Assembly: GCA_963700635.1 (NCBI GenBank)
Contig: CAVOYH010000005.1
Location: 128,001 to 192,000, forward strand
DNA: 64,000 nt
Source of the DNA: an uncultured Bacteroidota bacterium
Lineage (GTDB): Bacteria > Bacteroidota > Ignavibacteria > UBA10030 > UBA6906
Direction of reading: 5' to 3'
Part shown: positions 1 through 64,000 of the stretch, piece after piece
Layout: the number at the start of each line of letters is the position of its first letter
Numbering within the stretch: position 1 is the stretch's first letter
Translations under genes and position numbers: made by a program
Notes under the pieces: model-generated
Told to the model about the DNA's origin: nothing
Database searches by the model: none
Seen by the model: only the letters and a program-made list of their open reading frames with translations

Positions 1-6
1 ATCCCC

Positions 7-897
7 ATGAACGTGCTCCGTCCGCTTTTCCATACCGCACTCCTGGTTACCCTTTGTTTCGCGCTCGCCGATGCGCAACCGAAAAAACGTATTGCCGTCG
101 CCCGCTTTGACGATGGTGCCGCATACCATGGGTGCGGCGCAGGGGTATCCGATATGCTCGCAACAGCGCTTGTGAAATCCGGAAAGTTTCTGGTTACCGA
201 ACGAAAAGATCTGGACAAGGTGCTGACCGAACAAAAACTTGGCGCAAGCGGCATCGTTACGGCAGAGACCGCTCCGGCCATGGGCCGCGTGCTGGGCGTT
301 GATATGATCGTCGTGGGCAGCGTTTCCGAATTGGGGACAAAAAAACGCGACGTTGGCGGCGGCATCGGGATTTTTGATGCCGGGGTTTCCTCGAAGACCG
401 CACGCGCGGCCGTGGATATCCGCCTGGTTAATACAACAACCGGCGAGATCATCGCTGCGGAGACTGAAGAAGGCACGGAATCAACTCTCGGCCTCGGAGT
501 TCGGTACGACGACATCAATTTCAGCGACATGAGTGCATGGGATGACACCGACCTCGGGAAGGCCGCACGCGAGGCGATCAACAACTGTGTCGAATTGATC
601 GTGGACAATATGGACGCGATTCCCTGGTCCGGCCGGGTCATCAAAGTGAATGCCGACGGAACCGTCCTCATGAAACCCGGTTCTGAAGGGAACATCACGT
701 CGGGGATGGAGGTGGAAGTCTACCAGCTCGGCGAGGAAATCAAGGATCCGGATACGGGGCTTTCCATGGGCAACGAGGAGACAAAAGTCGGCCGTCTCAA
801 GGTGGTATCCGACATGCTGAACGGGAAGGCCTGCAAGGCAAAGGTGGTGTCAGGGCAGGGGATGAAAACGGGAGATGTTGTCAGATTGCCCGAGTAA
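7..897 (+). CDS. CsgG/HfaB-family exported protein with C-terminal FlgT_C-like beta domain
   Basis: Signal peptide. CsgG-type motifs IAVARF, LATALVKSGKFLVTER, VDIRLVNTTTGEIIAA. C-terminal GEEIKDPDTG..LG..E..VG motif. Confidence 0.75.
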   Translation: MNVLRPLFHTALLVTLCFALADAQPKKRIAVARFDDGAAYHGCGAGVSDMLATALVKSGKFLVTERKDLDKVLTEQKLGASGIVTAETAPAMGRVLGVDMIVVGSVSELGTKKRDVGGGIGIFDAGVSSKTARAAVDIRLVNTTTGEIIAAETEEGTESTLGLGVRYDDINFSDMSAWDDTDLGKAAREAINNCVELIVDNMDAIPWSGRVIKVNADGTVLMKPGSEGNITSGMEVEVYQLGEEIKDPDTGLSMGNEETKVGRLKVVSDMLNGKACKAKVVSGQGMKTGDVVRLPE

Positions 898-928
898 ATC
901 TCAACGGCAGGGAGGGGGCGGACAGCGA

Positions 929-1543
929 CTATCGTAAAAAGGACGTATCGCCCGCTCCCTGCCGGATGATAACCGGCTCCTCTCCAGTCAGGTCCAGAAC
1001 GGTCGACTGCTCGGACATGAGCGGACCCGCGTCGAGTATTAACTCCACGGTGTTGCGGTACATATCGATGATTTCCGATGGATCGGTCAGAAAGACGCCC
1101 TTCTCGTCGGTGGCGCTTGTGCTCAGGATGGGATGTCCAAGCTGTTTGACGATCGCGAGCGTCGGTTCACTGGCAGGCACCCGCACGCCGACCGTCTTAC
1201 GCTTCGAGACAAGTATCCTGGGCACACTTTTCATCTTCGCTGCCGGCAGGATAAATGTGTACGGGCCGGGGATCAATCGCTTCATGATTTTGAATGCAGG
1301 ATTGCTGACGTGGGCATACCTGCTGATGTGTGTGAGGTCGGAACAGACAAAACTGAATGGCTTGTCTGCACGCTGCCGCTTGATAAGATATATCCGCTCA
1401 ATAGCCGTCTTGCTTTCGACGCTGCAGCCCAGTCCGTATACGGTGTCGGTCGGGTAAATCACGATGCCGCCGGCAGCGAGAACGTCCGCAGCCCGGTGGA
1501 TGGCCCGGGGTTCAGGGTGAGCGGTATGGATGGAGAGAATCAT
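929..1543 (-). CDS. L-threonylcarbamoyladenylate synthase family (TsaC/Sua5/YciO)
   Basis: YPTDTVYGLGC, IKRQRADKP, PGPYTFIL, STSA, STVLDL motifs. Confidence 0.9.
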   Translation of the reverse strand: MILSIHTAHPEPRAIHRAADVLAAGGIVIYPTDTVYGLGCSVESKTAIERIYLIKRQRADKPFSFVCSDLTHISRYAHVSNPAFKIMKRLIPGPYTFILPAAKMKSVPRILVSKRKTVGVRVPASEPTLAIVKQLGHPILSTSATDEKGVFLTDPSEIIDMYRNTVELILDAGPLMSEQSTVLDLTGEEPVIIRQGAGDTSFLR

Positions 1544-1591
1544 CGGCTCAGAGATTTCAGGAATTTAAAAACGTAAGAAGAATCGAGCAGA

Positions 1592-2908
1592 ATGGCAACC
1601 GGATCAACATGGCTGGTGACAATTGTGGGACGCCCGAACGTGGGGAAATCCACGTTGTTCAACCGCATCATCGGCCGGCGCCATGCAATCGTGGACGATA
1701 TGCCGGGGGTCACGCGCGACCGGCACTATGGTGAGGCCGACTGGGCCGGGAAAAACTTCACCCTTGTGGATACCGGTGGATTTGTCCCTGATTCCGATGA
1801 TACCATGGAAACCGCGATCCGCGAACAGGCTCAGATCGCCATCGAGGAAGCGAACGTGATCCTGTTTGTGGTGGATGCCGATGCGGGAATTGTGTCAACC
1901 GACCGTGAAATCGCCGAAATTCTCCGGAAGGCCGGCAAACGTGTGGTCCTTGTGGCGAATAAGAGTGACGGAGAAAAGAAAGAAAGCGGATCGACGGAAT
2001 TCTATCAACTCGGGCTGGGAGATCCGGTCCCCGTGTCGGCGCTCGGAGGACGGAAAATTGGTGATCTGCTGGACCTGATCACCCGCGACATTCCCGCGGC
2101 CCCGGCGCTTGATCAGGATCCCCGCGTGAAGATTTCCATCATCGGAAAACCCAATGTCGGCAAATCGTCACTGGTGAACGCGCTGCTCCAGGAAGACCGC
2201 CACATTGTCACCGAAATACCAGGGACGACCCGCGACCCGATTGATGCCGTGCTCAAATATTACGGCGAGGAGTTTCTTCTCATCGATACCGCCGGACTAC
2301 GCCGGAAGAGCAAAGTCAAGGAGTCCGTGGAACTGTACAGCGCGCTCCGAACGATCAAGAGTATTGAACGATGTGATGTTGCGGTGATCATGATCGATGC
2401 GATAGAAGGTGTCGAGCATCAGGATCTGCGGATCATAGAAACCGCGATGGAGAAAAAGACCCCGGCAATCATCGCCGTGAACAAATGGGATCTGGTTGAA
2501 AAGGACGACCGCACCGCTCCGGCCTATGAGCGCGCAATACGCGAACGCCTGCGCATCTATGATTTTCTCCCTGTACTCTTCCTTTCTGCCATCACACGCC
2601 AGCGTATTTATAAACTCATCGAGATCGTGAAGCAGATACATCAGGAGGCGCAGAAGCGGATCACCACCAGCCGGCTTAATGACCTGATCCTTCCGGAGAT
2701 TTCGTCCCATCCGCCACGGAGCAGATCGGGTAAAGAGATCAAGATCAAGTTCATCACGCAGGTGAAGGCCTCTCCGCCGGTCTTCGCCTTCTTCTGTAAT
2801 GACCCCCGCCTGGTCGAGGACACCTACATCCGCTTTCTGGAAAACCGGTTGCGTGACCACTTCGGGTTCACAGGTGTTCCTCTGGTGATCACACTGAAGA
2901 AAAAATGA
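1592..2908 (+). CDS. der: ribosome biogenesis GTPase Der (EngA)
   Basis: Two G-domains (GRPNVGKS..DTGG; GKPNVGKS..DTAG..NKWD) plus KH-like C-terminus YIRFLENRLR. Confidence 0.97.
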   Translation: MATGSTWLVTIVGRPNVGKSTLFNRIIGRRHAIVDDMPGVTRDRHYGEADWAGKNFTLVDTGGFVPDSDDTMETAIREQAQIAIEEANVILFVVDADAGIVSTDREIAEILRKAGKRVVLVANKSDGEKKESGSTEFYQLGLGDPVPVSALGGRKIGDLLDLITRDIPAAPALDQDPRVKISIIGKPNVGKSSLVNALLQEDRHIVTEIPGTTRDPIDAVLKYYGEEFLLIDTAGLRRKSKVKESVELYSALRTIKSIERCDVAVIMIDAIEGVEHQDLRIIETAMEKKTPAIIAVNKWDLVEKDDRTAPAYERAIRERLRIYDFLPVLFLSAITRQRIYKLIEIVKQIHQEAQKRITTSRLNDLILPEISSHPPRSRSGKEIKIKFITQVKASPPVFAFFCNDPRLVEDTYIRFLENRLRDHFGFTGVPLVITLKKK

Positions 2909-4284
2909 ACGGACCACCACGGACAATTATTGTTGTCGGAGGAGTGGCGGCAGGCCCGAGTGCGGCCAGCAAAGCAGCCCGCACGGACCCGAATGCGCGG
3001 GTAATCCTGATCGAACAATCCGACACGATTTCCTACGGTATCTGTGAACTGCCGTATTTTATCGCCGGGCAGGTCCCGCAGAAAGATCTTGTTGTCCATA
3101 CGGCCGAAAGCCTGAAACGTGAGAAGGGCGTGGACGTTCGCCTTCTGCACCGGGTTGAAGAAATTCACCCGGGAGCCCGCCGTCTACGCGTCCGGGATAT
3201 TCAATCGGGACGCGTGTCCGACATGCCTTTTGACCGGCTTATTCTTGCGACCGGGGCCAGCCCCCGCCGGCTGGGTGTACCGGGAGAAGATGCACGGAAT
3301 GTCTTCCACATCCGGACCCTTGACGGGGCAGTCCACCTCCACCACTTCATCGAACAGGAACATCCCCGCCGTGCCGTCATCGTCGGCGCCGGCTACATCG
3401 GGGTGGAAATGGCGGAAGCGCTCCGCTCGCGCGGCATGGATGTCACCATGCTCCAGTCACACGAACTGCCTTTGACCGGAATGGCGGACATTGCCCGCGA
3501 AGCCATCCACCAGACACTACTCCGCCACGGTGTTACCTTCAGAGGTGGCGAAACACCCGTCACGATCGCTACACGGCCCGATGGGACGGCAACACACGTG
3601 CTGACACCGCATGGGACGTATCCGGCGGACCTGGTCGTGGTAGCCATCGGTGTTGTGCCCAATACCGCTCTGGCAGTGGGAGCGGGCATCCGGGTAGGCC
3701 GTTCGGGCGGTATCCTCCCCGACCAGCGACAACACACGTCCGTGCACAACATTTTTGCCGCAGGAGATTGTTGCGAGGTGCGCAACCGGATAACAGGCAC
3801 CTCGATGTATGCGCCCCTTGCGACCATCGCGAGCAGAGCCGGATGGGTGGCAGGAACGAACGCTGCGGGTGGACGGGCGCGGTTTGAAGGCGCGCTTCGT
3901 TCGGTTGCCGTCAAAGTGTTTGAGCTCGAAATCGTCAGGCTTGGCCTGAGCGAAACGGAAGCGCGGGAATCAGGATTTACGCCCGTGTGCCAGACTATCA
4001 CGGCACGGTCCCGCGTCGGGATGATGCCCGGCAGCAGAGCACTCTCCGTCACCCTCATCGCGGACCGGGCCTCGGGACAGTTGTTGGGTGGTACACTGTT
4101 CGGCGAAGAGGGTGCGGTCTTACGCGGCAACGCTCTCGCCGTGGCTTTGCAGCAGCGATGTACCGTGGACGACCTCAGGTCGACCGATTTCGCGTATGCC
4201 CCCACATTCAGTCCACTCTGGGACCCCCTGCTTGTCGCAGCCAACGCTCTCGCGCGAGAGCTTCATCCATCGGACCGATCATGA
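2905..4284 (+). CDS. CoA-disulfide reductase / NADH oxidase family flavoprotein
   Basis: GGVAAG FAD site, SYGICELPY redox Cys, GAGYIG NAD(P) site, YAPTFSPLWDP C-terminus. Confidence 0.85.
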   Translation: MNGPPRTIIVVGGVAAGPSAASKAARTDPNARVILIEQSDTISYGICELPYFIAGQVPQKDLVVHTAESLKREKGVDVRLLHRVEEIHPGARRLRVRDIQSGRVSDMPFDRLILATGASPRRLGVPGEDARNVFHIRTLDGAVHLHHFIEQEHPRRAVIVGAGYIGVEMAEALRSRGMDVTMLQSHELPLTGMADIAREAIHQTLLRHGVTFRGGETPVTIATRPDGTATHVLTPHGTYPADLVVVAIGVVPNTALAVGAGIRVGRSGGILPDQRQHTSVHNIFAAGDCCEVRNRITGTSMYAPLATIASRAGWVAGTNAAGGRARFEGALRSVAVKVFELEIVRLGLSETEARESGFTPVCQTITARSRVGMMPGSRALSVTLIADRASGQLLGGTLFGEEGAVLRGNALAVALQQRCTVDDLRSTDFAYAPTFSPLWDPLLVAANALARELHPSDRS

Positions 4285-4907
4285 AAAACCTGACCATCAT
4301 CGACCATCCCCTCATCAAACGTGACGTTGCGATTCTGCGCGACACCACGACCAGTAACCATCTGTTCCGCACCACCCTCCGGCGGATTTCATCGATTATG
4401 GCATTCACCGTCACGCACGATCTCCGTGTGCGGAAAACCAGGGTACGCACTCCGCTGGAACGGACGACCGGATACATCCTCGCGGACGACATTGTGATCG
4501 TTCCGGTTTTGCGCGCGGGGTTGGGGCTCATCGATGGGTTTATGGATGTCCTACCGGAGGCGCGCGTCGGACACGTCGGGCTTTACCGGAATGAGAAAAC
4601 GCTCGAGCCGGTTGATTACTATTCGAAATTTCCCCAGGGGCTGGGGAAAAGCCGTGTTCTGCTCCTTGATCCGATGCTTGCCACGGGGGGGAGCGCAACG
4701 GCTGCGATTTCATTTCTAAAACGGAGGGGCGCCCGGCATATCCGGTTCGTGGCGCTAGTCGCCGCTCCGGAAGGGGTAAAACGGGTTACCACAGCCCACC
4801 CTGATGTACCCGTCTTTTCAGCTGTTCTGGACCGCGCACTGAACAAATCCGGATACATCCTTCCCGGTCTCGGTGACGCCGGGGATCGGATGTTCGGCAC
4901 GGAATAG
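4281..4907 (+). CDS. upp: uracil phosphoribosyltransferase
   Basis: PVLRAG, GHVGLYR, LLDPMLATGGS, YILPGLGDAGDR. Start moved to the ATG at 4281, which overlaps the upstream stop (ATGA). Confidence 0.96.
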   Translation: MKNLTIIDHPLIKRDVAILRDTTTSNHLFRTTLRRISSIMAFTVTHDLRVRKTRVRTPLERTTGYILADDIVIVPVLRAGLGLIDGFMDVLPEARVGHVGLYRNEKTLEPVDYYSKFPQGLGKSRVLLLDPMLATGGSATAAISFLKRRGARHIRFVALVAAPEGVKRVTTAHPDVPVFSAVLDRALNKSGYILPGLGDAGDRMFGTE

Positions 4908-5036
4908 GAGTGTGCCTGCCTCAAGTGCTACTTGATTATCGGGCTCGTACGACCTATATTTTCTGGTGATTCCGTTATCTGAACTTCCCAATCGGACGGG
5001 CTGTTCTTACTATAAAGAGCACCACACTTCTGCGCG

Positions 5037-7244
5037 ATGCAGAAGGTACGGGCACCGATGACAAACCCCAAGTACAAGAAGAAGCTTGACGACCTGCTGG
5101 TGCTGTGCCAGAAGAGCCTGCCGCGGGTAGATGAAGCGCTCATACGGCGCGCTTTCGACTTTGGTTTTAATGCCCACCGCCATGATATCCGCGCCTCCGG
5201 TGAACCCTATTTTGACCACCCCTACGCCGTTGCCAAGATTGTAGCCAAGGAAATCGCCCTGGACGACGTGTCGGTTGCGTCCGCACTGCTCCATGACGTC
5301 GCCGAAGACACGGAATACCAGATCAAAGACATCCGCGAGGAGTTCGGCAACACCATCGCTGAAATTGTTGACGGCGTGACAAAGATCTCCGATATCTTCA
5401 AGAGTCATGACGTCACCCAGGCCGAGAGTTACCGCAAGATGCTGCTCTCGATGGTGAATGATATCCGCGTGATGCTGGTCAAGTTCGGAGACCGCCTGCA
5501 TAATATGCGCACGCTGGAATACCTGCCACTGGAAAAACAGCGGCGCCTGTCCAAGGAAACACTGGACATTTATGCTCCGTTTGCCCACCGGTTCGGACTG
5601 GCAAACGTCAAGTGGGAACTGGAAGACCTCTCGTTCAAGCATCTGCACCGGGAAGCGTACGACCAGATCGCCCGCGATCTGAAGTCCCGGCGAAGGGAAC
5701 GTGAACATTATATCCGCAAGTTTTCCTCGCCCATCGAAAAACGGCTGCGCGACGAGGGGTTTAAATTTGAAATCAGCGGCCGCCCCAAACACATCTACAG
5801 CATCTATAACAAGATGATCAAGCGGAACAAGCCGCTTGAAGAAGTGTACGACCTCTTTGCCGTCCGGATTATCCTGGACACGAAGGATCCCAACGACTGC
5901 TTTGCGGTGTACGGCACGGTCTCCGATATCTATATGCCGAATCCGGAACGGTTCAAGAACTACATCTCCGTCCCCAAGAAAAACGGGTATCAGTCCATCC
6001 ATACGACTGTCGTCGGACCGGACGGGAAAATGGTGGAGGTGCAGATCCGGACCATGAACATGCACGAGGTGGCTGAAAAGGGTGTGGCGGCGCACTGGGC
6101 ATACAAGGATAGCGCCGCGTCCGTGGATCCCGAACTCACCAACTGGGTGAGCTGGGTACGGGAAATTTTTGAGAGTTCGGCAGAAGGTCAGGTCCCGACC
6201 CAGCAACTCCTGGAAAGCTTCAAGCTGAATCTCTACCAGGATGAAATTTATGTCTTCACTCCGAAAGGCGAGCTAAAGATTCTGCCCAGTGCCTCAACGC
6301 CCATCGACTTCGCCTATGAGATCCACTCAAAAGTGGGCGACCACTGCATCGCGGCCAAAGTGAACGGCCGGATCGTCCCCCTGGATACACAATTGAGAAG
6401 CGGGGACCAGGTGGAAATTCTGACCTCAAAAAACCAGACCCCGAATCCGGACTGGGAGAAGTTTGTCGGCACGCACAAAGCCAAATCCCATATCCGCCGA
6501 TGGATCAAGGACGAACAACGTAAGGCCATCGATGAAGGGAAAGAGTTATGGGAACGGCGGCTCAAGCGCGCCAAGGTGAGTATCAGTGACGATGACATGA
6601 CCCGGTTTGTGCGGGACAAGAAAATGGAGAACATTTCCCTGTTCTATCTCGGCGTGCGGGAGGGCAAGATTGACGCCGATGAAGTTATTGCGTTGTACCA
6701 GGAGGAACAAAAACATCCGCAACCGGTCGTTGCGGACGACTCCCGCATTGACGGACTCTTCAACAGGTTTATCTCGACGGCACGGAGCGCCTCCGGTGGG
6801 ATTGTGCTCGACGGCACCCATGATAACTTCATGCACAATTATGCCAAATGCTGCCAGCCAATCCCGGGCGATGAGGTGGTCGGGTTCGTGACAACGGGAG
6901 AGGGAGTCAAGATCCACCGGCGCACATGCCATAACATCCAGGCCATGATGAAGAATGACAGCAAACGTATTGTGGATGTGCAATGGCCGTCGGACAACGG
7001 CGTGTTGTTTGTGAGCGGCGTGCGTGTGGCCGGCGACGACCGGCCCTCCATGCTCAACGATCTTACCCATGCCATTTCAACGCATAACAACACCAACATC
7101 CGGAGCGTCAACATCGCATCGGAAGACGGACATTTTGAGGGGACGTTTATCCTGAATGTTGAGAACACGGAGCATTTGAAGGGTGTTCTTGAGAAGATCA
7201 AAAGGGTGCAGGGGATCCGCAGCGCCGAGCGATTCGAGGAGTAG
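5037..7244 (+). CDS. relA: bifunctional (p)ppGpp synthetase/hydrolase (long RSH)
   Basis: HD hydrolase (LLHDVAEDT), synthetase (YQSIHT, EVQIRT), TGS, CC and ACT domains. Start could be the ATG at 5058. Confidence 0.95.
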   Translation: MQKVRAPMTNPKYKKKLDDLLVLCQKSLPRVDEALIRRAFDFGFNAHRHDIRASGEPYFDHPYAVAKIVAKEIALDDVSVASALLHDVAEDTEYQIKDIREEFGNTIAEIVDGVTKISDIFKSHDVTQAESYRKMLLSMVNDIRVMLVKFGDRLHNMRTLEYLPLEKQRRLSKETLDIYAPFAHRFGLANVKWELEDLSFKHLHREAYDQIARDLKSRRREREHYIRKFSSPIEKRLRDEGFKFEISGRPKHIYSIYNKMIKRNKPLEEVYDLFAVRIILDTKDPNDCFAVYGTVSDIYMPNPERFKNYISVPKKNGYQSIHTTVVGPDGKMVEVQIRTMNMHEVAEKGVAAHWAYKDSAASVDPELTNWVSWVREIFESSAEGQVPTQQLLESFKLNLYQDEIYVFTPKGELKILPSASTPIDFAYEIHSKVGDHCIAAKVNGRIVPLDTQLRSGDQVEILTSKNQTPNPDWEKFVGTHKAKSHIRRWIKDEQRKAIDEGKELWERRLKRAKVSISDDDMTRFVRDKKMENISLFYLGVREGKIDADEVIALYQEEQKHPQPVVADDSRIDGLFNRFISTARSASGGIVLDGTHDNFMHNYAKCCQPIPGDEVVGFVTTGEGVKIHRRTCHNIQAMMKNDSKRIVDVQWPSDNGVLFVSGVRVAGDDRPSMLNDLTHAISTHNNTNIRSVNIASEDGHFEGTFILNVENTEHLKGVLEKIKRVQGIRSAERFEE

Positions 7245-7246
7245 GG

Positions 7247-7693
7247 ATGGTGCCTGACACGCCGGGGCGGGTTCTGGGAATCGATTACGGTAGCAAGCGG
7301 GTCGGTCTTGCCTTGAGCGACCCTTTGCGCGTGATCGCCGGACCGGTCGGGACATGGAATAACGACGGGACGCTGCTTGAGCGGCTCGCAACTCTGATGG
7401 CCGGTGAGAATGTTACACTGGTGGTTGTCGGGATGCCCTATGCGCCCGACGGTGGCAAGGGGGCAAAAGCCAGGGAGGTTGACGGGTTTATTGCGCAGCT
7501 CAAACGTTTACATCCCGTACCGGTCGTCGAGTGGGATGAAAGTTATACGAGTATTGAAGCCAAACGCGTCCTGATCGCCGGAGGGAAACGACGCAAACAG
7601 AGACGTGCACGCGGTGCAGTCGATCTTATGGCTGCGCGCCTTCTCCTCCAGCAGTATCTTGATGCACAACCGGTTCCGTCACGATCCTCATAA
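7247..7693 (+). CDS. ruvX: Holliday junction resolvase-like / pre-16S rRNA nuclease YqgF
   Basis: LGIDYGSKRVGLALSD, VVGMP, WDESYTS, VDLMAARLLLQQYLD. Confidence 0.93.
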   Translation: MVPDTPGRVLGIDYGSKRVGLALSDPLRVIAGPVGTWNNDGTLLERLATLMAGENVTLVVVGMPYAPDGGKGAKAREVDGFIAQLKRLHPVPVVEWDESYTSIEAKRVLIAGGKRRKQRRARGAVDLMAARLLLQQYLDAQPVPSRSS

Positions 7694-7699
7694 AAACCC

Positions 7700-8590
7700 G
7701 TGCCCATCCCGTCACTCACACCCGAAGCCGCGCCTCCGGTCGGTCCGTTCCGGGGCGCCCTGCGATGGGTGCGCACGCACAAATTCAAAACCATGCTGTT
7801 TCTGGTCGGCGCGTTTCTGCTCTATGAGATCCTGACCATTCCGTTTTTCAGCATCGTGGGACTCCAGGCGAACACTCCGGGGGAGACCGCATTAATGCGG
7901 CAGCGGGTGCGTGAGGCAGGGCGTGAAGGGAAATCGCTGCGAATCGTGCACACATGGATTCCGATCTCACGGTTGCCCAAATATGTGCTCGATGCCATCG
8001 TCGTGGCGGAGGATGGTACGTTCTACGAACATGGAGGCATTGACTGGTTTGAGGTGCAGGAATCGTTCGAACGGAATATTGAAGAAGGACGCGCCGCCCG
8101 GGGTGCCAGCACGATTACGCAGCAGCTCGCGAAAAACCTGTTTCTTTCCACATCCAAAGACCCGGTGCGGAAACTGAAAGAAGTGTTGATTACCGTGCTG
8201 ATGGAAGGCAGTCTGAGCAAACAGAGGATTCTCGAGTTGTATGTAAACCTGATTGAATGGGGACGCGGAATATTTGGCATCGAAGCTGCAGCCCGCACGT
8301 TCTTTGGCAAATCTGCTTCGGCGTTGACGCTGGACGAAGCGACCAGGCTTGCGGCGGTGATTCCGAGCCCTCTGCGCCACCGGCCCGATGACAACTCGAG
8401 ATATGTGCTGCGGCGCAAGAATATCGTGCTCAACAGGATGTCCGCACGCCGGTACTTTTTCAAATCCACAGAAGAGGAGAATCAATCAAGATCACTCGAA
8501 CAGTCTCCCGAGGGTGAAGGCCCCGTTGCCGCTCCACCAGAAGCGCCACCCGAGCCTCCGGATACCAGTACCACAGACCAGGGAAGCTGA
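7700..8590 (+). CDS. mtgA: monofunctional peptidoglycan transglycosylase
   Basis: AEDGTFYEHGGID, GASTITQQLAKNLFL, RKLKE, KQRILELYVN; N-terminal TM helix. Confidence 0.92.
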   Translation: MPIPSLTPEAAPPVGPFRGALRWVRTHKFKTMLFLVGAFLLYEILTIPFFSIVGLQANTPGETALMRQRVREAGREGKSLRIVHTWIPISRLPKYVLDAIVVAEDGTFYEHGGIDWFEVQESFERNIEEGRAARGASTITQQLAKNLFLSTSKDPVRKLKEVLITVLMEGSLSKQRILELYVNLIEWGRGIFGIEAAARTFFGKSASALTLDEATRLAAVIPSPLRHRPDDNSRYVLRRKNIVLNRMSARRYFFKSTEEENQSRSLEQSPEGEGPVAAPPEAPPEPPDTSTTDQGS

Positions 8591-8591
8591 C

Positions 8592-9260
8592 ATGGATTAC
8601 AAAGACGTGAACCGTCTCATCGAAGAGGGCGAAGGTTTTACGATCGAGTTCAAACGGAAGTTTTCAACACAGGAAAAGATCGCGCGGGCATTGATCGCAT
8701 TTGCGAACACGAAAGGCGGACATGTTCTTTTCGGAGTGGGTGACGATGGATCGATCGTGGGAGTCGAAAGCGAAAAAAGCGAAGTGGACCTGATCCATGA
8801 AGCCGGGATGGACTTCTGTGTCCCGGAGATCCGCCCGGACATTGATATTGTTCCATTCAACGGCAAGGACGTGGTCGTTGCCACGGTGCAGGAAAGTGAC
8901 GACAAGCCACACTATTTTACGGGAGAATCGAACGGGTATCCCAATGGGGCGGGGACGAGGGTCTATATCCGCGTCAACGACAAAACCGTAATGGCCAGCA
9001 AGGAAGTAGTCAAGATTCTCAGGGATGAGCGGCCTGATTCACCGCCGATGCGTATTGAAATAGGGGAGAATGAGAAACGCCTCTTCCGGCATCTGGATGT
9101 TCACGAGCGGATTACCGCAAAGGAGTTCAGCAATCTTGTGAACATCTCGGAGCACCGTGCATCCCGGATCCTCGTGTCACTGGTGCGGGCAGGCGTGGTG
9201 CGTATTCACACGCTGGAAAAGACCGACTTCTTCACCCTGGCCTACGACGTGCTCAAGTAG
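8592..9260 (+). CDS. Schlafen/AlbA_2 domain protein with C-terminal winged HTH
   Basis: EGEGFTIEFK, IAFANTKGG.VLFGV.DDG.IVGV, YIRVND. Start at the ATG at 8592, directly after the mtgA stop. Confidence 0.8.
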   Translation: MDYKDVNRLIEEGEGFTIEFKRKFSTQEKIARALIAFANTKGGHVLFGVGDDGSIVGVESEKSEVDLIHEAGMDFCVPEIRPDIDIVPFNGKDVVVATVQESDDKPHYFTGESNGYPNGAGTRVYIRVNDKTVMASKEVVKILRDERPDSPPMRIEIGENEKRLFRHLDVHERITAKEFSNLVNISEHRASRILVSLVRAGVVRIHTLEKTDFFTLAYDVLK

Positions 9261-9810
9261 ATGCTCCGGACCGGGCAATGCGGATCATCTCGAAAACAAC
9301 AATTCCATAGGCGACGGCAACATTGAGGGACTGTTTGGCCCCGAACATGGGTATTTCAATGGCCAGGTCCGCTGCCTCAAGAAACACTGGAGACACTCCT
9401 GTTAACTCATTGCCAATAATGAGACATAAGGGAAATTGATCTAACGTGATATCTGTGTATGCCACGCTCTTGTTCGTGTGCTCCACGACGCACAACCGGA
9501 TTCCTTTCTCCCTCAGAACCTTGATGGCGTCAGCGGGATCACGATGGTAGGTCCAGGGGACTGTTTCCGTGGCTCCCAGAGCGGTTTTTTTGATCTCGTT
9601 CCGCGGTGGGTGAGGAGTAAAGCCTGTCAGTAGTAGCCCTTCAATCCGTGCTCCGTCAGAGGTCCTGAAAATCGACCCGACATTGTACATGCTCCGGATG
9701 TTGTCCAAAAGGGCGTATACCGGGTTTCTGGGAGCACTGTGGACCTCGTCCCCGGAGAGCCGGCGGTCAACGAGTTCCTGGTGGCTGAGTTTTTGGATTC
9801 TGGAGATCAT
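9253..9810 (-). CDS. SpoU/TrmH family RNA methyltransferase
   Basis: LDNIRSMYNVGSIFRT, IIGNELTGV, IEIPMFG.KQSLNVAVA. ATG at 9810 chosen as start. Confidence 0.9.
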   Translation of the reverse strand: MISRIQKLSHQELVDRRLSGDEVHSAPRNPVYALLDNIRSMYNVGSIFRTSDGARIEGLLLTGFTPHPPRNEIKKTALGATETVPWTYHRDPADAIKVLREKGIRLCVVEHTNKSVAYTDITLDQFPLCLIIGNELTGVSPVFLEAADLAIEIPMFGAKQSLNVAVAYGIVVFEMIRIARSGAST

Positions 9811-9910
9811 GGTTGTGAGTGGGAAGATACGGGATTTCAGTGAAGGAAGCAAAGAAGTTGCTGATTATTGTCCATTTGCGTATATTTAATTCTTACGTAA
9901 TGACGTCTCT

Positions 9911-10603
9911 GTGACAAAACGCCGTCTGGTAATCGCGATTGATGGCCCCGCCGCATCGGGAAAAACTACGACGGCGAGGCTCGCATCCGAGCGACTGGGA
10001 TATGTGCACATCGATACCGGCGCGATGTACCGAGCTGTTACGTTGAAAGTCCTGCGCGCAGGCCTTTCGCCCGGAAACAGCGAGGGGGTTGCCAGCTTGC
10101 TGGCCACGACACATGTCGGACTGACACGCACTGCGGGCGGGCTCCGTGTGATGCTGGACGGAGAGGATGTGACGGAAGCGATCCGCACGCCTGTTGTCAC
10201 GCGCGCAGTCAGCGCCGTAAGCAGTCAGCGTAAGGTTCGCGATGCAATGGTCCGCGAACAGCGGGCGATGGGCAAAGACGGAGGTATTGTGCTGGAAGGG
10301 CGGGACATCGGTACCGTGGTGTTCCCGGACGCAGATCTCAAGTTCTTTATGGTGGCCGGAATCCGGTCGCGCGCTTTGCGCCGGCACAAGGAACTGGCCG
10401 ATCGCGGCGAAAACATCCCGCCCGATTTCCTGGAACGTGAAATCGCCGAACGGGATGCACATGACGCCTCCCGTGCGGAGTCACCGCTCCGCAGGGCCGA
10501 TGACGCGATCGAGATTGACACATCCGATCTGAGTATCGACGAACAGGTGGAGCTGGTGGTGGAAACAGCGAAGAAGATGATCATGAAGAGAGAGGGCGGA
10601 TGA
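9911..10603 (+). CDS. cmk: cytidylate kinase
   Basis: IAIDGPAASGKTT, DTGAMYRA, EGRDIGTVVFPDA. Confidence 0.96.
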   Translation: MTKRRLVIAIDGPAASGKTTTARLASERLGYVHIDTGAMYRAVTLKVLRAGLSPGNSEGVASLLATTHVGLTRTAGGLRVMLDGEDVTEAIRTPVVTRAVSAVSSQRKVRDAMVREQRAMGKDGGIVLEGRDIGTVVFPDADLKFFMVAGIRSRALRRHKELADRGENIPPDFLEREIAERDAHDASRAESPLRRADDAIEIDTSDLSIDEQVELVVETAKKMIMKREGG

Positions 10604-11505
10604 AAGTCACCATCGACCGTAACGCCGGTTTTTGCTGGGGTGTAGTGCGGACGATCGACGTTGCGCAGGAAGAGCTGGCGTCCGGCCAGGAGCTCTTCTC
10701 TCTGGGACCGATCATTCATAATCCCATGGAGATCGAGCGGCTGAGGACACAGGGTCTCGAAACGGTTTCGCTCGACGATCTTGCTACCGTGCAGGGTAAA
10801 AGGGTTCTGATTCGCGCGCACGGCGAGCCACCCTCGACATACGAGAAGGCACGACGGCTGGGCATCACGTTGATCGATGCGACCTGCCCGGTTGTGACAA
10901 AGGTGCAGGAACGGATCCGCAAGTTCTATGACAGCGGTTATCAGATCGTGATCTTCGGCAAGAAGGATCATGCCGAAGTGATCGGACTTGTCGGGCATAC
11001 GAACGGCGAAGCGGTGGTGGTCAAGTCGGTTGACGAACTGGACAAGGTGAAACAGGGAAGAAAGACGGTGCTGTTTTCCCAGACCACCATGGACAAGCCG
11101 ACATTTTACGAAATCGCCGGCGAGCTGCGCCAGAGAATCGAAGAATTTGAGGTCGGGACTTTTGAAGAGTCCGCAATTGACTTTCATGCGAAGGACACAA
11201 TCTGCGGGCAGGTCTCGGGTCGCGATAAGAAACTGCGGGAGTATGCCGCCGCCAACGATGTGATGATCTTTGTTGCCGGCCGCAACTCGTCCAACGGGAA
11301 GGTCCTTTTTGACATCTGCCGCGAAGCGAACCCCCGGTCGTATCTTATTGAAGAGCCGGGTGAGTTGCAGGCGGATTGGTTTTCGGGTGCACGCACGGTC
11401 GGCATCAGTGGCGCCACCTCAACACCCCAGTGGCTGATGGAACGCGTACAACAGGATATTGAACACTCTAACGTCATCACTAAATCACACACCACCATAC
11501 AATAA
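10600..11505 (+). CDS. ispH: 4-hydroxy-3-methylbut-2-enyl diphosphate reductase
   Basis: GFCWGV, IHNP, RAHG, DATCP, SQTT, DTIC, SSN motifs. Confidence 0.96.
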   Translation: MKVTIDRNAGFCWGVVRTIDVAQEELASGQELFSLGPIIHNPMEIERLRTQGLETVSLDDLATVQGKRVLIRAHGEPPSTYEKARRLGITLIDATCPVVTKVQERIRKFYDSGYQIVIFGKKDHAEVIGLVGHTNGEAVVVKSVDELDKVKQGRKTVLFSQTTMDKPTFYEIAGELRQRIEEFEVGTFEESAIDFHAKDTICGQVSGRDKKLREYAAANDVMIFVAGRNSSNGKVLFDICREANPRSYLIEEPGELQADWFSGARTVGISGATSTPQWLMERVQQDIEHSNVITKSHTTIQ

Positions 11506-11618
11506 ATACTCTTCCTGCCGATGTGTCTCTGCAGGGCCGTACGATGACGGCGGTCCGGGAACCCCGGCAGGAAAATCCCGCAGTGCGCGGGATGGTATGT
11601 CGCACAACAGGAGGATGA
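11506..11618 (+). promoter_or_regulatory. structured 5' leader of rpsA
   Basis: TTCCTGCCG (11512-20) pairs with CGGCAGGAA (11565-73); inner GCCGT/ACGGC hairpin; ATCCCGC/GCGGGAT hairpin (11575-93); GGAGG RBS. Confidence 0.5.
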
Positions 11619-13364
11619 ATGGCTGAGAAGACCACCAGCACGAAGCCATCTTTGGATGACCACGATTACAGCGAGACCCAGTACAACGAAATGCTGAAGT
11701 TGTACGAGGGTACCCTCGGCAAGATTAACGAGGGAGAGATCATCAAGGGACGCGTCGTCAACATCGGGGATAATGAAGTTTCGGTGGATATCGGATTTAA
11801 ATCCGAGGGCGTCGTTCCGCTCGCAGAATTTACACGCCCCGAAGAGCTCAAGGTCGGGGAGGAGATTGAAGTATTCCTCGAGAGCGTCGAGAACAAAGAG
11901 GGGCAACTTGTACTCTCCCGCAAACGTGCTGACTTTATGCGCGTCTGGGAACGGGTCACCAAGGCCTTTGAGACGGGTGAGGTTCTGCAGGGTCGTTGCG
12001 TCAGGCGCATTAAGGGCGGCATCGTTGTCGACCTGATGAGCATCGATGCATTCCTGCCGGGCTCGCAAATTGACGTCCGCCCCGTGCGCGACTTCGATGT
12101 CCACATCGGCAAGACAATGGACTTCCGGGTGGTAAAGATCAACCATCCCTCCGAAAATGTGGTCGTCAGCCACAAGGTGCTGGTCGAAGAAGAAATGGCC
12201 GGCCAGCGCAAGGCGATCATCGAGAGCCTCGAAAAAGGCCAGATCCTCGAAGGATCTGTCAAAGCCATTACAGATTTTGGCGTGTTTGTGGACCTCGGCG
12301 GCGTGGACGGCCTCGTCCATATTACCGACCTCTCATGGGGCCGTATTAATCATCCTTCCGAGATCGTTAAACTCGACCAGACCATCAACGTTGTCGTGCT
12401 CGACTTCGATCAGGAGAAAAAGCGAATATCGCTTGGCTACAAACAGCTGCAACCCCACCCCTGGGAAAATATCGAGAACAAATATCCGGTCGGTACCAAA
12501 GTCACCGGCAAGGTGGTCTCGCTCGCAGACTACGGTGCATTTGTGGAAATCGAAAAAGGCATCGAAGGCCTTATCCATATTTCCGAAATGAGCTGGACCC
12601 AGCACATCAAACACCCCTCACAGGTCGTGTCGATGGGGCAGATGGTGGATGCGGTAATCCTGAGTCTGGACAAGGATGCCAAAAAGCTTTCACTCGGCAT
12701 CAAGCAGCTTGAACCGGATCCATGGCTGACCCTCATGCAGAAATACCCGGTCGGCTCACGCCACACGGGTATCGTGCGCAACCTCACGAATTTCGGCGTC
12801 TTCGTGGAGCTGGAACAGGGTGTGGACGGTCTGGTACACATCTCCGACCTGTCATGGACGAAGAAAGTCCGTCACCCCGGAGAAATTGTGAAGAAAGGCG
12901 ACGAGATCGAAGTCGTCATCCTCGGTGTGGATGTGGACCAGCGGCGTATCTCGCTCGGCCACAAACAGATCGAAGATAATCCCTGGGATCGATTCGGAGA
13001 CAACTACAAGGTTGGTACCGAGGTCGAAGGGAAGGTCGTCCGTATTATCGAGAAGGGCGTTATCGTGGAGTTGCCCCTCGGCGTCGACGGCTTTGTGCCG
13101 ATTTCGCAGCTCGGGATGGGACAGGTCAAGAATATCTCCGACAAATTCAAGATCGGCGACCCGCTCCCCCTGAAGGTGGTGGAATTTGACAAGGACTCCA
13201 AGAAGATCGTCCTTTCAGCCGCCGAATTCCTGAAGGGTAAGGAAGGCAAGGTTGTGCAGGATTATATGGACGCGCACAAGCTGCCGACACACACGGTTGC
13301 CGATCTGGCAACCATCACGGGACAGACACCCTCGGGTGATACGTCGATTCCGAAGGAAAACTGA
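11619..13364 (+). CDS. rpsA: 30S ribosomal protein S1
   Basis: Six S1 repeats (FGVFVDLGGVDGLVHITDLSW etc.); cmk-ispH-rpsA context. Confidence 0.98.
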   Translation: MAEKTTSTKPSLDDHDYSETQYNEMLKLYEGTLGKINEGEIIKGRVVNIGDNEVSVDIGFKSEGVVPLAEFTRPEELKVGEEIEVFLESVENKEGQLVLSRKRADFMRVWERVTKAFETGEVLQGRCVRRIKGGIVVDLMSIDAFLPGSQIDVRPVRDFDVHIGKTMDFRVVKINHPSENVVVSHKVLVEEEMAGQRKAIIESLEKGQILEGSVKAITDFGVFVDLGGVDGLVHITDLSWGRINHPSEIVKLDQTINVVVLDFDQEKKRISLGYKQLQPHPWENIENKYPVGTKVTGKVVSLADYGAFVEIEKGIEGLIHISEMSWTQHIKHPSQVVSMGQMVDAVILSLDKDAKKLSLGIKQLEPDPWLTLMQKYPVGSRHTGIVRNLTNFGVFVELEQGVDGLVHISDLSWTKKVRHPGEIVKKGDEIEVVILGVDVDQRRISLGHKQIEDNPWDRFGDNYKVGTEVEGKVVRIIEKGVIVELPLGVDGFVPISQLGMGQVKNISDKFKIGDPLPLKVVEFDKDSKKIVLSAAEFLKGKEGKVVQDYMDAHKLPTHTVADLATITGQTPSGDTSIPKEN

Positions 13365-13384
13365 TTCCCGTTGTATCATTCTAC

Positions 13385-13422
13385 AAGGGGTTGACGGCAG
13401 AGTACGGCTGTCAACCCCTTTG
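13385..13422 (+). terminator. intrinsic terminator after rpsA
   Basis: AAGGGGTTGAC...GTCAACCCCTT stem followed by an AT-rich tail. Confidence 0.75.
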
Positions 13423-13435
13423 ATATTATTCTGCT

Positions 13436-14830
13436 ATGCCACGTGTCGCACTCCATACGCTCGGCTGCAAGCTCAACTTCGCCGAAACGTCCACGCTCGG
13501 CGGTCAGTTCCTCGACCGCGGCTATGAGGTGGTCCCGTTCAGCGAACCGGCGGAGATCTATCTCCTCAATACCTGCAGCGTTACCGAACGGGCAGATCGT
13601 GAATGCCGGCAACTTGTCCGCCGGGCCTTACGCCGTTCGCCCGGCGCCCTGGTCGTTGTGACGGGGTGTTACGCCCAGCTTGCCCCCGAGGAAATTGCAT
13701 CCATCGAAGGGGTTGACTTCGTTCTCGGAACGAAAGAAAAATCCTCCCTCTTTGAGTATCTCGGCGGACTGGATAAACAAACCACTCCGCAGGTGTGTGT
13801 CTCGGATGTGGGGGACGCTGTGAGCTTCGGGCCGGCCATGTCCGGTCCCGCCACGGATCGCACCCGGGCTTTCCTGAAAATCCAGGATGGGTGCGACTAT
13901 CAGTGTACCTTCTGTACCATCCCGCTTGCCCGCGGGGTGAGCCGCAGCCAGTCCGTGGATCTCTGCGTCCAGCAGGCAGAGGGGCTCGTGTCTCAAGGCT
14001 ACAAAGAAGTGGTGCTCACCGGAGTAAATGTGGGTGACTACGGAAGGAAGATTGACTCGGACCTGCTCTCCCTTCTGCAGAAACTTGTTGTCATCGATGG
14101 ACTCCAGCGCATCCGGATAAGCTCCATCGAGCCGAACCTCCTTACAGGGGAACTTCTTGCCTTTGTTGCCGGCCACGAAACCATCTGCCGTCATTTCCAC
14201 ATTCCGTTGCAAAGCGGCAGCGATGCCGTTCTCCGGCGGATGCGGCGGCGGTATACATCCGGGATGTACGGTGATCTCGTCAGGAAGGTCAGACAGATGT
14301 TCCCGCTGGCCGGCATCGGCGCGGATGTGATTACCGGATTTCCGGGAGAATCGGAGTCAGAGTTCGAAGAGACCCACCGCCTTCTTGCGGATCTTCCGGT
14401 TTCGTATCTTCATGTGTTCACGTATTCCGAACGTCCCAACACTCCGGCGGCGGCGGATGGAAGTCCTGTTCCCCCGGGCGTACGCGCGCGGCGCACGGAA
14501 CAACTCCGGATACTCGGCCAGAGGAAAAGAACCCTGTTTGCCGAACAGCACATCGGGCAAACGGTGACCGTGCTGACCGAAAGCACGGTGGCCGACGGCA
14601 GACGGTTCGGGTTTACCGGTTCGTTTGTCCGGGTCGGAGTGCCCGCTCATGCTGTGCAAGAGAATACCATGGTGAAGGTGACGATAACCGGCGTTGCAGA
14701 CGACTATTGTGTGGGTGACGTACCCGGCTGCGAAGTGGAGAGCACATCCCCGCCCGGTGGCGGTCCAGCAGGGAGCACGAGGATGGGGCAGAACCAGGAC
14801 GACTCGATGGTGCATGAGGAGGGACGATGA
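13436..14830 (+). CDS. mtaB: tRNA t6A37 methylthiotransferase MtaB
   Basis: HTLGCKLNFAET, NTCSVT, TGCYAQ, KIQDGCDYQCTFC radical SAM motif, C-terminal TRAM domain. Confidence 0.92.
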   Translation: MPRVALHTLGCKLNFAETSTLGGQFLDRGYEVVPFSEPAEIYLLNTCSVTERADRECRQLVRRALRRSPGALVVVTGCYAQLAPEEIASIEGVDFVLGTKEKSSLFEYLGGLDKQTTPQVCVSDVGDAVSFGPAMSGPATDRTRAFLKIQDGCDYQCTFCTIPLARGVSRSQSVDLCVQQAEGLVSQGYKEVVLTGVNVGDYGRKIDSDLLSLLQKLVVIDGLQRIRISSIEPNLLTGELLAFVAGHETICRHFHIPLQSGSDAVLRRMRRRYTSGMYGDLVRKVRQMFPLAGIGADVITGFPGESESEFEETHRLLADLPVSYLHVFTYSERPNTPAAADGSPVPPGVRARRTEQLRILGQRKRTLFAEQHIGQTVTVLTESTVADGRRFGFTGSFVRVGVPAHAVQENTMVKVTITGVADDYCVGDVPGCEVESTSPPGGGPAGSTRMGQNQDDSMVHEEGR

Positions 14831-16152
14831 AGATTGTTGGAGTGGGAGAGGGGAGTATTGCACATCAGGCCGGTCTGCTGCCCGGGGACGAACTGCTCGA
14901 ACTAAACGGTCAGCGGGTACAGGACAATCTGGATGTGCGCTTTCACGAGGGTGACGCCCGGGTCTCTCTGAAAATTGCCCGCGCGGGGGAGGTTCTGCTA
15001 TTTGACATCGACAAAGACGATGGCGAAGCTCTCGGGCTGGAAATGGAAGAGATGAAGGTCCTCTCGTGCGGGAATGATTGTATTTTCTGCTTTGTGGATC
15101 AGAATCCAAAAGGGCTGCGGAACCAGCTTTATTTCCGCGACGGTGACTATCGCCTGTCGTTTATGTATGGCAACTACACAACCATGACCAACGCCGGTCC
15201 GGCGATTCTGAGGCGGATTATTGAGCAACGTCTCTCCCCGCAGTACATCTCCGTCCATGCAACCGACCTCCCCACACGCATCAAGCTCATGGGGCTGAAA
15301 AAGGATGACCGGATTCTTGAAAAGATCAAGCTCCTGCACGACAACGATATCGACATGCACACGCAGATTGTGTTGTGTCCGGGAATGAACGATGGCGCAG
15401 TGCTGGACCGCACGGTGCACGATCTCTATGCGTACAACCGGCAGGTAGTTTCATTGGCCGTCGTGCCGGTCGGACTCACCGATCACCGGTTCACACTCGC
15501 GCAGATGAAGCGGGTGGACCGTCCGTATGCGCAGGAATTGCTTGACAGGGTGGAGAAATGGCAGGAGCGATTCCGCCGGGAATGCGGAAGGGGATTTGTG
15601 TATGCCTCGGACGAATTTTATCTGGTGGCCGGCCGTCCGATCCCACGGCCTGCGGACTATGACGGGTATCCCCAGATTGAAAACGGCGTCGGGATGGTGC
15701 AGACCTTCCTGACCCGGTTCCGCAGCCAGGCCAGGCGATTTCCAGCGTCCATTCCCCGGCGCCGCACGCTTACGATTGTCACGGGAAAACTGGCTGAAGG
15801 ATTTATGCGCAGTGAAGTGTTGCCCCGGCTGGCGGCGATACGCAATCTTCATGTGCAGCTGGTCGCCGCACCCAACACGCTCTTCGGGCGAAGTGTCACG
15901 GTATCTGGACTTCTCTCGGGGAAATGCGTATATTCAGCCATGCGGAAGAAGACTCCGGGAGATCTGGTGTTACTTCCTCCCGACATCCTGAATGCGGATG
16001 GAATGTTTCTGGATGACATGACCATCCCGCAGCTGGAAGAATCTCTCCGCACCCCTGTTGCCGTGTTTAGCGGACGATGGGGGGCGGTTGTGCGATCTCT
16101 TACCCGTCACAAAAGGAGTACACGCCTCCGGGCTTTGGTACGCGTTTCATAA
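14827..16152 (+). CDS. DUF512 family Fe-S/radical SAM-like protein with N-terminal PDZ domain
   Basis: CGNDCIFCFVDQ, DYRLSF, ISVHAT, QIVLCPG.NDG, YPQIENGVG, VTVSGLL. Confidence 0.88.
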   Translation: MKIVGVGEGSIAHQAGLLPGDELLELNGQRVQDNLDVRFHEGDARVSLKIARAGEVLLFDIDKDDGEALGLEMEEMKVLSCGNDCIFCFVDQNPKGLRNQLYFRDGDYRLSFMYGNYTTMTNAGPAILRRIIEQRLSPQYISVHATDLPTRIKLMGLKKDDRILEKIKLLHDNDIDMHTQIVLCPGMNDGAVLDRTVHDLYAYNRQVVSLAVVPVGLTDHRFTLAQMKRVDRPYAQELLDRVEKWQERFRRECGRGFVYASDEFYLVAGRPIPRPADYDGYPQIENGVGMVQTFLTRFRSQARRFPASIPRRRTLTIVTGKLAEGFMRSEVLPRLAAIRNLHVQLVAAPNTLFGRSVTVSGLLSGKCVYSAMRKKTPGDLVLLPPDILNADGMFLDDMTIPQLEESLRTPVAVFSGRWGAVVRSLTRHKRSTRLRALVRVS

Positions 16153-16168
16153 TCAAAGGAGCCTGAAG

Positions 16169-16921
16169 ATGTCACGATTCTGGTGGGCGTGTGCAGTCCT
16201 GCTGAGTGTTGCTACACCCCTTCACGCGCAAGAACCACAACACCTCACGCGGTATGAGGCAGGTCTCGACCTGCTGACAGCCATGCCTGTCTCCGCCCCG
16301 CCGTCTTTGCTGCAAGGGGAAAGCATTCCGGCGAAAAAATCTGTCGGCCTCGCTGCTCTGTACTCACTTCTCATTCCCGGAATGGGAGAGTGGTATGCCG
16401 AGGGATTTTCTTCCGGGAAATACTTCCTGATTGCCGAAGGCGTGTTATGGCTCGGCTATGCCGCGGTGGAGATTCACGGAAACGATCTGCGGGATGGTGC
16501 GCGGGCGTACGCCGCTGCACATGCGGGAGTGGATGCTGCAGGGAAAAATGACGACTTCTTCGTCAACGTCGGCAACTTTACGTCAGTGGCGGACTATAAC
16601 GACAAACGTCTGCGTGATCGGGAACCCGAAAAGTTGTACGATCCTCTGGCCGGATACAGCTGGCGGTGGGAGAACGATGCAGCGCGTCTGATCTACCGTG
16701 AACAAAGGATCAGCAGCGAGAACATGTACAACAACCGCAAGTTTGTGGGCGCGGCGATTCTGATCAATCATCTTGTCAGCGCCATCAATGCGGCCCGGTC
16801 AGCGATAGCATACAACAATGCACAGGCAGAGGCGCTCGGAGATCTGCATCTCTCCACCCGTATCCTGGGCGGGATGGAACAACCGCACGGGGTTCTGGTT
16901 ACGGTTGCCCGGTCGTTCTAA
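16169..16921 (+). CDS. exported/membrane hypothetical protein (DUF5683-like)
   Basis: AAAGGAG RBS before ATG 16169, signal peptide, SLLIPGMGEWY motif, C-terminal Phe. Confidence 0.65.
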   Translation: MSRFWWACAVLLSVATPLHAQEPQHLTRYEAGLDLLTAMPVSAPPSLLQGESIPAKKSVGLAALYSLLIPGMGEWYAEGFSSGKYFLIAEGVLWLGYAAVEIHGNDLRDGARAYAAAHAGVDAAGKNDDFFVNVGNFTSVADYNDKRLRDREPEKLYDPLAGYSWRWENDAARLIYREQRISSENMYNNRKFVGAAILINHLVSAINAARSAIAYNNAQAEALGDLHLSTRILGGMEQPHGVLVTVARSF

Positions 16922-16944
16922 GCGTATCAGAAGCAAAAGACGCC

Positions 16945-17673
16945 GTGCGAACACTCAAGCTCACCCTGGAATACGATGGTACTGACTTTGTCGGATGGCA
17001 GAGCCAGGTAAACGGCCGCGCAGTGCAGGATGAAATTGAGAAAGCACTCCGACAGATTCTCAGCGAAGAAATCCGGATCGCAGGTGCCGGGCGGACGGAT
17101 TCCGGGGTGCATGCCAGGGGCCAGGTTGCAAGTCTTAAAACTTCGTCTCCCATCACATCTGCCAAACTTCTTTCCGCGTTAAACGGGGTCCTGCCCGAAG
17201 ACATCTGCACGCATGCTGTCGAAGAGGTTCCTGACTCATTTCATGCCCGTTTTGATGCGACCGGACGGGAATACAGCTATACCATTCTGTTTCACCCTGC
17301 AGTTCTTCCACGGAGGTACTCCTGGTACACAAAGTATCCGCTCACGCCGTCCCTTCTTCATGCGGTTGCTCCACAGATCCTCGGGAAACATGACTTCAGC
17401 TCCTTTTGCAAGCATGAATCCGAAGTAGAAAACAGGATTTGTACCGTCTCGCAGTCGGTGTGGCAGGAAATACCCGGCGGTGTTGTGTACCACGTTGTTG
17501 CTGATCGGTTTGTGCACGGGATGGTTCGATCGCTTGTGGGGACGATGGTTGACATTGCGCGGGGACACTTTGCGCCTGACGTGATGCAGGGGATTTTCAG
17601 GGCGCAGGAAAGGAGCAAGGCGGGCACCGCTGCGCCTGCGAAAGGACTTGTGCTGGAGAGAGTCGAGTACTGA
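16945..17673 (+). CDS. truA: tRNA pseudouridine(38-40) synthase
   Basis: EYDGTDFVGWQ, GAGRTDSGVHA, FHARF, GMVRSLVG, APAKGLVL. Confidence 0.96.
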   Translation: MRTLKLTLEYDGTDFVGWQSQVNGRAVQDEIEKALRQILSEEIRIAGAGRTDSGVHARGQVASLKTSSPITSAKLLSALNGVLPEDICTHAVEEVPDSFHARFDATGREYSYTILFHPAVLPRRYSWYTKYPLTPSLLHAVAPQILGKHDFSSFCKHESEVENRICTVSQSVWQEIPGGVVYHVVADRFVHGMVRSLVGTMVDIARGHFAPDVMQGIFRAQERSKAGTAAPAKGLVLERVEY

Positions 17674-17793
17674 GCAGAATACACCCGGTAGACTACGGTG
17701 GCGTGACCTGCCCCTCGGAATTCCATCCCCTCATGTGTAGTTCTGGTATCGAGCCACTGGCTCTCGAACACCCGGAACTGTACGCATACACAC

Positions 17794-19329
17794 TTGCCCT
17801 CAAAGGTCCTCAGCAGCGCCACCTATGGCGTCACGGCCTTTCTCGTAGAGGTTGAGACCCATCTTGAAAAAGGCCTCCCCGGCTTCTCCATCGTCGGTCT
17901 TCCGGACAATGCCATCCGGGAAAGCCGCGAACGGATTGCCGCCGCCATCCGGAACTGCGGATTCGAATTCCCCCTGCGAAAAATAACCATGAACCTCGCT
18001 CCGGCCGACATCAAAAAGGAGGGTTCCTCCTTTGACCTCCCCATGGCTGTGGGCATCCTGGCGGCCACAGGGCAGGTCAACAATGAGGTACTCCCGGACT
18101 ATCTCCTCGTGGGGGAGCTGGCGCTGGACGGAGCATTAAGACCGGTGCACGGCGTGCTCCCGATGGCCCTTGAAGCAAGAACCCGGAGCATAAAGGGTAT
18201 GCTCCTGCCCAAAGAGAATGGCAAGGAAGCATCAATGGTGTCTGGACTGTCGGTTTTCCCTGTTTCTTCGCTCAAGGAGGCCGTTGAATTCCTGGATTCG
18301 GATCACGAGAGGCTTCTACCCGTAGTTCTTGACAGGGAAGAACTCTTCCGTCAGGATCACCGGTATCTGGCGGACTTTGCGGATGTCAAGGGGCAGGAAA
18401 ATGTCAAGCGTGCGCTTGAGGTGGGGGCTGCAGGAGCCCATAATATCATCATGATAGGGCCTCCTGGCTCAGGTAAAACGATGCTTGCCAAACGGCTTCC
18501 CGGCATATTGCCTCCTCTTTCTTTTGATGAAGCTCTGGAGACGACCAAAGTTCATTCTGTGGCGGGCCTGCTCCCACCCGACACGGCTGTCGTGTCAATC
18601 CGTCCTTTCCGCTCACCCCACCATACGATTTCGGACGCGGCGCTTGTGGGTGGTGGCTCCGTGCCACGCCCCGGTGAGATCTCCCTGTGCCACAATGGTG
18701 TTCTGTTTCTTGACGAGCTCCCGGAGTTCGCCCGGAACGTGCTTGAGGTGCTCCGGCAGCCTCTCGAAGACGGGTGTGTAACCATCAGCAGGTCCAAGCT
18801 GACCGTGACCTACCCCGCAAACTTTATGCTGGTTTGTGCGATGAACCCCTGTCCGTGCGGCCATTTCACCGATCCTCAGAAGGAGTGCACCTGTCAGCCC
18901 GCGGAGGTGCAGAGGTACATGACTCGTATCTCAGGCCCTTTGCTCGACCGGATTGATTTGCACATCGAAGTTCCCGCCGTGAAATATCGTGAGCTTGCCA
19001 GCAAAGAGCATGGGGAATGCTCGGCTGAAATCAGGGCGCGCGTGACCGCTGCCCGCGCCCGACAGACCGCCAGGTTCAGAGCCCGGAAGGGTCTCTATGC
19101 CAATGCCGATATGCAATCCAGCCAGATACGGGAATTCTGCGGGATCAATGGCACCGGAGAAGAGTTGTTGAAAATGGCCATTACAAAACTAGGGCTTTCC
19201 GCGCGGGCATACGATCGAATTCTCAAAGTGTCGCGTACGATTGCCGATCTGGCTCAGTCGGAGGGGATCAAGCCAGAACACGTTGCCGAGGCGATACAGT
19301 ACCGGTCGCTGGATCGGACTTTGCTGTGA
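17794..19329 (+). CDS. comM: YifB/ComM family Mg-chelatase-like AAA+ ATPase
   Basis: [52 protein letters not shown]; intact reading frame. Confidence 0.93.
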
Positions 19330-19454
19330 AGAGGTCGCAGCCCCTTGACTGATAACGCCTGTTGATTCCCTGTTCGGCCACTGTGCGGCAACTGCCCCCG
19401 ATGTGTGGACGTGTTTCGCCTACCTCGTGCGAGAGAACCGAACACGCTCAAGTG

Positions 19455-19491
19455 TGTCTCTGCGCGCCCTGTCTCTGCGCGCGGTCTCTGC
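19455..19491. repeat. short direct repeat TGTCTCTGCGCGC x2 plus a partial copy
   Basis: Copies at 19455-67 and 19470-82, partial at 19484-91. Confidence 0.55.
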
Positions 19492-19784
19492 ATGTATGTG
19501 TTTTCTTCTTGATAAACTCGAACTCAGCCCGTATATTGCTGCCAACTTTCCGGGGGGAGAGCAAATGCGAACTAGATCCGAAGCCTCACTGGTCCGAATG
19601 GATGGTGGGGCTTCTTTCGTTTTGTTCGGAGCATTCCCTTTCTCCGTTTCGTGAGAGTGGAGTCTCCGTGCTCTGCGACATCTGACACCATGGAAGATGA
19701 TGCCGCCATCTTCTTGATTCCGTACTCAATGTTTGTCTTATCGTCTCAGGGGATGAGAAGAGGCATAGAGAACTGGATAAGGCT

Positions 19785-21077
19785 ATGGAGCAGCGGATGA
19801 GAAAATGGACTCAGATGTTCTTCTTTGGGATCCTGATCTTCACCTGTTCAGCTTCAGCCCAACAATGGGTTGGGCAAATCGGCGGTGTAAGCACGGCGTT
19901 GTTTTCCGTACAGTTTATTGATTCCCTCCGCGGCTGGGCGGTTGGTGACAGCGGCATGGTTCTTCACACATGCACCGCCGGACAACAATGGACACAGCAA
20001 CTCTCAGGGGTGAACTCGGTCCTCCGAAAGGTGTTCTTTGTCGACTCCCTCTCCGGCTGGGCAGTTGGCAGCAGAGGTGTTGTTATCTACACAAAGGATG
20101 GCGGAAATACGTGGCGACAAAAGGCGATGAGCCCGAACCCTCCATATTGGGATGTTCATTTCGCGGACTCTCTTCACGGATGGATTGTTGGTGGTACTGA
20201 AACCTTTGATGGCGTTTTTGGAGTCATCTTTAGAACCACGGATGGTGGTTCGACGTGGACGGAAACAATCGCCAATGATGCCGGGGGTTTTCAAGGAGTC
20301 TTTTTTCTGGACTCACTCAGGGGTTGGGTTGTCGGTGGGAAGCGACTCTTTGACAACTTTGATCCTGACATTGTTCTTCACACGACAAACGGAGGGAACT
20401 CATGGCAGGAGCAACACACGCCAACTGATGGCCCGCTGTATCGCGTAGAATTCTCTGATTCATTGAATGGATGGGCAGGAGGATTCTCCAATCCTGGCGG
20501 CACAGTTGCGCTCCACACAACAGACGGTGGAACAACGTGGCTAGTGGTGTCATTCCAACCGGGGCCAATCGTAACCAATGAAGGTATCCTGGATATTGAA
20601 GTGACTGGGAACGATGTTGTGTGGCTTGTCCGTGTTAATTCTGTCCATCGTACGATGAATGAGGGGGCCTTGTGGCAGGAAATCAATCCGTCCGAACCAA
20701 GTGGCACGCTGGCCATTTCATTCTCTGATGGGCGTCATGGCTGGCTGGTGGGGGGGGTGGGTCATATCTGGAAGTACTCGAATCCAAGTACCGGTGTCAT
20801 CGAGGCGATTGGCGCACCTCAAGATGGGTCTCTCAGTATTTTCCCCAATCCCACAAACGGTCAGGTGACGATTCAATTTCAATCAAGGGGATCCGACCAG
20901 ACAGTTATCGAGATATATTCCCTCGTTGGACAAAGAGTCTTCCACACCTACAGGGATTCTCACACTGGTGTCAATACTGTTGTTCTCGACCCTTCAATGT
21001 TGGGCAGCGGAGTATATTTCGCCAGAGTATGGGGACGGGATAGAATACAGTGGGGAAGATTCATCATCAATAAATAG
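19785..21077 (+). CDS. YCF48/BNR-repeat beta-propeller protein with T9SS C-terminal sorting domain
   Basis: Repeated F.DSL.GW.VG..G....T.DGG.TW units; C-terminal SIFPNPTN...SGVYF; signal peptide. Confidence 0.85.
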   Translation: MEQRMRKWTQMFFFGILIFTCSASAQQWVGQIGGVSTALFSVQFIDSLRGWAVGDSGMVLHTCTAGQQWTQQLSGVNSVLRKVFFVDSLSGWAVGSRGVVIYTKDGGNTWRQKAMSPNPPYWDVHFADSLHGWIVGGTETFDGVFGVIFRTTDGGSTWTETIANDAGGFQGVFFLDSLRGWVVGGKRLFDNFDPDIVLHTTNGGNSWQEQHTPTDGPLYRVEFSDSLNGWAGGFSNPGGTVALHTTDGGTTWLVVSFQPGPIVTNEGILDIEVTGNDVVWLVRVNSVHRTMNEGALWQEINPSEPSGTLAISFSDGRHGWLVGGVGHIWKYSNPSTGVIEAIGAPQDGSLSIFPNPTNGQVTIQFQSRGSDQTVIEIYSLVGQRVFHTYRDSHTGVNTVVLDPSMLGSGVYFARVWGRDRIQWGRFIINK

Positions 21078-21173
21078 AATCAAACTAGACGGAGGATCCT
21101 ATTGACCTGACCCCCGAAACTCGGTCCAAGATTTTGTAGACAAAAATGTTATCTTGGACCAGAAGGAGGGCAT

Positions 21174-21452
21174 ATGGGTAAGCAACGGCACACGGCAGAG
21201 CAGATTATTGCAAAGTTGCGAGAGGCGGAGGTCCTCCAGGGCAAAGGGATGTTGCTGGAGGAGGTCCTGCGGCAGATCGGGATCAGTGACGCGACGTACT
21301 ACAAGTGGCGGAAAGAGTACGGAGGGTTACGGGTCGACCAGGCGAAGCGGCTCAAGGAGCTCGAGCACGAGAACAGCCGCCTGAAGAAGGCAGTGGCCGA
21401 TCTGACGTTGGATAACATGATCCTGAAGGAAGTCAGCCGGGGAAAATATTGA
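21174..21452 (+). CDS. IS3 transposase OrfA (HTH + leucine zipper)
   Basis: EQIIAKLREAE, GISDATYYKWRKEYGG, RLKELEHENSRLKK; ends at the GGGAAAA -1 slippery site. Confidence 0.92.
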   Translation: MGKQRHTAEQIIAKLREAEVLQGKGMLLEEVLRQIGISDATYYKWRKEYGGLRVDQAKRLKELEHENSRLKKAVADLTLDNMILKEVSRGKY

Positions 21453-22295
21453 GCCCGGCCAAACGGCGCCGGGCAGCAGTTCAGGTTCAGTCAGTACTCC
21501 AGGTGTCAGAACGACGTGTCTGTCGTGCCATGGACCACCCCAGATCAACGCAGAGACGAAACCCGGTGGTCAAGTCCGATGAGGAGGCTCTGCGAAAGGA
21601 AATTGTCAAGACGGCATGTGCCTACGGGCGGTATGGGTATCGTAGGGTAACGGCACTGTTGCGGAACGGTGGGTGGAGGGTAAATCATAAGCGGGTTGAG
21701 CGGATATGGCGTCAGGAAGGGCTGAAAGTGCCCAAGCGGCAGCCCAAACGGAGAAGGTTGTGGTTGAATGATGGTTCCTGTATCCGGCTGCGACCCGAGT
21801 ATCCAAACCACGTCTGGAGCTATGATTTTGTGGCTGAGCGGACCACTGACGGAAGACCACTGCGGATGTTGAACATCATGGATGAATACACGCGGGAATG
21901 CCTCAGAATCCACATTGGACGGCAGGTCAAGGCGACAGATGTAATCTATGAATTATCTGAACTCTTCATCGAACGTGGAGCGCCGGACTACCTTAGGTCA
22001 GACAACGGATCAGAGTTTACGGCAGATCTGATTCGGGAATGGCTCGGGCGGCTCGGTGTCAAGACACTGTTCATCGAACCGGGGAGTCCCGTGGGAAAAC
22101 GGGTACATCGAGTCATTCAACGGTAAACTCAGAGACGAGCTGCTCAACGGGGAGATCTTTGACACGATCCTGGAAGCGAGAGTAGTAGCGGAGGACTGGA
22201 GGCGGCTCTACAACACAATCAGGCCACACAGCTCACTGGGCTATCGAGCACCGGCACCGGAAGCACACTCCCTACACCAGGTCGCCAATGCCTGA
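21449..22295 (+). pseudogene. IS3 transposase OrfB (DDE), broken by a +1 insertion at about 22088-22090
   Basis: WSYDF and SDNGSEF in one frame. PGSPWENGYIESFNGKLRDE is restored by deleting one C from AGTCCCGTGG. May be an assembly error. Confidence 0.85.
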
Positions 22296-22359
22296 GACAG
22301 GGAAAAAACGAACTCAACATTGGTACACGAACCGGGGGCAGGTCATTAGGAGATGATGC

Positions 22360-23121
22360 GTGCAGCCTCCTATGCAAGACACGAACGCCGAAATCAAGCT
22401 CCTGTTGGGGGCACACACGCTGAGTTCGTTTGGCAGGCGGTGTGCGGTCTTGTTGGGGGTTCTGCTCGCCATGCAATTGTCATGTAAGGATGTTGGTCTC
22501 CCTCCCGATGAGAAGAATGGTCACAATTCCCCCGAGTGCCTGAGTGATCGATACCCCATTGACACAACAAGAGTCTACCTCTTTCCACTCTCGCGAGACA
22601 CGCTCACGATCTATCCCAAGGCCATCTTCGCGCGTTTCCACCCCTGGGTAAGTGATACTTCACGGATCGTGGCGCTGGCTGCGAAGCACAACCTTCGGCT
22701 TCTACGGTATCTTTTCATGCTCGACGGCCAATTCGCCGGAGTCTTTTGTGTGACCGATGGCAGAAGGGCGGAGTACCATTTCACCCCGTGGGGAAAGCAA
22801 CCGTGGGACAACTTTGGTGCGGATTCATTGGTCGAGCACTGCTTTGGGACCTTTGATTCAGGGTACCATATTCCATACGGGACAATTGTCTTTCAGTTCG
22901 TCGATGGGACACCATCTAGCACAATCGACAGTTTGTTTGTCGCGAATGGATTACGCTTTCTATATACTGGAAATCCTACAGGTGAGCTCTATTATACACT
23001 TGTCACTCCTCGTGCAGTGAATAATCCGCTTGATTTGGCCTGCAAGTTACAATCATTGTCGTTTGTACGCTACATTAACGCTGAAATCGCCTCAGCAATG
23101 TCACCTGTTAGATGTGAGTGA
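22360..23121 (+). CDS. hypothetical lipoprotein with two similar small alpha/beta repeats
   Basis: Hydrophobic stretch ending in lipobox-like QLSC; start codon uncertain. Confidence 0.6.
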   Translation: MQPPMQDTNAEIKLLLGAHTLSSFGRRCAVLLGVLLAMQLSCKDVGLPPDEKNGHNSPECLSDRYPIDTTRVYLFPLSRDTLTIYPKAIFARFHPWVSDTSRIVALAAKHNLRLLRYLFMLDGQFAGVFCVTDGRRAEYHFTPWGKQPWDNFGADSLVEHCFGTFDSGYHIPYGTIVFQFVDGTPSSTIDSLFVANGLRFLYTGNPTGELYYTLVTPRAVNNPLDLACKLQSLSFVRYINAEIASAMSPVRCE

Positions 23122-23409
23122 AGCATTCTCGATTTTGAGATGGAGGTTGTGGCAAGTTTGCTCTGACACCTGAGCAAAAGAGATCCCAGCGGTGACAACG
23201 AAACATGTTGGACAGACGCTGACGCAGCGGCGCTCTACCAGAGCTTCCGTGAGTCTTTCACGAATTGTCAAGTCCAGCGAAACGTGCGAGTTGAACAGCT
23301 GATTGTGCAACGAGGCTGTTTTGCCAGCGAGTGTGTACGCTTCGCCGTTGCGGTTGTTCTTTGGTCAGTGAGAGGACAAACCCTCATCTGACTTGATGAG
23401 GGACTGGAT

Positions 23410-23943
23410 TCACGGGCGTTTGTCCGGCGGCGGCCCGCCCATGCCCGGCGGTGGGACGCCCCGCCCATCTTGGAGGGGGTGTGGGAGCGATAACTCCTGC
23501 AGCACCTGCTGCATGATCCGATCAAACTTCGCGGACTGCTGCTCAGCGCATATTCCCTTAATCTCCTGAAAATGTCTCAGCGTTACCAGACCGAGCTCTG
23601 ACTCGTGCCGCCCGATTTCTCTCGCCTTTGCCGTGACGAGACTGTCTGATACGCTCGGTCTTTGCACGAGCGCGAAGAAATCCCTCTTGGCATTCCTCAA
23701 TTGTTCCAGGATCTCCCGGCTTGTGCGCTGATGTGACAAGACGAGTTGATCAAACTGCTTCTGCTGTTCAGGTGAGAATTGTAATTCTTTCGCGATAAAT
23801 TCCTTCGGACTTACATCGGGCTTAGGAGGCACATCAGTCTGCCGATCTACCATCCACCAGAGCGTTCCCAGGGTCACAAGATCGATTACGATGAGCACGG
23901 CGATGATGCCGAGCAATACCTTATTCTTTCCGAAGTAGTCCAT
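23410..23943 (-). CDS. Spy/CpxP/ZraP-like periplasmic (heavy-metal) sensor protein
   Basis: N-terminal TM helix, ELQFSPEQQKQF and ICAEQQSAKFD (LTxxQ-like), Pro/Gly-rich tail. Confidence 0.78.
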   Translation of the reverse strand: MDYFGKNKVLLGIIAVLIVIDLVTLGTLWWMVDRQTDVPPKPDVSPKEFIAKELQFSPEQQKQFDQLVLSHQRTSREILEQLRNAKRDFFALVQRPSVSDSLVTAKAREIGRHESELGLVTLRHFQEIKGICAEQQSAKFDRIMQQVLQELSLPHPLQDGRGVPPPGMGGPPPDKRP

Positions 23944-23958
23944 AGAGAGTTCTCTTCT

Positions 23959-24270
23959 TTAATAGCTGTATCCGTTTGCGGTCAAGTGATATTCAGCGAC
24001 AATGCTCTGGACCGGATCTGCATTCTCCTGCATGGAAGCATGCGAACGAATTTCAACCAAGGAAAAGACATTGCCAATAATCAACAGGAGCAGCCCGGCA
24101 AGCGCCAAGCGATACGCCCGCGGCGTGAACGCCGGACGTTCGTCCCGCTGTTCCGCAATGCGCCGCATCACTTTATCGGCGAGATACGGGTTCGATTGAA
24201 CCCGGTTGATCTTCGTAAACAGGTTGAGTGTGCGTTCTGCTTCTTCATCATATTTGTCGAGAGGGTTCAT
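23959..24270 (-). CDS. putative membrane anti-sigma factor
   Basis: Small single-TM protein directly downstream of the ECF sigma gene; NPYLADKVMRRI motif. Confidence 0.65.
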   Translation of the reverse strand: MNPLDKYDEEAERTLNLFTKINRVQSNPYLADKVMRRIAEQRDERPAFTPRAYRLALAGLLLLIIGNVFSLVEIRSHASMQENADPVQSIVAEYHLTANGYSY

Positions 24271-24277
24271 ATCCGCC

Positions 24278-24910
24278 TCACAAATTGTTTTTGTAAAAAT
24301 CGAAAAGCCTCTTTTTCAGCGTCGACCGGGCCCGGAAAATGAGCGACTCGACGGACGACACGCTCACCGACATCATGTCCCCGATCTCTTTGTGACTTAA
24401 TCCTTCCACCAAGTGCATCGTCAATGCAATACGTTGGTTGTCGGGAAGCTTGTCAATGTGCCGGAACAAGACTTGCGCACGCTCCTTGTCTTCCATTTGC
24501 ACACCCGGATGGGAAAACTCGTCGGCAACATCAATGTCTTCCCCCTCTGCGCCTACAAGCGACTGCAAAAAGCCGAACCGCTTTTTCCGCTTCTTCCAGC
24601 GCAAATGGTCAAGCGACTTCGTTACTGCAATGCGATAGACCCACGTTGACAACTGTGAGTCGCCGCGAAACGACGCAAGCGAATGATGTACTTCGAGAAA
24701 CACTTCCTGGGTCACATCTTCCGCATCTTCTTTGTTGTGAAGAAATCCCAGACACGTATTGAAGACACGGTCTTGATTGTGTCCCATCCAGCTTCGGAAC
24801 ACTGCGTCTTTCTCCCTAAGGGACGTGCCGGATTTAACAATCTCAACGAGATTGCTGTCTTCAGCTGAGGCCTGTGGCGGTCCCTGATGATGTGACGTTA
24901 TCGGAGTCAA
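24278..24910 (-). CDS. ECF RNA polymerase sigma factor
   Basis: DAEDVTQEVF, FRGDSQLSTWVYRIA, LPDNQR, GLSHKEIG..M..S.SSVESLIFRAR. Start uncertain (TTG at 24910). Confidence 0.93.
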   Translation of the reverse strand: MTPITSHHQGPPQASAEDSNLVEIVKSGTSLREKDAVFRSWMGHNQDRVFNTCLGFLHNKEDAEDVTQEVFLEVHHSLASFRGDSQLSTWVYRIAVTKSLDHLRWKKRKKRFGFLQSLVGAEGEDIDVADEFSHPGVQMEDKERAQVLFRHIDKLPDNQRIALTMHLVEGLSHKEIGDMMSVSVSSVESLIFRARSTLKKRLFDFYKNNL

Positions 24911-24918
24911 AATCTTGC
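24894..24918 (-). promoter_or_regulatory. putative ECF promoter (autoregulatory orientation)
   Basis: Minus strand reads GCAAGA-N14-ACGTC, matching the motif at 25051, 25143 and 27841. Confidence 0.55.
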
Positions 24919-25050
24919 GCTGACGGATCTATGATTGCACAATGATAGTGTTTTCGACGGATATGTTGCCACCTCACTACGCATTTAGGGCCAAAACCAT
25001 GAAAAAAGGCATTAAAAAGTCACTCTGAGAAGAAATTGGCTTCCGGGAGC

Positions 25051-25075
25051 GCTGGATTTTACCCGGAATAGCGTC
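25051..25075 (+). promoter_or_regulatory. putative ECF promoter
   Basis: GCTGGA-N14-GCGTC followed by TTAAGTAATA. Confidence 0.5.
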
Positions 25076-25142
25076 TTAAGTAATAGCATCCGCCGGCAGG
25101 TAATTGTTGACTCATCGCGTTCACCGGGAACCCGATAAGGCC

Positions 25143-25167
25143 GCAAGGTTTCTCTCAATTGATCGTC
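25143..25167 (+). promoter_or_regulatory. putative ECF promoter of the ferredoxin operon
   Basis: GCAAGG-N14-TCGTC followed by AAAAGTAATA. Confidence 0.65.
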
Positions 25168-25197
25168 AAAAGTAATACGAGATGAAGAACGGAGATT

Positions 25198-25416
25198 GTG
25201 ATGTCAATTAAGAGTATTGATGGATGCATTGGATGTGGGACATGTATACAAACATGTCCTACAGATGTTATTCGTTTCGATCCAAATTCGAAAAAAGCAA
25301 TGATACAGTATCCGGAAGATTGTCAGATATGCCACTTGTGCCGTATGTATTGCCCGGTTGATGCCATCACTATTTCACCGGAGAAATCCATTCCGGTCAT
25401 AGTGTCATGGGGATAA
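25198..25416 (+). CDS. 2[4Fe-4S] ferredoxin (AprB-like)
   Basis: CIGCGTCIQTCP and CQICHLCRMYCP. Confidence 0.9.
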   Translation: MMSIKSIDGCIGCGTCIQTCPTDVIRFDPNSKKAMIQYPEDCQICHLCRMYCPVDAITISPEKSIPVIVSWG

Positions 25417-25420
25417 GATA

Positions 25421-26071
25421 ATGAATAAAGATTCAAAAATGGAATATCTGATTCCAGCAACAGGAATCCTTATCGGTCTGCCCGTGCTGTTTTGGGCATT
25501 AGGAGACTTTCCCCGTCGAACCGTTCTCAAGGAATCTCTTTCACTCCTCTTCATTCTGTCGTTTTCTCTGATGCTTGGACAGTTTTTTCTTGGCCGGGGT
25601 AACAGAAATATTGTCATGAGATTCAAAATGAGTACGGTTCTCAGATATCATAAGGTCATTGCGTATACCATTGTTGGTGTATTCTTGATGCATCCCTTTC
25701 TTATCGTGTTTCCCAGGTATTTTGAATCTGGAATTACCCCCATGGAGGCATTCACGACCATGATTACAACATATGAAAGCCTTGGTATAGTGTTCGGACT
25801 CAGTGCATGGTTCCTGTTGCTTGTGTTGGGATTAACATCTCTCCTCCGCAATAAGCTTCCACTGAAGTACAACCATTGGAGAGTCTTTCACGGCATTGTG
25901 TCTATGCTCTTTATATCAGTTGCCACGTATCATGCAATTGACCTTGGCCGTCACACAAATCTGGCTCTGTCCATGTACATGATTGTCCTGGCTGTGAGCG
26001 GAATACTGCTGCTGGTGAAGACCTATATCGTCAAACCATCGAAGGTAGGGAGTGGACATGGCCTTGAATAA
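25421..26071 (+). CDS. ferric reductase-like transmembrane (cytochrome b) protein
   Basis: About six TM helices; paired His residues (RYHK..LMHP; VFHG..TYHA); LTSLLRNKL..KYNHWR motif. Confidence 0.8.
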   Translation: MNKDSKMEYLIPATGILIGLPVLFWALGDFPRRTVLKESLSLLFILSFSLMLGQFFLGRGNRNIVMRFKMSTVLRYHKVIAYTIVGVFLMHPFLIVFPRYFESGITPMEAFTTMITTYESLGIVFGLSAWFLLLVLGLTSLLRNKLPLKYNHWRVFHGIVSMLFISVATYHAIDLGRHTNLALSMYMIVLAVSGILLLVKTYIVKPSKVGSGHGLE

Positions 26072-27821
26072 GAGTAAAGACACGCACGGTTTATCCAGGC
26101 GTCAGTTCATAGCGCTTTCTGGTGGTGCGGCAGGTTTTGCGACCCTTGTTGCAATGGGTGTACCGGCAGGGTGGGCGGAAAATGAACCGGATGTTGACGT
26201 GGACGCGATGAACACAAAAGAACATAGAACAGATGTACTCGTTATCGGCGGAGGAATGGCAGGATTGTTTGCGGCAGTAAAGGCTCACGATGCGGGATCC
26301 ACAGTGATGCTCGTTTCCAAAGGTCGCCTGGGCTCGTCGGGGATGACTCCGTTTGCCAAAGGAATATTCACGTACGATCCCGTGACTGAAAAACTTAGCC
26401 TTAATGAATTTGTTGATACTGTATCCCGCTCGGCCTTAGGGACCAACAATGCGGTTTATACCAGGCAAATGGCCGAACATTCGCTGGCGCGGGTACATGA
26501 GCTACGGGAATGGGGATTTTTTGATTCACCTCTTTACAATAATTCCTTTAGCAAGCCCATTACTGACCGAAAAATCCCTGTGATGGAGAGGATTGTAATT
26601 ACACATCTCATCAAAGAAGAAGGCAGGATTGCAGGTGCTGCAGGTTTTAGCCTCGATGAATCGAGGGTTCACATCTTCAATGCGAAGAGTGTTATTCTCT
26701 GTACGGGTGCAGGTGGTTTTAAACCTAATGGCTTTCCCATCTGTGATCTGACACATGACGGCACGATTATGGCGTACAACATCGGAGCAAAAGTCACAGG
26801 CAAAGAATGGAACGACGGCCATCCGGGTCAGGCAACGAATGCCGCGGATTGTTTCGGCGGTTGGCATGGCATGTTTGAGCGAACACCAGGAACAACCGGA
26901 GTTGAGGTCCATCACGATTTGGGCGTTGATCTGAATTACAAGGCATATATTGCCGGAAACCCGGTTGAAATGGGGCGTCCGGGGCAGGGCGATGAAAATC
27001 AGGTGCAAGGCGGCCCGTATGTTCCGGCTGAATTTAGACGAAGCGGACCTCCCCCAGGGGGAAGAAATAACGGCGATGGAGGAGAAAGACCCAGAGACGG
27101 TGGTGCGCCTCCTGGAATGCGTGGAGTTCCTGTGGGTGGATCTTCTGCCGGAATGTCTATTCACAAATCGGAAGGAATTGTACCGATTAATGACAAATGC
27201 GAATCGACTATTCCAGGTTTATATGCTGCTGGTGATTCGCTGGGATCCTATATGGCAGGAGCTATTTATACCCAGGTAGGATCTTCATTGGCGGGCTCTG
27301 CCGTCCAGGGTGCTATAGCGGCAGAGGCTGCGGCTGAATATTGTAAAAACACTGAAGCAGCGACTATTTCAACTTCCCAAATCAATAGAATAGAAGAAGA
27401 GATTCTCGCTCCATTGAAAAGGGAAGCTGGGTACAGTCCCGCCTGGGTAACTCAAACATTACAGAGCGTAATGATTCCTAACTTTGTCCTCTACATCAAA
27501 AAAGAGAACATGCTCAAAGCAGCGTTATCGTACGTTGAAGAGTTGAGGGATCACCACATGCCTTTACTGAGAGCCTCCGATATGCATGAGCTACGATTAG
27601 CCCATGAAACCAGGAACATGATTACAACCGCAGAAATGAAACTTAAAGCTTCACTTATGCGAAAAGAGAGCCGCTGTAGTCATTACCGACTCGATTATCC
27701 CGATGTAGACAATACCAATTGGGAAGCGTGGATCAACATCTACAAAGATGCTGATGGTACTATGCAATTTGAAAAGCAAGCGTTTGACACCTGGCCGGAT
27801 GGTAAGAAACTCATTATCTGA
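26058..27821 (+). CDS. Tat-exported FAD-dependent oxidoreductase, SdhA/FrdA/AprA superfamily
   Basis: SRRQFI twin-arginine signal, DVLVIGGGMAG, AKSVILCTGAGG, PGLYAAGD, RKESRCSHYRLDYP. Start GTG 26052 or ATG 26058. Confidence 0.85.
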   Translation: MALNKSKDTHGLSRRQFIALSGGAAGFATLVAMGVPAGWAENEPDVDVDAMNTKEHRTDVLVIGGGMAGLFAAVKAHDAGSTVMLVSKGRLGSSGMTPFAKGIFTYDPVTEKLSLNEFVDTVSRSALGTNNAVYTRQMAEHSLARVHELREWGFFDSPLYNNSFSKPITDRKIPVMERIVITHLIKEEGRIAGAAGFSLDESRVHIFNAKSVILCTGAGGFKPNGFPICDLTHDGTIMAYNIGAKVTGKEWNDGHPGQATNAADCFGGWHGMFERTPGTTGVEVHHDLGVDLNYKAYIAGNPVEMGRPGQGDENQVQGGPYVPAEFRRSGPPPGGRNNGDGGERPRDGGAPPGMRGVPVGGSSAGMSIHKSEGIVPINDKCESTIPGLYAAGDSLGSYMAGAIYTQVGSSLAGSAVQGAIAAEAAAEYCKNTEAATISTSQINRIEEEILAPLKREAGYSPAWVTQTLQSVMIPNFVLYIKKENMLKAALSYVEELRDHHMPLLRASDMHELRLAHETRNMITTAEMKLKASLMRKESRCSHYRLDYPDVDNTNWEAWINIYKDADGTMQFEKQAFDTWPDGKKLII

Positions 27822-27840
27822 ATTGCATGAGAATATCTGC

Positions 27841-27865
27841 GCAAGGTATTTGCCATATCATCGTC
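27841..27865 (+). promoter_or_regulatory. putative ECF promoter of the CotH gene
   Basis: GCAAGG-N14-TCGTC, same boxes and spacing as the 25143 site. Confidence 0.65.
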
Positions 27866-28044
27866 TTACATAAGTGAACACGCTGACCAACGCCCGCCGG
27901 GGGGAAAGTGATTGTGATGCCAACGGACTCACAATTCCGCACTCGCTCAATTGTGATTCTGACAATGTATCGGGGCGAATGCGGCGACACGTTGTATTCG
28001 ACTACACAGAATCCATGTGCCTTCAACCAACTAAAGAGGATCCA

Positions 28045-30333
28045 ATGAAAAGGATATATATGTCTCTGCTGATGATTCTTGTGAGCATTGGCGGGTTCAC
28101 AACAAACTCTTTTGCGCAAGAATTCTACGACATTAACACCATTCAGACTATTTCAATAACGTTTTCGCAAAGTAATTGGGACTATATGCTGGATACTGCC
28201 AAAGCCGGAAGCGATGGCTATATCATGGCACAATCAGTCAGCATAAATGGAACTCTGTTTGATAGTGTGGGCGTAAAATACAAAGGGAACAGCAGTTACA
28301 ATCCCAGCTACATTAAGAATCCATTCCATATTGAATTAGATACATACAAAGAACAGGATTATCAAAGTTACAAAGACATCAAGCTTAGTAATGTCTACAA
28401 GGATCCATCGTATTTGCGCGAAGTGCTCTCATATTCCATTCTGCGGCAGTATATGATTGCTCCATTATCAAACTATGCCAATGTTACCGTCAACGGAGCC
28501 TTACTCGGACTGTATGTGAGCTCCGAGTCCATCGGCAAAACATTTGTCAGCAAAAATTTCTATTCCAAAGATAATGCATTCTTCAAGTGCAGTCCGGTTG
28601 ATGGTGCCACTCCCGGAACAACCGCTATACCCAATCTGGTGTATCTGGGCCCCGACAGTGCGAGCTACTCTGAAGCATACGAAATAAAATCTGATTATGG
28701 ATGGATGGATTTACTCACGCTTATGAGCACACTTCAGAGCAATGTAGGCGCTATAGAAAATGTTCTGGATGTGGATAGAGCCTTGTGGATGCTCGCCTTT
28801 AATAACATTCTGGTGAATCTTGATAGTTATATAGGCGTATTTGCACAGAACTACTATTTGTATAAAGACAATACCGGACGTTTTAGTTGTGTGCTCTGGG
28901 ATTTTAATGAGTCGTTCGGAGTATTCAGCCAGACGGGAACAATTAATCTCCCGAATACGCCTGACAAAATTCAGATGACGCATTTGTTGCATGCCGGTGA
29001 CGCGAGCTGGCCGTTAGTACAAAAGCTGCTTTCCGTTCCTACGTATAAGAAGATGTACCTGGCACACTTGCATACAATCCTCACAGAAAACTTTTCAAAC
29101 AATAGTTATTATACGTTGGCGCAGTCAATACAACCAATAATTGATGCTGCGGTGCAGGCTGATCCAAATAGGTTTTTTACGTATCCGCAATACCAAAGCA
29201 ATCTTACAACAGAAGTAGGGTTCGGCCCGAATGCCGTTCCCGGCATTACAGCGTTGATGAATGGCAGAAACACCTACCTCTCTGGGCTTTCTGATTTTAC
29301 GAATACGAAACCAACGATCACCAGCGTCGCATCCAGTGACACAAATCCCAATGTAAATAGCACGATAGTTATTACTGCAAATGTAATTAATACAAACACA
29401 AATGCTGTCTACCTGGGGTATAGAGGGAATAAAGAACATAGATTCACAAAGATCCTCATGTATGATGACGGCGCTCATGGTGATGGTGCCGCGGGGGACA
29501 ATGTGTATGGTGTGTCAATTATTGCAAGCAGTTCGCCACTGCAATACTACATCTATGCAGAAAATAATAATGTTGGAATGTTCTCGCCGGTTAGGGCTGA
29601 ACATGAATTCTATTCGATCACTGTTAATACAACAAGTAGCAGTGATATCGTGATGAATGAAATATATTCAAGAGGCACCACGGCAGATCCTGACTGGATA
29701 GAGATGTATAACGCATCGTCGTCACCAATCGATATCAGTGGTTACAAAATCTATGACAGCGGTGGTGAAGGCGGCACGAAACCCAAGAAAGAACTTCCTG
29801 CCGGGTCCGTAGTTCCTTCTCACGGTGTGTTCGTTGTCGTTACAGACGACACATCCGCAAGTGGTTTCGGGCTTTCAAGTTCTGGCGAGAAAGTGTGGTT
29901 GGAGAACACTGCAGGCGAAGTCATCGACTCGGTGACCTTCCCGGCACTTACCGTCTCCCAGTCCTATGGAAGAATGCCGGATGGAGGCGTGTGGCAAACA
30001 TTGGGTACGATTACACGCGGTGGATCGAATGGTTCACCTACCGGAATTACGGACGACGCATTGAACATAACAACCTATAAGCTTTCCCAAAACTATCCGA
30101 ATCCGTTCAATCCATCAACAACAATCAGCTATCAGCTTGCGGCGGAAGGTCACGCCACATTAAAAGTGTACAACCTGCTCGGGGAAGAAGTCGCTACACT
30201 TGTAAACGAACGCCTGGGCGCTGGATCGTTCACAACGGAATGGAACGCAGCACAATTGCCAAGCGGTATCTACTTCTACCGCCTGCAAGCGGGGTCATTC
30301 TCGGAAACGAAGAGGTTGATACTCTTGAAGTAG
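28045..30333 (+). CDS. secreted CotH-family kinase with lamin-tail domain and T9SS C-terminal domain
   Basis: VGVKYKGNSS, DPSYLRE, GLYVSSE, NLDSY..QNYYLY, WDFNESFG; MNEI..DWIEMYN (LTD); QNYPNPFNPST. GAGGA RBS before ATG 28045. Confidence 0.88.
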   Translation: MKRIYMSLLMILVSIGGFTTNSFAQEFYDINTIQTISITFSQSNWDYMLDTAKAGSDGYIMAQSVSINGTLFDSVGVKYKGNSSYNPSYIKNPFHIELDTYKEQDYQSYKDIKLSNVYKDPSYLREVLSYSILRQYMIAPLSNYANVTVNGALLGLYVSSESIGKTFVSKNFYSKDNAFFKCSPVDGATPGTTAIPNLVYLGPDSASYSEAYEIKSDYGWMDLLTLMSTLQSNVGAIENVLDVDRALWMLAFNNILVNLDSYIGVFAQNYYLYKDNTGRFSCVLWDFNESFGVFSQTGTINLPNTPDKIQMTHLLHAGDASWPLVQKLLSVPTYKKMYLAHLHTILTENFSNNSYYTLAQSIQPIIDAAVQADPNRFFTYPQYQSNLTTEVGFGPNAVPGITALMNGRNTYLSGLSDFTNTKPTITSVASSDTNPNVNSTIVITANVINTNTNAVYLGYRGNKEHRFTKILMYDDGAHGDGAAGDNVYGVSIIASSSPLQYYIYAENNNVGMFSPVRAEHEFYSITVNTTSSSDIVMNEIYSRGTTADPDWIEMYNASSSPIDISGYKIYDSGGEGGTKPKKELPAGSVVPSHGVFVVVTDDTSASGFGLSSSGEKVWLENTAGEVIDSVTFPALTVSQSYGRMPDGGVWQTLGTITRGGSNGSPTGITDDALNITTYKLSQNYPNPFNPSTTISYQLAAEGHATLKVYNLLGEEVATLVNERLGAGSFTTEWNAAQLPSGIYFYRLQAGSFSETKRLILLK

Positions 30334-30392
30334 TATGGAAACGGCTGCCTGTCAGGTTCCTTGATAGTGAAGCAGATTCCCTATAAACACGA

Positions 30393-30479
30393 GATCATGT
30401 GCTCTTAGCATTGTAATGGCGACACCTCCGGCAACAGATGACTTTACTCACTGTGAGGAATGCGAAGAGCACATTGATC
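30393..30479. other. long intergenic inverted repeat / stem-loop
   Basis: GATCATGTGCTCTTAGCATT pairs with AATGCGAAGAGCACATTGATC (one mismatch, one bulge), enclosing 46 nt. Confidence 0.6.
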
Positions 30480-30550
30480 AACACTCTCTCAGAGCCTTTC
30501 AGCGTACCAGGTTCTTTGATGGTATTCGTACTCACTTCAAGGTGACCTGA

Positions 30551-31555
30551 CTATAGAGTCCTGGTGGTCAAAGGTGCGCCGGAATGGAAATTCTCCACTC
30601 CAGGATCGCCCGCTGCCGACCGCCCGGCGAGCAGCTCTCCTCCCAGTCTTTCCAGCTGCAGACGCCTGCCAATCTCAACCTCGCGCGCCAGGCTCGTAAC
30701 AATGTTTGCAAGGTCGTACCGGGAAGCATGTGCATCCAGTGAGGCGAGCGCCCTGGCGGTTACTGCGTTTCCCACAAGAGGGCGCAACCGTTTCCTTGTG
30801 CGTTCAATGTTCCCCTGGCAACTCTGCCGGGTGCTTTCCTGAATTGAGCGCATCACACGTTCTTGAATGTCTCGGGATTCGTCGATTTCGCGCTCCAGAA
30901 AGTCCCTGAGCATCCATTCCGGATGGCCGTAATGGACACATTGTCGCTTTCCGGAGTCAATCTCAATAACCGCGCCGTTGGAACAGACGTACCGGAGGAC
31001 AAAATGGTGGACTGAGAGAGCACGGAATCCCGTTTCCGAGTTGAACACATTGTGCCCCATGCCGCACTCATCGCCCGGAACCGGGAACACGCGCGCACGG
31101 ATAGTTGTATACACTCTCATGAAGAAGTCGTTTCGCGATATGCTGGCAACCCCGAGTGACCGGGCCAGCTCAAGTACTTCAAGATCAGAAATGTTGTTGT
31201 ATCTGCCGCTGGTGATCGAAAGTGCCTCTCCATTTTCCACCTTCAACGTCACGTCTCCGCTCCTGATGTTGAGGAGAAAATCGTTCAGGATTGAACTCAC
31301 GGTGTCAATGTTCAGCCGACCCAAATGGCGTGCCGGAAACCCGTACCATTTCAGGAGCTTGTGCAAAAAAACCTCCCTCACCGGGTATTCCGACACGCCA
31401 CCCCTGGACATTCGGAGAAGCAACATGGTGCCGTCATTCACGACATGCAGGTTCTGCGGATCCACCTGGAACTCTTGCAGCCGGCGGTCCCTGAGAAAGT
31501 CCACGACTTCTTCGGGAGCCGCTTCTGCGAACGTCTGACCATGCCTCAGATTCAC
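30551..31555 (-). CDS. hypothetical protein, DUF932/DUF945-like
   Basis: NSETG..ALSV...LRYVCSNG resembles the NS..G...RLVC.NG motif; GTG start overlaps the upstream stop. Confidence 0.55.
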   Translation of the reverse strand: MNLRHGQTFAEAAPEEVVDFLRDRRLQEFQVDPQNLHVVNDGTMLLLRMSRGGVSEYPVREVFLHKLLKWYGFPARHLGRLNIDTVSSILNDFLLNIRSGDVTLKVENGEALSITSGRYNNISDLEVLELARSLGVASISRNDFFMRVYTTIRARVFPVPGDECGMGHNVFNSETGFRALSVHHFVLRYVCSNGAVIEIDSGKRQCVHYGHPEWMLRDFLEREIDESRDIQERVMRSIQESTRQSCQGNIERTRKRLRPLVGNAVTARALASLDAHASRYDLANIVTSLAREVEIGRRLQLERLGGELLAGRSAAGDPGVENFHSGAPLTTRTL

Positions 31556-32484
31556 CGTTGTTTTGCTCCCTTTGCTCCTTCCTTTTTCCGGAACGCCGCA
31601 AGGTGTATCTGATGGGTATTATAGACCAGTTCAAACCCGGTCACACCTTCCGAATCAAAACGCCGGTCCGTTCCCACGCCGGCCCCGGGGGCTTCGTGGT
31701 ACTGCTGTTCTTCGAGGAGATCGAGGAATTCCAGAGTCCGGTAGCGCGCCTCGGCTTCGGAAAGTTTTGCCTTGGTAGGCCGTTTAGCACCTGCCTCGAA
31801 TGCGGCCCCGCGGAGGAGCTTCGGGAAGTATTCCGCATACACGTCACGGCGGTTAAACACGTCAACCCCGACAAGCGTCTTGCCGAAGAATACCGCCAGC
31901 CCGTTGGCATTTTCGCTCAGCGTAAAATGACTTATAAACGTGGTGAATTCGTCCGCCTTCTCTTTGAAGACATCCGACAGGTTGGATGTCGGAGAGGCGA
32001 CCTTATGAAGATCCTGATACTCGCTTACATGGTTCCAGATCTTTGTCTGATCAGCCGAAAAACCCCGTTTCTGCTGCAGACTCATCAGGATCTGGCCGGC
32101 CTTGTCCGAACGCATTTTTGAAGGCGCCGAATAGTCGGTTCCCGTAAAACCCTTTGATGCATGATGCCAGCGGCCGTGTTCCACGCAGCTCACGGGGACC
32201 TGTGACTTGGACTCCGGCGCGAGCAGCATCGATGTGTTGATGACCCTGTTCTGTTTCGCCCCCGCGAGGATGTCGCCGTCCATCAGAAACACGAAGTGGG
32301 GTGAATGGTTCAGGACGAAGATGGAATTGACGTTGCCCGATTCGCTCAGTTCTTTCGCCTCGATAAGGTTCTCCGAAAGAGCCCTCCCGCACCCGATGTA
32401 AGCAAATGAGTCCTGCCCCGATGTGGCCAGCTGGATGATGCCAAGATTACCCTGTACCGTAAAACCGGTGATGTGCGTTTGCAT
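31552..32484 (-). CDS. ARPP-1 / DUF6569 family protein
   Basis: ELSESGNVN...N....VFLMDGDILAGAKQNRVIN....VPVSCVEHGRW and DQTKIWNHV. AAAGGAGGGG RBS before ATG 32484. Confidence 0.8.
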   Translation of the reverse strand: MQTHITGFTVQGNLGIIQLATSGQDSFAYIGCGRALSENLIEAKELSESGNVNSIFVLNHSPHFVFLMDGDILAGAKQNRVINTSMLLAPESKSQVPVSCVEHGRWHHASKGFTGTDYSAPSKMRSDKAGQILMSLQQKRGFSADQTKIWNHVSEYQDLHKVASPTSNLSDVFKEKADEFTTFISHFTLSENANGLAVFFGKTLVGVDVFNRRDVYAEYFPKLLRGAAFEAGAKRPTKAKLSEAEARYRTLEFLDLLEEQQYHEAPGAGVGTDRRFDSEGVTGFELVYNTHQIHLAAFRKKEGAKGAKQR

Positions 32485-32622
32485 GACCCCTCCTTTGGTT
32501 ATGATCAAGATACGCAGGAGAGTTTGCCGGAGAGGCTCATTGGATGATCCTTTTGGGCCTTGCTGGGAATTGCCCTTGGTTGCGGGATTTACGTAATTAA
32601 CGCAAACCATCAGGGGGCATCC

Positions 32623-33480
32623 ATGCTTGAAGTTCAGACCAAAGTGAAGCGGCAGATCGAAATACTGGGACTCGCCATCAACAATTCCGCCGGTCTCAAG
32701 GACACGGACTTCGCCGTCATGTTTGAGCGGGATGTCCCGACAATCAAACGTGACATGCAGGAACTGCGGAGCCTGGGGATCGATGTGCATTCAGAACGCG
32801 CCCGGGGGATCTGCCTCTCGGGCCGGCTTGATCCAAAAATCCTCAGGGAGATGATCCTGCAGTACCTGGGTATCTGTAACTCCGCCGGCGGAGTTGACAA
32901 GGCCACGGCCCTTCTGGTGAAACAGCTCAAGGAAAAAGCGCTGAGCCATCTGGTGACGCTGCAGCGGTGTATCGACAGCTCCACGATTGCGGTGATCGAT
33001 TATCAGAAGGACGACGTGCAAATCGAACACGGGCGGGAAATTCAGCCGCTTCTGATATTCAGCAGCGAACGGTACTGGCGAATCCTGGCTGTCAACGAGG
33101 GAAAAATCAAACAGTACATCCTGAACAAGATCATAAATGTCCGACCCACGACCAGACATTTCAAAAAAGTCCCGCAGGAACAGATTGACGGGATGTTTGA
33201 ACATTCATTCAAAAGCTGGATCGGCACGGATCTCTTTCAGGTGAGAATCCGGCTCGCGAAAGTGTGGGCTGACCGTCTGAAACCGCGCCGAATGATGGAA
33301 ACTGAAGTCATCACCGAAAATGACGATGGGTCCGTGGATTTTGTTACCACGGTGAACTCGCTGGAGGAGGTCGCCGGGTGGGTGGTAAGCAGAGGCGAGG
33401 GAGTCACGGTGCTCGAACCTCCCCGGCTCAGGGAGATGGTCAAAGAGCTGGCCAGAGGGGCGCTGGATAACTACCGATGA
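32623..33480 (+). CDS. HTH-WYL-WCX transcriptional regulator
   Basis: N-terminal HTH (TIKRDMQELR), WYL-like core (REIQPL..YWRILA..IKQYILNKI), WCX tail (WVVSRGEGVTVLEPPRLR). ATG 32623. Confidence 0.85.
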   Translation: MLEVQTKVKRQIEILGLAINNSAGLKDTDFAVMFERDVPTIKRDMQELRSLGIDVHSERARGICLSGRLDPKILREMILQYLGICNSAGGVDKATALLVKQLKEKALSHLVTLQRCIDSSTIAVIDYQKDDVQIEHGREIQPLLIFSSERYWRILAVNEGKIKQYILNKIINVRPTTRHFKKVPQEQIDGMFEHSFKSWIGTDLFQVRIRLAKVWADRLKPRRMMETEVITENDDGSVDFVTTVNSLEEVAGWVVSRGEGVTVLEPPRLREMVKELARGALDNYR

Positions 33481-34961
33481 CTTTTCTCTCCAAGTCCAAA
33501 TACCTTGCCGGTCTGCAGTGCTCCAAACTCCTCTGGTATCACTACAATGCGAAGAAAACAATCCCCGCACCGGATGCGGCCACCCAGGCCGTTTTTGATC
33601 AAGGTCACCAGGTCGGGGAACTCGCAACATCGTTATTCCCCGGCGGCATAGAGGTGGCAAAAGGTACTCTCGACTTCGCCCGCGTGCTGTCACAATCCCT
33701 CGATGCGGTCAAGCTCCGCAAACCTCTCTTCGAGGCCGGGTTCTCCTACAAGAGTGCGTTTGCGCGGGTTGACATCCTGAATCCGGTTGGTATGGACGAG
33801 TGGGATATCATAGAGGTCAAAAGTTCGACGGAAGTAAAAGACGTCAACCTTCATGACCTTGCGCTTCAGCGGTACACCTATGAGGGAGCCGGTCTCAAGG
33901 TGCGTCACTGCGTGTTGATGTACATCAACAATGCCTACGTAAGGCGGGGTGCTGTCGAACCCCGGGAGCTCTTTATTCAAGAGGATGTTACAGAGCGGGT
34001 GGCAGAACTCACACCCGGGGTTGAGGCCAACCTGGAGCGTATGGCCGGCGTTATACGCCTCGCACAGCATCCCGATATCCACATCGGGCCCCAGTGCAGC
34101 TCTCCCTATGAATGTCCGCTTCAAGCGATGTGCTGGAAGTTCCTGCCTGATCACAATGTGTTCACCCTCCACCGGTTGGGCGCACGGGCATTCGATTTGC
34201 TCGGTCAGGGCGTAGAAAAGATTGCAGAGATTCCCGTGGACTACTCGCTGAGCAACGCACAGCAAATCCAGCAAGAAGCTGTCAGGCGCGGACAACCCGG
34301 CATCAACAGGCCGGCAATCGCCTCCTTCCTGAAGACTCTGAAATACCCTCTGTATTTTCTTGACTTCGAGACATTCGGGACCGCAATACCTCAATTTGAC
34401 GGTGTTCGGCCATACCAGCAGGTACCCTTCCAGTTTTCACTGCATATTCTCAGATCTGAAGGGGCAACTCCCGAACATCACTCGTATCTGGCGGACGGCA
34501 CGGCGGATCCCCGCATCGAGATCGTATCCCGCCTGAAGAAACTCCTGGACTCGGAGGGATCCATCGTCTGCTATAACGCACCGTTTGAGCGTGGACGTAT
34601 CAGGGAATCCTGCGAAACATACCCGCAACACATGCCGTGGTGGCAGGAAACTGAACCCCGGTTTGTGGATCTCCTGGAGCCCTTTCGCTCGTTCCACTAT
34701 TATCATCCTGACCAGCAAGGAAGCGCATCGATGAAGATGGTCCTTCCGGTCCTGACCGGGAAGAGTTACGAAGGGATGGCGATCGCTGATGGAGGAGCCG
34801 CGAGCAGGGAATACGTACGGGTGACCTTTGGAAGCGTACCTGCCGCAGAGAGAGAGAGAATCAGAACACAGTTGGAGGAGTACTGCGCGCTGGACACACT
34901 GGGGATGATTCACATTGTGAATGCTCTGACGATGCTCTCGGGCGAAACTCCTCGAGCGTAA
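33477..34961 (+). CDS. DUF2779 family protein (Cas4-like PD-(D/E)XK domain + RNase H-like exonuclease domain)
   Basis: LSKSKY...QC.K.LW, RVDIL..IIEVKSST, CSSPYECP...C, YFLDFET, QVPFQFSLH, YCALDT. Overlaps the WYL stop (ATGA). Confidence 0.85.
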   Translation: MTFLSKSKYLAGLQCSKLLWYHYNAKKTIPAPDAATQAVFDQGHQVGELATSLFPGGIEVAKGTLDFARVLSQSLDAVKLRKPLFEAGFSYKSAFARVDILNPVGMDEWDIIEVKSSTEVKDVNLHDLALQRYTYEGAGLKVRHCVLMYINNAYVRRGAVEPRELFIQEDVTERVAELTPGVEANLERMAGVIRLAQHPDIHIGPQCSSPYECPLQAMCWKFLPDHNVFTLHRLGARAFDLLGQGVEKIAEIPVDYSLSNAQQIQQEAVRRGQPGINRPAIASFLKTLKYPLYFLDFETFGTAIPQFDGVRPYQQVPFQFSLHILRSEGATPEHHSYLADGTADPRIEIVSRLKKLLDSEGSIVCYNAPFERGRIRESCETYPQHMPWWQETEPRFVDLLEPFRSFHYYHPDQQGSASMKMVLPVLTGKSYEGMAIADGGAASREYVRVTFGSVPAAERERIRTQLEEYCALDTLGMIHIVNALTMLSGETPRA

Positions 34962-35055
34962 ACCACCCGCTCCCCCCGGTTTCTGGAATCTGACTCTCAT
35001 AATACGTACCTTTTTATACTACAGGATTTGCTTTCCACTTTCTTACGGACCTCAT

Positions 35056-36069
35056 ATGCACGAAGTAACTCTGATACCCGGTGACGGCATCGGGCCGAGT
35101 ATCACCGATTCCGCCAGGCGTATTATTGAGGCAGCAGGCGTGAAGATTGCCTGGGAAGTTGTGGAGGCCGGTGTTGCTGCGCTCGACAAATTCAAGGACC
35201 CCCTCCCGAAGGATGTTCTGGATTCCATCGGGAGAACAAAGGTGGCGCTTAAGGGCCCGCTGACAACCCCGATAGGCTCCGGATTCAGAAGTGTCAACGT
35301 CGCCCTGCGCAAAGAGTTCGACCTCTACGCGAATGTGCGTCCGGCCCGGACGTTTGAGGGCGTTACCTCCCAGCATATTGACCTTGACATCGTCATCGTA
35401 CGGGAAAACACCGAAGAATTTTATGCCGGCATCGAGCATTATATCGATCCCCAGCGCAGTGCAGCGGAAACCATCGGGATTGTTACCCGGTCCGGTTCTG
35501 CCCGCATTTTGAAGTACGCGTACGAGTATGCCCGGAGACACAACCGGAAGAAAGTCACCACCGTTCATAAGGCCAACATTCTCAAATACACCGGTGGGAT
35601 TTTTCTGGATGTCTCGCGTGAAATCGCCGCGGAGTATCCCGATCTGGAATCAAACGACCGGATCATCGACAACATGGCAATGCAGATGGTGATGAATCCG
35701 CATCAGTTTGATGTGATTGTGACGACCAACCTGTTCGGGGACATTCTTTCAGATCTGGCGTCGGGACTTGTGGGCGGGCTCGGGCTGGCGCCGGGAGCAA
35801 ACATCGGCTACAATGTGTCACTCTTCGAGGCGGTGCACGGGAGTGCGCCGGATATCGCCGGCAAAAACCTGGCAAATCCCGCAGCCGTGATTCTGGCCGG
35901 CGTCCTGATGTTGCATCATCTGAACGAAGGGAATGCCGCGGATCGCATCGAGCGGGCCGTACGTGAAGTGGTCAAGGAAGGGAAGTTCGTAACGCGTGAT
36001 CTGAATCCGGCGTCCCCGGTCGGTACCACGCAGATGACCGACGCAATTATTGCGCGGCTGGCTGGCTGA
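35056..36069 (+). CDS. isocitrate/isopropylmalate dehydrogenase family, probably NAD-dependent IDH
   Basis: IPGDGIGP, KGPLTTP, RENTE, VHKANI, NLFGDILSD, EAVHGSAPDIAG. Confidence 0.88.
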   Translation: MHEVTLIPGDGIGPSITDSARRIIEAAGVKIAWEVVEAGVAALDKFKDPLPKDVLDSIGRTKVALKGPLTTPIGSGFRSVNVALRKEFDLYANVRPARTFEGVTSQHIDLDIVIVRENTEEFYAGIEHYIDPQRSAAETIGIVTRSGSARILKYAYEYARRHNRKKVTTVHKANILKYTGGIFLDVSREIAAEYPDLESNDRIIDNMAMQMVMNPHQFDVIVTTNLFGDILSDLASGLVGGLGLAPGANIGYNVSLFEAVHGSAPDIAGKNLANPAAVILAGVLMLHHLNEGNAADRIERAVREVVKEGKFVTRDLNPASPVGTTQMTDAIIARLAG

Positions 36070-36099
36070 CAATGTTCATCGGCGCCGGGCGAAGGGGAC

Positions 36100-37434
36100 T
36101 CACGGGCCCGGCGTGTCCAGGATATCCCCTTCCGGTGTAGCGTACACGATCGATCCGGGCCGTATCCCGCCGAGGGTGGGAACAATTCTGGCCGCATCCC
36201 CAACAACGACCGTGGTCATGGTTGAAGTGTCAAGATATCGTCGTGCAACCCGCAGCACATCATCCAGCGTTACCTGCCGCAGCAATGCGAGATACCCGGT
36301 GTAGAAGTCTTCCCGAAGTCCGTACAGAGGGATTGCGAGCAGGGCCTGCGCGATCTGTCGTGGTGTTTCAAATGCCAGCGCGAATGAGCCTGCCAGACTT
36401 CCCTGCGCAAACCGGAGCTCCTCGACGGTAATCCCGTCATTCCTCATGTGCTCCAATTCCTGCTGAAGCTCCCGCACTGCCTCATCGGTCTTGTCCGTGT
36501 GAAACGCCCCCCCGGCCACAAACGGTCCCGGCGATTGTAAGGCCTGGAAAGTGGACCATGCCCCGTACGTTAATCCGCGTTTCTCCCTCAGGTTGCGGTT
36601 GAGACGGCTGGAAAATTGACCGCCGAGGATCCGGTTCATCACCATCACAGCATGGTAATCGTCACTGTTCCGGGCTATGCCAGTCCCGCCCATCCTGATC
36701 TCCGATTGAACCGAGCCGGGACGATCAATCACAATCAGGTCAGCCTTACCCGCGGCTGTTGGTTTGGCTTTTCCCGCACCGGCCCCGGACCTTGTGCCCC
36801 ATGTTCCCAGTGATGAAGACACACACTCCTGGAGAGCCGGCATCGTGATGTCGCCCACCGTTATCAGAATCGTCTGTTCGGGGGTATAGTGTTGATCGTG
36901 AAACGGACGGAAATCCTGATGGTGAATCTGCCGGAGGCCGGCCTCATTTCCGCCGGCGTCGGTTCCGTATGGATGCTGGTCTCCGAAGAGCCGGCGGTGA
37001 AACACCACACTGGCAATTGTGCCCGGGCGGTCCTTTTCCTGGAGCAGGCTCGTAAGCCGCTGCCGGCGGAGCCGTTCTACTTCTTCCGGAGGGTACACGG
37101 CATTGTGGAGAAGATCTGCCACGACCGCAAACGTCTCCGGGAAACGTGCGGCGAGCGTGGAGAGTGTGAACAGGGTGCCGTCATGGACCGTCTGAGGTCT
37201 GAAGGATGCGCCCACAAATTCAAACCGTTCCGCTATGGCGGCGAGGGACAGAGATGTTGTGCCGGTGTCAAGTACTTCTGCGGTCAATGCCGCAAGTCCG
37301 GCTTTTCCCTCCGGATCAGAATCGGATCCGGCCTTCATGAGGAAACTCGACACGATAAGAGGGAGCGAGTGGTGCTCCACAAGCCAGAGTGTCAGACCGT
37401 TGGAAAGCCGGCTCTTCTGGATCTCCGGTATCAT
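36100..37434 (-). CDS. M16 peptidase, non-catalytic subunit
   Basis: M16 fold without HxxEH; LGGQFSSRLNRNLREKRGLTYG. ATG 37434 overlaps the partner's stop. Confidence 0.85.
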   Translation of the reverse strand: MIPEIQKSRLSNGLTLWLVEHHSLPLIVSSFLMKAGSDSDPEGKAGLAALTAEVLDTGTTSLSLAAIAERFEFVGASFRPQTVHDGTLFTLSTLAARFPETFAVVADLLHNAVYPPEEVERLRRQRLTSLLQEKDRPGTIASVVFHRRLFGDQHPYGTDAGGNEAGLRQIHHQDFRPFHDQHYTPEQTILITVGDITMPALQECVSSSLGTWGTRSGAGAGKAKPTAAGKADLIVIDRPGSVQSEIRMGGTGIARNSDDYHAVMVMNRILGGQFSSRLNRNLREKRGLTYGAWSTFQALQSPGPFVAGGAFHTDKTDEAVRELQQELEHMRNDGITVEELRFAQGSLAGSFALAFETPRQIAQALLAIPLYGLREDFYTGYLALLRQVTLDDVLRVARRYLDTSTMTTVVVGDAARIVPTLGGIRPGSIVYATPEGDILDTPGP

Positions 37435-38711
37435 GCGGTTTCCTTCCTGCCGGGAAGAACGGAGAGCGTAACACCCGGCTGGCGATATACCCGCACGGCG
37501 CATTCCTGCACTTCGGCGGGCGTAATGCCCGCGAACCGGTCCAGATAGGATAGGAGAAGGCGTGCAGATCCGCCAAGCGTGTGGCACAGTGCCAATCCAT
37601 CAGCCCGCTGGAGCATGCTTGTAAGTCCATGAATATGATGTGATGTTTTCATGTTCAGGGATTTTTCGACCTCATGTTCCGTCGGGCCCTCGAGAAGAAG
37701 CTCTTCGATCACCGCCAGTGCCGCCGTGTGCACTTCCTCGAGGGAGTGCGCGGGGAGAGGCGTAATCTGGACAATCGTACGTCCCGTTTGCTCCAGACCG
37801 TTTTGATAGACCAGAACCGACTGGGCAATACGTTGTTCAATGACGAGCGCGCGATGCAGGCGTGAATTCTTCCCTGCATTCAGGACGTCCGTACACACGT
37901 CCAGCAGCGCATCGTCCCGGGTGTTCCATGGTGCACTGTGCCACGCGCAGTACAGGCGGGGGAGCTGAACTGTATCCCGGAGTGTCACGGTCCGCGGAGC
38001 TTCGGGCCTCACAGGCGGGAGTACGGGTTTTGGTACCGGTGCTGCTCCCGCGATCGGGCCGAAAAACCGTTCAATCGAGTCCCGTACAGCGGCGCCGTCA
38101 AAACCACCCGCGACCACCAGGCAGGCGTTGGAGGGTGTATAGTAGGTCCGGAAAAAACCCCTCACATCCTCAAGCGATGCGTTACCCAGATCGGTCATGG
38201 ACCCGATGACGGGCCAATGATAAGGGTAACGGGGAGGGTACATGGCCGCAAGAAGAGTCTCGTGCGCAAGTCCGTACGGTTGATTCTCGTAACTCTGGCG
38301 CCGTTCGTTCCGCACCACGTCCCGCTGGTTGTCCAGTTTTTCCTGCGTGAGAGCGGGCAGCAGGAACCCCATTCTGTCCGCTTCCAGAAAGAGGGCAAGA
38401 TCCAGATGTTCCGCCGGGACCAGTTGATAGTAGTTGGTGCGGTCTTCGCTGGTAGACCCGTTGACATATCCTCCCACCTCCTGCAGGCGGCGGAAGTGTT
38501 CGCCGTCAGGCACGTTCAGCGACCCCTTGAACATCATATGTTCAAAAAGATGCGCCAGTCCGGTATGCCCCGGAAGTTCATTCTTCGAACCAACGTGATA
38601 CATCACCTCAACCGCAACCACGGGGACCGATGGATCGTGGTGGAGAATGACGTGAAGGCCGTTCGGAAGGGTGTATTCGTCGAGAGACAACTCTGGAGCC
38701 TTGATACGCAT
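37431..38711 (-). CDS. M16 zinc peptidase, catalytic subunit
   Basis: TLPNGL, YHVGS.NE, GLAHLFEHMMF, NGSTSEDRTNY. Start ATG 38711 or 38756. Confidence 0.9.
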   Translation of the reverse strand: MRIKAPELSLDEYTLPNGLHVILHHDPSVPVVAVEVMYHVGSKNELPGHTGLAHLFEHMMFKGSLNVPDGEHFRRLQEVGGYVNGSTSEDRTNYYQLVPAEHLDLALFLEADRMGFLLPALTQEKLDNQRDVVRNERRQSYENQPYGLAHETLLAAMYPPRYPYHWPVIGSMTDLGNASLEDVRGFFRTYYTPSNACLVVAGGFDGAAVRDSIERFFGPIAGAAPVPKPVLPPVRPEAPRTVTLRDTVQLPRLYCAWHSAPWNTRDDALLDVCTDVLNAGKNSRLHRALVIEQRIAQSVLVYQNGLEQTGRTIVQITPLPAHSLEEVHTAALAVIEELLLEGPTEHEVEKSLNMKTSHHIHGLTSMLQRADGLALCHTLGGSARLLLSYLDRFAGITPAEVQECAVRVYRQPGVTLSVLPGRKETA

Positions 38712-38849
38712 AGAGAACAATATGGAGAATCGGGGGCCGAATAGCCAGCGTTGCATTTAATCGGTAACAAGCGTTTCTTGTAATGATATACGTTTGGAGT
38801 ATACAGACCGGCGACGTCTGCCGGAAAGAGGCCGAGAAGGAGTGGTGTT

Positions 38850-39842
38850 GTGATGAAGATCGGTACACTGACAATTGATCAGGGTATTCTGCTTGCACCG
38901 ATGGAGGATGTTACGGATCTTCCGTTCCGTATCATCTGCAAACAGATGGGTGCGGATATTGTGTATACGGAATTCGTGAACTCGGACGGACTGATCCGCG
39001 GCAACAGCAAGACCAGAAGGAAGATGGAGTTCCTGGAAGAGGAGCGTCCGGTCGGGATACAGATTTACGGCGGTGATGTGGAGGTAATGGGGGGAGCTGC
39101 CAGAGAAGCGGAGAGTTTTGGTCCGGACCTCATCGACATCAATTGCGGGTGCTGGGTGCGCGATGTCGCCATGCGTGGTGCGGGTGCCGGACTCTTGCGC
39201 GATCTCCCCCGTATGGAGCGCCTCGCAAGCGCGGTGGTGCGCGCCGTGCGCACGCCGGTGACCCTCAAGACCCGTCTGGGTTGGGATGCGAAGAATATCC
39301 GCATCGTGGACGTGGCGAAGATGTGTGAGCAGGTGGGAATTCAGGCTCTCACCGTCCACTGCCGGACCCGTGATCAGGGACACAAAGGGGAAGTGGATTT
39401 TTCCTGGATTCCGCGTATCAAGGAAGCTGTCTCCATTCCCGTGATCGTGAACGGAGACATCGTGACGCCGCAGGACGTCCAGGAGACGTTTGCGTCAACC
39501 GGTTGTGACGCGGTCATGATCGGACGGGGAGCGATTCAGAATCCGTGGATTTTCCGTCAGACAAAACACTATTTGTCCACCGGACAACTTCTCCCCGAAC
39601 CCACGCTGGAGGAACGTGTGGACCTGTTCCGGCAACACCTCCATCTGGCGATCGAGCACAAGGGCGAGCGCACGGGAGTGATTGAACTCAGAAAACACTA
39701 CTCCGGATTTCTGAGGGGGATGCCCCACGTGGCAAAAATCCGCAATGAACTGATGCAGTTCACCGAAGCAGAGCCGATCCTCCAGCACCTCACACGATTC
39801 CTGGAATTGTATTCTCCGCAGGCAGACGCTCACCGTTCTTGA
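38850..39842 (+). CDS. dusB: tRNA dihydrouridine synthase B
   Basis: LAPMEDVTD, IDINCGC, GAGLL, VHCRTR, NGDI, MIGRGA..NPWIF. Confidence 0.92.
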   Translation: MMKIGTLTIDQGILLAPMEDVTDLPFRIICKQMGADIVYTEFVNSDGLIRGNSKTRRKMEFLEEERPVGIQIYGGDVEVMGGAAREAESFGPDLIDINCGCWVRDVAMRGAGAGLLRDLPRMERLASAVVRAVRTPVTLKTRLGWDAKNIRIVDVAKMCEQVGIQALTVHCRTRDQGHKGEVDFSWIPRIKEAVSIPVIVNGDIVTPQDVQETFASTGCDAVMIGRGAIQNPWIFRQTKHYLSTGQLLPEPTLEERVDLFRQHLHLAIEHKGERTGVIELRKHYSGFLRGMPHVAKIRNELMQFTEAEPILQHLTRFLELYSPQADAHRS

Positions 39843-39929
39843 AGCCGATTCTTCATTTCGGTATATTATCCATTGTGTAGTTTTGCACCCACCACGGGTG
39901 CGCCATATTCTCTAAGCAGGGAGGTTGTT

Positions 39930-42017
39930 ATGCGAAAGCACTATGGCCGGCAGTTGTGCCAGCTGGTTGCAATGGGACTTCTGTTTACGTGGTCCGCTCC
40001 GGCGGACGAAGGGATGTGGACCTTTGACAACCCTCCACGAAAGCAACTCAATGAACTCTATAATTTCGAACCAACCCAGGAATGGCTGGATCACGTGCGG
40101 TTATCCAGTGTACGCTTTAATGATGGAGGTTCCGGCGCATTTGTGAGCGCGAACGGACTCGTCCTGACGAACCATCATGTCGCACGCGGCCAACTCCAGA
40201 AACTCTCCTCGCCGCAGAAGAATTATGTTGCTCATGGTTTCTATGCAAAAACCATGGCCGACGAGATCAAGGCTCCCGATCTGGAATTGAATGTTCTGGT
40301 GGGCATGGAGGATGTCACACCCCGGGTCCTGTCAATGGTGAAACCGGAGATGTCGGCAAAAGAGGCTCTGGATGCGCGGAAAGCCGCCACAGCCCGTATC
40401 TCAAAGGAGAGCAAAGAGAAAACCGGACTCCGCTCGGACGTGGTCAGCCTTTATCAGGGTGGTGAGTACTGGTTGTACACCTACAAAAAATACACGGATG
40501 TACGTCTTGTGATGGCACCGGAAGAGGGGATCGCCTTCTTCGGCGGTGACGCGGACAACTTCACCTTCCCCCGGCATGACCTCGACATGGCGTTTTTCCG
40601 TGTTTATGAAAACAACATGCCACTCAGGACGGAACACTATCTTCGCTGGAAGACCTCCGGTGCGGCGGACGGAGAACTCGTGTTTGTGTCGGGCCACCCG
40701 GGATCAACGAATCGTCTGCAGACATATGCGCAGACCGAATACCAGCGGGACTTTGTATACCCGTTGCGGCTGAAGGGGCTCAAGCGGCGCCTTGCCATGC
40801 TACGGGCGTACGCTGCACGCGGGCCTGAACAGGCACGGCAGGCAAGCGGTCAGTTGTTTGGAATCGAAAATTCGCTGAAGGTACTGGGCGGAGAATACCG
40901 CGGGTTACAGAGTAAGGAGTTGATGGCGAGAAAAGCAGCGGAGGAAAAAGAGTTCCGCGATCGGATTGCCGCAAGTCCTGACTGGACCCGACAGTATGCG
41001 TGGGCATGGGATTCCGTTGCCGCGGCCACCGAACGGACCGTCGCGTCACTCAAGACAAAAACGTACCGGCAGATCACCGGCCGGACATTCGGGTTTGCGG
41101 CGTCGCTTGTGCTGTATGCCGGGGAAATCAAGAAGCCGAATGGCGAACGTCTCTCGCTGTACCAGGATGCAAACCTGGAATCCACGAAGTTTCGTCTGTT
41201 CTCACCCGCCCCCGTCTATGCAGAACTTGATGAAATGCAGATGGCTGAAGCACTAACGGAGGCACTTGCAGAACTCGGGCCGCGGGATCCGTGGGTGGCG
41301 ACGGTGCTCGGAGGCAAGACACCCGCAGAAGTCGCCCGTGAGCTCGTACAGGGAACAAAACTCGCTGATCCCGCCGTACGCAAGGCGCTTTTCCAGGGGG
41401 GCGAGAAGGCCATTGCCACTTCTACCGATCCGATGATCGTGCTTGCCCGGAAACTTGAGCCGATGAACCGGGAAACCCGCTTGTGGGAAGAAAAAAACGT
41501 CACGGGTACAATCACCAGGGCAAGCGGGGCAATCGGAGAGGCCCGGTTTGCTGTCTATGGAAAGTCCGCGTACCCCGATGCGACGTTTACGCTGCGTCTT
41601 TCCTACGGCACGGTCAAGGGATACCCCATGAACGGCACCGTCGCTCCGTCAAAGACCACGCTCTACGGTCTGTACGACAGGGCCTATAGTTTCGATCGGA
41701 AAGGCGAATACGTGATCCCGGAGCGGTTCATCGATCGACTCCCATCGCTGGATCTCTCCACGCCCGTCAACTTCGTCAGCACCTGTGACATCATCGGCGG
41801 GAATTCGGGTTCACCCGTGATCAACAAAGCCGGTGAGTACGTCGGGTTGATCTTTGATGGAAATATCGAGAGTCTCCCCGGCCGATTCCTGTATTCAGAC
41901 GAAGCCAGCCGTTCGGTTTCTGTCCATTCTGCCTTTATGATTGAATCCCTGCGGAAACTGTACGATGCAGGACCGCTCGCAGATGAACTGGAAGAGAGAA
42001 CGGACGCGGGTGGGTAA
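39930..42017 (+). CDS. S46 family dipeptidyl peptidase
   Basis: ADEGMW, LTNHH, GHPGST, YPDATFTLRL, DIIGGNSGSP, FDGN. ATG 39930 after GGAGG. Confidence 0.93.
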   Translation: MRKHYGRQLCQLVAMGLLFTWSAPADEGMWTFDNPPRKQLNELYNFEPTQEWLDHVRLSSVRFNDGGSGAFVSANGLVLTNHHVARGQLQKLSSPQKNYVAHGFYAKTMADEIKAPDLELNVLVGMEDVTPRVLSMVKPEMSAKEALDARKAATARISKESKEKTGLRSDVVSLYQGGEYWLYTYKKYTDVRLVMAPEEGIAFFGGDADNFTFPRHDLDMAFFRVYENNMPLRTEHYLRWKTSGAADGELVFVSGHPGSTNRLQTYAQTEYQRDFVYPLRLKGLKRRLAMLRAYAARGPEQARQASGQLFGIENSLKVLGGEYRGLQSKELMARKAAEEKEFRDRIAASPDWTRQYAWAWDSVAAATERTVASLKTKTYRQITGRTFGFAASLVLYAGEIKKPNGERLSLYQDANLESTKFRLFSPAPVYAELDEMQMAEALTEALAELGPRDPWVATVLGGKTPAEVARELVQGTKLADPAVRKALFQGGEKAIATSTDPMIVLARKLEPMNRETRLWEEKNVTGTITRASGAIGEARFAVYGKSAYPDATFTLRLSYGTVKGYPMNGTVAPSKTTLYGLYDRAYSFDRKGEYVIPERFIDRLPSLDLSTPVNFVSTCDIIGGNSGSPVINKAGEYVGLIFDGNIESLPGRFLYSDEASRSVSVHSAFMIESLRKLYDAGPLADELEERTDAGG

Positions 42018-42048
42018 CACCCTCCGGCAGTCAGGAGTGGCCGAAAAT

Positions 42049-43446
42049 TTAGAACGGCCACTCCTTCTGCCTCCTCAGCCGTTTCTCCATTCCTGTCCCC
42101 TGAAACATGGCCTTTCTTTCCTCCACGCTCCGTACCCGGTAATCGATGGATGTGTTGTTTGCGAGGGTATAACTCAGAACAGACACTATGGCAGCGGCAT
42201 CAATGAGCGCACGGCGGTCAGCCTTGTCAAAGCTGTCACCAAAATCGTGATAGTGGAAGACAGATTCTTTTTCCAGATGTCCCACCATGGTGAATGACGG
42301 AATCCCCTGCAGCAGGAACGGCTGATGGTCGCTGTTCGTCCACGGGACACTCACAATCCCTCCGGACCAATCAAATCCCTTCAAAGAGTCCAGGAGATTC
42401 TGAACGAGCGGAATCAGTTCATCAAATCCCATGACGTTCACGCCGGTCGGTTTCCCGGGCATGTCCAGATTGATCATCGCCGCAATACTATCCCGGGCGT
42501 GACTGGCAAGATATGCTTTGGCCCCCCATATCCCGAGTTCTTCACCGTTGAACCATACACATTCGATGGTATAGAGATTGAACGGTGCATGCAGGGCGAG
42601 CAGCCGGGCAACTTCAAAAAGAACCGCCGAACCAACCCCGTTATCCACCGCTCCCTGACTTATGTCCCATGAATCGATATGGGCCCCGACCACGATCCTG
42701 GCTTTTCGTTTGCCCGGGAATGTCGCCACGAGATTTGCCGATTGTACCGGAAAACACCGTGATTGCGTGTTCAACCGGACGCGGATTTCCCGACCGGCAG
42801 AGAGCGACCGCCGTAGCCACGATCCCTCTTCCATGGTGATACTGTATGCGGGGACGGAACTGGGCGTCCCCTGGAAATTACTAACCCCCGCGAGCACAAG
42901 TCCTCCGGGCTTATCATTGATAAACAGAACTCCCTTCGCCCCGGCCCGCGCCGCATTGTCAATGACTTCGAGGCGCAGAGGAGATTCTCCATTACGTGGT
43001 GGCTCAGAGGTCACAAGGGCAATGGCGCCCGCAGCGCCTGCCATTTCCCTGTCAAGACCGTATCCTGCCCAGACCAGGCGGGACTCAAACGGTGCGTGTT
43101 GATTCACATAACCAAGGGCGGCGGCCCTGAGCTTCCGGGGTACGGGTGGCAGGACTTCCACACCATCGTCGCCTCTGACCCACCCGGGCATGTCAAACGG
43201 TTCCAGCCTGGAGGTGATTCCGGAGTGACGGAGTTCCTGTTCCAGGATCTGAAGCGCAAGGATGTTAGTCGCGGATCCAGCCAGACGACCCCCCGCCTCA
43301 TCACAGATTCTCTGCAGAACGCGGTACCCTTCATGAGAAGCATAGGCGGAGCCCAGAAGGGCTTCCTTCGTAGAAGGCTCACCTGCGACCGATGGTTGGA
43401 AAGAGACAGTAACAAATGCCAGGAGAAGAATTACATAACGGTTCAT
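42049..43446 (-). CDS. M28 family metallopeptidase with PA domain (carboxypeptidase Q-like)
   Basis: Signal peptide, GAHIDSWD, GAVDNGVG, GEELG, NLDM, SDH.PF, YH...D. Confidence 0.88.
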   Translation of the reverse strand: MNRYVILLLAFVTVSFQPSVAGEPSTKEALLGSAYASHEGYRVLQRICDEAGGRLAGSATNILALQILEQELRHSGITSRLEPFDMPGWVRGDDGVEVLPPVPRKLRAAALGYVNQHAPFESRLVWAGYGLDREMAGAAGAIALVTSEPPRNGESPLRLEVIDNAARAGAKGVLFINDKPGGLVLAGVSNFQGTPSSVPAYSITMEEGSWLRRSLSAGREIRVRLNTQSRCFPVQSANLVATFPGKRKARIVVGAHIDSWDISQGAVDNGVGSAVLFEVARLLALHAPFNLYTIECVWFNGEELGIWGAKAYLASHARDSIAAMINLDMPGKPTGVNVMGFDELIPLVQNLLDSLKGFDWSGGIVSVPWTNSDHQPFLLQGIPSFTMVGHLEKESVFHYHDFGDSFDKADRRALIDAAAIVSVLSYTLANNTSIDYRVRSVEERKAMFQGTGMEKRLRRQKEWPF

Positions 43447-43610
43447 GCGAGTATCTCACTTTTGGATAGATCGTCTGGTTCTCTGTATATCCAGTGTAGG
43501 GAAGTCCCCTCAGAGAATCAACGACGTATACACCATCCGAATCCCTGCTCCCTCCCTTCACTCTCTCATTGCTTGTCCATGCGGATTATTGTACATTTCC
43601 TATCAATACC

Positions 43611-45050
43611 ATGCGAAATTCAGCACAATTTCTGCTTGATGGCCGGACCGTCAGTCTCGATTTCAGCGCCGGGTCAGGCTGGCGTCCCACGACAACCGTT
43701 CTGCAATATCTTCGCAGCCTTCCGGAACACCGGGGCGTGAAGGAAGGGTGTGCAGAGGGGGATTGCGGGGCCTGCACAGTTGTCCTGGCCGAGGAGCGGC
43801 CTGACGGCAGTCTCTCGTACAACGCGGTGGATTCCTGCCTGGTCTTTCTCCCTTCGCTTGACCGCAAGCAGCTTATCACCATTGAGAATCTAAAAGGCGC
43901 GGACGGCGCCCTCCATCCGGTGCAGTCTGCCATGATCGAGCAGTACGGCAGCCAGTGTGGATTCTGCACCCCGGGGATCGTCATGTCCCTGTTCGCCCTT
44001 TTTAAAAGTGGCGTCACGGCCACGCGTCCGCATGTACTTGACGCGCTTTCCGGGAATCTCTGCCGCTGCACGGGGTACAGGCCTATTGTTGATGCCGCCA
44101 TGGCAGCATGCGCACATCCGCGGAGTGACAAATTCTCCGAAGAGGAACAGCACACTCTGGCCCGGATCCGGGCTATTCCGCGTGAGGATGTCCTGATCGA
44201 AACAGGGACACAACGGTACTTCCGCCCGGTTTCGCTGTCGTCCGCGCTGACCTACCAGAACACCCATCCTGAAGCGCTCGTCATCAACGGGGCAACGGAC
44301 GTTGCTCTCCGGGTCACCAAACGCCACGAACTCCTGCCGTCAATTCTGGATCTTTCGGGGGTTACCGAGTTACGCTCTTGCAACCGCACACCCGGTGGAT
44401 TGGAAATAGGCGCGGGCACAACCATCCAGGAACTTCTGGCCGAATCATCGCACCAATTGTCTGCCCTGGAACAGATGCTCCGGGTTTTTGGATCGAGGCA
44501 GATCCGCAACGTTGCCACCATCGGTGGGAATCTCGGGACCGCGTCGCCCATCGGCGATGCACTTCCGGTCTTCATCGCCCTTGGTGCGGAGGTTCAGCTC
44601 CGGGATATCCGCGCCGCCAGGTCCGTCCAGATCGAAAAGTTTATTACAGGATACCGTTCGATTGATCGCCACCCCGGGGAACTCATCACAGGCGTGAGGA
44701 TTCCGACCATTCCCTCCGGTACGCTGGTACGTTCATACAAAGCCTCACGCCGTCACGATATGGATATTTCTTCAGTGTGCGCAGGGTTCCGGCTGCGTGT
44801 GGGCGGTGAGGGGAGAGTTGAGGAACTCGTCCTTGCCTACGGGGGGATGGCTGCGACGCCGGCACGGGCAAGACAAACCGAAGCCTGGCTTCTTAAAAAA
44901 CCCTGGACGAGAGAATCGGTGGAAGGAGGGATGAAGCTGATCGGGAAAGACTTCACCCCTCTGACCGATGTACGGGGGAGCGCGGAGTATCGCCTGACGG
45001 TAGCACGTAATCTCCTCCTGAAATTCTGGGACGAAACTGCCCGCGTATGA
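43611..45050 (+). CDS. xdhA: xanthine dehydrogenase small subunit (2x[2Fe-2S] + FAD)
   Basis: KEGCAEGDCGAC, SQCGFCTPG, GNLCRCTGY, GATD, QIRNVATIGGN, SPIGD, YKASRR..DIS. Confidence 0.92.
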   Translation: MRNSAQFLLDGRTVSLDFSAGSGWRPTTTVLQYLRSLPEHRGVKEGCAEGDCGACTVVLAEERPDGSLSYNAVDSCLVFLPSLDRKQLITIENLKGADGALHPVQSAMIEQYGSQCGFCTPGIVMSLFALFKSGVTATRPHVLDALSGNLCRCTGYRPIVDAAMAACAHPRSDKFSEEEQHTLARIRAIPREDVLIETGTQRYFRPVSLSSALTYQNTHPEALVINGATDVALRVTKRHELLPSILDLSGVTELRSCNRTPGGLEIGAGTTIQELLAESSHQLSALEQMLRVFGSRQIRNVATIGGNLGTASPIGDALPVFIALGAEVQLRDIRAARSVQIEKFITGYRSIDRHPGELITGVRIPTIPSGTLVRSYKASRRHDMDISSVCAGFRLRVGGEGRVEELVLAYGGMAATPARARQTEAWLLKKPWTRESVEGGMKLIGKDFTPLTDVRGSAEYRLTVARNLLLKFWDETARV

Positions 45051-47381
45051 ACCCTCTCCTCCCACATGAAAGCGCACGGGGACACGTTACGGGGGAAGCC
45101 CTGTTTGTGGATGATCTTCCGGAACCGGAAAGGCTGCTTACCGGGCGTGTCGTGTACAGCCCCCATGCCCGCGCACGCGTCCGGTCGTTTGATCTGAAAG
45201 CGGCCAGATCCGTTCCGGGCATCCATGCCGTCCTTTCGGCTTCCGATATTCCCGGCCAGAATCAGATGGGCCCGGTAATCAAAGATGAGCCCGTCCTTGC
45301 TGCCGATGAAGTGTTCTGTATCGGGCAGGCTGTATTTCTTATCGCCGGAGAGACGGAGGAGCAATGCCGCGAAGCCGAACGGCAGATCAAGGTTGAGTAT
45401 GAACCCCTTGAGTCCGTTCTCACGCTCACCGAGGCAATGGCAAAGGGATCGGTGCTCGGACCGCCCCGGAAGATCGAGCGTGGTGATGCACCGGGCGTGA
45501 TCCGGGATGCACCGCTGACGAATCTCGGGAGAGCTGGAGACGGGGGCGCAGGAGCACTGGTATCTTGAGACGCAGGTTTGTCTCTGCGTGCCTCTTGAAT
45601 CAGACCAGATGCAGGTGTTCAGCTCGACCCAGCACCCATCCGAAACGCATGCCCTTGTGGCTCAGGTCCTGGGATGGCCCCGCAACGCGGTGACGGTTGA
45701 GGTGAGGCGGGTCGGCGGCGGATTTGGCGGAAAGGAAACGCAGGCAAACCATGTGGCGTGCTGGGCGGCCCTGCTTGCGTTTGCCACCGGGCGTCCGGTG
45801 AAAATCCGGCTCTTCCGGGATGATGATATGATTATGACCGGCAAACGCCACCGGTTTCTGATCCGGTACGAGGCCGGCTTTGATCGTGAAGGTATGCTGC
45901 TGGGTGTGGTGCTGGAATTGAACAGTGACGGTGGGGCGGCGACGGATCTTTCTTTTGCCATCCTTGAGCGTGCGATGTTGCACGTCGATAACAGTTATTT
46001 CCTTCCCGCGTGCTCCGTGACCGGCTGCGTATGGAAGACAAACCTCCCGTCCAACACGGCCTTCCGCGGATTCGGGGGTCCACAGGGGATGGCGGCGATT
46101 GAAACGATCATGGACCGGATCGCACGGACAGTACAGCAGGATCCGGCAGAGATCCGGCGGAAGAATTTTTACCGTGCTTCCCCCACGGATACCACGCACT
46201 ACGGACAGGTGGTGGAGAACAACCGGCTGGACTTCATCTATGACCGGCTCCTCGGCTCGTCGGACTACGTCCGGCGGCGTCTCGACATCGAGGCGTTTAA
46301 CGCCGGACATGAATTTCAGAAGCGCGGCATCGCGCTGACGCCCGTAAAATTTGGGATCTCGTTCACCACCACGTTCCTGAATCAGGCGGGGGCACTCGTC
46401 AGTATCTATACCGACGGAACGGTGCTGGTGAACCACGGCGGGGTGGAAATGGGGCAGGGGCTCCACACCAAAATCCAGGGTGTGGCTGCCGCCGAATTCG
46501 GCATCAATCCTTCGTTTGTGCGGGTGAACGCGACAAACACCGGTACCATTCCAAACACGTCGGCAACGGCCGCATCCTCGGGCGCTGACATGAATGGCAT
46601 GGCGGTCAAGAATGCGGTGGACATTCTCAAGGGGCGTATGGTCGAGGGACTCGCCCGGCATTTCTCGGTGTTACATCTGGGTGATCCCACGATGCCCGGG
46701 GATCTCCGGTTTTCGGATGACCGCATCGTCGATTCAAAACATCCGGACCGGATGGTGACGTTCAGAGAAGGTGTTCAACTTCTCTACCTCCAGCGGGTCA
46801 GCTTGAGCGCTGCCGGGTTCTACACCACGCCGGAGATCGGCTGGGACCGGCAGAAAGGCCGGGGACGTCCGTTTCTTTATTATGCGTTCGGCATGGCCGT
46901 CAGCGAGGTGCTGGTTGACGTGCTTACCGGTGACCATACGGTCGTGCGCACGGATATTGCTCATGATGTCGGGGATTCGCTGAATCCCGGCATCGATATC
47001 GGACAGGTGGAAGGGGGATTTCTTCAGGGGGTGGGGTGGTGTACGACGGAGGAGGTTCTCTGGGACCAGCACGGCCGGCTTCTCACCCATTCACCCGATA
47101 CGTACAAGATCCCCACGGCGGGTGATATGCCTCCGGATTTCCGTGTTGAGTTGCTCACCGGTGTCCCTCAACCGGGCACCATCCGCAGGAGTAAGGCCGT
47201 GGGTGAACCGCCGTTTATGCTGGCACTCTCTGTCTGGCTCGCCATCAAGGACGCACTCTCAGCGATCACGGACCATACGGTTGAACCGGAATTCTCTCTT
47301 CCCGCAACACGGGAACGGATTGTCCGTACTGCTGAAATGCTCAGGTCCACAAAAACTCAACCGGTTTCATATTCATCGTAA
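45047..47381 (+). CDS. xdhB: xanthine dehydrogenase molybdopterin subunit (apparent +1 frameshift at about 45521)
   Basis: HESARGHVTGEA.FVDD, QEHWYLETQ, STQHP, GGGFGGKE, AFRGFGGPQG, EMGQG, SKAVGEPP. Deleting one A at 45521-22 joins the two ORFs. Confidence 0.88.
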
Positions 47382-47411
47382 TCGTATTTTGCGCAAAGAA
47401 CACAGGAGTCT

Positions 47412-48737
47412 ATGAAGACAACATCAAACGCTCAGGAATCCATCCGGCAGGCCGGTGTGGTAGGTGCCGGTGGGGCTGGATTCCCCACGCATGTGAAGGC
47501 CGCTGCGAAGGTCGATACCATCATCGCGAACGGTGCAGAGTGTGAACCTCTTATCCACAAGGACTACGAAGTGATGGTCCACCAAGCGCCGGAGATCGTC
47601 AGAGGGGTGCGCGCGCTCATGCATGCCACCGGTGCACCCAGAGGGATCATCGGGATGAAGGAAAAAAATGCGGCTGCGGTGGAGGCGATCTCAAAAGCCA
47701 TCGATGGAAAAGACGTGTCGATCCATCTCCTCGGAGATTTTTATCCGTCCGGTGATGAGTACATCCTCGTCTACGAAGCCACCGGGCGCCTGATTCCGCC
47801 GCAGGGAATACCCCTGGATGTCGGGGTGGTTGTGAACAACGTTGAAACACTTTACAATATCGCGCGCGCTGCCGATGGAATGCCGGTCACGCAGAAGTGG
47901 ATTACCGTGGCAGGTGCGGTGCGCAAACCGGTAACATTCCGCGCTCCCATCGGCATGTCATTTCAGGAGGCGCTGGCGGCAGCCGGAGGCGCCACGACAT
48001 CGGAATTCGGGGTGTTCGTGGGTGGGATCATGATGGGAGCTCTCGAATTTGATATGAGTCGTGTCATCACAAAAACCACCGCCGGCCTGGTGGTCCTGCC
48101 CGTGGATCATCAATTGATCGTGCGGAAACGACAGCCTGAGAAGGTGATGCACAAAATCGGGAAATCGGCGTGCGATCAGTGCACGTTCTGCACGGAGCTC
48201 TGCCCGCGTTATCTCCTGGGATATGACGTCCAGCCGCACAAAGTCATGCGCAGTCTTGGCTTCACCAAGACGGGTGAGGCGTTCTGGAATCAATATGCTT
48301 CACTCTGTTGCGCCTGCGGCCTGTGCACCCTCTATGCCTGCCCTGAAAACCTGTTCCCGAAGGAGGCGTGTGACAAGGGGAAAGCGGATATGAAAGAACA
48401 CGGGGAGAAGTGGGAAGGGAACCGGGAGGTCAAACCCCATGCGATGTATGAGGGGCGCCGCACACCACTCAAGGGGTTGATGAAGAAGCTGGGCGTCACC
48501 GCGTATGACCATCCGTCGATATTCCAGAATGCCACCCCGGCCCCGCGGCGGGTGTCCATCCCGCTCGCGCAGCATATCGGTACGCCCGCTTCAGCCATCG
48601 TGAAACCCGGCGAGCGCGTGGAAGAGGGAGCATGTATTGCCGACATTCCCGGCGAAAAACTCGGCGCCCGGATTCACGCCAGCATTGGCGGCATCGTCCG
48701 CAGCGTTGATACAGCCATTGTCATTGAACAAGGATAA
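47412..48737 (+). CDS. pduS: PduS-like FMN/[4Fe-4S] oxidoreductase (microcompartment-associated)
   Basis: AGVVGAGGAGFPTHVK, NGAECEP, CDQCTFCTELCP, CCACGLCTLYACP. The barrel-sandwich domain (IPLAQHIG..IHASIGG) is C-terminal as in PduS, not N-terminal as in RnfC. Confidence 0.82.
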   Translation: MKTTSNAQESIRQAGVVGAGGAGFPTHVKAAAKVDTIIANGAECEPLIHKDYEVMVHQAPEIVRGVRALMHATGAPRGIIGMKEKNAAAVEAISKAIDGKDVSIHLLGDFYPSGDEYILVYEATGRLIPPQGIPLDVGVVVNNVETLYNIARAADGMPVTQKWITVAGAVRKPVTFRAPIGMSFQEALAAAGGATTSEFGVFVGGIMMGALEFDMSRVITKTTAGLVVLPVDHQLIVRKRQPEKVMHKIGKSACDQCTFCTELCPRYLLGYDVQPHKVMRSLGFTKTGEAFWNQYASLCCACGLCTLYACPENLFPKEACDKGKADMKEHGEKWEGNREVKPHAMYEGRRTPLKGLMKKLGVTAYDHPSIFQNATPAPRRVSIPLAQHIGTPASAIVKPGERVEEGACIADIPGEKLGARIHASIGGIVRSVDTAIVIEQG

Positions 48738-48740
48738 CAT

Positions 48741-49292
48741 ATGCAAAAAAATTCCATCGGTTTAGTTGAACTCTCCAGTATCGCCGCCGGATTTCTTGTC
48801 GCCGACGCCATGCTCAAAGCTGCCGAGGTGGAGATTCTCCTCTCACGCACCATCTGCTCCGGGAAATATATGGTTCTTGTGGGCGGAGATGTTGCCGGGG
48901 TGACAGCCAGCGTTGAAGCCGGCATCGCAATCGGCGAAGGTACGGTTATTGACACCTTCGTGATCCCCAATGTCCATGCTTCGTTGTTTCCGGCGCTGGG
49001 CGGAACGGCAAAAGTGACTTCGCTGGAGGCGCTCGGGATTATTGAATCGTTCTCGGTGGCCTCGATGATCGAAGCCGCGGATGCGGCGGCAAAAGCTGCG
49101 AAAGTCCAGCTTATCGAACTCCGGCTTGCCATGGCGCTCGGAGGGAAGGCCTTCGTGACGCTTACCGGCGATGTCGCGGCCGCCCAGGCTGCCGTGGATG
49201 CCGGCGCAGCCGTTGTCGCGTCAAAGGGACTGCTGGTCAACAAGGTGGTTATTCCCGCCCCCCGCCGGGAACTCCTGTCGGAGATTGTGTGA
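48741..49292 (+). CDS. pduT: PduT-like tandem-domain BMC shell protein (BMC-T)
   Basis: Two BMC domains (IGLVELSSIAAG..ADAMLKAA; LGIIESFSVAS..AADAAAKAA). RTICSGKY carries Cys39, equivalent to the PduT Fe-S ligand. Confidence 0.88.
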   Translation: MQKNSIGLVELSSIAAGFLVADAMLKAAEVEILLSRTICSGKYMVLVGGDVAGVTASVEAGIAIGEGTVIDTFVIPNVHASLFPALGGTAKVTSLEALGIIESFSVASMIEAADAAAKAAKVQLIELRLAMALGGKAFVTLTGDVAAAQAAVDAGAAVVASKGLLVNKVVIPAPRRELLSEIV

Positions 49293-50830
49293 TCTCCTTC
49301 AAACTGGCCCTGCCGATCGTATGCGTGACTGCATGTGTTTCATGTGGAGCCCCTGCACCGTCAATTCTGCGTGACTCACAGGTTGTGTCCGCAGAGCGGG
49401 CAGCATCTCACGTCAGATACCTGGCATCCGATGCCCTGCTCGGGCGTAATACGCCGAGTCCCGGGCTGGACAGCGCGGCCGTGTACATCGCACGGACGTT
49501 CGCGGAAGCCGGTCTCCAGCCCGTCCATGGGTCGTATTTTCAGGAGGTGGTGCTGAATACCGTGGCTCTTGGCGACACGAATACGCTTGCGCTCACCATG
49601 GCGGGGCACATCGAACACTTTGTCCTGAAAGATGATTTTGTCCCGTTCGACATGACTGCGAACAACAGCGTCTCCGGGGATATTGTTTTCGCCGGCTACG
49701 GTATTGTTGCACCGGAGTATGGATACGATGATTATGCGGAGCTGGATGTAAAGGGGAAGATCGTGGCCGTGCTCCGCCATGAACCGGGCGAGGAGGACAC
49801 CGCATCGGTGTTCAACGGGCGGAAGAGCACGGACTATTCCAACGTTTTAACCAAGGTGCGTATCGCGATGGAACGTGGTGCGGCGGGCCTGCTGGTGATG
49901 ACGGATCCGCTGAATCATCGATCCCTTACACCCAGGGGGTTTGCCTGGCCGTCTCTCTCCCGGACTATCCCGCAGGACGCCCTTCCGATGACCCTTGTGG
50001 TGGAGGAATCGGCAAAGATACCCGTCCTCCATATCGGCGAACGGGTGATTACACGGTTGTTCGGGAGCGTAGATTCGCTGCGCGCGATACAGGCGGGTAT
50101 TGATGCCTCGGTGTCTCCGCGCTCCTACCCGTTGACGGGGATTTCGGGAACGATGCGGACTTCAACCTCAATCCGGGTCCACGCGACACGCAATGTGGTG
50201 GGATTGATGCCGGGCACCGATCCCCGGTCCGAGTTGTCCGTGGTAATCGTCGGCGCCCATTACGACCACGTTGGATACAAAAAGAACAGTCCCGCCGGCA
50301 CAGACTCCATCTATAATGGTGCTGATGACAACGCCTCCGGGACCGCGGCCCTGCTCGAGGTGGCTGCGGCGCTTGGTGCGTCCGGATCCCGGCCTGCCCG
50401 GCCAATTCTCCTCGTGGCGTTCACCGGTGAAGAAAAGGGACTGTTCGGCTCGCAGTACTACGCACAACATCCGCTCTTTCCTCTTGCAGAGACCGTGGCC
50501 ATGCTCAATATGGATATGGTCGGGCGAAACGATCCGGATTCACTTTTGCTCATCGTTGATGACCGCGATTCATCCCTCATGCGTATAGCCCGGGAGGAGA
50601 ACACACCTCCTTCATTTATCCTCACCCGATCGTACGTGGAAGCAGGGGGGAGCGATCATTTGAGTTTTAGCAAGCACACTATACCCGTCCTCTTTTTCCA
50701 CTCCGGCCTGCACGCCGAGTATCATCGTGTGGCCGACGAAGCACATCGTGTTAATGCTGAGAAAATCGCGCGGGTAGCCGGACTGGTGTTTCGCACCGCC
50801 CGGCGGCTGGCAGAAGCCCCGCTACAGTAG
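49289..50830 (+). CDS. M28 peptidase lipoprotein with PA domain
   Basis: Lipobox-like CVSC, YLASDALLGR, FAGYG, GAHYDH, NGADDNASG, GEEKGL.GS, NMDMVGR, SDH. Confidence 0.88.
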   Translation: MISFKLALPIVCVTACVSCGAPAPSILRDSQVVSAERAASHVRYLASDALLGRNTPSPGLDSAAVYIARTFAEAGLQPVHGSYFQEVVLNTVALGDTNTLALTMAGHIEHFVLKDDFVPFDMTANNSVSGDIVFAGYGIVAPEYGYDDYAELDVKGKIVAVLRHEPGEEDTASVFNGRKSTDYSNVLTKVRIAMERGAAGLLVMTDPLNHRSLTPRGFAWPSLSRTIPQDALPMTLVVEESAKIPVLHIGERVITRLFGSVDSLRAIQAGIDASVSPRSYPLTGISGTMRTSTSIRVHATRNVVGLMPGTDPRSELSVVIVGAHYDHVGYKKNSPAGTDSIYNGADDNASGTAALLEVAAALGASGSRPARPILLVAFTGEEKGLFGSQYYAQHPLFPLAETVAMLNMDMVGRNDPDSLLLIVDDRDSSLMRIAREENTPPSFILTRSYVEAGGSDHLSFSKHTIPVLFFHSGLHAEYHRVADEAHRVNAEKIARVAGLVFRTARRLAEAPLQ

Positions 50831-50855
50831 TTAATCACTTTCATCAGGGAGACAT

Positions 50856-51716
50856 ATGAGACACCACGTTGCTGTTCTAACGGCGGTACTGCTGGTTGCC
50901 GCCGGACTCCAGGACGCGTACGCAGATGATCCCACGACACTCCGCATGAAACTGGAGAAGGGAAAAAGTTATGTGTATGCCGATGCTGTTCGCGCGGACG
51001 TGACCCAGGAGATGGGCGGACAGGAAATGAAGATTAATACACATTCGCTTGTTGTGAGCCGGATTTCCGTGGAGGGGATTCGTCAGGATGGCTCATTTTC
51101 CCTGATCACCGTCGTGGATTCTCTCCTCTCGTCGGTTAAATCACCCATGCAGGACACCACGAGACTGATGACCGAGATGATGGGGAAACGCTCCCGGGTG
51201 GTTCTTTCACCCCTCGGCAAGGTCGTGGAGCGCGCCGTCATCGATTCGGTGAAGGGGTCACGGCAGATGATGCGCGGTTCTGCAGTCCGCGAGGTGGTCC
51301 GCTTCCACACACTTCCCGAGCAACCCGTGATTCCGGGTTCGCAGTGGACGGTCTCGACGCTGGATTCAACAGATGCGATGAACGGACACATGGTGACCGC
51401 GTATACAATCACGTACACCTTCGCCGGAAATGAAGAAAAAGGTGGGAGGCGTTGCGTCAAGATCACCTACACCGGAACGATGACCATCGAAGGGAAGGGC
51501 TCGATGATGGGGATGGAGGTCTTTTCAGAGGGGAAGGGGACACTCAGCGGAACCTGGCATTTTGATCCGCAGGCAGGTCTTACGGTCGCCGAGGAAGGTC
51601 TTCTGGATACCGACGTCACCCTGGCAATGACCGGCCAGCAGAACATGACCATCCCCATTACATCCTCAACAAAGGTCAGCCGCTCCCTCAGGTCGGCGGA
51701 AGCGATCACTAAATGA
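50856..51716 (+). CDS. exported hypothetical protein (DUF6263-like)
   Basis: Signal peptide, LRMKLEKGKSY, LPEQPVIPGSQW; beta-rich. Confidence 0.6.
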   Translation: MRHHVAVLTAVLLVAAGLQDAYADDPTTLRMKLEKGKSYVYADAVRADVTQEMGGQEMKINTHSLVVSRISVEGIRQDGSFSLITVVDSLLSSVKSPMQDTTRLMTEMMGKRSRVVLSPLGKVVERAVIDSVKGSRQMMRGSAVREVVRFHTLPEQPVIPGSQWTVSTLDSTDAMNGHMVTAYTITYTFAGNEEKGGRRCVKITYTGTMTIEGKGSMMGMEVFSEGKGTLSGTWHFDPQAGLTVAEEGLLDTDVTLAMTGQQNMTIPITSSTKVSRSLRSAEAITK

Positions 51717-53027
51717 GCGGCGCGCGGATGGGACGTCTTCTGGTGCTCCTGCTTGCGGTGCTGCTCGGGTTGCAGGGTTTTGCCTTTGCAGAGCCTGATG
51801 AACATGCGGCGCGCCGGGCGGTTGTACTGGGGCTGCTGGATTCGTCGGCCGGACTTGTGCTACGATCGGCGGAAATGCAGATGCGGTCCGGCGATGCGAA
51901 TCACCGGTTCCGTCAGGAGAGTCATCTCCTGTATCTGACGGGTGAGAACAGGCCGGGTCTTACGCTTCTGCTCGCCCCCCGGGGAATTCAGGTGGGCGAT
52001 ACGCTGGTACAGGTGGTTCTGTTTGTGCAGAAGGGAAGTGCCGACGGCGCGCCTCCACTCCGTCCGCTTCCGGATGGCATCACGGCTGACTACCGGCAGT
52101 TCACAGAAGTGCTCCTGGCACTTGCTCCCCATCTGAAGACTCTCTACGCATCATCGTTATCACCCGGCTTCGTGAACGACTGGCTCAACAACACTCCCCT
52201 GTTTCTGGAACGGGAGAGCAGGAAGGCATTCGAAAAAAAATTCCCGCAGGTAAAGGTGAAGAAGTGCCGGGACGCTTGTCGGGCAGGCAAGGGTGATCAA
52301 GAGTCCGTGGGAGGTTGACCGGATCCGTACATCGATCGCCGCGACGGGAGAGGGGTTGCGGCGTGTTATGGAATTGTGCAGGCCGGGAATGCGGGAGTAC
52401 GAGCTGCAGGCTGTGGTGGAGTACGAAATGATGCGCCGCGGCGCTTCAGCCCCTGCGTTTCAGTCCATCATCGGGTCCGGACCAAACGCCTTGATCCTGC
52501 ACTACGAGCACAACAGGCGGACTCTCGCCGCCGGTGAACTTGTGGTGATGGATGTGGGGGCGGAGATTGACGGTTATGCGGCGGACGTTACGCGCACGAT
52601 TCCGGTCTCGGGTACTTTCACAGCTGAACAGCGTACAGTCTACAACGCCGTGCTGCGCGCGCGGGATTCGGTTGTCTCGCGTATCCGGAGTGGTTTGCCA
52701 TGGGCGGAGCTGGATCGGGTAGCCAAAGCGGTTCTTGCCGCAGAAGGTTTTGGGAGCTTCTGGCGTCATTCGGTATCCCATTTTCTGGGGATTGATGTTC
52801 ACGATGTCGGGAAAATGGACACCTTGCGCGCGGGGATGGTGTTGACGGTTGAGCCGGGTGTTTATATCCCCGAAAACGACACTACCGTGGCTGCACACTT
52901 CAGGGGGATTGGCGTACGGATTGAGGACGACGTTCTTGTGACCCAGTCGGGGGCAGTTGTGTTGAGCGACGGTATTCCCCGGACGGTCAAAGAGATTGAG
53001 AAGTTGATGAAAAAGGGGAAAAAGTAG
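51713..53027 (+). CDS. Xaa-Pro aminopeptidase (M24B), apparent +1 frameshift at about 52262
   Basis: AMP_N motif FRQESHLLYLTG; catalytic IKSPWE, MDVGAE..GYAADVTRT, H.VSH.LG.DVHD, TVEPG, GVRIEDD. One extra A splits the ORF. Confidence 0.85.
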
Positions 53028-53044
53028 GGCCTATCACTTTCTTC

Positions 53045-53088
53045 TTGACTTTGTGATATGTAAATGATATCATTACAATATCACAAAG
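53045..53088 (+). promoter_or_regulatory. sigma70 promoter overlapped by a 40-bp palindromic operator
   Basis: TTGACT (53045-50)-N17-TATCAT (53068-73); palindrome CTTTGTGATATGTAAATGATATCATTACAATATCACAAAG (53049-88). Confidence 0.75.
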
Positions 53089-53099
53089 GAGGTCTGTAA

Positions 53100-53972
53100 A
53101 TGGATGCCATCCGTGAGATTCCCGCCAATCGAGTAAGTGGATTTGTGGCGCTGGTATTTGTGATTCTGTTATGGGCCATTGCGGTCTGGTTGCTGGTAGA
53201 CCTGATCCTGATACGACAACCGGTTCTGCTCTGGATCGATGTTCCGCTTTTTGTCCTTGCCGGGCTGCTTCTCAGCGGGTTTTATGTAGTCCAGCCGAAC
53301 GAAGCCCGGGTTCTCGTATTCTTCGGACGGTATATCGGTTCGGTACGTGAAGCCGGATTCTGGTACTCAAATCCCTTTGCCGTCAAGCGTCATGTCTCAC
53401 TCCGGATCCGCAATTTCAACAGCGACCGGCTTAAGGTGAATGACCTGCAGGGTAACCCGATTGAGATCGCCGCGGTGGTCGTCTGGCGTGTTGTGGATTC
53501 GGCGAAAGCACTTTTTGACGTGGAGAATTACGAAGGTTTTGTTGCGATTCAGAGCGAGACCGCAATCCGGGCGATGGCGTCACGGTATCCGTATGATGCA
53601 CATGTTGAGGGGCAGCCCTCCCTGCGCGGAAATCCGGATGAGGTCTCGGAAACCCTTCGCGTGCAGGTGCAGGCCCGACTGGATGTCGCCGGCGTTGAAA
53701 TCCAGGAAGCGCGGATCAGTCATCTCGCCTATGCGCAGGAGATCGCCCAGGCCATGCTGAGGCGTCAGCAGGCGGAAGCGATTGTTGCGGCCCGCCAGAA
53801 AATCGTGGAGGGTGCCGTGGGGATGGTCGAAAGTGCACTCAAGATGTTGAGTGAGCAGAAAGTCATCGAACTGGACACAGAGCGGAAGGCCGCAATGATC
53901 AACAACCTGCTGGTCGCGCTGGTGTCCGAACATGAAGTACAGCCGGTGATCAACGCAGGATCACTTTATTAA
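53100..53972 (+). CDS. SPFH/band-7 domain membrane protein
   Basis: Two TM helices, [41 protein letters not shown]. Confidence 0.9.
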
Positions 53973-54190
53973 TGAGTGACAAGAAGCGCTTTCTCCTCCG
54001 CGTGAACGGTGAGCTGTACGAGGTAATGGAAAAATGGGCGGCTGATGAGTTGCGGAGTGTCAACGCGCAAATAGAGTTTCTGCTTAGTGAAGCCGCCCGC
54101 CATGCCGGGCGGCTTCGGCACAACAATCCCCCTCCGGCTTCCGATCCCCCTACCGAAGACACATCCCGCGCGGACTCTCCTACTGCTTGA
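53972..54190 (+). CDS. Arc/ribbon-helix-helix DNA-binding protein
   Basis: KKRFLLRV...WAADELRSVNAQIEFLL; TAATG translational coupling. Confidence 0.85.
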   Translation: MSDKKRFLLRVNGELYEVMEKWAADELRSVNAQIEFLLSEAARHAGRLRHNNPPPASDPPTEDTSRADSPTA

Positions 54191-55222
54191 GATGGATAGT
54201 CTGCGTGGGAAAGGCAAACTGAATCCCTTCCGCTCCGAACCGCCGTGCGATCGCCAGGTTGATCGTCTCCTGCGTGTTCATGTACTGCGCATAGTCAGGA
54301 TTCTCCGACGTAATAGACGATCTCAAAGAGAAGTGCAAAGTCCCCGAACGACTTGAAATGGGCCCGATCGAAGCGGGCCAGCGGCACCGATGAGACAATG
54401 TCCTGCAACCACCCCGGAATCTTTTCCAGCTTTTCGGCCGGTGTCTGGTACTCAACACCGATCGAAAACAGTATCCTGCGTTCCTGCATACGCTTAAAAT
54501 TCCTGATCCGGGTGTGCAACAGATCGGTGTTGGAGATGACGATCTGCTCACCCGACAGGCTCCTGATGCGTGTGGTCTTGAGTCCCACATGCTCGATGTT
54601 CCCGCTCAGCGTGTCCACCACAATAAAATCCCCGATGACAAACGGTTTGTCGAGTGCAATGGAAAGCGATGCGAATAAATCACCGAGGACGTTCTGCAGT
54701 GCGAGGGCGACGGCGATGCCGCCGATACCCAGGCCGGCCACCAGCGCGGTGACGTCGACGCCCAGATTATCCAGCGCCAGCAGCAGAACAAGTGCCCAGA
54801 GCACAACTTTGCCCACGAAACTCAGCGCGGACAACGTCATGGCGCCCGTCGTATCGGTGCCCGTATGCTTGTTGTGTTGCGCGTGAAATGGCGAATGACA
54901 GCAGACCATTTCCCCAGACCCCGCCCTGGAGAAGCATGGTCAGGACAATGAAGATTCGCAGGATGTCCTGTACTTCAGCTGTTTTGTTCAGAATATGCGA
55001 CGCGGCATATATCGAAACCGCCATAAAAAAATAAAATCGCGTCCGCCCCAGAAGATCTACAATCAAATCGTCGATCTCATTTGTAGTCTTCTGCGCCAGT
55101 GTTCTTAGCCTCCGGACAACCAGACTCTTGATCAGTACGAGGAGGACGGTCCCGAGGAGGACCACGGCGGCAGCGACAATCCAGGTGCGGAGGGTATTAT
55201 CAAAATAGATTTCGTCGAGCAT
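54180..55222 (-). CDS. small-conductance mechanosensitive channel MscS family (two apparent +1 frameshifts, about 54872 and 54305)
   Basis: AGLGIGGIAVALALQ, DKPFVIGD, GLKTTRIR and GIQFAFPTQ are spread over three consecutive ORFs. Confidence 0.85.
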
Positions 55223-55261
55223 GGCCAATGATTGGGTGTGAGAAGAAAATGTCGGTTACGT

Positions 55262-55994
55262 TCAGAACTTCACCGGGACTCCGGGAGTGAGTTCAAGCAC
55301 TTTTTTCCGCATCGGCACAGGGAGAAAAGTCTTAAGCTGTGCCGGCGTTCCCGAAAGGACCGGGAATGTTCCGTAGTGCATGCCGATGATGTGTTTCGGC
55401 TTGAGGAGCGTGCACGCATAGGCGGCTTCGCGCGGACCCATGGTGTAACATCCCCCGATGGGAAGCAGGGCGATGTCCGGCTTGTACAGTCGTCCGATGA
55501 TCAGCATGTCGCCGAAGACTCCGGTGTCTCCTGCATGATAAAGGGAGAGGCCGTTTTCCATGCGGATCACAAAGCCTGCCGGATCCCCGCCGGCGAGCAT
55601 CGCTCCACCGGGTTCGAGACCGCTGCTGTGTTCGGCATGGGTCATGGTCAGGGTGATCCCATCGGTCGTCATGCTGCCGGACTTGTTCATTGCGTGCACG
55701 TTGGTCAGCCCCTGGCTCTGCAGATAGACCGCGATCTCATAGATGGCGAATATTTTCGCCCCGGTGCGCCGTGCCAGCTCCACCGTGTTCCCGAGATGAT
55801 CAGCATGGCCGTGCGTCACACAGATCATATCGGCAGAAGAAATCGTGCGCGCCTCCGGCGGTGCGTTGGGATTTTCAAGCCAGGGGTCGATCAATATCGT
55901 TTTTCCGTTGGGACTGCGGAACAGGAAGGCGGAATGGCCGAACCAGGTGAGCGAGACCGTTCCGCGGGCGACAGTGCGGGAGCGTGGTGGTCAT
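55262..55994 (-). CDS. UPF0173-type metallo-beta-lactamase-fold hydrolase (apparent +1 frameshift at about 55979)
   Basis: LTWFGHSAF, IDPW, THGHADH, HSS, YHAGDT, LPIGG.YTM, MHYGTF. ATG 55994 with a GGAGG RBS is one base out of frame. Confidence 0.85.
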
Positions 55995-56106
55995 GAGAAT
56001 GGTTCCTCCGGAATGGTGACACGTGATCAGGCTCATAGTACCAAATTTCCAGCAATCTTCCTATATTAGTGTACAAGTTCGTCCCATTCACGCACAGGAT
56101 TTCTTC

Positions 56107-57606
56107 ATGCCCACTTTTCGTCAATCCGCTGCCTCTCTGGTCGCCGTAAGCGCTCTGGGGATCGCTGCCTGCGCGCAGCCCCGCTCGCTCACCATTCTCC
56201 ACACGAACGATATGCACGCTTCGTTTCTCCCGCGGGAGGCGGTCTGGGTGAAAGAAACACCGCGGCCAATGATCGGGGGGTTCAAACAGCTTGAATTTGC
56301 AGTGGATTCACTCCGTACGATCCGCAAAAATGTTCTGGTGCTGGATGCGGGGGATGTCATGACCGGAAATCCCATAACGGAGCGGGAATACCGCGGCGCA
56401 CAGGGCGGGGCACTGTTCGAAATGATGAACAGGATCGGCTATGACGCCTGGTGCATCGGGAACCATGATCTGGATATTTCACAGGCAAATCTTAAGGGAC
56501 TTGTTGCCATCGCGGACTTTCCCACGACCTCCGCCAACCTGGTGGACGACCGGTCGGCATTTCCGGTGGGGAACCGGCCCTATGTCATCATCGAGCGGGG
56601 AGGGCTGCGCATCGGGATCATCGGCCTTATCTCTCAGGATCTGTATGGTCTGGTGATTCAAACCAACCTGACCGGAATACGCGTGCTGTCACCGGTCGAG
56701 ACCCTGCAACGCTACATTGATGAACTGGACCCTCAGACAGATCTGCTGATCGCACTGACCCATCAGGGTGTCTCGGATGATTCTATGCTGGCTGCCAATG
56801 TTCGCGGGTTGGACCTTATTGTGGGAGGGCACTCACACACGCGGCTCACCTCACCCAGGGTGGTGAATGGCGTGTACATCGTCCAGGCGGGCTCGAATAC
56901 GGAGTATCTTGGTCTGGTGGATATGGACGTGGAAGACGACCGCATCACACGGCTCAACGCCCGGCTGCATCCCCTGTGGGCAAACACGGAGCGCCCGGGC
57001 ACGCCCCTTGGCAGCCTCATCGATTCCATGCAGGTGGAGATCGACCGGGAATATAGCGAAGTGATCGGAACGCTGAAAGGGGACTGGCTGCGCCGTGATA
57101 ACGCAAATTCCATCGGCAGCTACGTCACCGAAGCACAACGGGAGGCCGTCCAGGCGGACATTTGTTTTATGAACACCCACGGCATCCGGCGTGATATCCC
57201 CGCCGGTCCGATCACCAAACGCGCGCTCTTTGAGGCGCTGCCTTTCCGGAATGTCCTCGCGACGTTTCAACTTAGCGGCGCACAACTCCGGAGCGTGTTC
57301 GCCCACGCCATCAAGACCCGCTCAGCAATCCTGGCAACGGGGATAACGGGGCAATGGCAGTCGGAATCCGGCGGCAGGATCACCTTTCAGGATCTCCGTG
57401 TCGGCGGCAATCCGCTGGAAGACGGGCGGATGTACACCTGTACGGCCAACGATTACCTGATCGGCGAAGCCAAACGGTATCTTGGCGTGGAACTTCCCCA
57501 GGTCATCTATTTACAGCGCACCCTGTTCGCCACGGTGGAGGCGGCAGTCCGGAAGGACAAAGAAATTGTCCCCCACATCATTCTCGCACTCACCAGATCC
57601 CGATAA
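56107..57606 (+). CDS. 5'-nucleotidase / bifunctional metallophosphatase
   Basis: ILHTNDMH, LDAGD, GNHD, THQG, GGHSH plus 5'-nucleotidase C-domain (N..GIR, LPF.N); signal peptide with possible lipobox. Confidence 0.9.
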   Translation: MPTFRQSAASLVAVSALGIAACAQPRSLTILHTNDMHASFLPREAVWVKETPRPMIGGFKQLEFAVDSLRTIRKNVLVLDAGDVMTGNPITEREYRGAQGGALFEMMNRIGYDAWCIGNHDLDISQANLKGLVAIADFPTTSANLVDDRSAFPVGNRPYVIIERGGLRIGIIGLISQDLYGLVIQTNLTGIRVLSPVETLQRYIDELDPQTDLLIALTHQGVSDDSMLAANVRGLDLIVGGHSHTRLTSPRVVNGVYIVQAGSNTEYLGLVDMDVEDDRITRLNARLHPLWANTERPGTPLGSLIDSMQVEIDREYSEVIGTLKGDWLRRDNANSIGSYVTEAQREAVQADICFMNTHGIRRDIPAGPITKRALFEALPFRNVLATFQLSGAQLRSVFAHAIKTRSAILATGITGQWQSESGGRITFQDLRVGGNPLEDGRMYTCTANDYLIGEAKRYLGVELPQVIYLQRTLFATVEAAVRKDKEIVPHIILALTRSR

Positions 57607-57626
57607 TACCGAGCGGAGATACATCC

Positions 57627-58334
57627 ATGAAATCATCGGCACAACACTTCCCCGTCCTGATCATCACCGGCAGACCGGCATCCGGCAAATCCGAACTGAT
57701 CGATTACCTGAAAAAATGCGACCCGGTCGAGCGAAAGAACCGATTCCGCATTGGTGAATTTGAAGAGCTTGATGATTTTATCTATGTGTGGGAAACGTTC
57801 GAAATAGACGATATGCTCACCCAGCATGGGAAACCACGCATCTGGACGGATGAAAAGTACTGGTTCAAGGATCATTTTATCTGGAACCTGTACATCGAGC
57901 GGATCAATCTGGAATACCGGAAGAAGCTGGCGAGGGATGCCGGGTATCATGACCGGATGACGACACTGATTGAATTTGCACGCGGGGGGGAAAACGGAAT
58001 CGAGGAAGCACTTAGCTATTTGCATGAAGAGGTCCTCAAACGCGCGCGGCTGATCTACATCCGGGTGTCGTATGAGGAATCCGTGCGGAAGAACCACCGG
58101 CGGGCGCGGAAGGGGATGGAGGATTCTATTCTCTACCACTCCTTGCCGGACGCGAAGATGGATTTCTACTACAAGATCAACGACTGGGAAAAACTCGAGG
58201 CACGTGATCCGAAGTACATTGAAGTGAAGGGTATAAAAATCCCCTACGCGGTGTTCGAAAATGAGCCCGAGAAGACCCTTGATCCGGTGGCTATCGGCAA
58301 TGAACTGGAGCGGGTGACAAAGCACCTGCCGTAA
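57627..58334 (+). CDS. uncharacterised P-loop NTPase (NMP-kinase-like)
   Basis: ITGRPASGKS Walker A, LIEFARG, IYIRVS.EES.RKN.RR. GGAG RBS before ATG 57627. Confidence 0.7.
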   Translation: MKSSAQHFPVLIITGRPASGKSELIDYLKKCDPVERKNRFRIGEFEELDDFIYVWETFEIDDMLTQHGKPRIWTDEKYWFKDHFIWNLYIERINLEYRKKLARDAGYHDRMTTLIEFARGGENGIEEALSYLHEEVLKRARLIYIRVSYEESVRKNHRRARKGMEDSILYHSLPDAKMDFYYKINDWEKLEARDPKYIEVKGIKIPYAVFENEPEKTLDPVAIGNELERVTKHLP

Positions 58335-58419
58335 TACCTTCCCTTACGGAAGGAGGCCAGCGCCATAACCGAAAACACGCGCTCCTGCCGGAGTGTGCCC
58401 CTGGATTCTGCCCTCAGGG

Positions 58420-59766
58420 CTAGTGTTTTTTCCCCTGGGGGATTGCGTGCCAGATCATCCGCGTCAACCCGATCCCCATCACGGCAAACGGAATAAGGAA
58501 CACCGGCCAGTACTGCCAGTTCCATGACGTGATGAAGCCGAGGGAGAGAGACTGTACGCCGGTTCCCAGATACACCAGCCCGTCAATAAGTCCCACGGCC
58601 GTCGCCGCACCCTTCTTTCCGCCAAAATCCATCGTGGCCGTGCCGCTCAGCATTCCATGTGTGCCGATGACAGCCACCGAAACGACGCTGACCAACAGAC
58701 CGAGCAGTGTCGGGTTGCCGTAGAGAGAGAAGGTCATTGCAATGACGGCAAGCAGGAGTGCCGAGTACAGGATGCCGGCCACGGGTGCGCGGCGTGAGCC
58801 GAAGATGTGATCTGACATCCATCCAGCGAGCATCCCCCCCCCGGCACCCGCAATCATCAGCATGAGGCCCCAGTTATTCAGCCAGAACTCCCAGCCGCCC
58901 GCCGAAGCCGGGTCGGAAACGATCTGTTCTTTAGCGAAAATCGGAAACCAGTGCATCACGCCGTTACGGAGCACGCCGGTGCAGAATTCTATCAACCCGA
59001 CGATGATGATAACCCGGTTGGTGAAAATCCGCAGCAGAAGGGCTTTGAGATCAAACGGGGTATCGGCTTCGCCGGAAGAGGCGTCCCCGGTGTCAAAATC
59101 CGTGAAACCCGCCTGGCCGGGTGTGTCGCGGAGGGCAGCGATGTCGATCAACACCCAGAACAACAGGATCCCGGCGGGGATAAAGAACACCAGCCAGTAC
59201 TGGGGGCTGGCCGGACTCATTTGTTCCGTCAGGTTCACGATCGCCTGGCTCCAGTCGAACGCGAAGTACAACCCGAGGGAAATAAGGATGCCGAATATTC
59301 CTCCGAAGATTCCCCGTTCCCGCACGTGGAACCAGGAGGCGTTCACCTTCACGATTGCCACGGCCCCAAAACTCTGGAAGTACATGTTCATCGCATAGAT
59401 CACCGAGAACGCAACGGTAAGATTAACCGTCCATCGTTCGACGAGGATCCCGTACAAAACGATGCCGAGGAGGACATTCATAATCGCGGAGCCGCTTGCG
59501 CCGATCAGCATCGCGCGTTTTCCGCCGATCTTGTCGGTGAGCGGGCCGTTGATCAGAAAGGAAAAAGCGTAGGTGATGGTGCCTGCGGCGAAGATGATGC
59601 CAAACGCCTCCTTGGACATAAGATCCCCCAGCGCGTTCTTGGATACGGTGAGGTTGTACCGTGCCATATAGAGGAACGCGTAGGTAAGGCCGAGCGGAAG
59701 CCAGTTAAATGCCCGCCGGCGCCGGAATGCGGCTGAATGGAGAGGACGATCGGATGTGAGAGCCAT
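58420..59766 (-). CDS. MFS transporter, OPA family (GlpT/UhpC-like)
   Basis: YAFLYMARYN, GPLTDKIG, WFHVRERG, RDTP...G, GWMSD..FGSRR; about 12 TM helices. Confidence 0.85.
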   Translation of the reverse strand: MALTSDRPLHSAAFRRRRAFNWLPLGLTYAFLYMARYNLTVSKNALGDLMSKEAFGIIFAAGTITYAFSFLINGPLTDKIGGKRAMLIGASGSAIMNVLLGIVLYGILVERWTVNLTVAFSVIYAMNMYFQSFGAVAIVKVNASWFHVRERGIFGGIFGILISLGLYFAFDWSQAIVNLTEQMSPASPQYWLVFFIPAGILLFWVLIDIAALRDTPGQAGFTDFDTGDASSGEADTPFDLKALLLRIFTNRVIIIVGLIEFCTGVLRNGVMHWFPIFAKEQIVSDPASAGGWEFWLNNWGLMLMIAGAGGGMLAGWMSDHIFGSRRAPVAGILYSALLLAVIAMTFSLYGNPTLLGLLVSVVSVAVIGTHGMLSGTATMDFGGKKGAATAVGLIDGLVYLGTGVQSLSLGFITSWNWQYWPVFLIPFAVMGIGLTRMIWHAIPQGKKH

Positions 59767-59930
59767 ACGCTGTCAGTCTGGTGAGGGATGCGTGAACGAT
59801 GTGATGCGCAATATAACTATTCGCTATCACAAATACCGCAGGAGACCTTCCCATCGTCTCCTTGACCAAGTCCTGTGTGTTTCGTATGTTTCAGAGCTTT
59901 CCGAAGCCCATTCACCTTCGAGGAGACGTC

Positions 59931-61193
59931 ATGCAACCAATCCTTGATCATGCGAATCTGTACAGGCTGCCCTGGACACTGCCTGACAATGCGATCAGCT
60001 GGCTGGAGCCGACAAGCTCGTGTAATCTTTACTGCGAAGGTTGTTACAGGAAAAACGATCCCCAGGGGCACAAATCCCTTGCCGAGATCCGCAAGGAGCT
60101 CGAAACATTTAATCGCCTGCGGAAAACAGACGGCGTGTCCATTGCGGGCGGGGATCCACTGACCCACCCGGATATTGAGAAGATTGTCGCGATGATCGCG
60201 GAGATGGGTCAGAAACCGATCATTAATACAAATGGACTGGCGCTCACACCGGCAAAACTGAAGGCCCTGAAGGCCGCAGGGGTAACCGGCTTCACGTTTC
60301 ACATCGACAGCGGGCAGAACCGTCCGCATATGAAGGGAAAGTCAGAACGGGAACTCAACGAACTCCGCCTCCACTATGCCCGTTTGTTGGCGGATGTTGG
60401 AGATATCTCCTGCGCGTTTAACGCCACGGTGTATGAACACACGTTAAAAGATGTTCCGGAGATTGTTGCATGGGGGCAGAAGCACATCGATATCGTGCAC
60501 ATTCTCGTGTTTATCGCCTACAGGGCCGCGCCCATTTACAAGGGGTATGACTACTTTGTCGGAGGGCAGAAGGTTGACATGACGCCGATCGCATACGCCG
60601 TTCAGGAAGACGTCAAAACGAGCATCATGTCCACGGACATCGTTGCGGAGATCCGGAAGGAGTATCCGGACTTCACGCCGTCGGCGTATCTGAACGGAAC
60701 GGAGCGACCCGATCATTTTAAGTGGCTTCTGACCATGCGGATTGGCACAAAGGAGAGGATCTTCGGCTACACCGGACCAAAATTTATGGAATTGGGGCAG
60801 AGCTTGCACCACTTGCTGCGCGGGACGTATCTTGCATATACGAAAATCAAGGTGCTCAGGCGCGCCCGCTCGATGCTCCTCCTGTCGCCTCTGGATGCGG
60901 GACTGTCCCGCACCATGTCGGCATATCTGCGTGCCGCATTCAGATCACCTTCGCTTTTCTTCAAGCGGCTGCACATGCAATCGGTCATGATCATTCAACC
61001 GGCTGATTTTATGCCCAACGGAACGTTGAGCATGTGTGATGGCTGTCCGGATATCACGGTCTACGACGGAAAACTGGTCTGGTCCTGCCGGATGGAAGAA
61101 CTCATCAACTTTGGAGATTGGATACGCCCTGTTCCTTCCGGCGATGGCGGGCAGGATCAGGATGTGCAGACGGACCAGGCAATGCCGCGCTAA
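59931..61193 (+). CDS. radical SAM protein of unknown function
   Basis: CNLYCEGC, GGDPL.HP, NTNG; C-terminal CDGCPD...SC. AGGAG RBS before ATG 59931. Confidence 0.85.
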   Translation: MQPILDHANLYRLPWTLPDNAISWLEPTSSCNLYCEGCYRKNDPQGHKSLAEIRKELETFNRLRKTDGVSIAGGDPLTHPDIEKIVAMIAEMGQKPIINTNGLALTPAKLKALKAAGVTGFTFHIDSGQNRPHMKGKSERELNELRLHYARLLADVGDISCAFNATVYEHTLKDVPEIVAWGQKHIDIVHILVFIAYRAAPIYKGYDYFVGGQKVDMTPIAYAVQEDVKTSIMSTDIVAEIRKEYPDFTPSAYLNGTERPDHFKWLLTMRIGTKERIFGYTGPKFMELGQSLHHLLRGTYLAYTKIKVLRRARSMLLLSPLDAGLSRTMSAYLRAAFRSPSLFFKRLHMQSVMIIQPADFMPNGTLSMCDGCPDITVYDGKLVWSCRMEELINFGDWIRPVPSGDGGQDQDVQTDQAMPR

Positions 61194-61230
61194 GCGGAAG
61201 CATCACCCCGATATCTACACCGGAGGTTAC

Positions 61231-62235
61231 ATGGTGACAATCTATCAGTTCCTGAGTGGCGAAATCCGAAAACTTACGATCAAAGAGTTACGGCAGGCCA
61301 TGCAGGACAAAGACGGCATCCTCTGGGTGGATATGGAAGACCCGATGGAGGCGGAGGAGGAGACCCTTCTGGTGTCGATGTGCGATTTTCACCCGCTCGC
61401 CATTGAAGACTGCCAGCGGGGGAGTGATGAAGACGAAGGGCATCTCCCCAAGGTCGAGGATTACGGGGATTACATCTTTGTCATCTTTAACCCGGTGGAG
61501 GGAGTACAGGCCGACGACGGCACAGAGGCGATGTCCCGGCTGGAGATCCGCACCTCCCAGCTGAGCGCATTCCTTACAAACCGGATGGTCCTGACCCACC
61601 ACTACAAACCGCTCCGGTCCATCAACCATGCCGCGCAGCTGTGCGCAAAAAATCCTCAGATCCTCGGCCGCGGACCCGATTTTCTTTTTCATATGATCAT
61701 CGATGATATCGTCGATAATTACACGCCCATTATGGACAACCTCGATGATGCGGTGGATCAGATGGAGGAAGAAGTTTTCCACGAACCGACCCAGACGACG
61801 ATGATGCGGATTCTGCAGCTCAAGCGGAACATCATGACCATCCGACGGGTTGCGGTGTACCAGCGCGAAATGCTCAACCGCCTCTCACGCGGCGAATTCG
61901 CATTGATCACCACGGACGAAATGTTCTACTATCGTAACGTGTATGACCACCTGGTCCGGATGACCGACCTGACGGATTCCTATCGGGATATGGTTTCGTC
62001 GCTCCTTGATGCGTATCTTTCCGTCACATCCAACCGGCTGAACCAGGTGATGAAAGTCCTGACCATCATCTCCACGATCTTTCTCCCCTTGAGCGTGATC
62101 ACGGGATTCTTCGGGATGAATTTTGCGTATCTCCCCATCGCCTCCTGGGAGCATGGTGTGCTCGTTACCTCCATTGGCATGCTTGTGGTGGCCGGCGGTA
62201 TGCTGATCTTCTTCCGGAAGAACAAGTGGATCTGA
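61231..62235 (+). CDS. corA: magnesium/cobalt transporter CorA
   Basis: WVD, FHPLAIED, PKVE, YRNVYDH, NQVMKVLT, GFFGMNF. Confidence 0.93.
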   Translation: MVTIYQFLSGEIRKLTIKELRQAMQDKDGILWVDMEDPMEAEEETLLVSMCDFHPLAIEDCQRGSDEDEGHLPKVEDYGDYIFVIFNPVEGVQADDGTEAMSRLEIRTSQLSAFLTNRMVLTHHYKPLRSINHAAQLCAKNPQILGRGPDFLFHMIIDDIVDNYTPIMDNLDDAVDQMEEEVFHEPTQTTMMRILQLKRNIMTIRRVAVYQREMLNRLSRGEFALITTDEMFYYRNVYDHLVRMTDLTDSYRDMVSSLLDAYLSVTSNRLNQVMKVLTIISTIFLPLSVITGFFGMNFAYLPIASWEHGVLVTSIGMLVVAGGMLIFFRKNKWI

Positions 62236-63281
62236 CCACCCGACATTCCCTTCGTTCCGCCAGCATCGGGCGCATTCTGATCGTCAAGCTGCGGGCGGTG
62301 GGTGACGTTGTGCTTTCGACCATCGTGCTTCAGAATCTCCGTCAGGCATTCCCGGAGGCGCAGCTCGATGTGCTCACGGAAAGTGCCAGCGCCGATATCG
62401 TACGGGCCCATCCGGCGGTTTCCTCGACCCTCGTGTATGACCGGAGCACGATGTCAGGCCTGGATCTTATCCGCCTGGTCCGGAAACGCCGTTATGATGT
62501 CGTGTTCGATCTGTTCGGCAACCCGCGGACGGCGCTGCTGACCCGGCTCAGCGGTGCCCGCGACAGGGTCGGCTATCGTTTCCGCGGACGGTCATACGCC
62601 TATACGGTTGTCGTCAACCCGCGGGGAGGGACGGTACACAACACACAATTTAACCTCGACGCGCTTGAGGCAGTCGGGATTCCGGTCACGGACCGGTCCA
62701 TCCGCCTGCATCCGTCCAAAGCTGACCGGCAGGTGGTTGATCAGTTCCTGCAGGCATCCGGCCTGCAGGGGAAGACCCTCGTGGGTGTTAACATCGGGGG
62801 GGGATGGTACACAAAACGCTGGTCGGTTGAGAATTTTGCTGCATTGGCTGATCGGATTGCCAGGCAGTATGGCTGGTCTATCGTGCTTCCCTGGGGTCCG
62901 GGTCAGCTGGGCGACGTTCAGGAGCTCCGTCGCGTCATGCACGAACCGGCTCTTGTGCCGCCGGCGACCACGTTGCTGCAGCTTGCGGCGCTCTTCGAGC
63001 GGTGTATGTATGTCGTCAGCAATGATTCCGGGCCGATGCACATTGCCGCAGCGTCCGGTTCACGAGTCCTCGGGATTTACGGACCAACGCGCCCCGAATT
63101 GCAGGGACCATACGGCGCCGGCAACCGGACGATCCGCCGTGAGGGACTGGATTGCCTGGGGTGTAACCTTACACAGTGTACGATTGGAAACATCTGTATG
63201 ACGGAACTCACTGTCGACATGGTGTTTGATGCCTTCCGCCAGCTTGTTCATGTATCACCACAAACGGTTACCGCAGGATGA
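62226..63281 (+). CDS. glycosyltransferase family 9 (LPS heptosyltransferase-like)
   Basis: ILIVKLRAVGDV, KRW, SNDSGPMHIAAA, IYGPT. Confidence 0.9.
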   Translation: MDLTTRHSLRSASIGRILIVKLRAVGDVVLSTIVLQNLRQAFPEAQLDVLTESASADIVRAHPAVSSTLVYDRSTMSGLDLIRLVRKRRYDVVFDLFGNPRTALLTRLSGARDRVGYRFRGRSYAYTVVVNPRGGTVHNTQFNLDALEAVGIPVTDRSIRLHPSKADRQVVDQFLQASGLQGKTLVGVNIGGGWYTKRWSVENFAALADRIARQYGWSIVLPWGPGQLGDVQELRRVMHEPALVPPATTLLQLAALFERCMYVVSNDSGPMHIAAASGSRVLGIYGPTRPELQGPYGAGNRTIRREGLDCLGCNLTQCTIGNICMTELTVDMVFDAFRQLVHVSPQTVTAG

Positions 63282-64000
63282 CGCCTTTGCCCGCTATACC
63301 TGAATGTAAGCACTTCAACGGCTACAAGCCCTGTTTTCCCGGGATCAACTGTCTGGACAAGTGTGCGGAGCACGAACCGATCGGCACAAAGGTGTTGATT
63401 GTGAACCTCGATGCCATGGGAAACGTGCTTGTCACCACGAGCATCCTGCCTGCGCTCAAACGTAAGTTCCCGCAAAGCTCCATCTTCTGGATTACCATGA
63501 AGAATGCGGCACCGCTGCTCCAGCATAACCCATACCTTGACCGGGTGTATCTGTGGGAGCCCGAGCAGTGGCTCATCCTGCAGCAGATGACATTTGACGT
63601 GGTGCTTAATGTTGATAAATCCCGGCGGTCATGCGCCTTCACAATGAGTCTGCGCGCCAATCAAAAAATGGGATTCGGGTTGAATGACAACGGCGTCATC
63701 ATCCCCCTCAATCCGGAGGCCGAAGAAAATTACCGGCTCGGACTGGACGATCATCGTAAGTTCAAGGTGAATCAGAAGACTGTGCCGCAGTTGCAGTGCG
63801 AACAATTTGTGTTGAACTACCGGAGGGATCCCTACACGCTCATCCTGTCCGATGAGGAACAACACTATTGCAGGGAATACCGGCAGGAACATGGCCTGGA
63901 CACCGGCGACCTTGTTGTCGGTTTTAATACCGGGTGCTCCGAACTGTTCCCGAACAAGAAGATGACGGTGGAGCAGCACGTCGCGCTTATCGAGTCGCTC
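63278..64000 (+). CDS. glycosyltransferase family 9, truncated by the window end
   Basis: Translated by hand from ATG 63278: Cys-rich N-terminus (ECKHFNGYKPC), KVLIVNLDAMGNVL.TT.ILPALKRKFP, VGFNTG. Open to the end of the window. Confidence 0.8.
   Translation, partial: MTPLPAIPECKHFNGYKPCFPGINCLDKCAEHEPIGTKVLIVNLDAMGNVLVTTSILPALKRKFPQSSIFWITMKNAAPLLQHNPYLDRVYLWEPEQWLILQQMTFDVVLNVDKSRRSCAFTMSLRANQKMGFGLNDNGVIIPLNPEAEENYRLGLDDHRKFKVNQKTVPQLQCEQFVLNYRRDPYTLILSDEEQHYCREYRQEHGLDTGDLVVGFNTGCSELFPNKKMTVEQHVALIESL

Follow-up and report, generated by a model that had tools for sequence, protein, structure and literature searches.

Introduction

Going by solved structures, the best match to the WYL regulator considered here is DriD of Caulobacter crescentus (PMC9186387, PMC10853764, PMC13004042). 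A DriD site in a bidirectional promoter activates the operon opposite the regulator, as is proposed here, and DriD sites stand at a fixed distance from the -10 element, with no -35 (PMC13004042). DriD differs, however, in its box (ATACGAC-N7-GTCGTAT) and its length (327 aa, compared with 285 here). DdaA of Acinetobacter/Moraxellaceae (PMC12392091, PMC13010146) shares the wHTH-WYL-WCX order and an N5 palindrome with a TCA/TGA-compatible core, its box being CGWCA-N5-TGWCG (PMC12392091). Its targets mix repair (recA) with defence (CRISPR, restriction-modification), in a lineage that is again mostly without canonical lexA. DdaA, compared here by domain order, box and targets, belongs to another phylum and its box has other outer bases, whereas the present regulator is patchy (71/251 genomes of its class) and not core; moreover, recA is a target in just 2 of 10 genomes carrying this WYL gene, the constant target being ARPP/DUF932-like. 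BrxR and CapW (PMC11662680) also have a WYL gene beside defence-like cargo and a palindrome in the promoter, but their profile match is weak, their RWHVR motif is missing here, and the spacing here is of the activator type.

For ARPP proteins the precedent is Iyer et al. (2022; PMC9503650). That work describes the invariant Cys and Gln also found here, a two-gene ARPP+WYL neighbourhood, and the REase-ARP, YbjN/TY-chaperone and ARG genes seen in our related loci. Its ARG-centred systems differ in containing ARG, usually with a phosphatase, neither of which was found at the present locus, and it models WYL as a negative regulator, whereas the promoter geometry here indicates activation. DUF932 does not occur in the main text, nor DUF932 or DUF2779 in the part of the supplement searched, though Figure 7 or the remainder may show DUF932 near ARPP. 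In the literature searched (subscription papers lay outside its scope), PMC9503650 is the only paper to place ARPP with WYL. An earlier reading of the DNA, made from the sequence only, had suggested an undescribed system; the ARPP+WYL neighbourhood is already on record in PMC9503650, while the operator, the regulon and the ARPP-DUF932 partnership were not found in the literature searched. ARPP-1, DUF932 and DUF2779 are widespread, with no tested function in the papers found, and the operator, the putative activator and a predicted ARPP-DUF932 interface together offer a testable handle on two long-unexplained families.

Organisation of the locus and proposed model

The window, meaning the whole 64,000-nucleotide stretch of DNA that was analysed, contains a DUF932-like gene (30551-31555, minus strand, 334 aa, GTG start) and an ARPP-1 gene (31552-32484, minus strand, 310 aa from its ATG), the latter being the first gene of the putatively operator-controlled operon. 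Divergent from these are a gene for a wHTH-WYL-WCX regulator (32623-33480, plus strand, 285 aa) that resembles activators of the DriD/DdaA kind, and a gene for a DUF2779 dual nuclease (33477-34961, plus strand, 494 aa) that overlaps its end. The two gene pairs with 4-bp overlaps, GTGA (31552-31555) and ATGA (33477-33480), and the 138-bp spacer between them (32485-32622) are real, as the sequence-only reading had stated. The longest ARPP-1 reading frame (from 32790) runs into the WYL gene. Alignments with homologues begin at 32484, and a ribosome-binding site, AAAGGAGG, was read from the sequence at 32489-32496 on the minus strand.

The GC content of the four genes is genome-like (0.545-0.558, GC3 0.63-0.69; genome contigs 0.55-0.57), the low-GC DNA being the neighbouring 25-30 kb block of the window. 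The area is accessory, as had been supposed: in all four genomes of the same genus where icd was matched, the 1.5 kb upstream of this gene is occupied by different DNA. No Rfam family was found at 29-36 kb of the window, nor any self-repeat, att-like sequence or gene-tail duplicate at 20-45 kb. That the module came from a prophage or virus is unsupported, viral contigs giving only five loci with partial DUF932 matches (23-38%) and one partial ARPP. The expectation that no PADLOC 2.0 system would match was borne out, with only generic WYL models, a Cas3c match in the WYL region and a weak Cas4 match (E 0.0099); the window is no defence island, none of 24 flanking ORFs giving a convincing PADLOC match.

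Our best explanation of the whole, mechanism included, which we hold with somewhat better than even confidence, is that a WYL regulon of the DriD/DdaA type, found in Ignavibacteria-related Bacteroidota, has its hub at this locus. The WYL/WCX pocket would bind a nucleic acid, most probably ssDNA that stems from DNA damage or from incoming DNA, and the ligand-bound dimer would bind the palindrome and recruit RNA polymerase, leading to transcription of ARPP-1 and DUF932-like. The two products are predicted to associate as a heterocomplex, a strand of ARPP (89-95) pairing with one of DUF932-like (24-31). More speculatively, the DUF932-like subunit could hold damaged or single-stranded DNA, and a damaged sugar, whether abasic or ADP-ribosylated, could be what the Cys100 site of ARPP works on, so as to protect it or clean it for repair. 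DUF2779, taken to be a two-ended exonuclease, would have been recruited to the WYL regulon more than once; in the window it would be co-transcribed with WYL and not operator-driven. The regulon would be fluid, the same box serving, in other genomes, recA, recCBD and sbcDC-like genes, or ones of CRISPR or restriction type.

ARPP-1 and the DUF932-like protein

The assignment of ARPP-1 was confirmed by its profile (PF20208, DUF6569; E 4e-80). Residues K77-Q-N-R80, C100, E102, R105 and W106 are invariant in 94 homologues, C100 and Q78 being the invariant Cys and Gln of the family. The AlphaFold2 model (pLDDT 91.9) has no PDB match at E <= 0.001 (the best VIA match, Z 4.7, gives no assignment) and no look-alike outside ARPP in the ESM Atlas. 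For the DUF932-like protein the profile falls short (PF06067, E 0.039, 14.2 bits against a cut-off of 23), and what upholds the earlier label is the fold and the motifs: phrog_1362 matches at E 2e-15, Foldseek finds DUF932 models from phages (prob 1.0, E 3e-16), the ESM Atlas gives DUF932 clusters at 0.97, and the conserved DUF932 motifs N-S-x-x-G and R-x2-C-x-N-G are present. N172-S-E-T-G176, R188, C191, N193 and H208 are invariant. Its AlphaFold2 model has a pLDDT of 90.6 (the last 20 aa disordered), and it too has no PDB match at E <= 0.001. No OB fold is assigned to the N-terminus, the best VIA match (Teb1/Cdc13/RPA, residues 24-117, Z 5.8, rmsd about 3 over about 85 aligned residues) being below the trust level. 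ARPP and the DUF932-like protein share no homology (hhalign probability 0.07).

The two proteins are predicted to bind each other. The predicted complex has an ipSAE of 0.62 (runs 0.50, 0.62 and 0.67) against 0.00 for the best control, a mark reached by 116/157 solved pairs and 2/215 mismatched pairs; contacts agree to at least 94% and partner pLDDT is at least 79.

The conserved unit comprises three genes, WYL divergent from ARPP-1 and DUF932-like, this trio being present in 20 of 32 genome loci counted from DUF932 anchors; WYL and DUF932-like occur without ARPP in 7, and DUF2779 is present in 3. Of 80 ARPP loci from metagenomes, many of which are short, just 2 have DUF932-like beside ARPP. 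The fixed four-gene system that had been proposed is therefore not supported, and the ARPP-DUF932 complex is not obligatory, because the two also occur apart. We note that 3'-end duplications of WYL, DUF932-like and DUF2779 genes in related loci indicate gene traffic.

The related loci also bear on a different account of the cargo under the same regulation, namely an anti-phage system directed against viral ADP-ribosylation. It would be a reduced form of the ARG-centred systems described by Iyer et al.; WYL would respond to a derivative of ADP-ribose or of a cyclic nucleotide, and DUF2779 would serve as a back-up nuclease effector. Consistent with this, related loci contain REase-ARP (L048, L050), a YbjN chaperone (L023-L026), ARG (L147, and adjoining ARPP in L269, L284, L300 and L324), a DarT-domain fusion with Macro (L041), and restriction-modification, Druantia/Dpd-like, Zac and CRISPR genes; PMC9503650 counts WYL, ARPP, REases and TY-chaperones among the components of ARG systems; and the ssDNA-contact arginines of our WYL protein are altered. 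However, ARG, a phosphatase and a known effector are absent from the window (Pfam on the four genes and five flanking ORFs; PADLOC), a partial ARG query had no match in the window's genome (G000), and the clearest targets in trans are repair genes, all of which makes this account rather unlikely. It overlaps with the repair reading, DdaA governing both kinds of gene.

A bolder reading, which we offer tentatively and put distinctly below an even chance, is that ARPP-1 and DUF932 are the two subunits of a machine not known before, which depends on cysteine and acts on damaged or ADP-ribosylated ssDNA. The machine would be the central output of a WYL regulon that operates independently of SOS in Ignavibacteria-related bacteria, and this regulon would gather genes for repair and defence through operator capture and through insertions at the 3' ends of genes. 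If true, it would give the first biochemical role for DUF932 proteins, which are common on phages and plasmids.

The DUF2779 nuclease

The DUF2779 family was likewise verified by profile (PF11074, E 5e-41), with no PDB sequence match. Following the domain reading in PMC13621843 and PMC3985635, it has a Cas4-like PD-(D/E)xK domain (C15, C207, C213, C219; E86, D99, E113-x-K115; Q131-x3-Y) and a DEDDy domain (D296, E298, D398, Y469, D473); the residues of both nuclease sites are intact. The Cas4-DEDD fusion MMSYN1_0389 (PMC13621843) likewise has both sites intact and a tyrosine at the DEDDh/y position, but keeps two of the Cas4-type cysteines, in contrast to all four here, and is quasi-essential, whereas the present protein is accessory and WYL-linked.

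The gene could be an unrelated passenger that has settled behind WYL in an insertion hotspot, the degenerate operator of the window being in decay. Its presence in so few of the DUF932-anchored loci, with no operator of its own at the window, would fit this, as would the gene traffic noted above and the 15/31 DUF2779-bearing genomes without WYL at the cut-off used. Nevertheless, DUF2779 lies within 10 kb of WYL in 7 of 16 genomes with both, a linkage far above chance. It has its own operator-promoter in 3/16 WYL+ loci (G041, G414, G514) against 0/14 WYL- loci, and also in L044 and in G014, although in G014 WYL was not found with the query used. Distant ARPP-DUF2779 pairs exist (L281, L295, L297; a WYL gene is next in L281 and L295), and all four ORFs of the locus are intact, with catalytic residues. 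We consider a mere passenger doubtful; DUF2779 most likely belongs, more loosely, to the same DNA-damage/defence gene set.

The WYL regulator and its operator

In Pfam the regulator matches WCX (205-281, E 5e-17), with HTH_11 (10-62) and WYL (109-174) below cut-off, and has the wHTH-WYL-WCX order of DriD/DdaA-type activators. Against solved structures its profile matches DriD (8tp8) at E 3e-14, over the WYL-WCX part only, PafBC at E 8e-9, and chains named BrxR/CapW at E 0.015-0.023. T40, R43 and D44 of the recognition helix are invariant in 24 homologues. In place of the RWHVR motif of BrxR/CapW repressors, the family has the consensus EGxWRLLA. The ssDNA-contact residues of DriD, Y168, R178, Y192, K202, R204, W206 and R207, correspond to Y127 (by spacing only), R138, Y151/W152, K161, K163, Y165 and I166. 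Across the family R204 becomes K, W206 becomes Y/F, and the R207 counterpart is unconserved (I166 in the window, L/H/I/Y in the family); because R207A impairs DriD (PMC9186387), the ligand may not be ssDNA. In a 301-genome sample of the phylum, strong full-length matches to the regulator are confined to the window's class, and its box differs from those of DriD and DdaA, so that it does not qualify as an orthologue of either.

The spacers between WYL and ARPP-DUF932 contain a palindrome, RTATCA-N5-TGAKAC, the family consensus for the operator, found within two mismatches in 27/28 non-redundant spacers (shuffled mean 0.24, maximum 3). In the window it is the 17-bp putative WYL site at 32534-32550, GGATCA-TCCAA-TGAGCC on the minus strand, which with 3 mismatches departs furthest from the consensus of all the sites in the set. 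A -10 element (TAnnnT) lies 21-22 nt downstream of the palindrome towards ARPP/DUF932 in 28/28 spacers, and towards WYL in 1/28; in the window this is TATCTT (32507-32512, minus strand), 21 nt past the operator, and no -35 consensus is seen towards ARPP. The palindrome and -10 do not figure in the sequence-only reading.

The palindrome by itself is a poor predictor, with matches in 49/61 genomes and no -10 at genome-wide matches away from WYL (0/22); it is informative only in combination with the -10. With the composite pattern, which was broadened so that the window's degenerate site passes, 38 matches were found in 18 WYL-bearing genomes (16/18 positive) and 18 in 43 others, against 13 control matches over all 61. 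The window site is the best composite site in its own genome (29.7 bits, against 17.9 for the best in the reversed genome).

This layout of palindrome, fixed distance to the -10 and no -35 is, as far as sequence can tell, the geometry of a DriD/DdaA-type activator. It supports the suggested WYL control of the operon, and WYL most likely switches on ARPP-1 and DUF932-like through the conserved box. A repressor of the BrxR/CapW type, sitting on a palindrome that overlaps the -35 region and keeping transcription off until it is released by ssDNA, would agree with the divergent layout beside defence-like genes, typical of BrxR/CapW (PMC11662680), and with a box abutting the -35 position. It is improbable given the missing -35 consensus, the rigid, one-directional spacing, a profile far nearer to DriD/PafBC, and the absence of RWHVR. 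The protein looks like an activator of a scattered regulon, not a repressor of one system.

The regulon in related genomes

The same operator-promoter precedes recA (G004, G022), recC-recB (G003, G005), sbcD/sbcC-like genes (G003, G005), the cas3 region (G028) and DUF2779 in relatives, which argues that the regulon is a patchy DNA-damage-plus-defence gene set and not one fixed anti-phage system. Of the anti-phage or repair module first proposed, the repair/defence flavour thus survives, in the operator targets and the neighbours, and the single fixed anti-phage system does not. In G001 the operator-promoter stands before ARPP-recC-recB-recD. The recA box is found in 2/10 WYL+ and 0/20 WYL- genomes; the genomes compared are related, so that such counts are not independent. 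One WYL box would be reused for repair and defence genes across different genomes. The findings also suggest a response to DNA damage in a lineage with canonical lexA above cut-off in just 4/61 genomes.

Binding of the palindrome by some other protein, for instance the lineage's HTH-S24 (LexA-like) one, is very improbable, for although an S24 match is present in 51/61 genomes (the G000 copy being HTH + S24) and the 18 composite matches where WYL was not found are in some cases conserved within one family, the sites follow the WYL gene rather than the S24 protein, which is near-universal, and they group about WYL, even directly past its stop codon.

In the window's genome recA and recC have no operator box, so a global recA regulon is rejected there; with one other standout site (C3:1466264), the regulon is therefore small in this genome.

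Gene organization and families

Analysis of the window confirms the four open reading frames recognized in the sequence-only reading, along with their two overlaps of 4 bp and the spacer of 138 bp (32485-32622). A DUF932-like gene (30551-31555, minus strand) and an ARPP-1 gene (31552-32484, minus strand) diverge from a WYL gene (32623-33480, plus strand) and a DUF2779 gene (33477-34961, plus strand), each being present as one copy in the genome. Pfam assigns ARPP-1 (E 4e-80) and DUF2779 (E 5e-41), and gives for the WYL gene a WCX match with weak HTH and WYL matches. The DUF932-like gene, so named in that reading, is below the Pfam cut-off, and its fold is supported by Foldseek (phage DUF932 models), PHROG 1362 and the ESM Atlas. 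As had been expected there, the four genes give no PADLOC system; 24 flanking ORFs give none either. Most homologues are labelled as Ignavibacteria-related Bacteroidota, those at loci L030 and L045 being labelled otherwise.

The four genes have a host-like GC content. Adjoining them is a low-GC block (25198-30333, GC 0.44-0.49) with a ferredoxin-like ORF, a ferric-reductase-like membrane protein, a TAT-exported flavoprotein and a CotH-LTD-T9SS protein, which looks separately acquired. Downstream of the DUF932-like stop is a gap of 211 nt, found nowhere else in the genome (folding z -2.1), which holds an inverted repeat at 30397-30474 (16 bp, 94%, 46-nt loop), possibly a terminator or processing hairpin.

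A conserved trio and its mobility

The loci compared here do not support a fixed four-gene system. A DUF932-like profile search returned 32 genome loci, which were mapped for neighbours; WYL is divergent from ARPP and DUF932-like in 20 of these (with the order of the last two swapped in one), and DUF2779 is present in 3, several of the loci being short. Seven loci have WYL and DUF932-like without ARPP, two have ARPP and DUF932-like without a visible WYL (one stops at a contig edge), and in three, one of which lies at a contig edge, DUF932-like stands without either. Among 61 related genomes, with partial matches counted, ARPP is found in 11, DUF932-like in 7, WYL in 18 and DUF2779 in 16. In a 251-genome sample of the class, WYL occurs in 71 genomes, DUF2779 in 31 and both in 16, and in 7 of these 16 (the window's own genome G000, and G041, G042, G379, G449, G467 and G518) they lie at most 10 kb apart. 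Of 585 metagenomic ARPP loci, the 80 best were inspected; these are for the most part distant (about 30%), and 20 include a WYL, 2 a DUF932-like gene and 3 a DUF2779 gene immediately downstream. Given these counts from genomes and metagenomes, the trio is the core, the pairing of ARPP with DUF932 is clade-specific, and DUF2779 is a loose but recurrent associate. At two loci (L281:5935-9515 and L295:2310-6070), where ARPP, DUF2779 and WYL are arranged head to tail in this order, three of the four families seen in the window have come together independently; the ARPP there is distant and the WYL a different one.

The module moves. The window's WYL clusters with WYL+DUF932 loci from other genera (99/97), apart from the WYLs that stand alone in genomes of its own genus, and at the esterase-prephenate dehydratase site a WYL is present in the related genome G005 and absent in G000. 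Around related loci, genes for defence and repair are abundant, and many housekeeping genes lie among them.

It was also observed that an intact WYL, DUF932-like or DUF2779 gene is in places followed by a second copy of its 3' end, cargo genes lying between the two (L043:2047-6121, L033:1-144, L015:17314-17436, L044:13815-14102 and L144:11563-11873), which suggests that circular DNA inserted at gene 3' ends. C-terminal fragments of DUF2779 are found in several other genomes. At L041:9063-16196, DUF932-like is followed directly by a TmtA-like protein of 1930 aa, which has a DarT domain at its C-terminus, and then by a Macro gene.

Putative operator and promoter geometry

From 32 WYL-divergent spacers, 28 were analysed, three duplicates and one unusable extraction being left out. 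The palindrome GTATCA-N5-TGATAC is present with at most 2 mismatches in 27 of the 28 (shuffles: mean 0.24, maximum 3), the consensus having been derived from the same 28 spacers on which it was scored. The window's own operator (32534-32550) has 3 mismatches to it. All 28 spacers have a TAnnnT hexamer towards ARPP/DUF932-like, 21 nt (19 spacers) or 22 nt (9 spacers) after the operator, and one has such a hexamer at 21-22 nt towards WYL. A search of the window for a sigma-70 consensus promoter facing ARPP found none. When 24 genome-wide palindrome matches were scored, the -10 was present in the two adjoining a WYL and absent in the other 22.

The composite pattern (operator plus -10 hexamer), which was widened so as to include the window's site and many of whose matches are the defining local sites, gives 38 matches in 18 WYL-bearing relatives versus 18 in the other 43; its reversed control gives 13 over all 61 genomes. 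In G000 the window's operator is the top match, at 29.7 bits versus a reversed-genome maximum of 17.9. The second match (C3:1466264, 23.8 bits; region L183, C3:1466005-1466264) is upstream of a hydrophobic 65-aa ORF, a homologue of which (54%) lies inside the WYL-DUF932-YbjN locus of G019, there too behind an operator site, though a weaker one. The ORF is a candidate small member of the regulon.

Candidate targets in related genomes

Independent trans matches of the composite pattern are found upstream of recA (G004 and G022), recC-recB (G003, G005), an ARPP-recC-recB-recD operon (G001), sbcD/sbcC-like genes (G003, G005), in G028 a cas3-cas5 region, and several uncharacterized proteins about 200-245 aa long; other matches stand before unrelated genes. 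Where recA upstream regions were inspected (30 of 59 genomes with a recA match), the site is present in 2 of 10 genomes with a detected WYL homologue versus 0 of 20 without. No operator was found upstream of recA or recC in G000. For DUF2779 (30 of 33 matches inspected), 3 of 16 cases with WYL have an operator-promoter at 53-79 nt upstream, versus 0 of 14 without.

Extra operator sites lie directly 3' of the WYL stop codon and are oriented to the next gene. In L044 this is DUF2779 and in L048 REase-ARP, which in L050 comes behind a small gene; L049 has a methylase accompanied by type IIG RM and GmrSD, L144 has AAA and then DUF2779, and L147 has HAD-AAA-ARG. Behind some WYLs there are arrays of several consecutive genes, each with its own operator-promoter, some within 57-143 nt repeats (L143:6800-16400, L145:1400-7300, L148:4200-6300). 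A family of about 200 aa, with no Pfam match, is seen repeatedly behind the operator, or behind an AAA ATPase that is itself linked to one (L206:120-725, L193:1043-1642, L199:6106-6732, L144:14449-15078, L147:569-1231, L143:13009-13698); PADLOC gave no match for the L206 member. A near-identical operator and -10 match is kept in three genomes of one family in which WYL was not found (G044:C5:29678, G060:C25:89424, G052:C2:494598), with a DUF3943-type gene about 420-450 nt downstream in two of the three.

The regulator and its relatives

Canonical lexA is over the cut-off in 4 of 61 genomes, and an S24-domain match is present in 51, that of G000 being an HTH and S24 peptidase protein (C3:396880-397530), a possible non-canonical LexA/CI-like repressor. 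Non-canonical LexA in Bacteroidetes is reportedly the subject of a study.

Among solved structures, the closest match of the WYL family profile is DriD (8tp8, E 3e-14), followed by PafBC (8e-9), the unnamed WYL chain 7qfz (2.5e-5), which we take to be BrxR, and the chains named BrxR and CapW (0.015-0.023). PMC10853764 gives 8tp8 as DriD, and PMC13004042 describes DriD sites at a fixed distance from the -10, promoters without a -35, and activation of the operon opposite its own gene. In its promoter geometry the window's family resembles DriD, with a fixed spacing from operator to -10 and an operon opposite the WYL gene. DdaA, which binds CGWCA-N5-TGWCG, is an activator of genes for repair and defence (PMC12392091, PMC13010146). 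CapW and BrxR are repressors with a common RWHVR motif (PMC11662680), which is absent from the window's WYL family. We conclude that this is a real, conserved module, predicted to be WYL-activated and of the DriD/DdaA kind, and not a fixed four-gene defence system.

It is highly likely that WYL would bind the predicted box and activate ARPP/DUF932-like. The ssDNA contacts of DriD (PMC9186387) mostly have conservative counterparts in the window's WYL, R207 having none; because of this pattern, ssDNA is a likely but not a certain ligand. The trigger would probably be ssDNA or DNA damage.

ARPP, DUF932-like and DUF2779

The invariant ARPP motifs, KQNR and C100-x-E-x-G-R-W, are kept. Iyer et al. 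(PMC9503650) proposed that ARPP acts on sugars through an SRAP-like cysteine, and described ARPP and WYL as a pair; DUF932 is absent from the main text and the part of the supplement covered.

The distinctive result is the predicted partnership of ARPP with DUF932. The complex prediction passed (0.62 versus 0.00 for the best control), with contacts agreeing to at least 94% and partner pLDDT at least 79. Of the solved pairs, 116 of 157 reach the pass mark, and of the mismatched pairs, 2 of 215; with the alignments used here these figures are only approximate. Confident AF2 models of the two proteins gave no clear relative of either in the PDB, and a pass by memorised structure is unlikely because no like complex was found there. 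The predicted interface is a strand pairing just N-terminal of ARPP C100, the DUF932-like side being sequence-variable. On this modelling, ARPP and DUF932-like probably bind each other; more speculatively, the complex may act on damaged sugars in ssDNA. In the papers found by a literature search DUF932 has no known function; one preprint (10.1101/2025.06.20.660599) reports that a plasmid DUF932 gene acquired mutations after phage exposure.

DUF2779 may cooperate with ARPP/DUF932-like, although this is speculative. It combines a Cas4-like site with four cysteines and a DEDDy site, both with intact catalytic residues, a reading that agrees with PMC3985635 and PMC13621843, and the invariant residues of these sites are kept in 9 of 9 aligned homologues.
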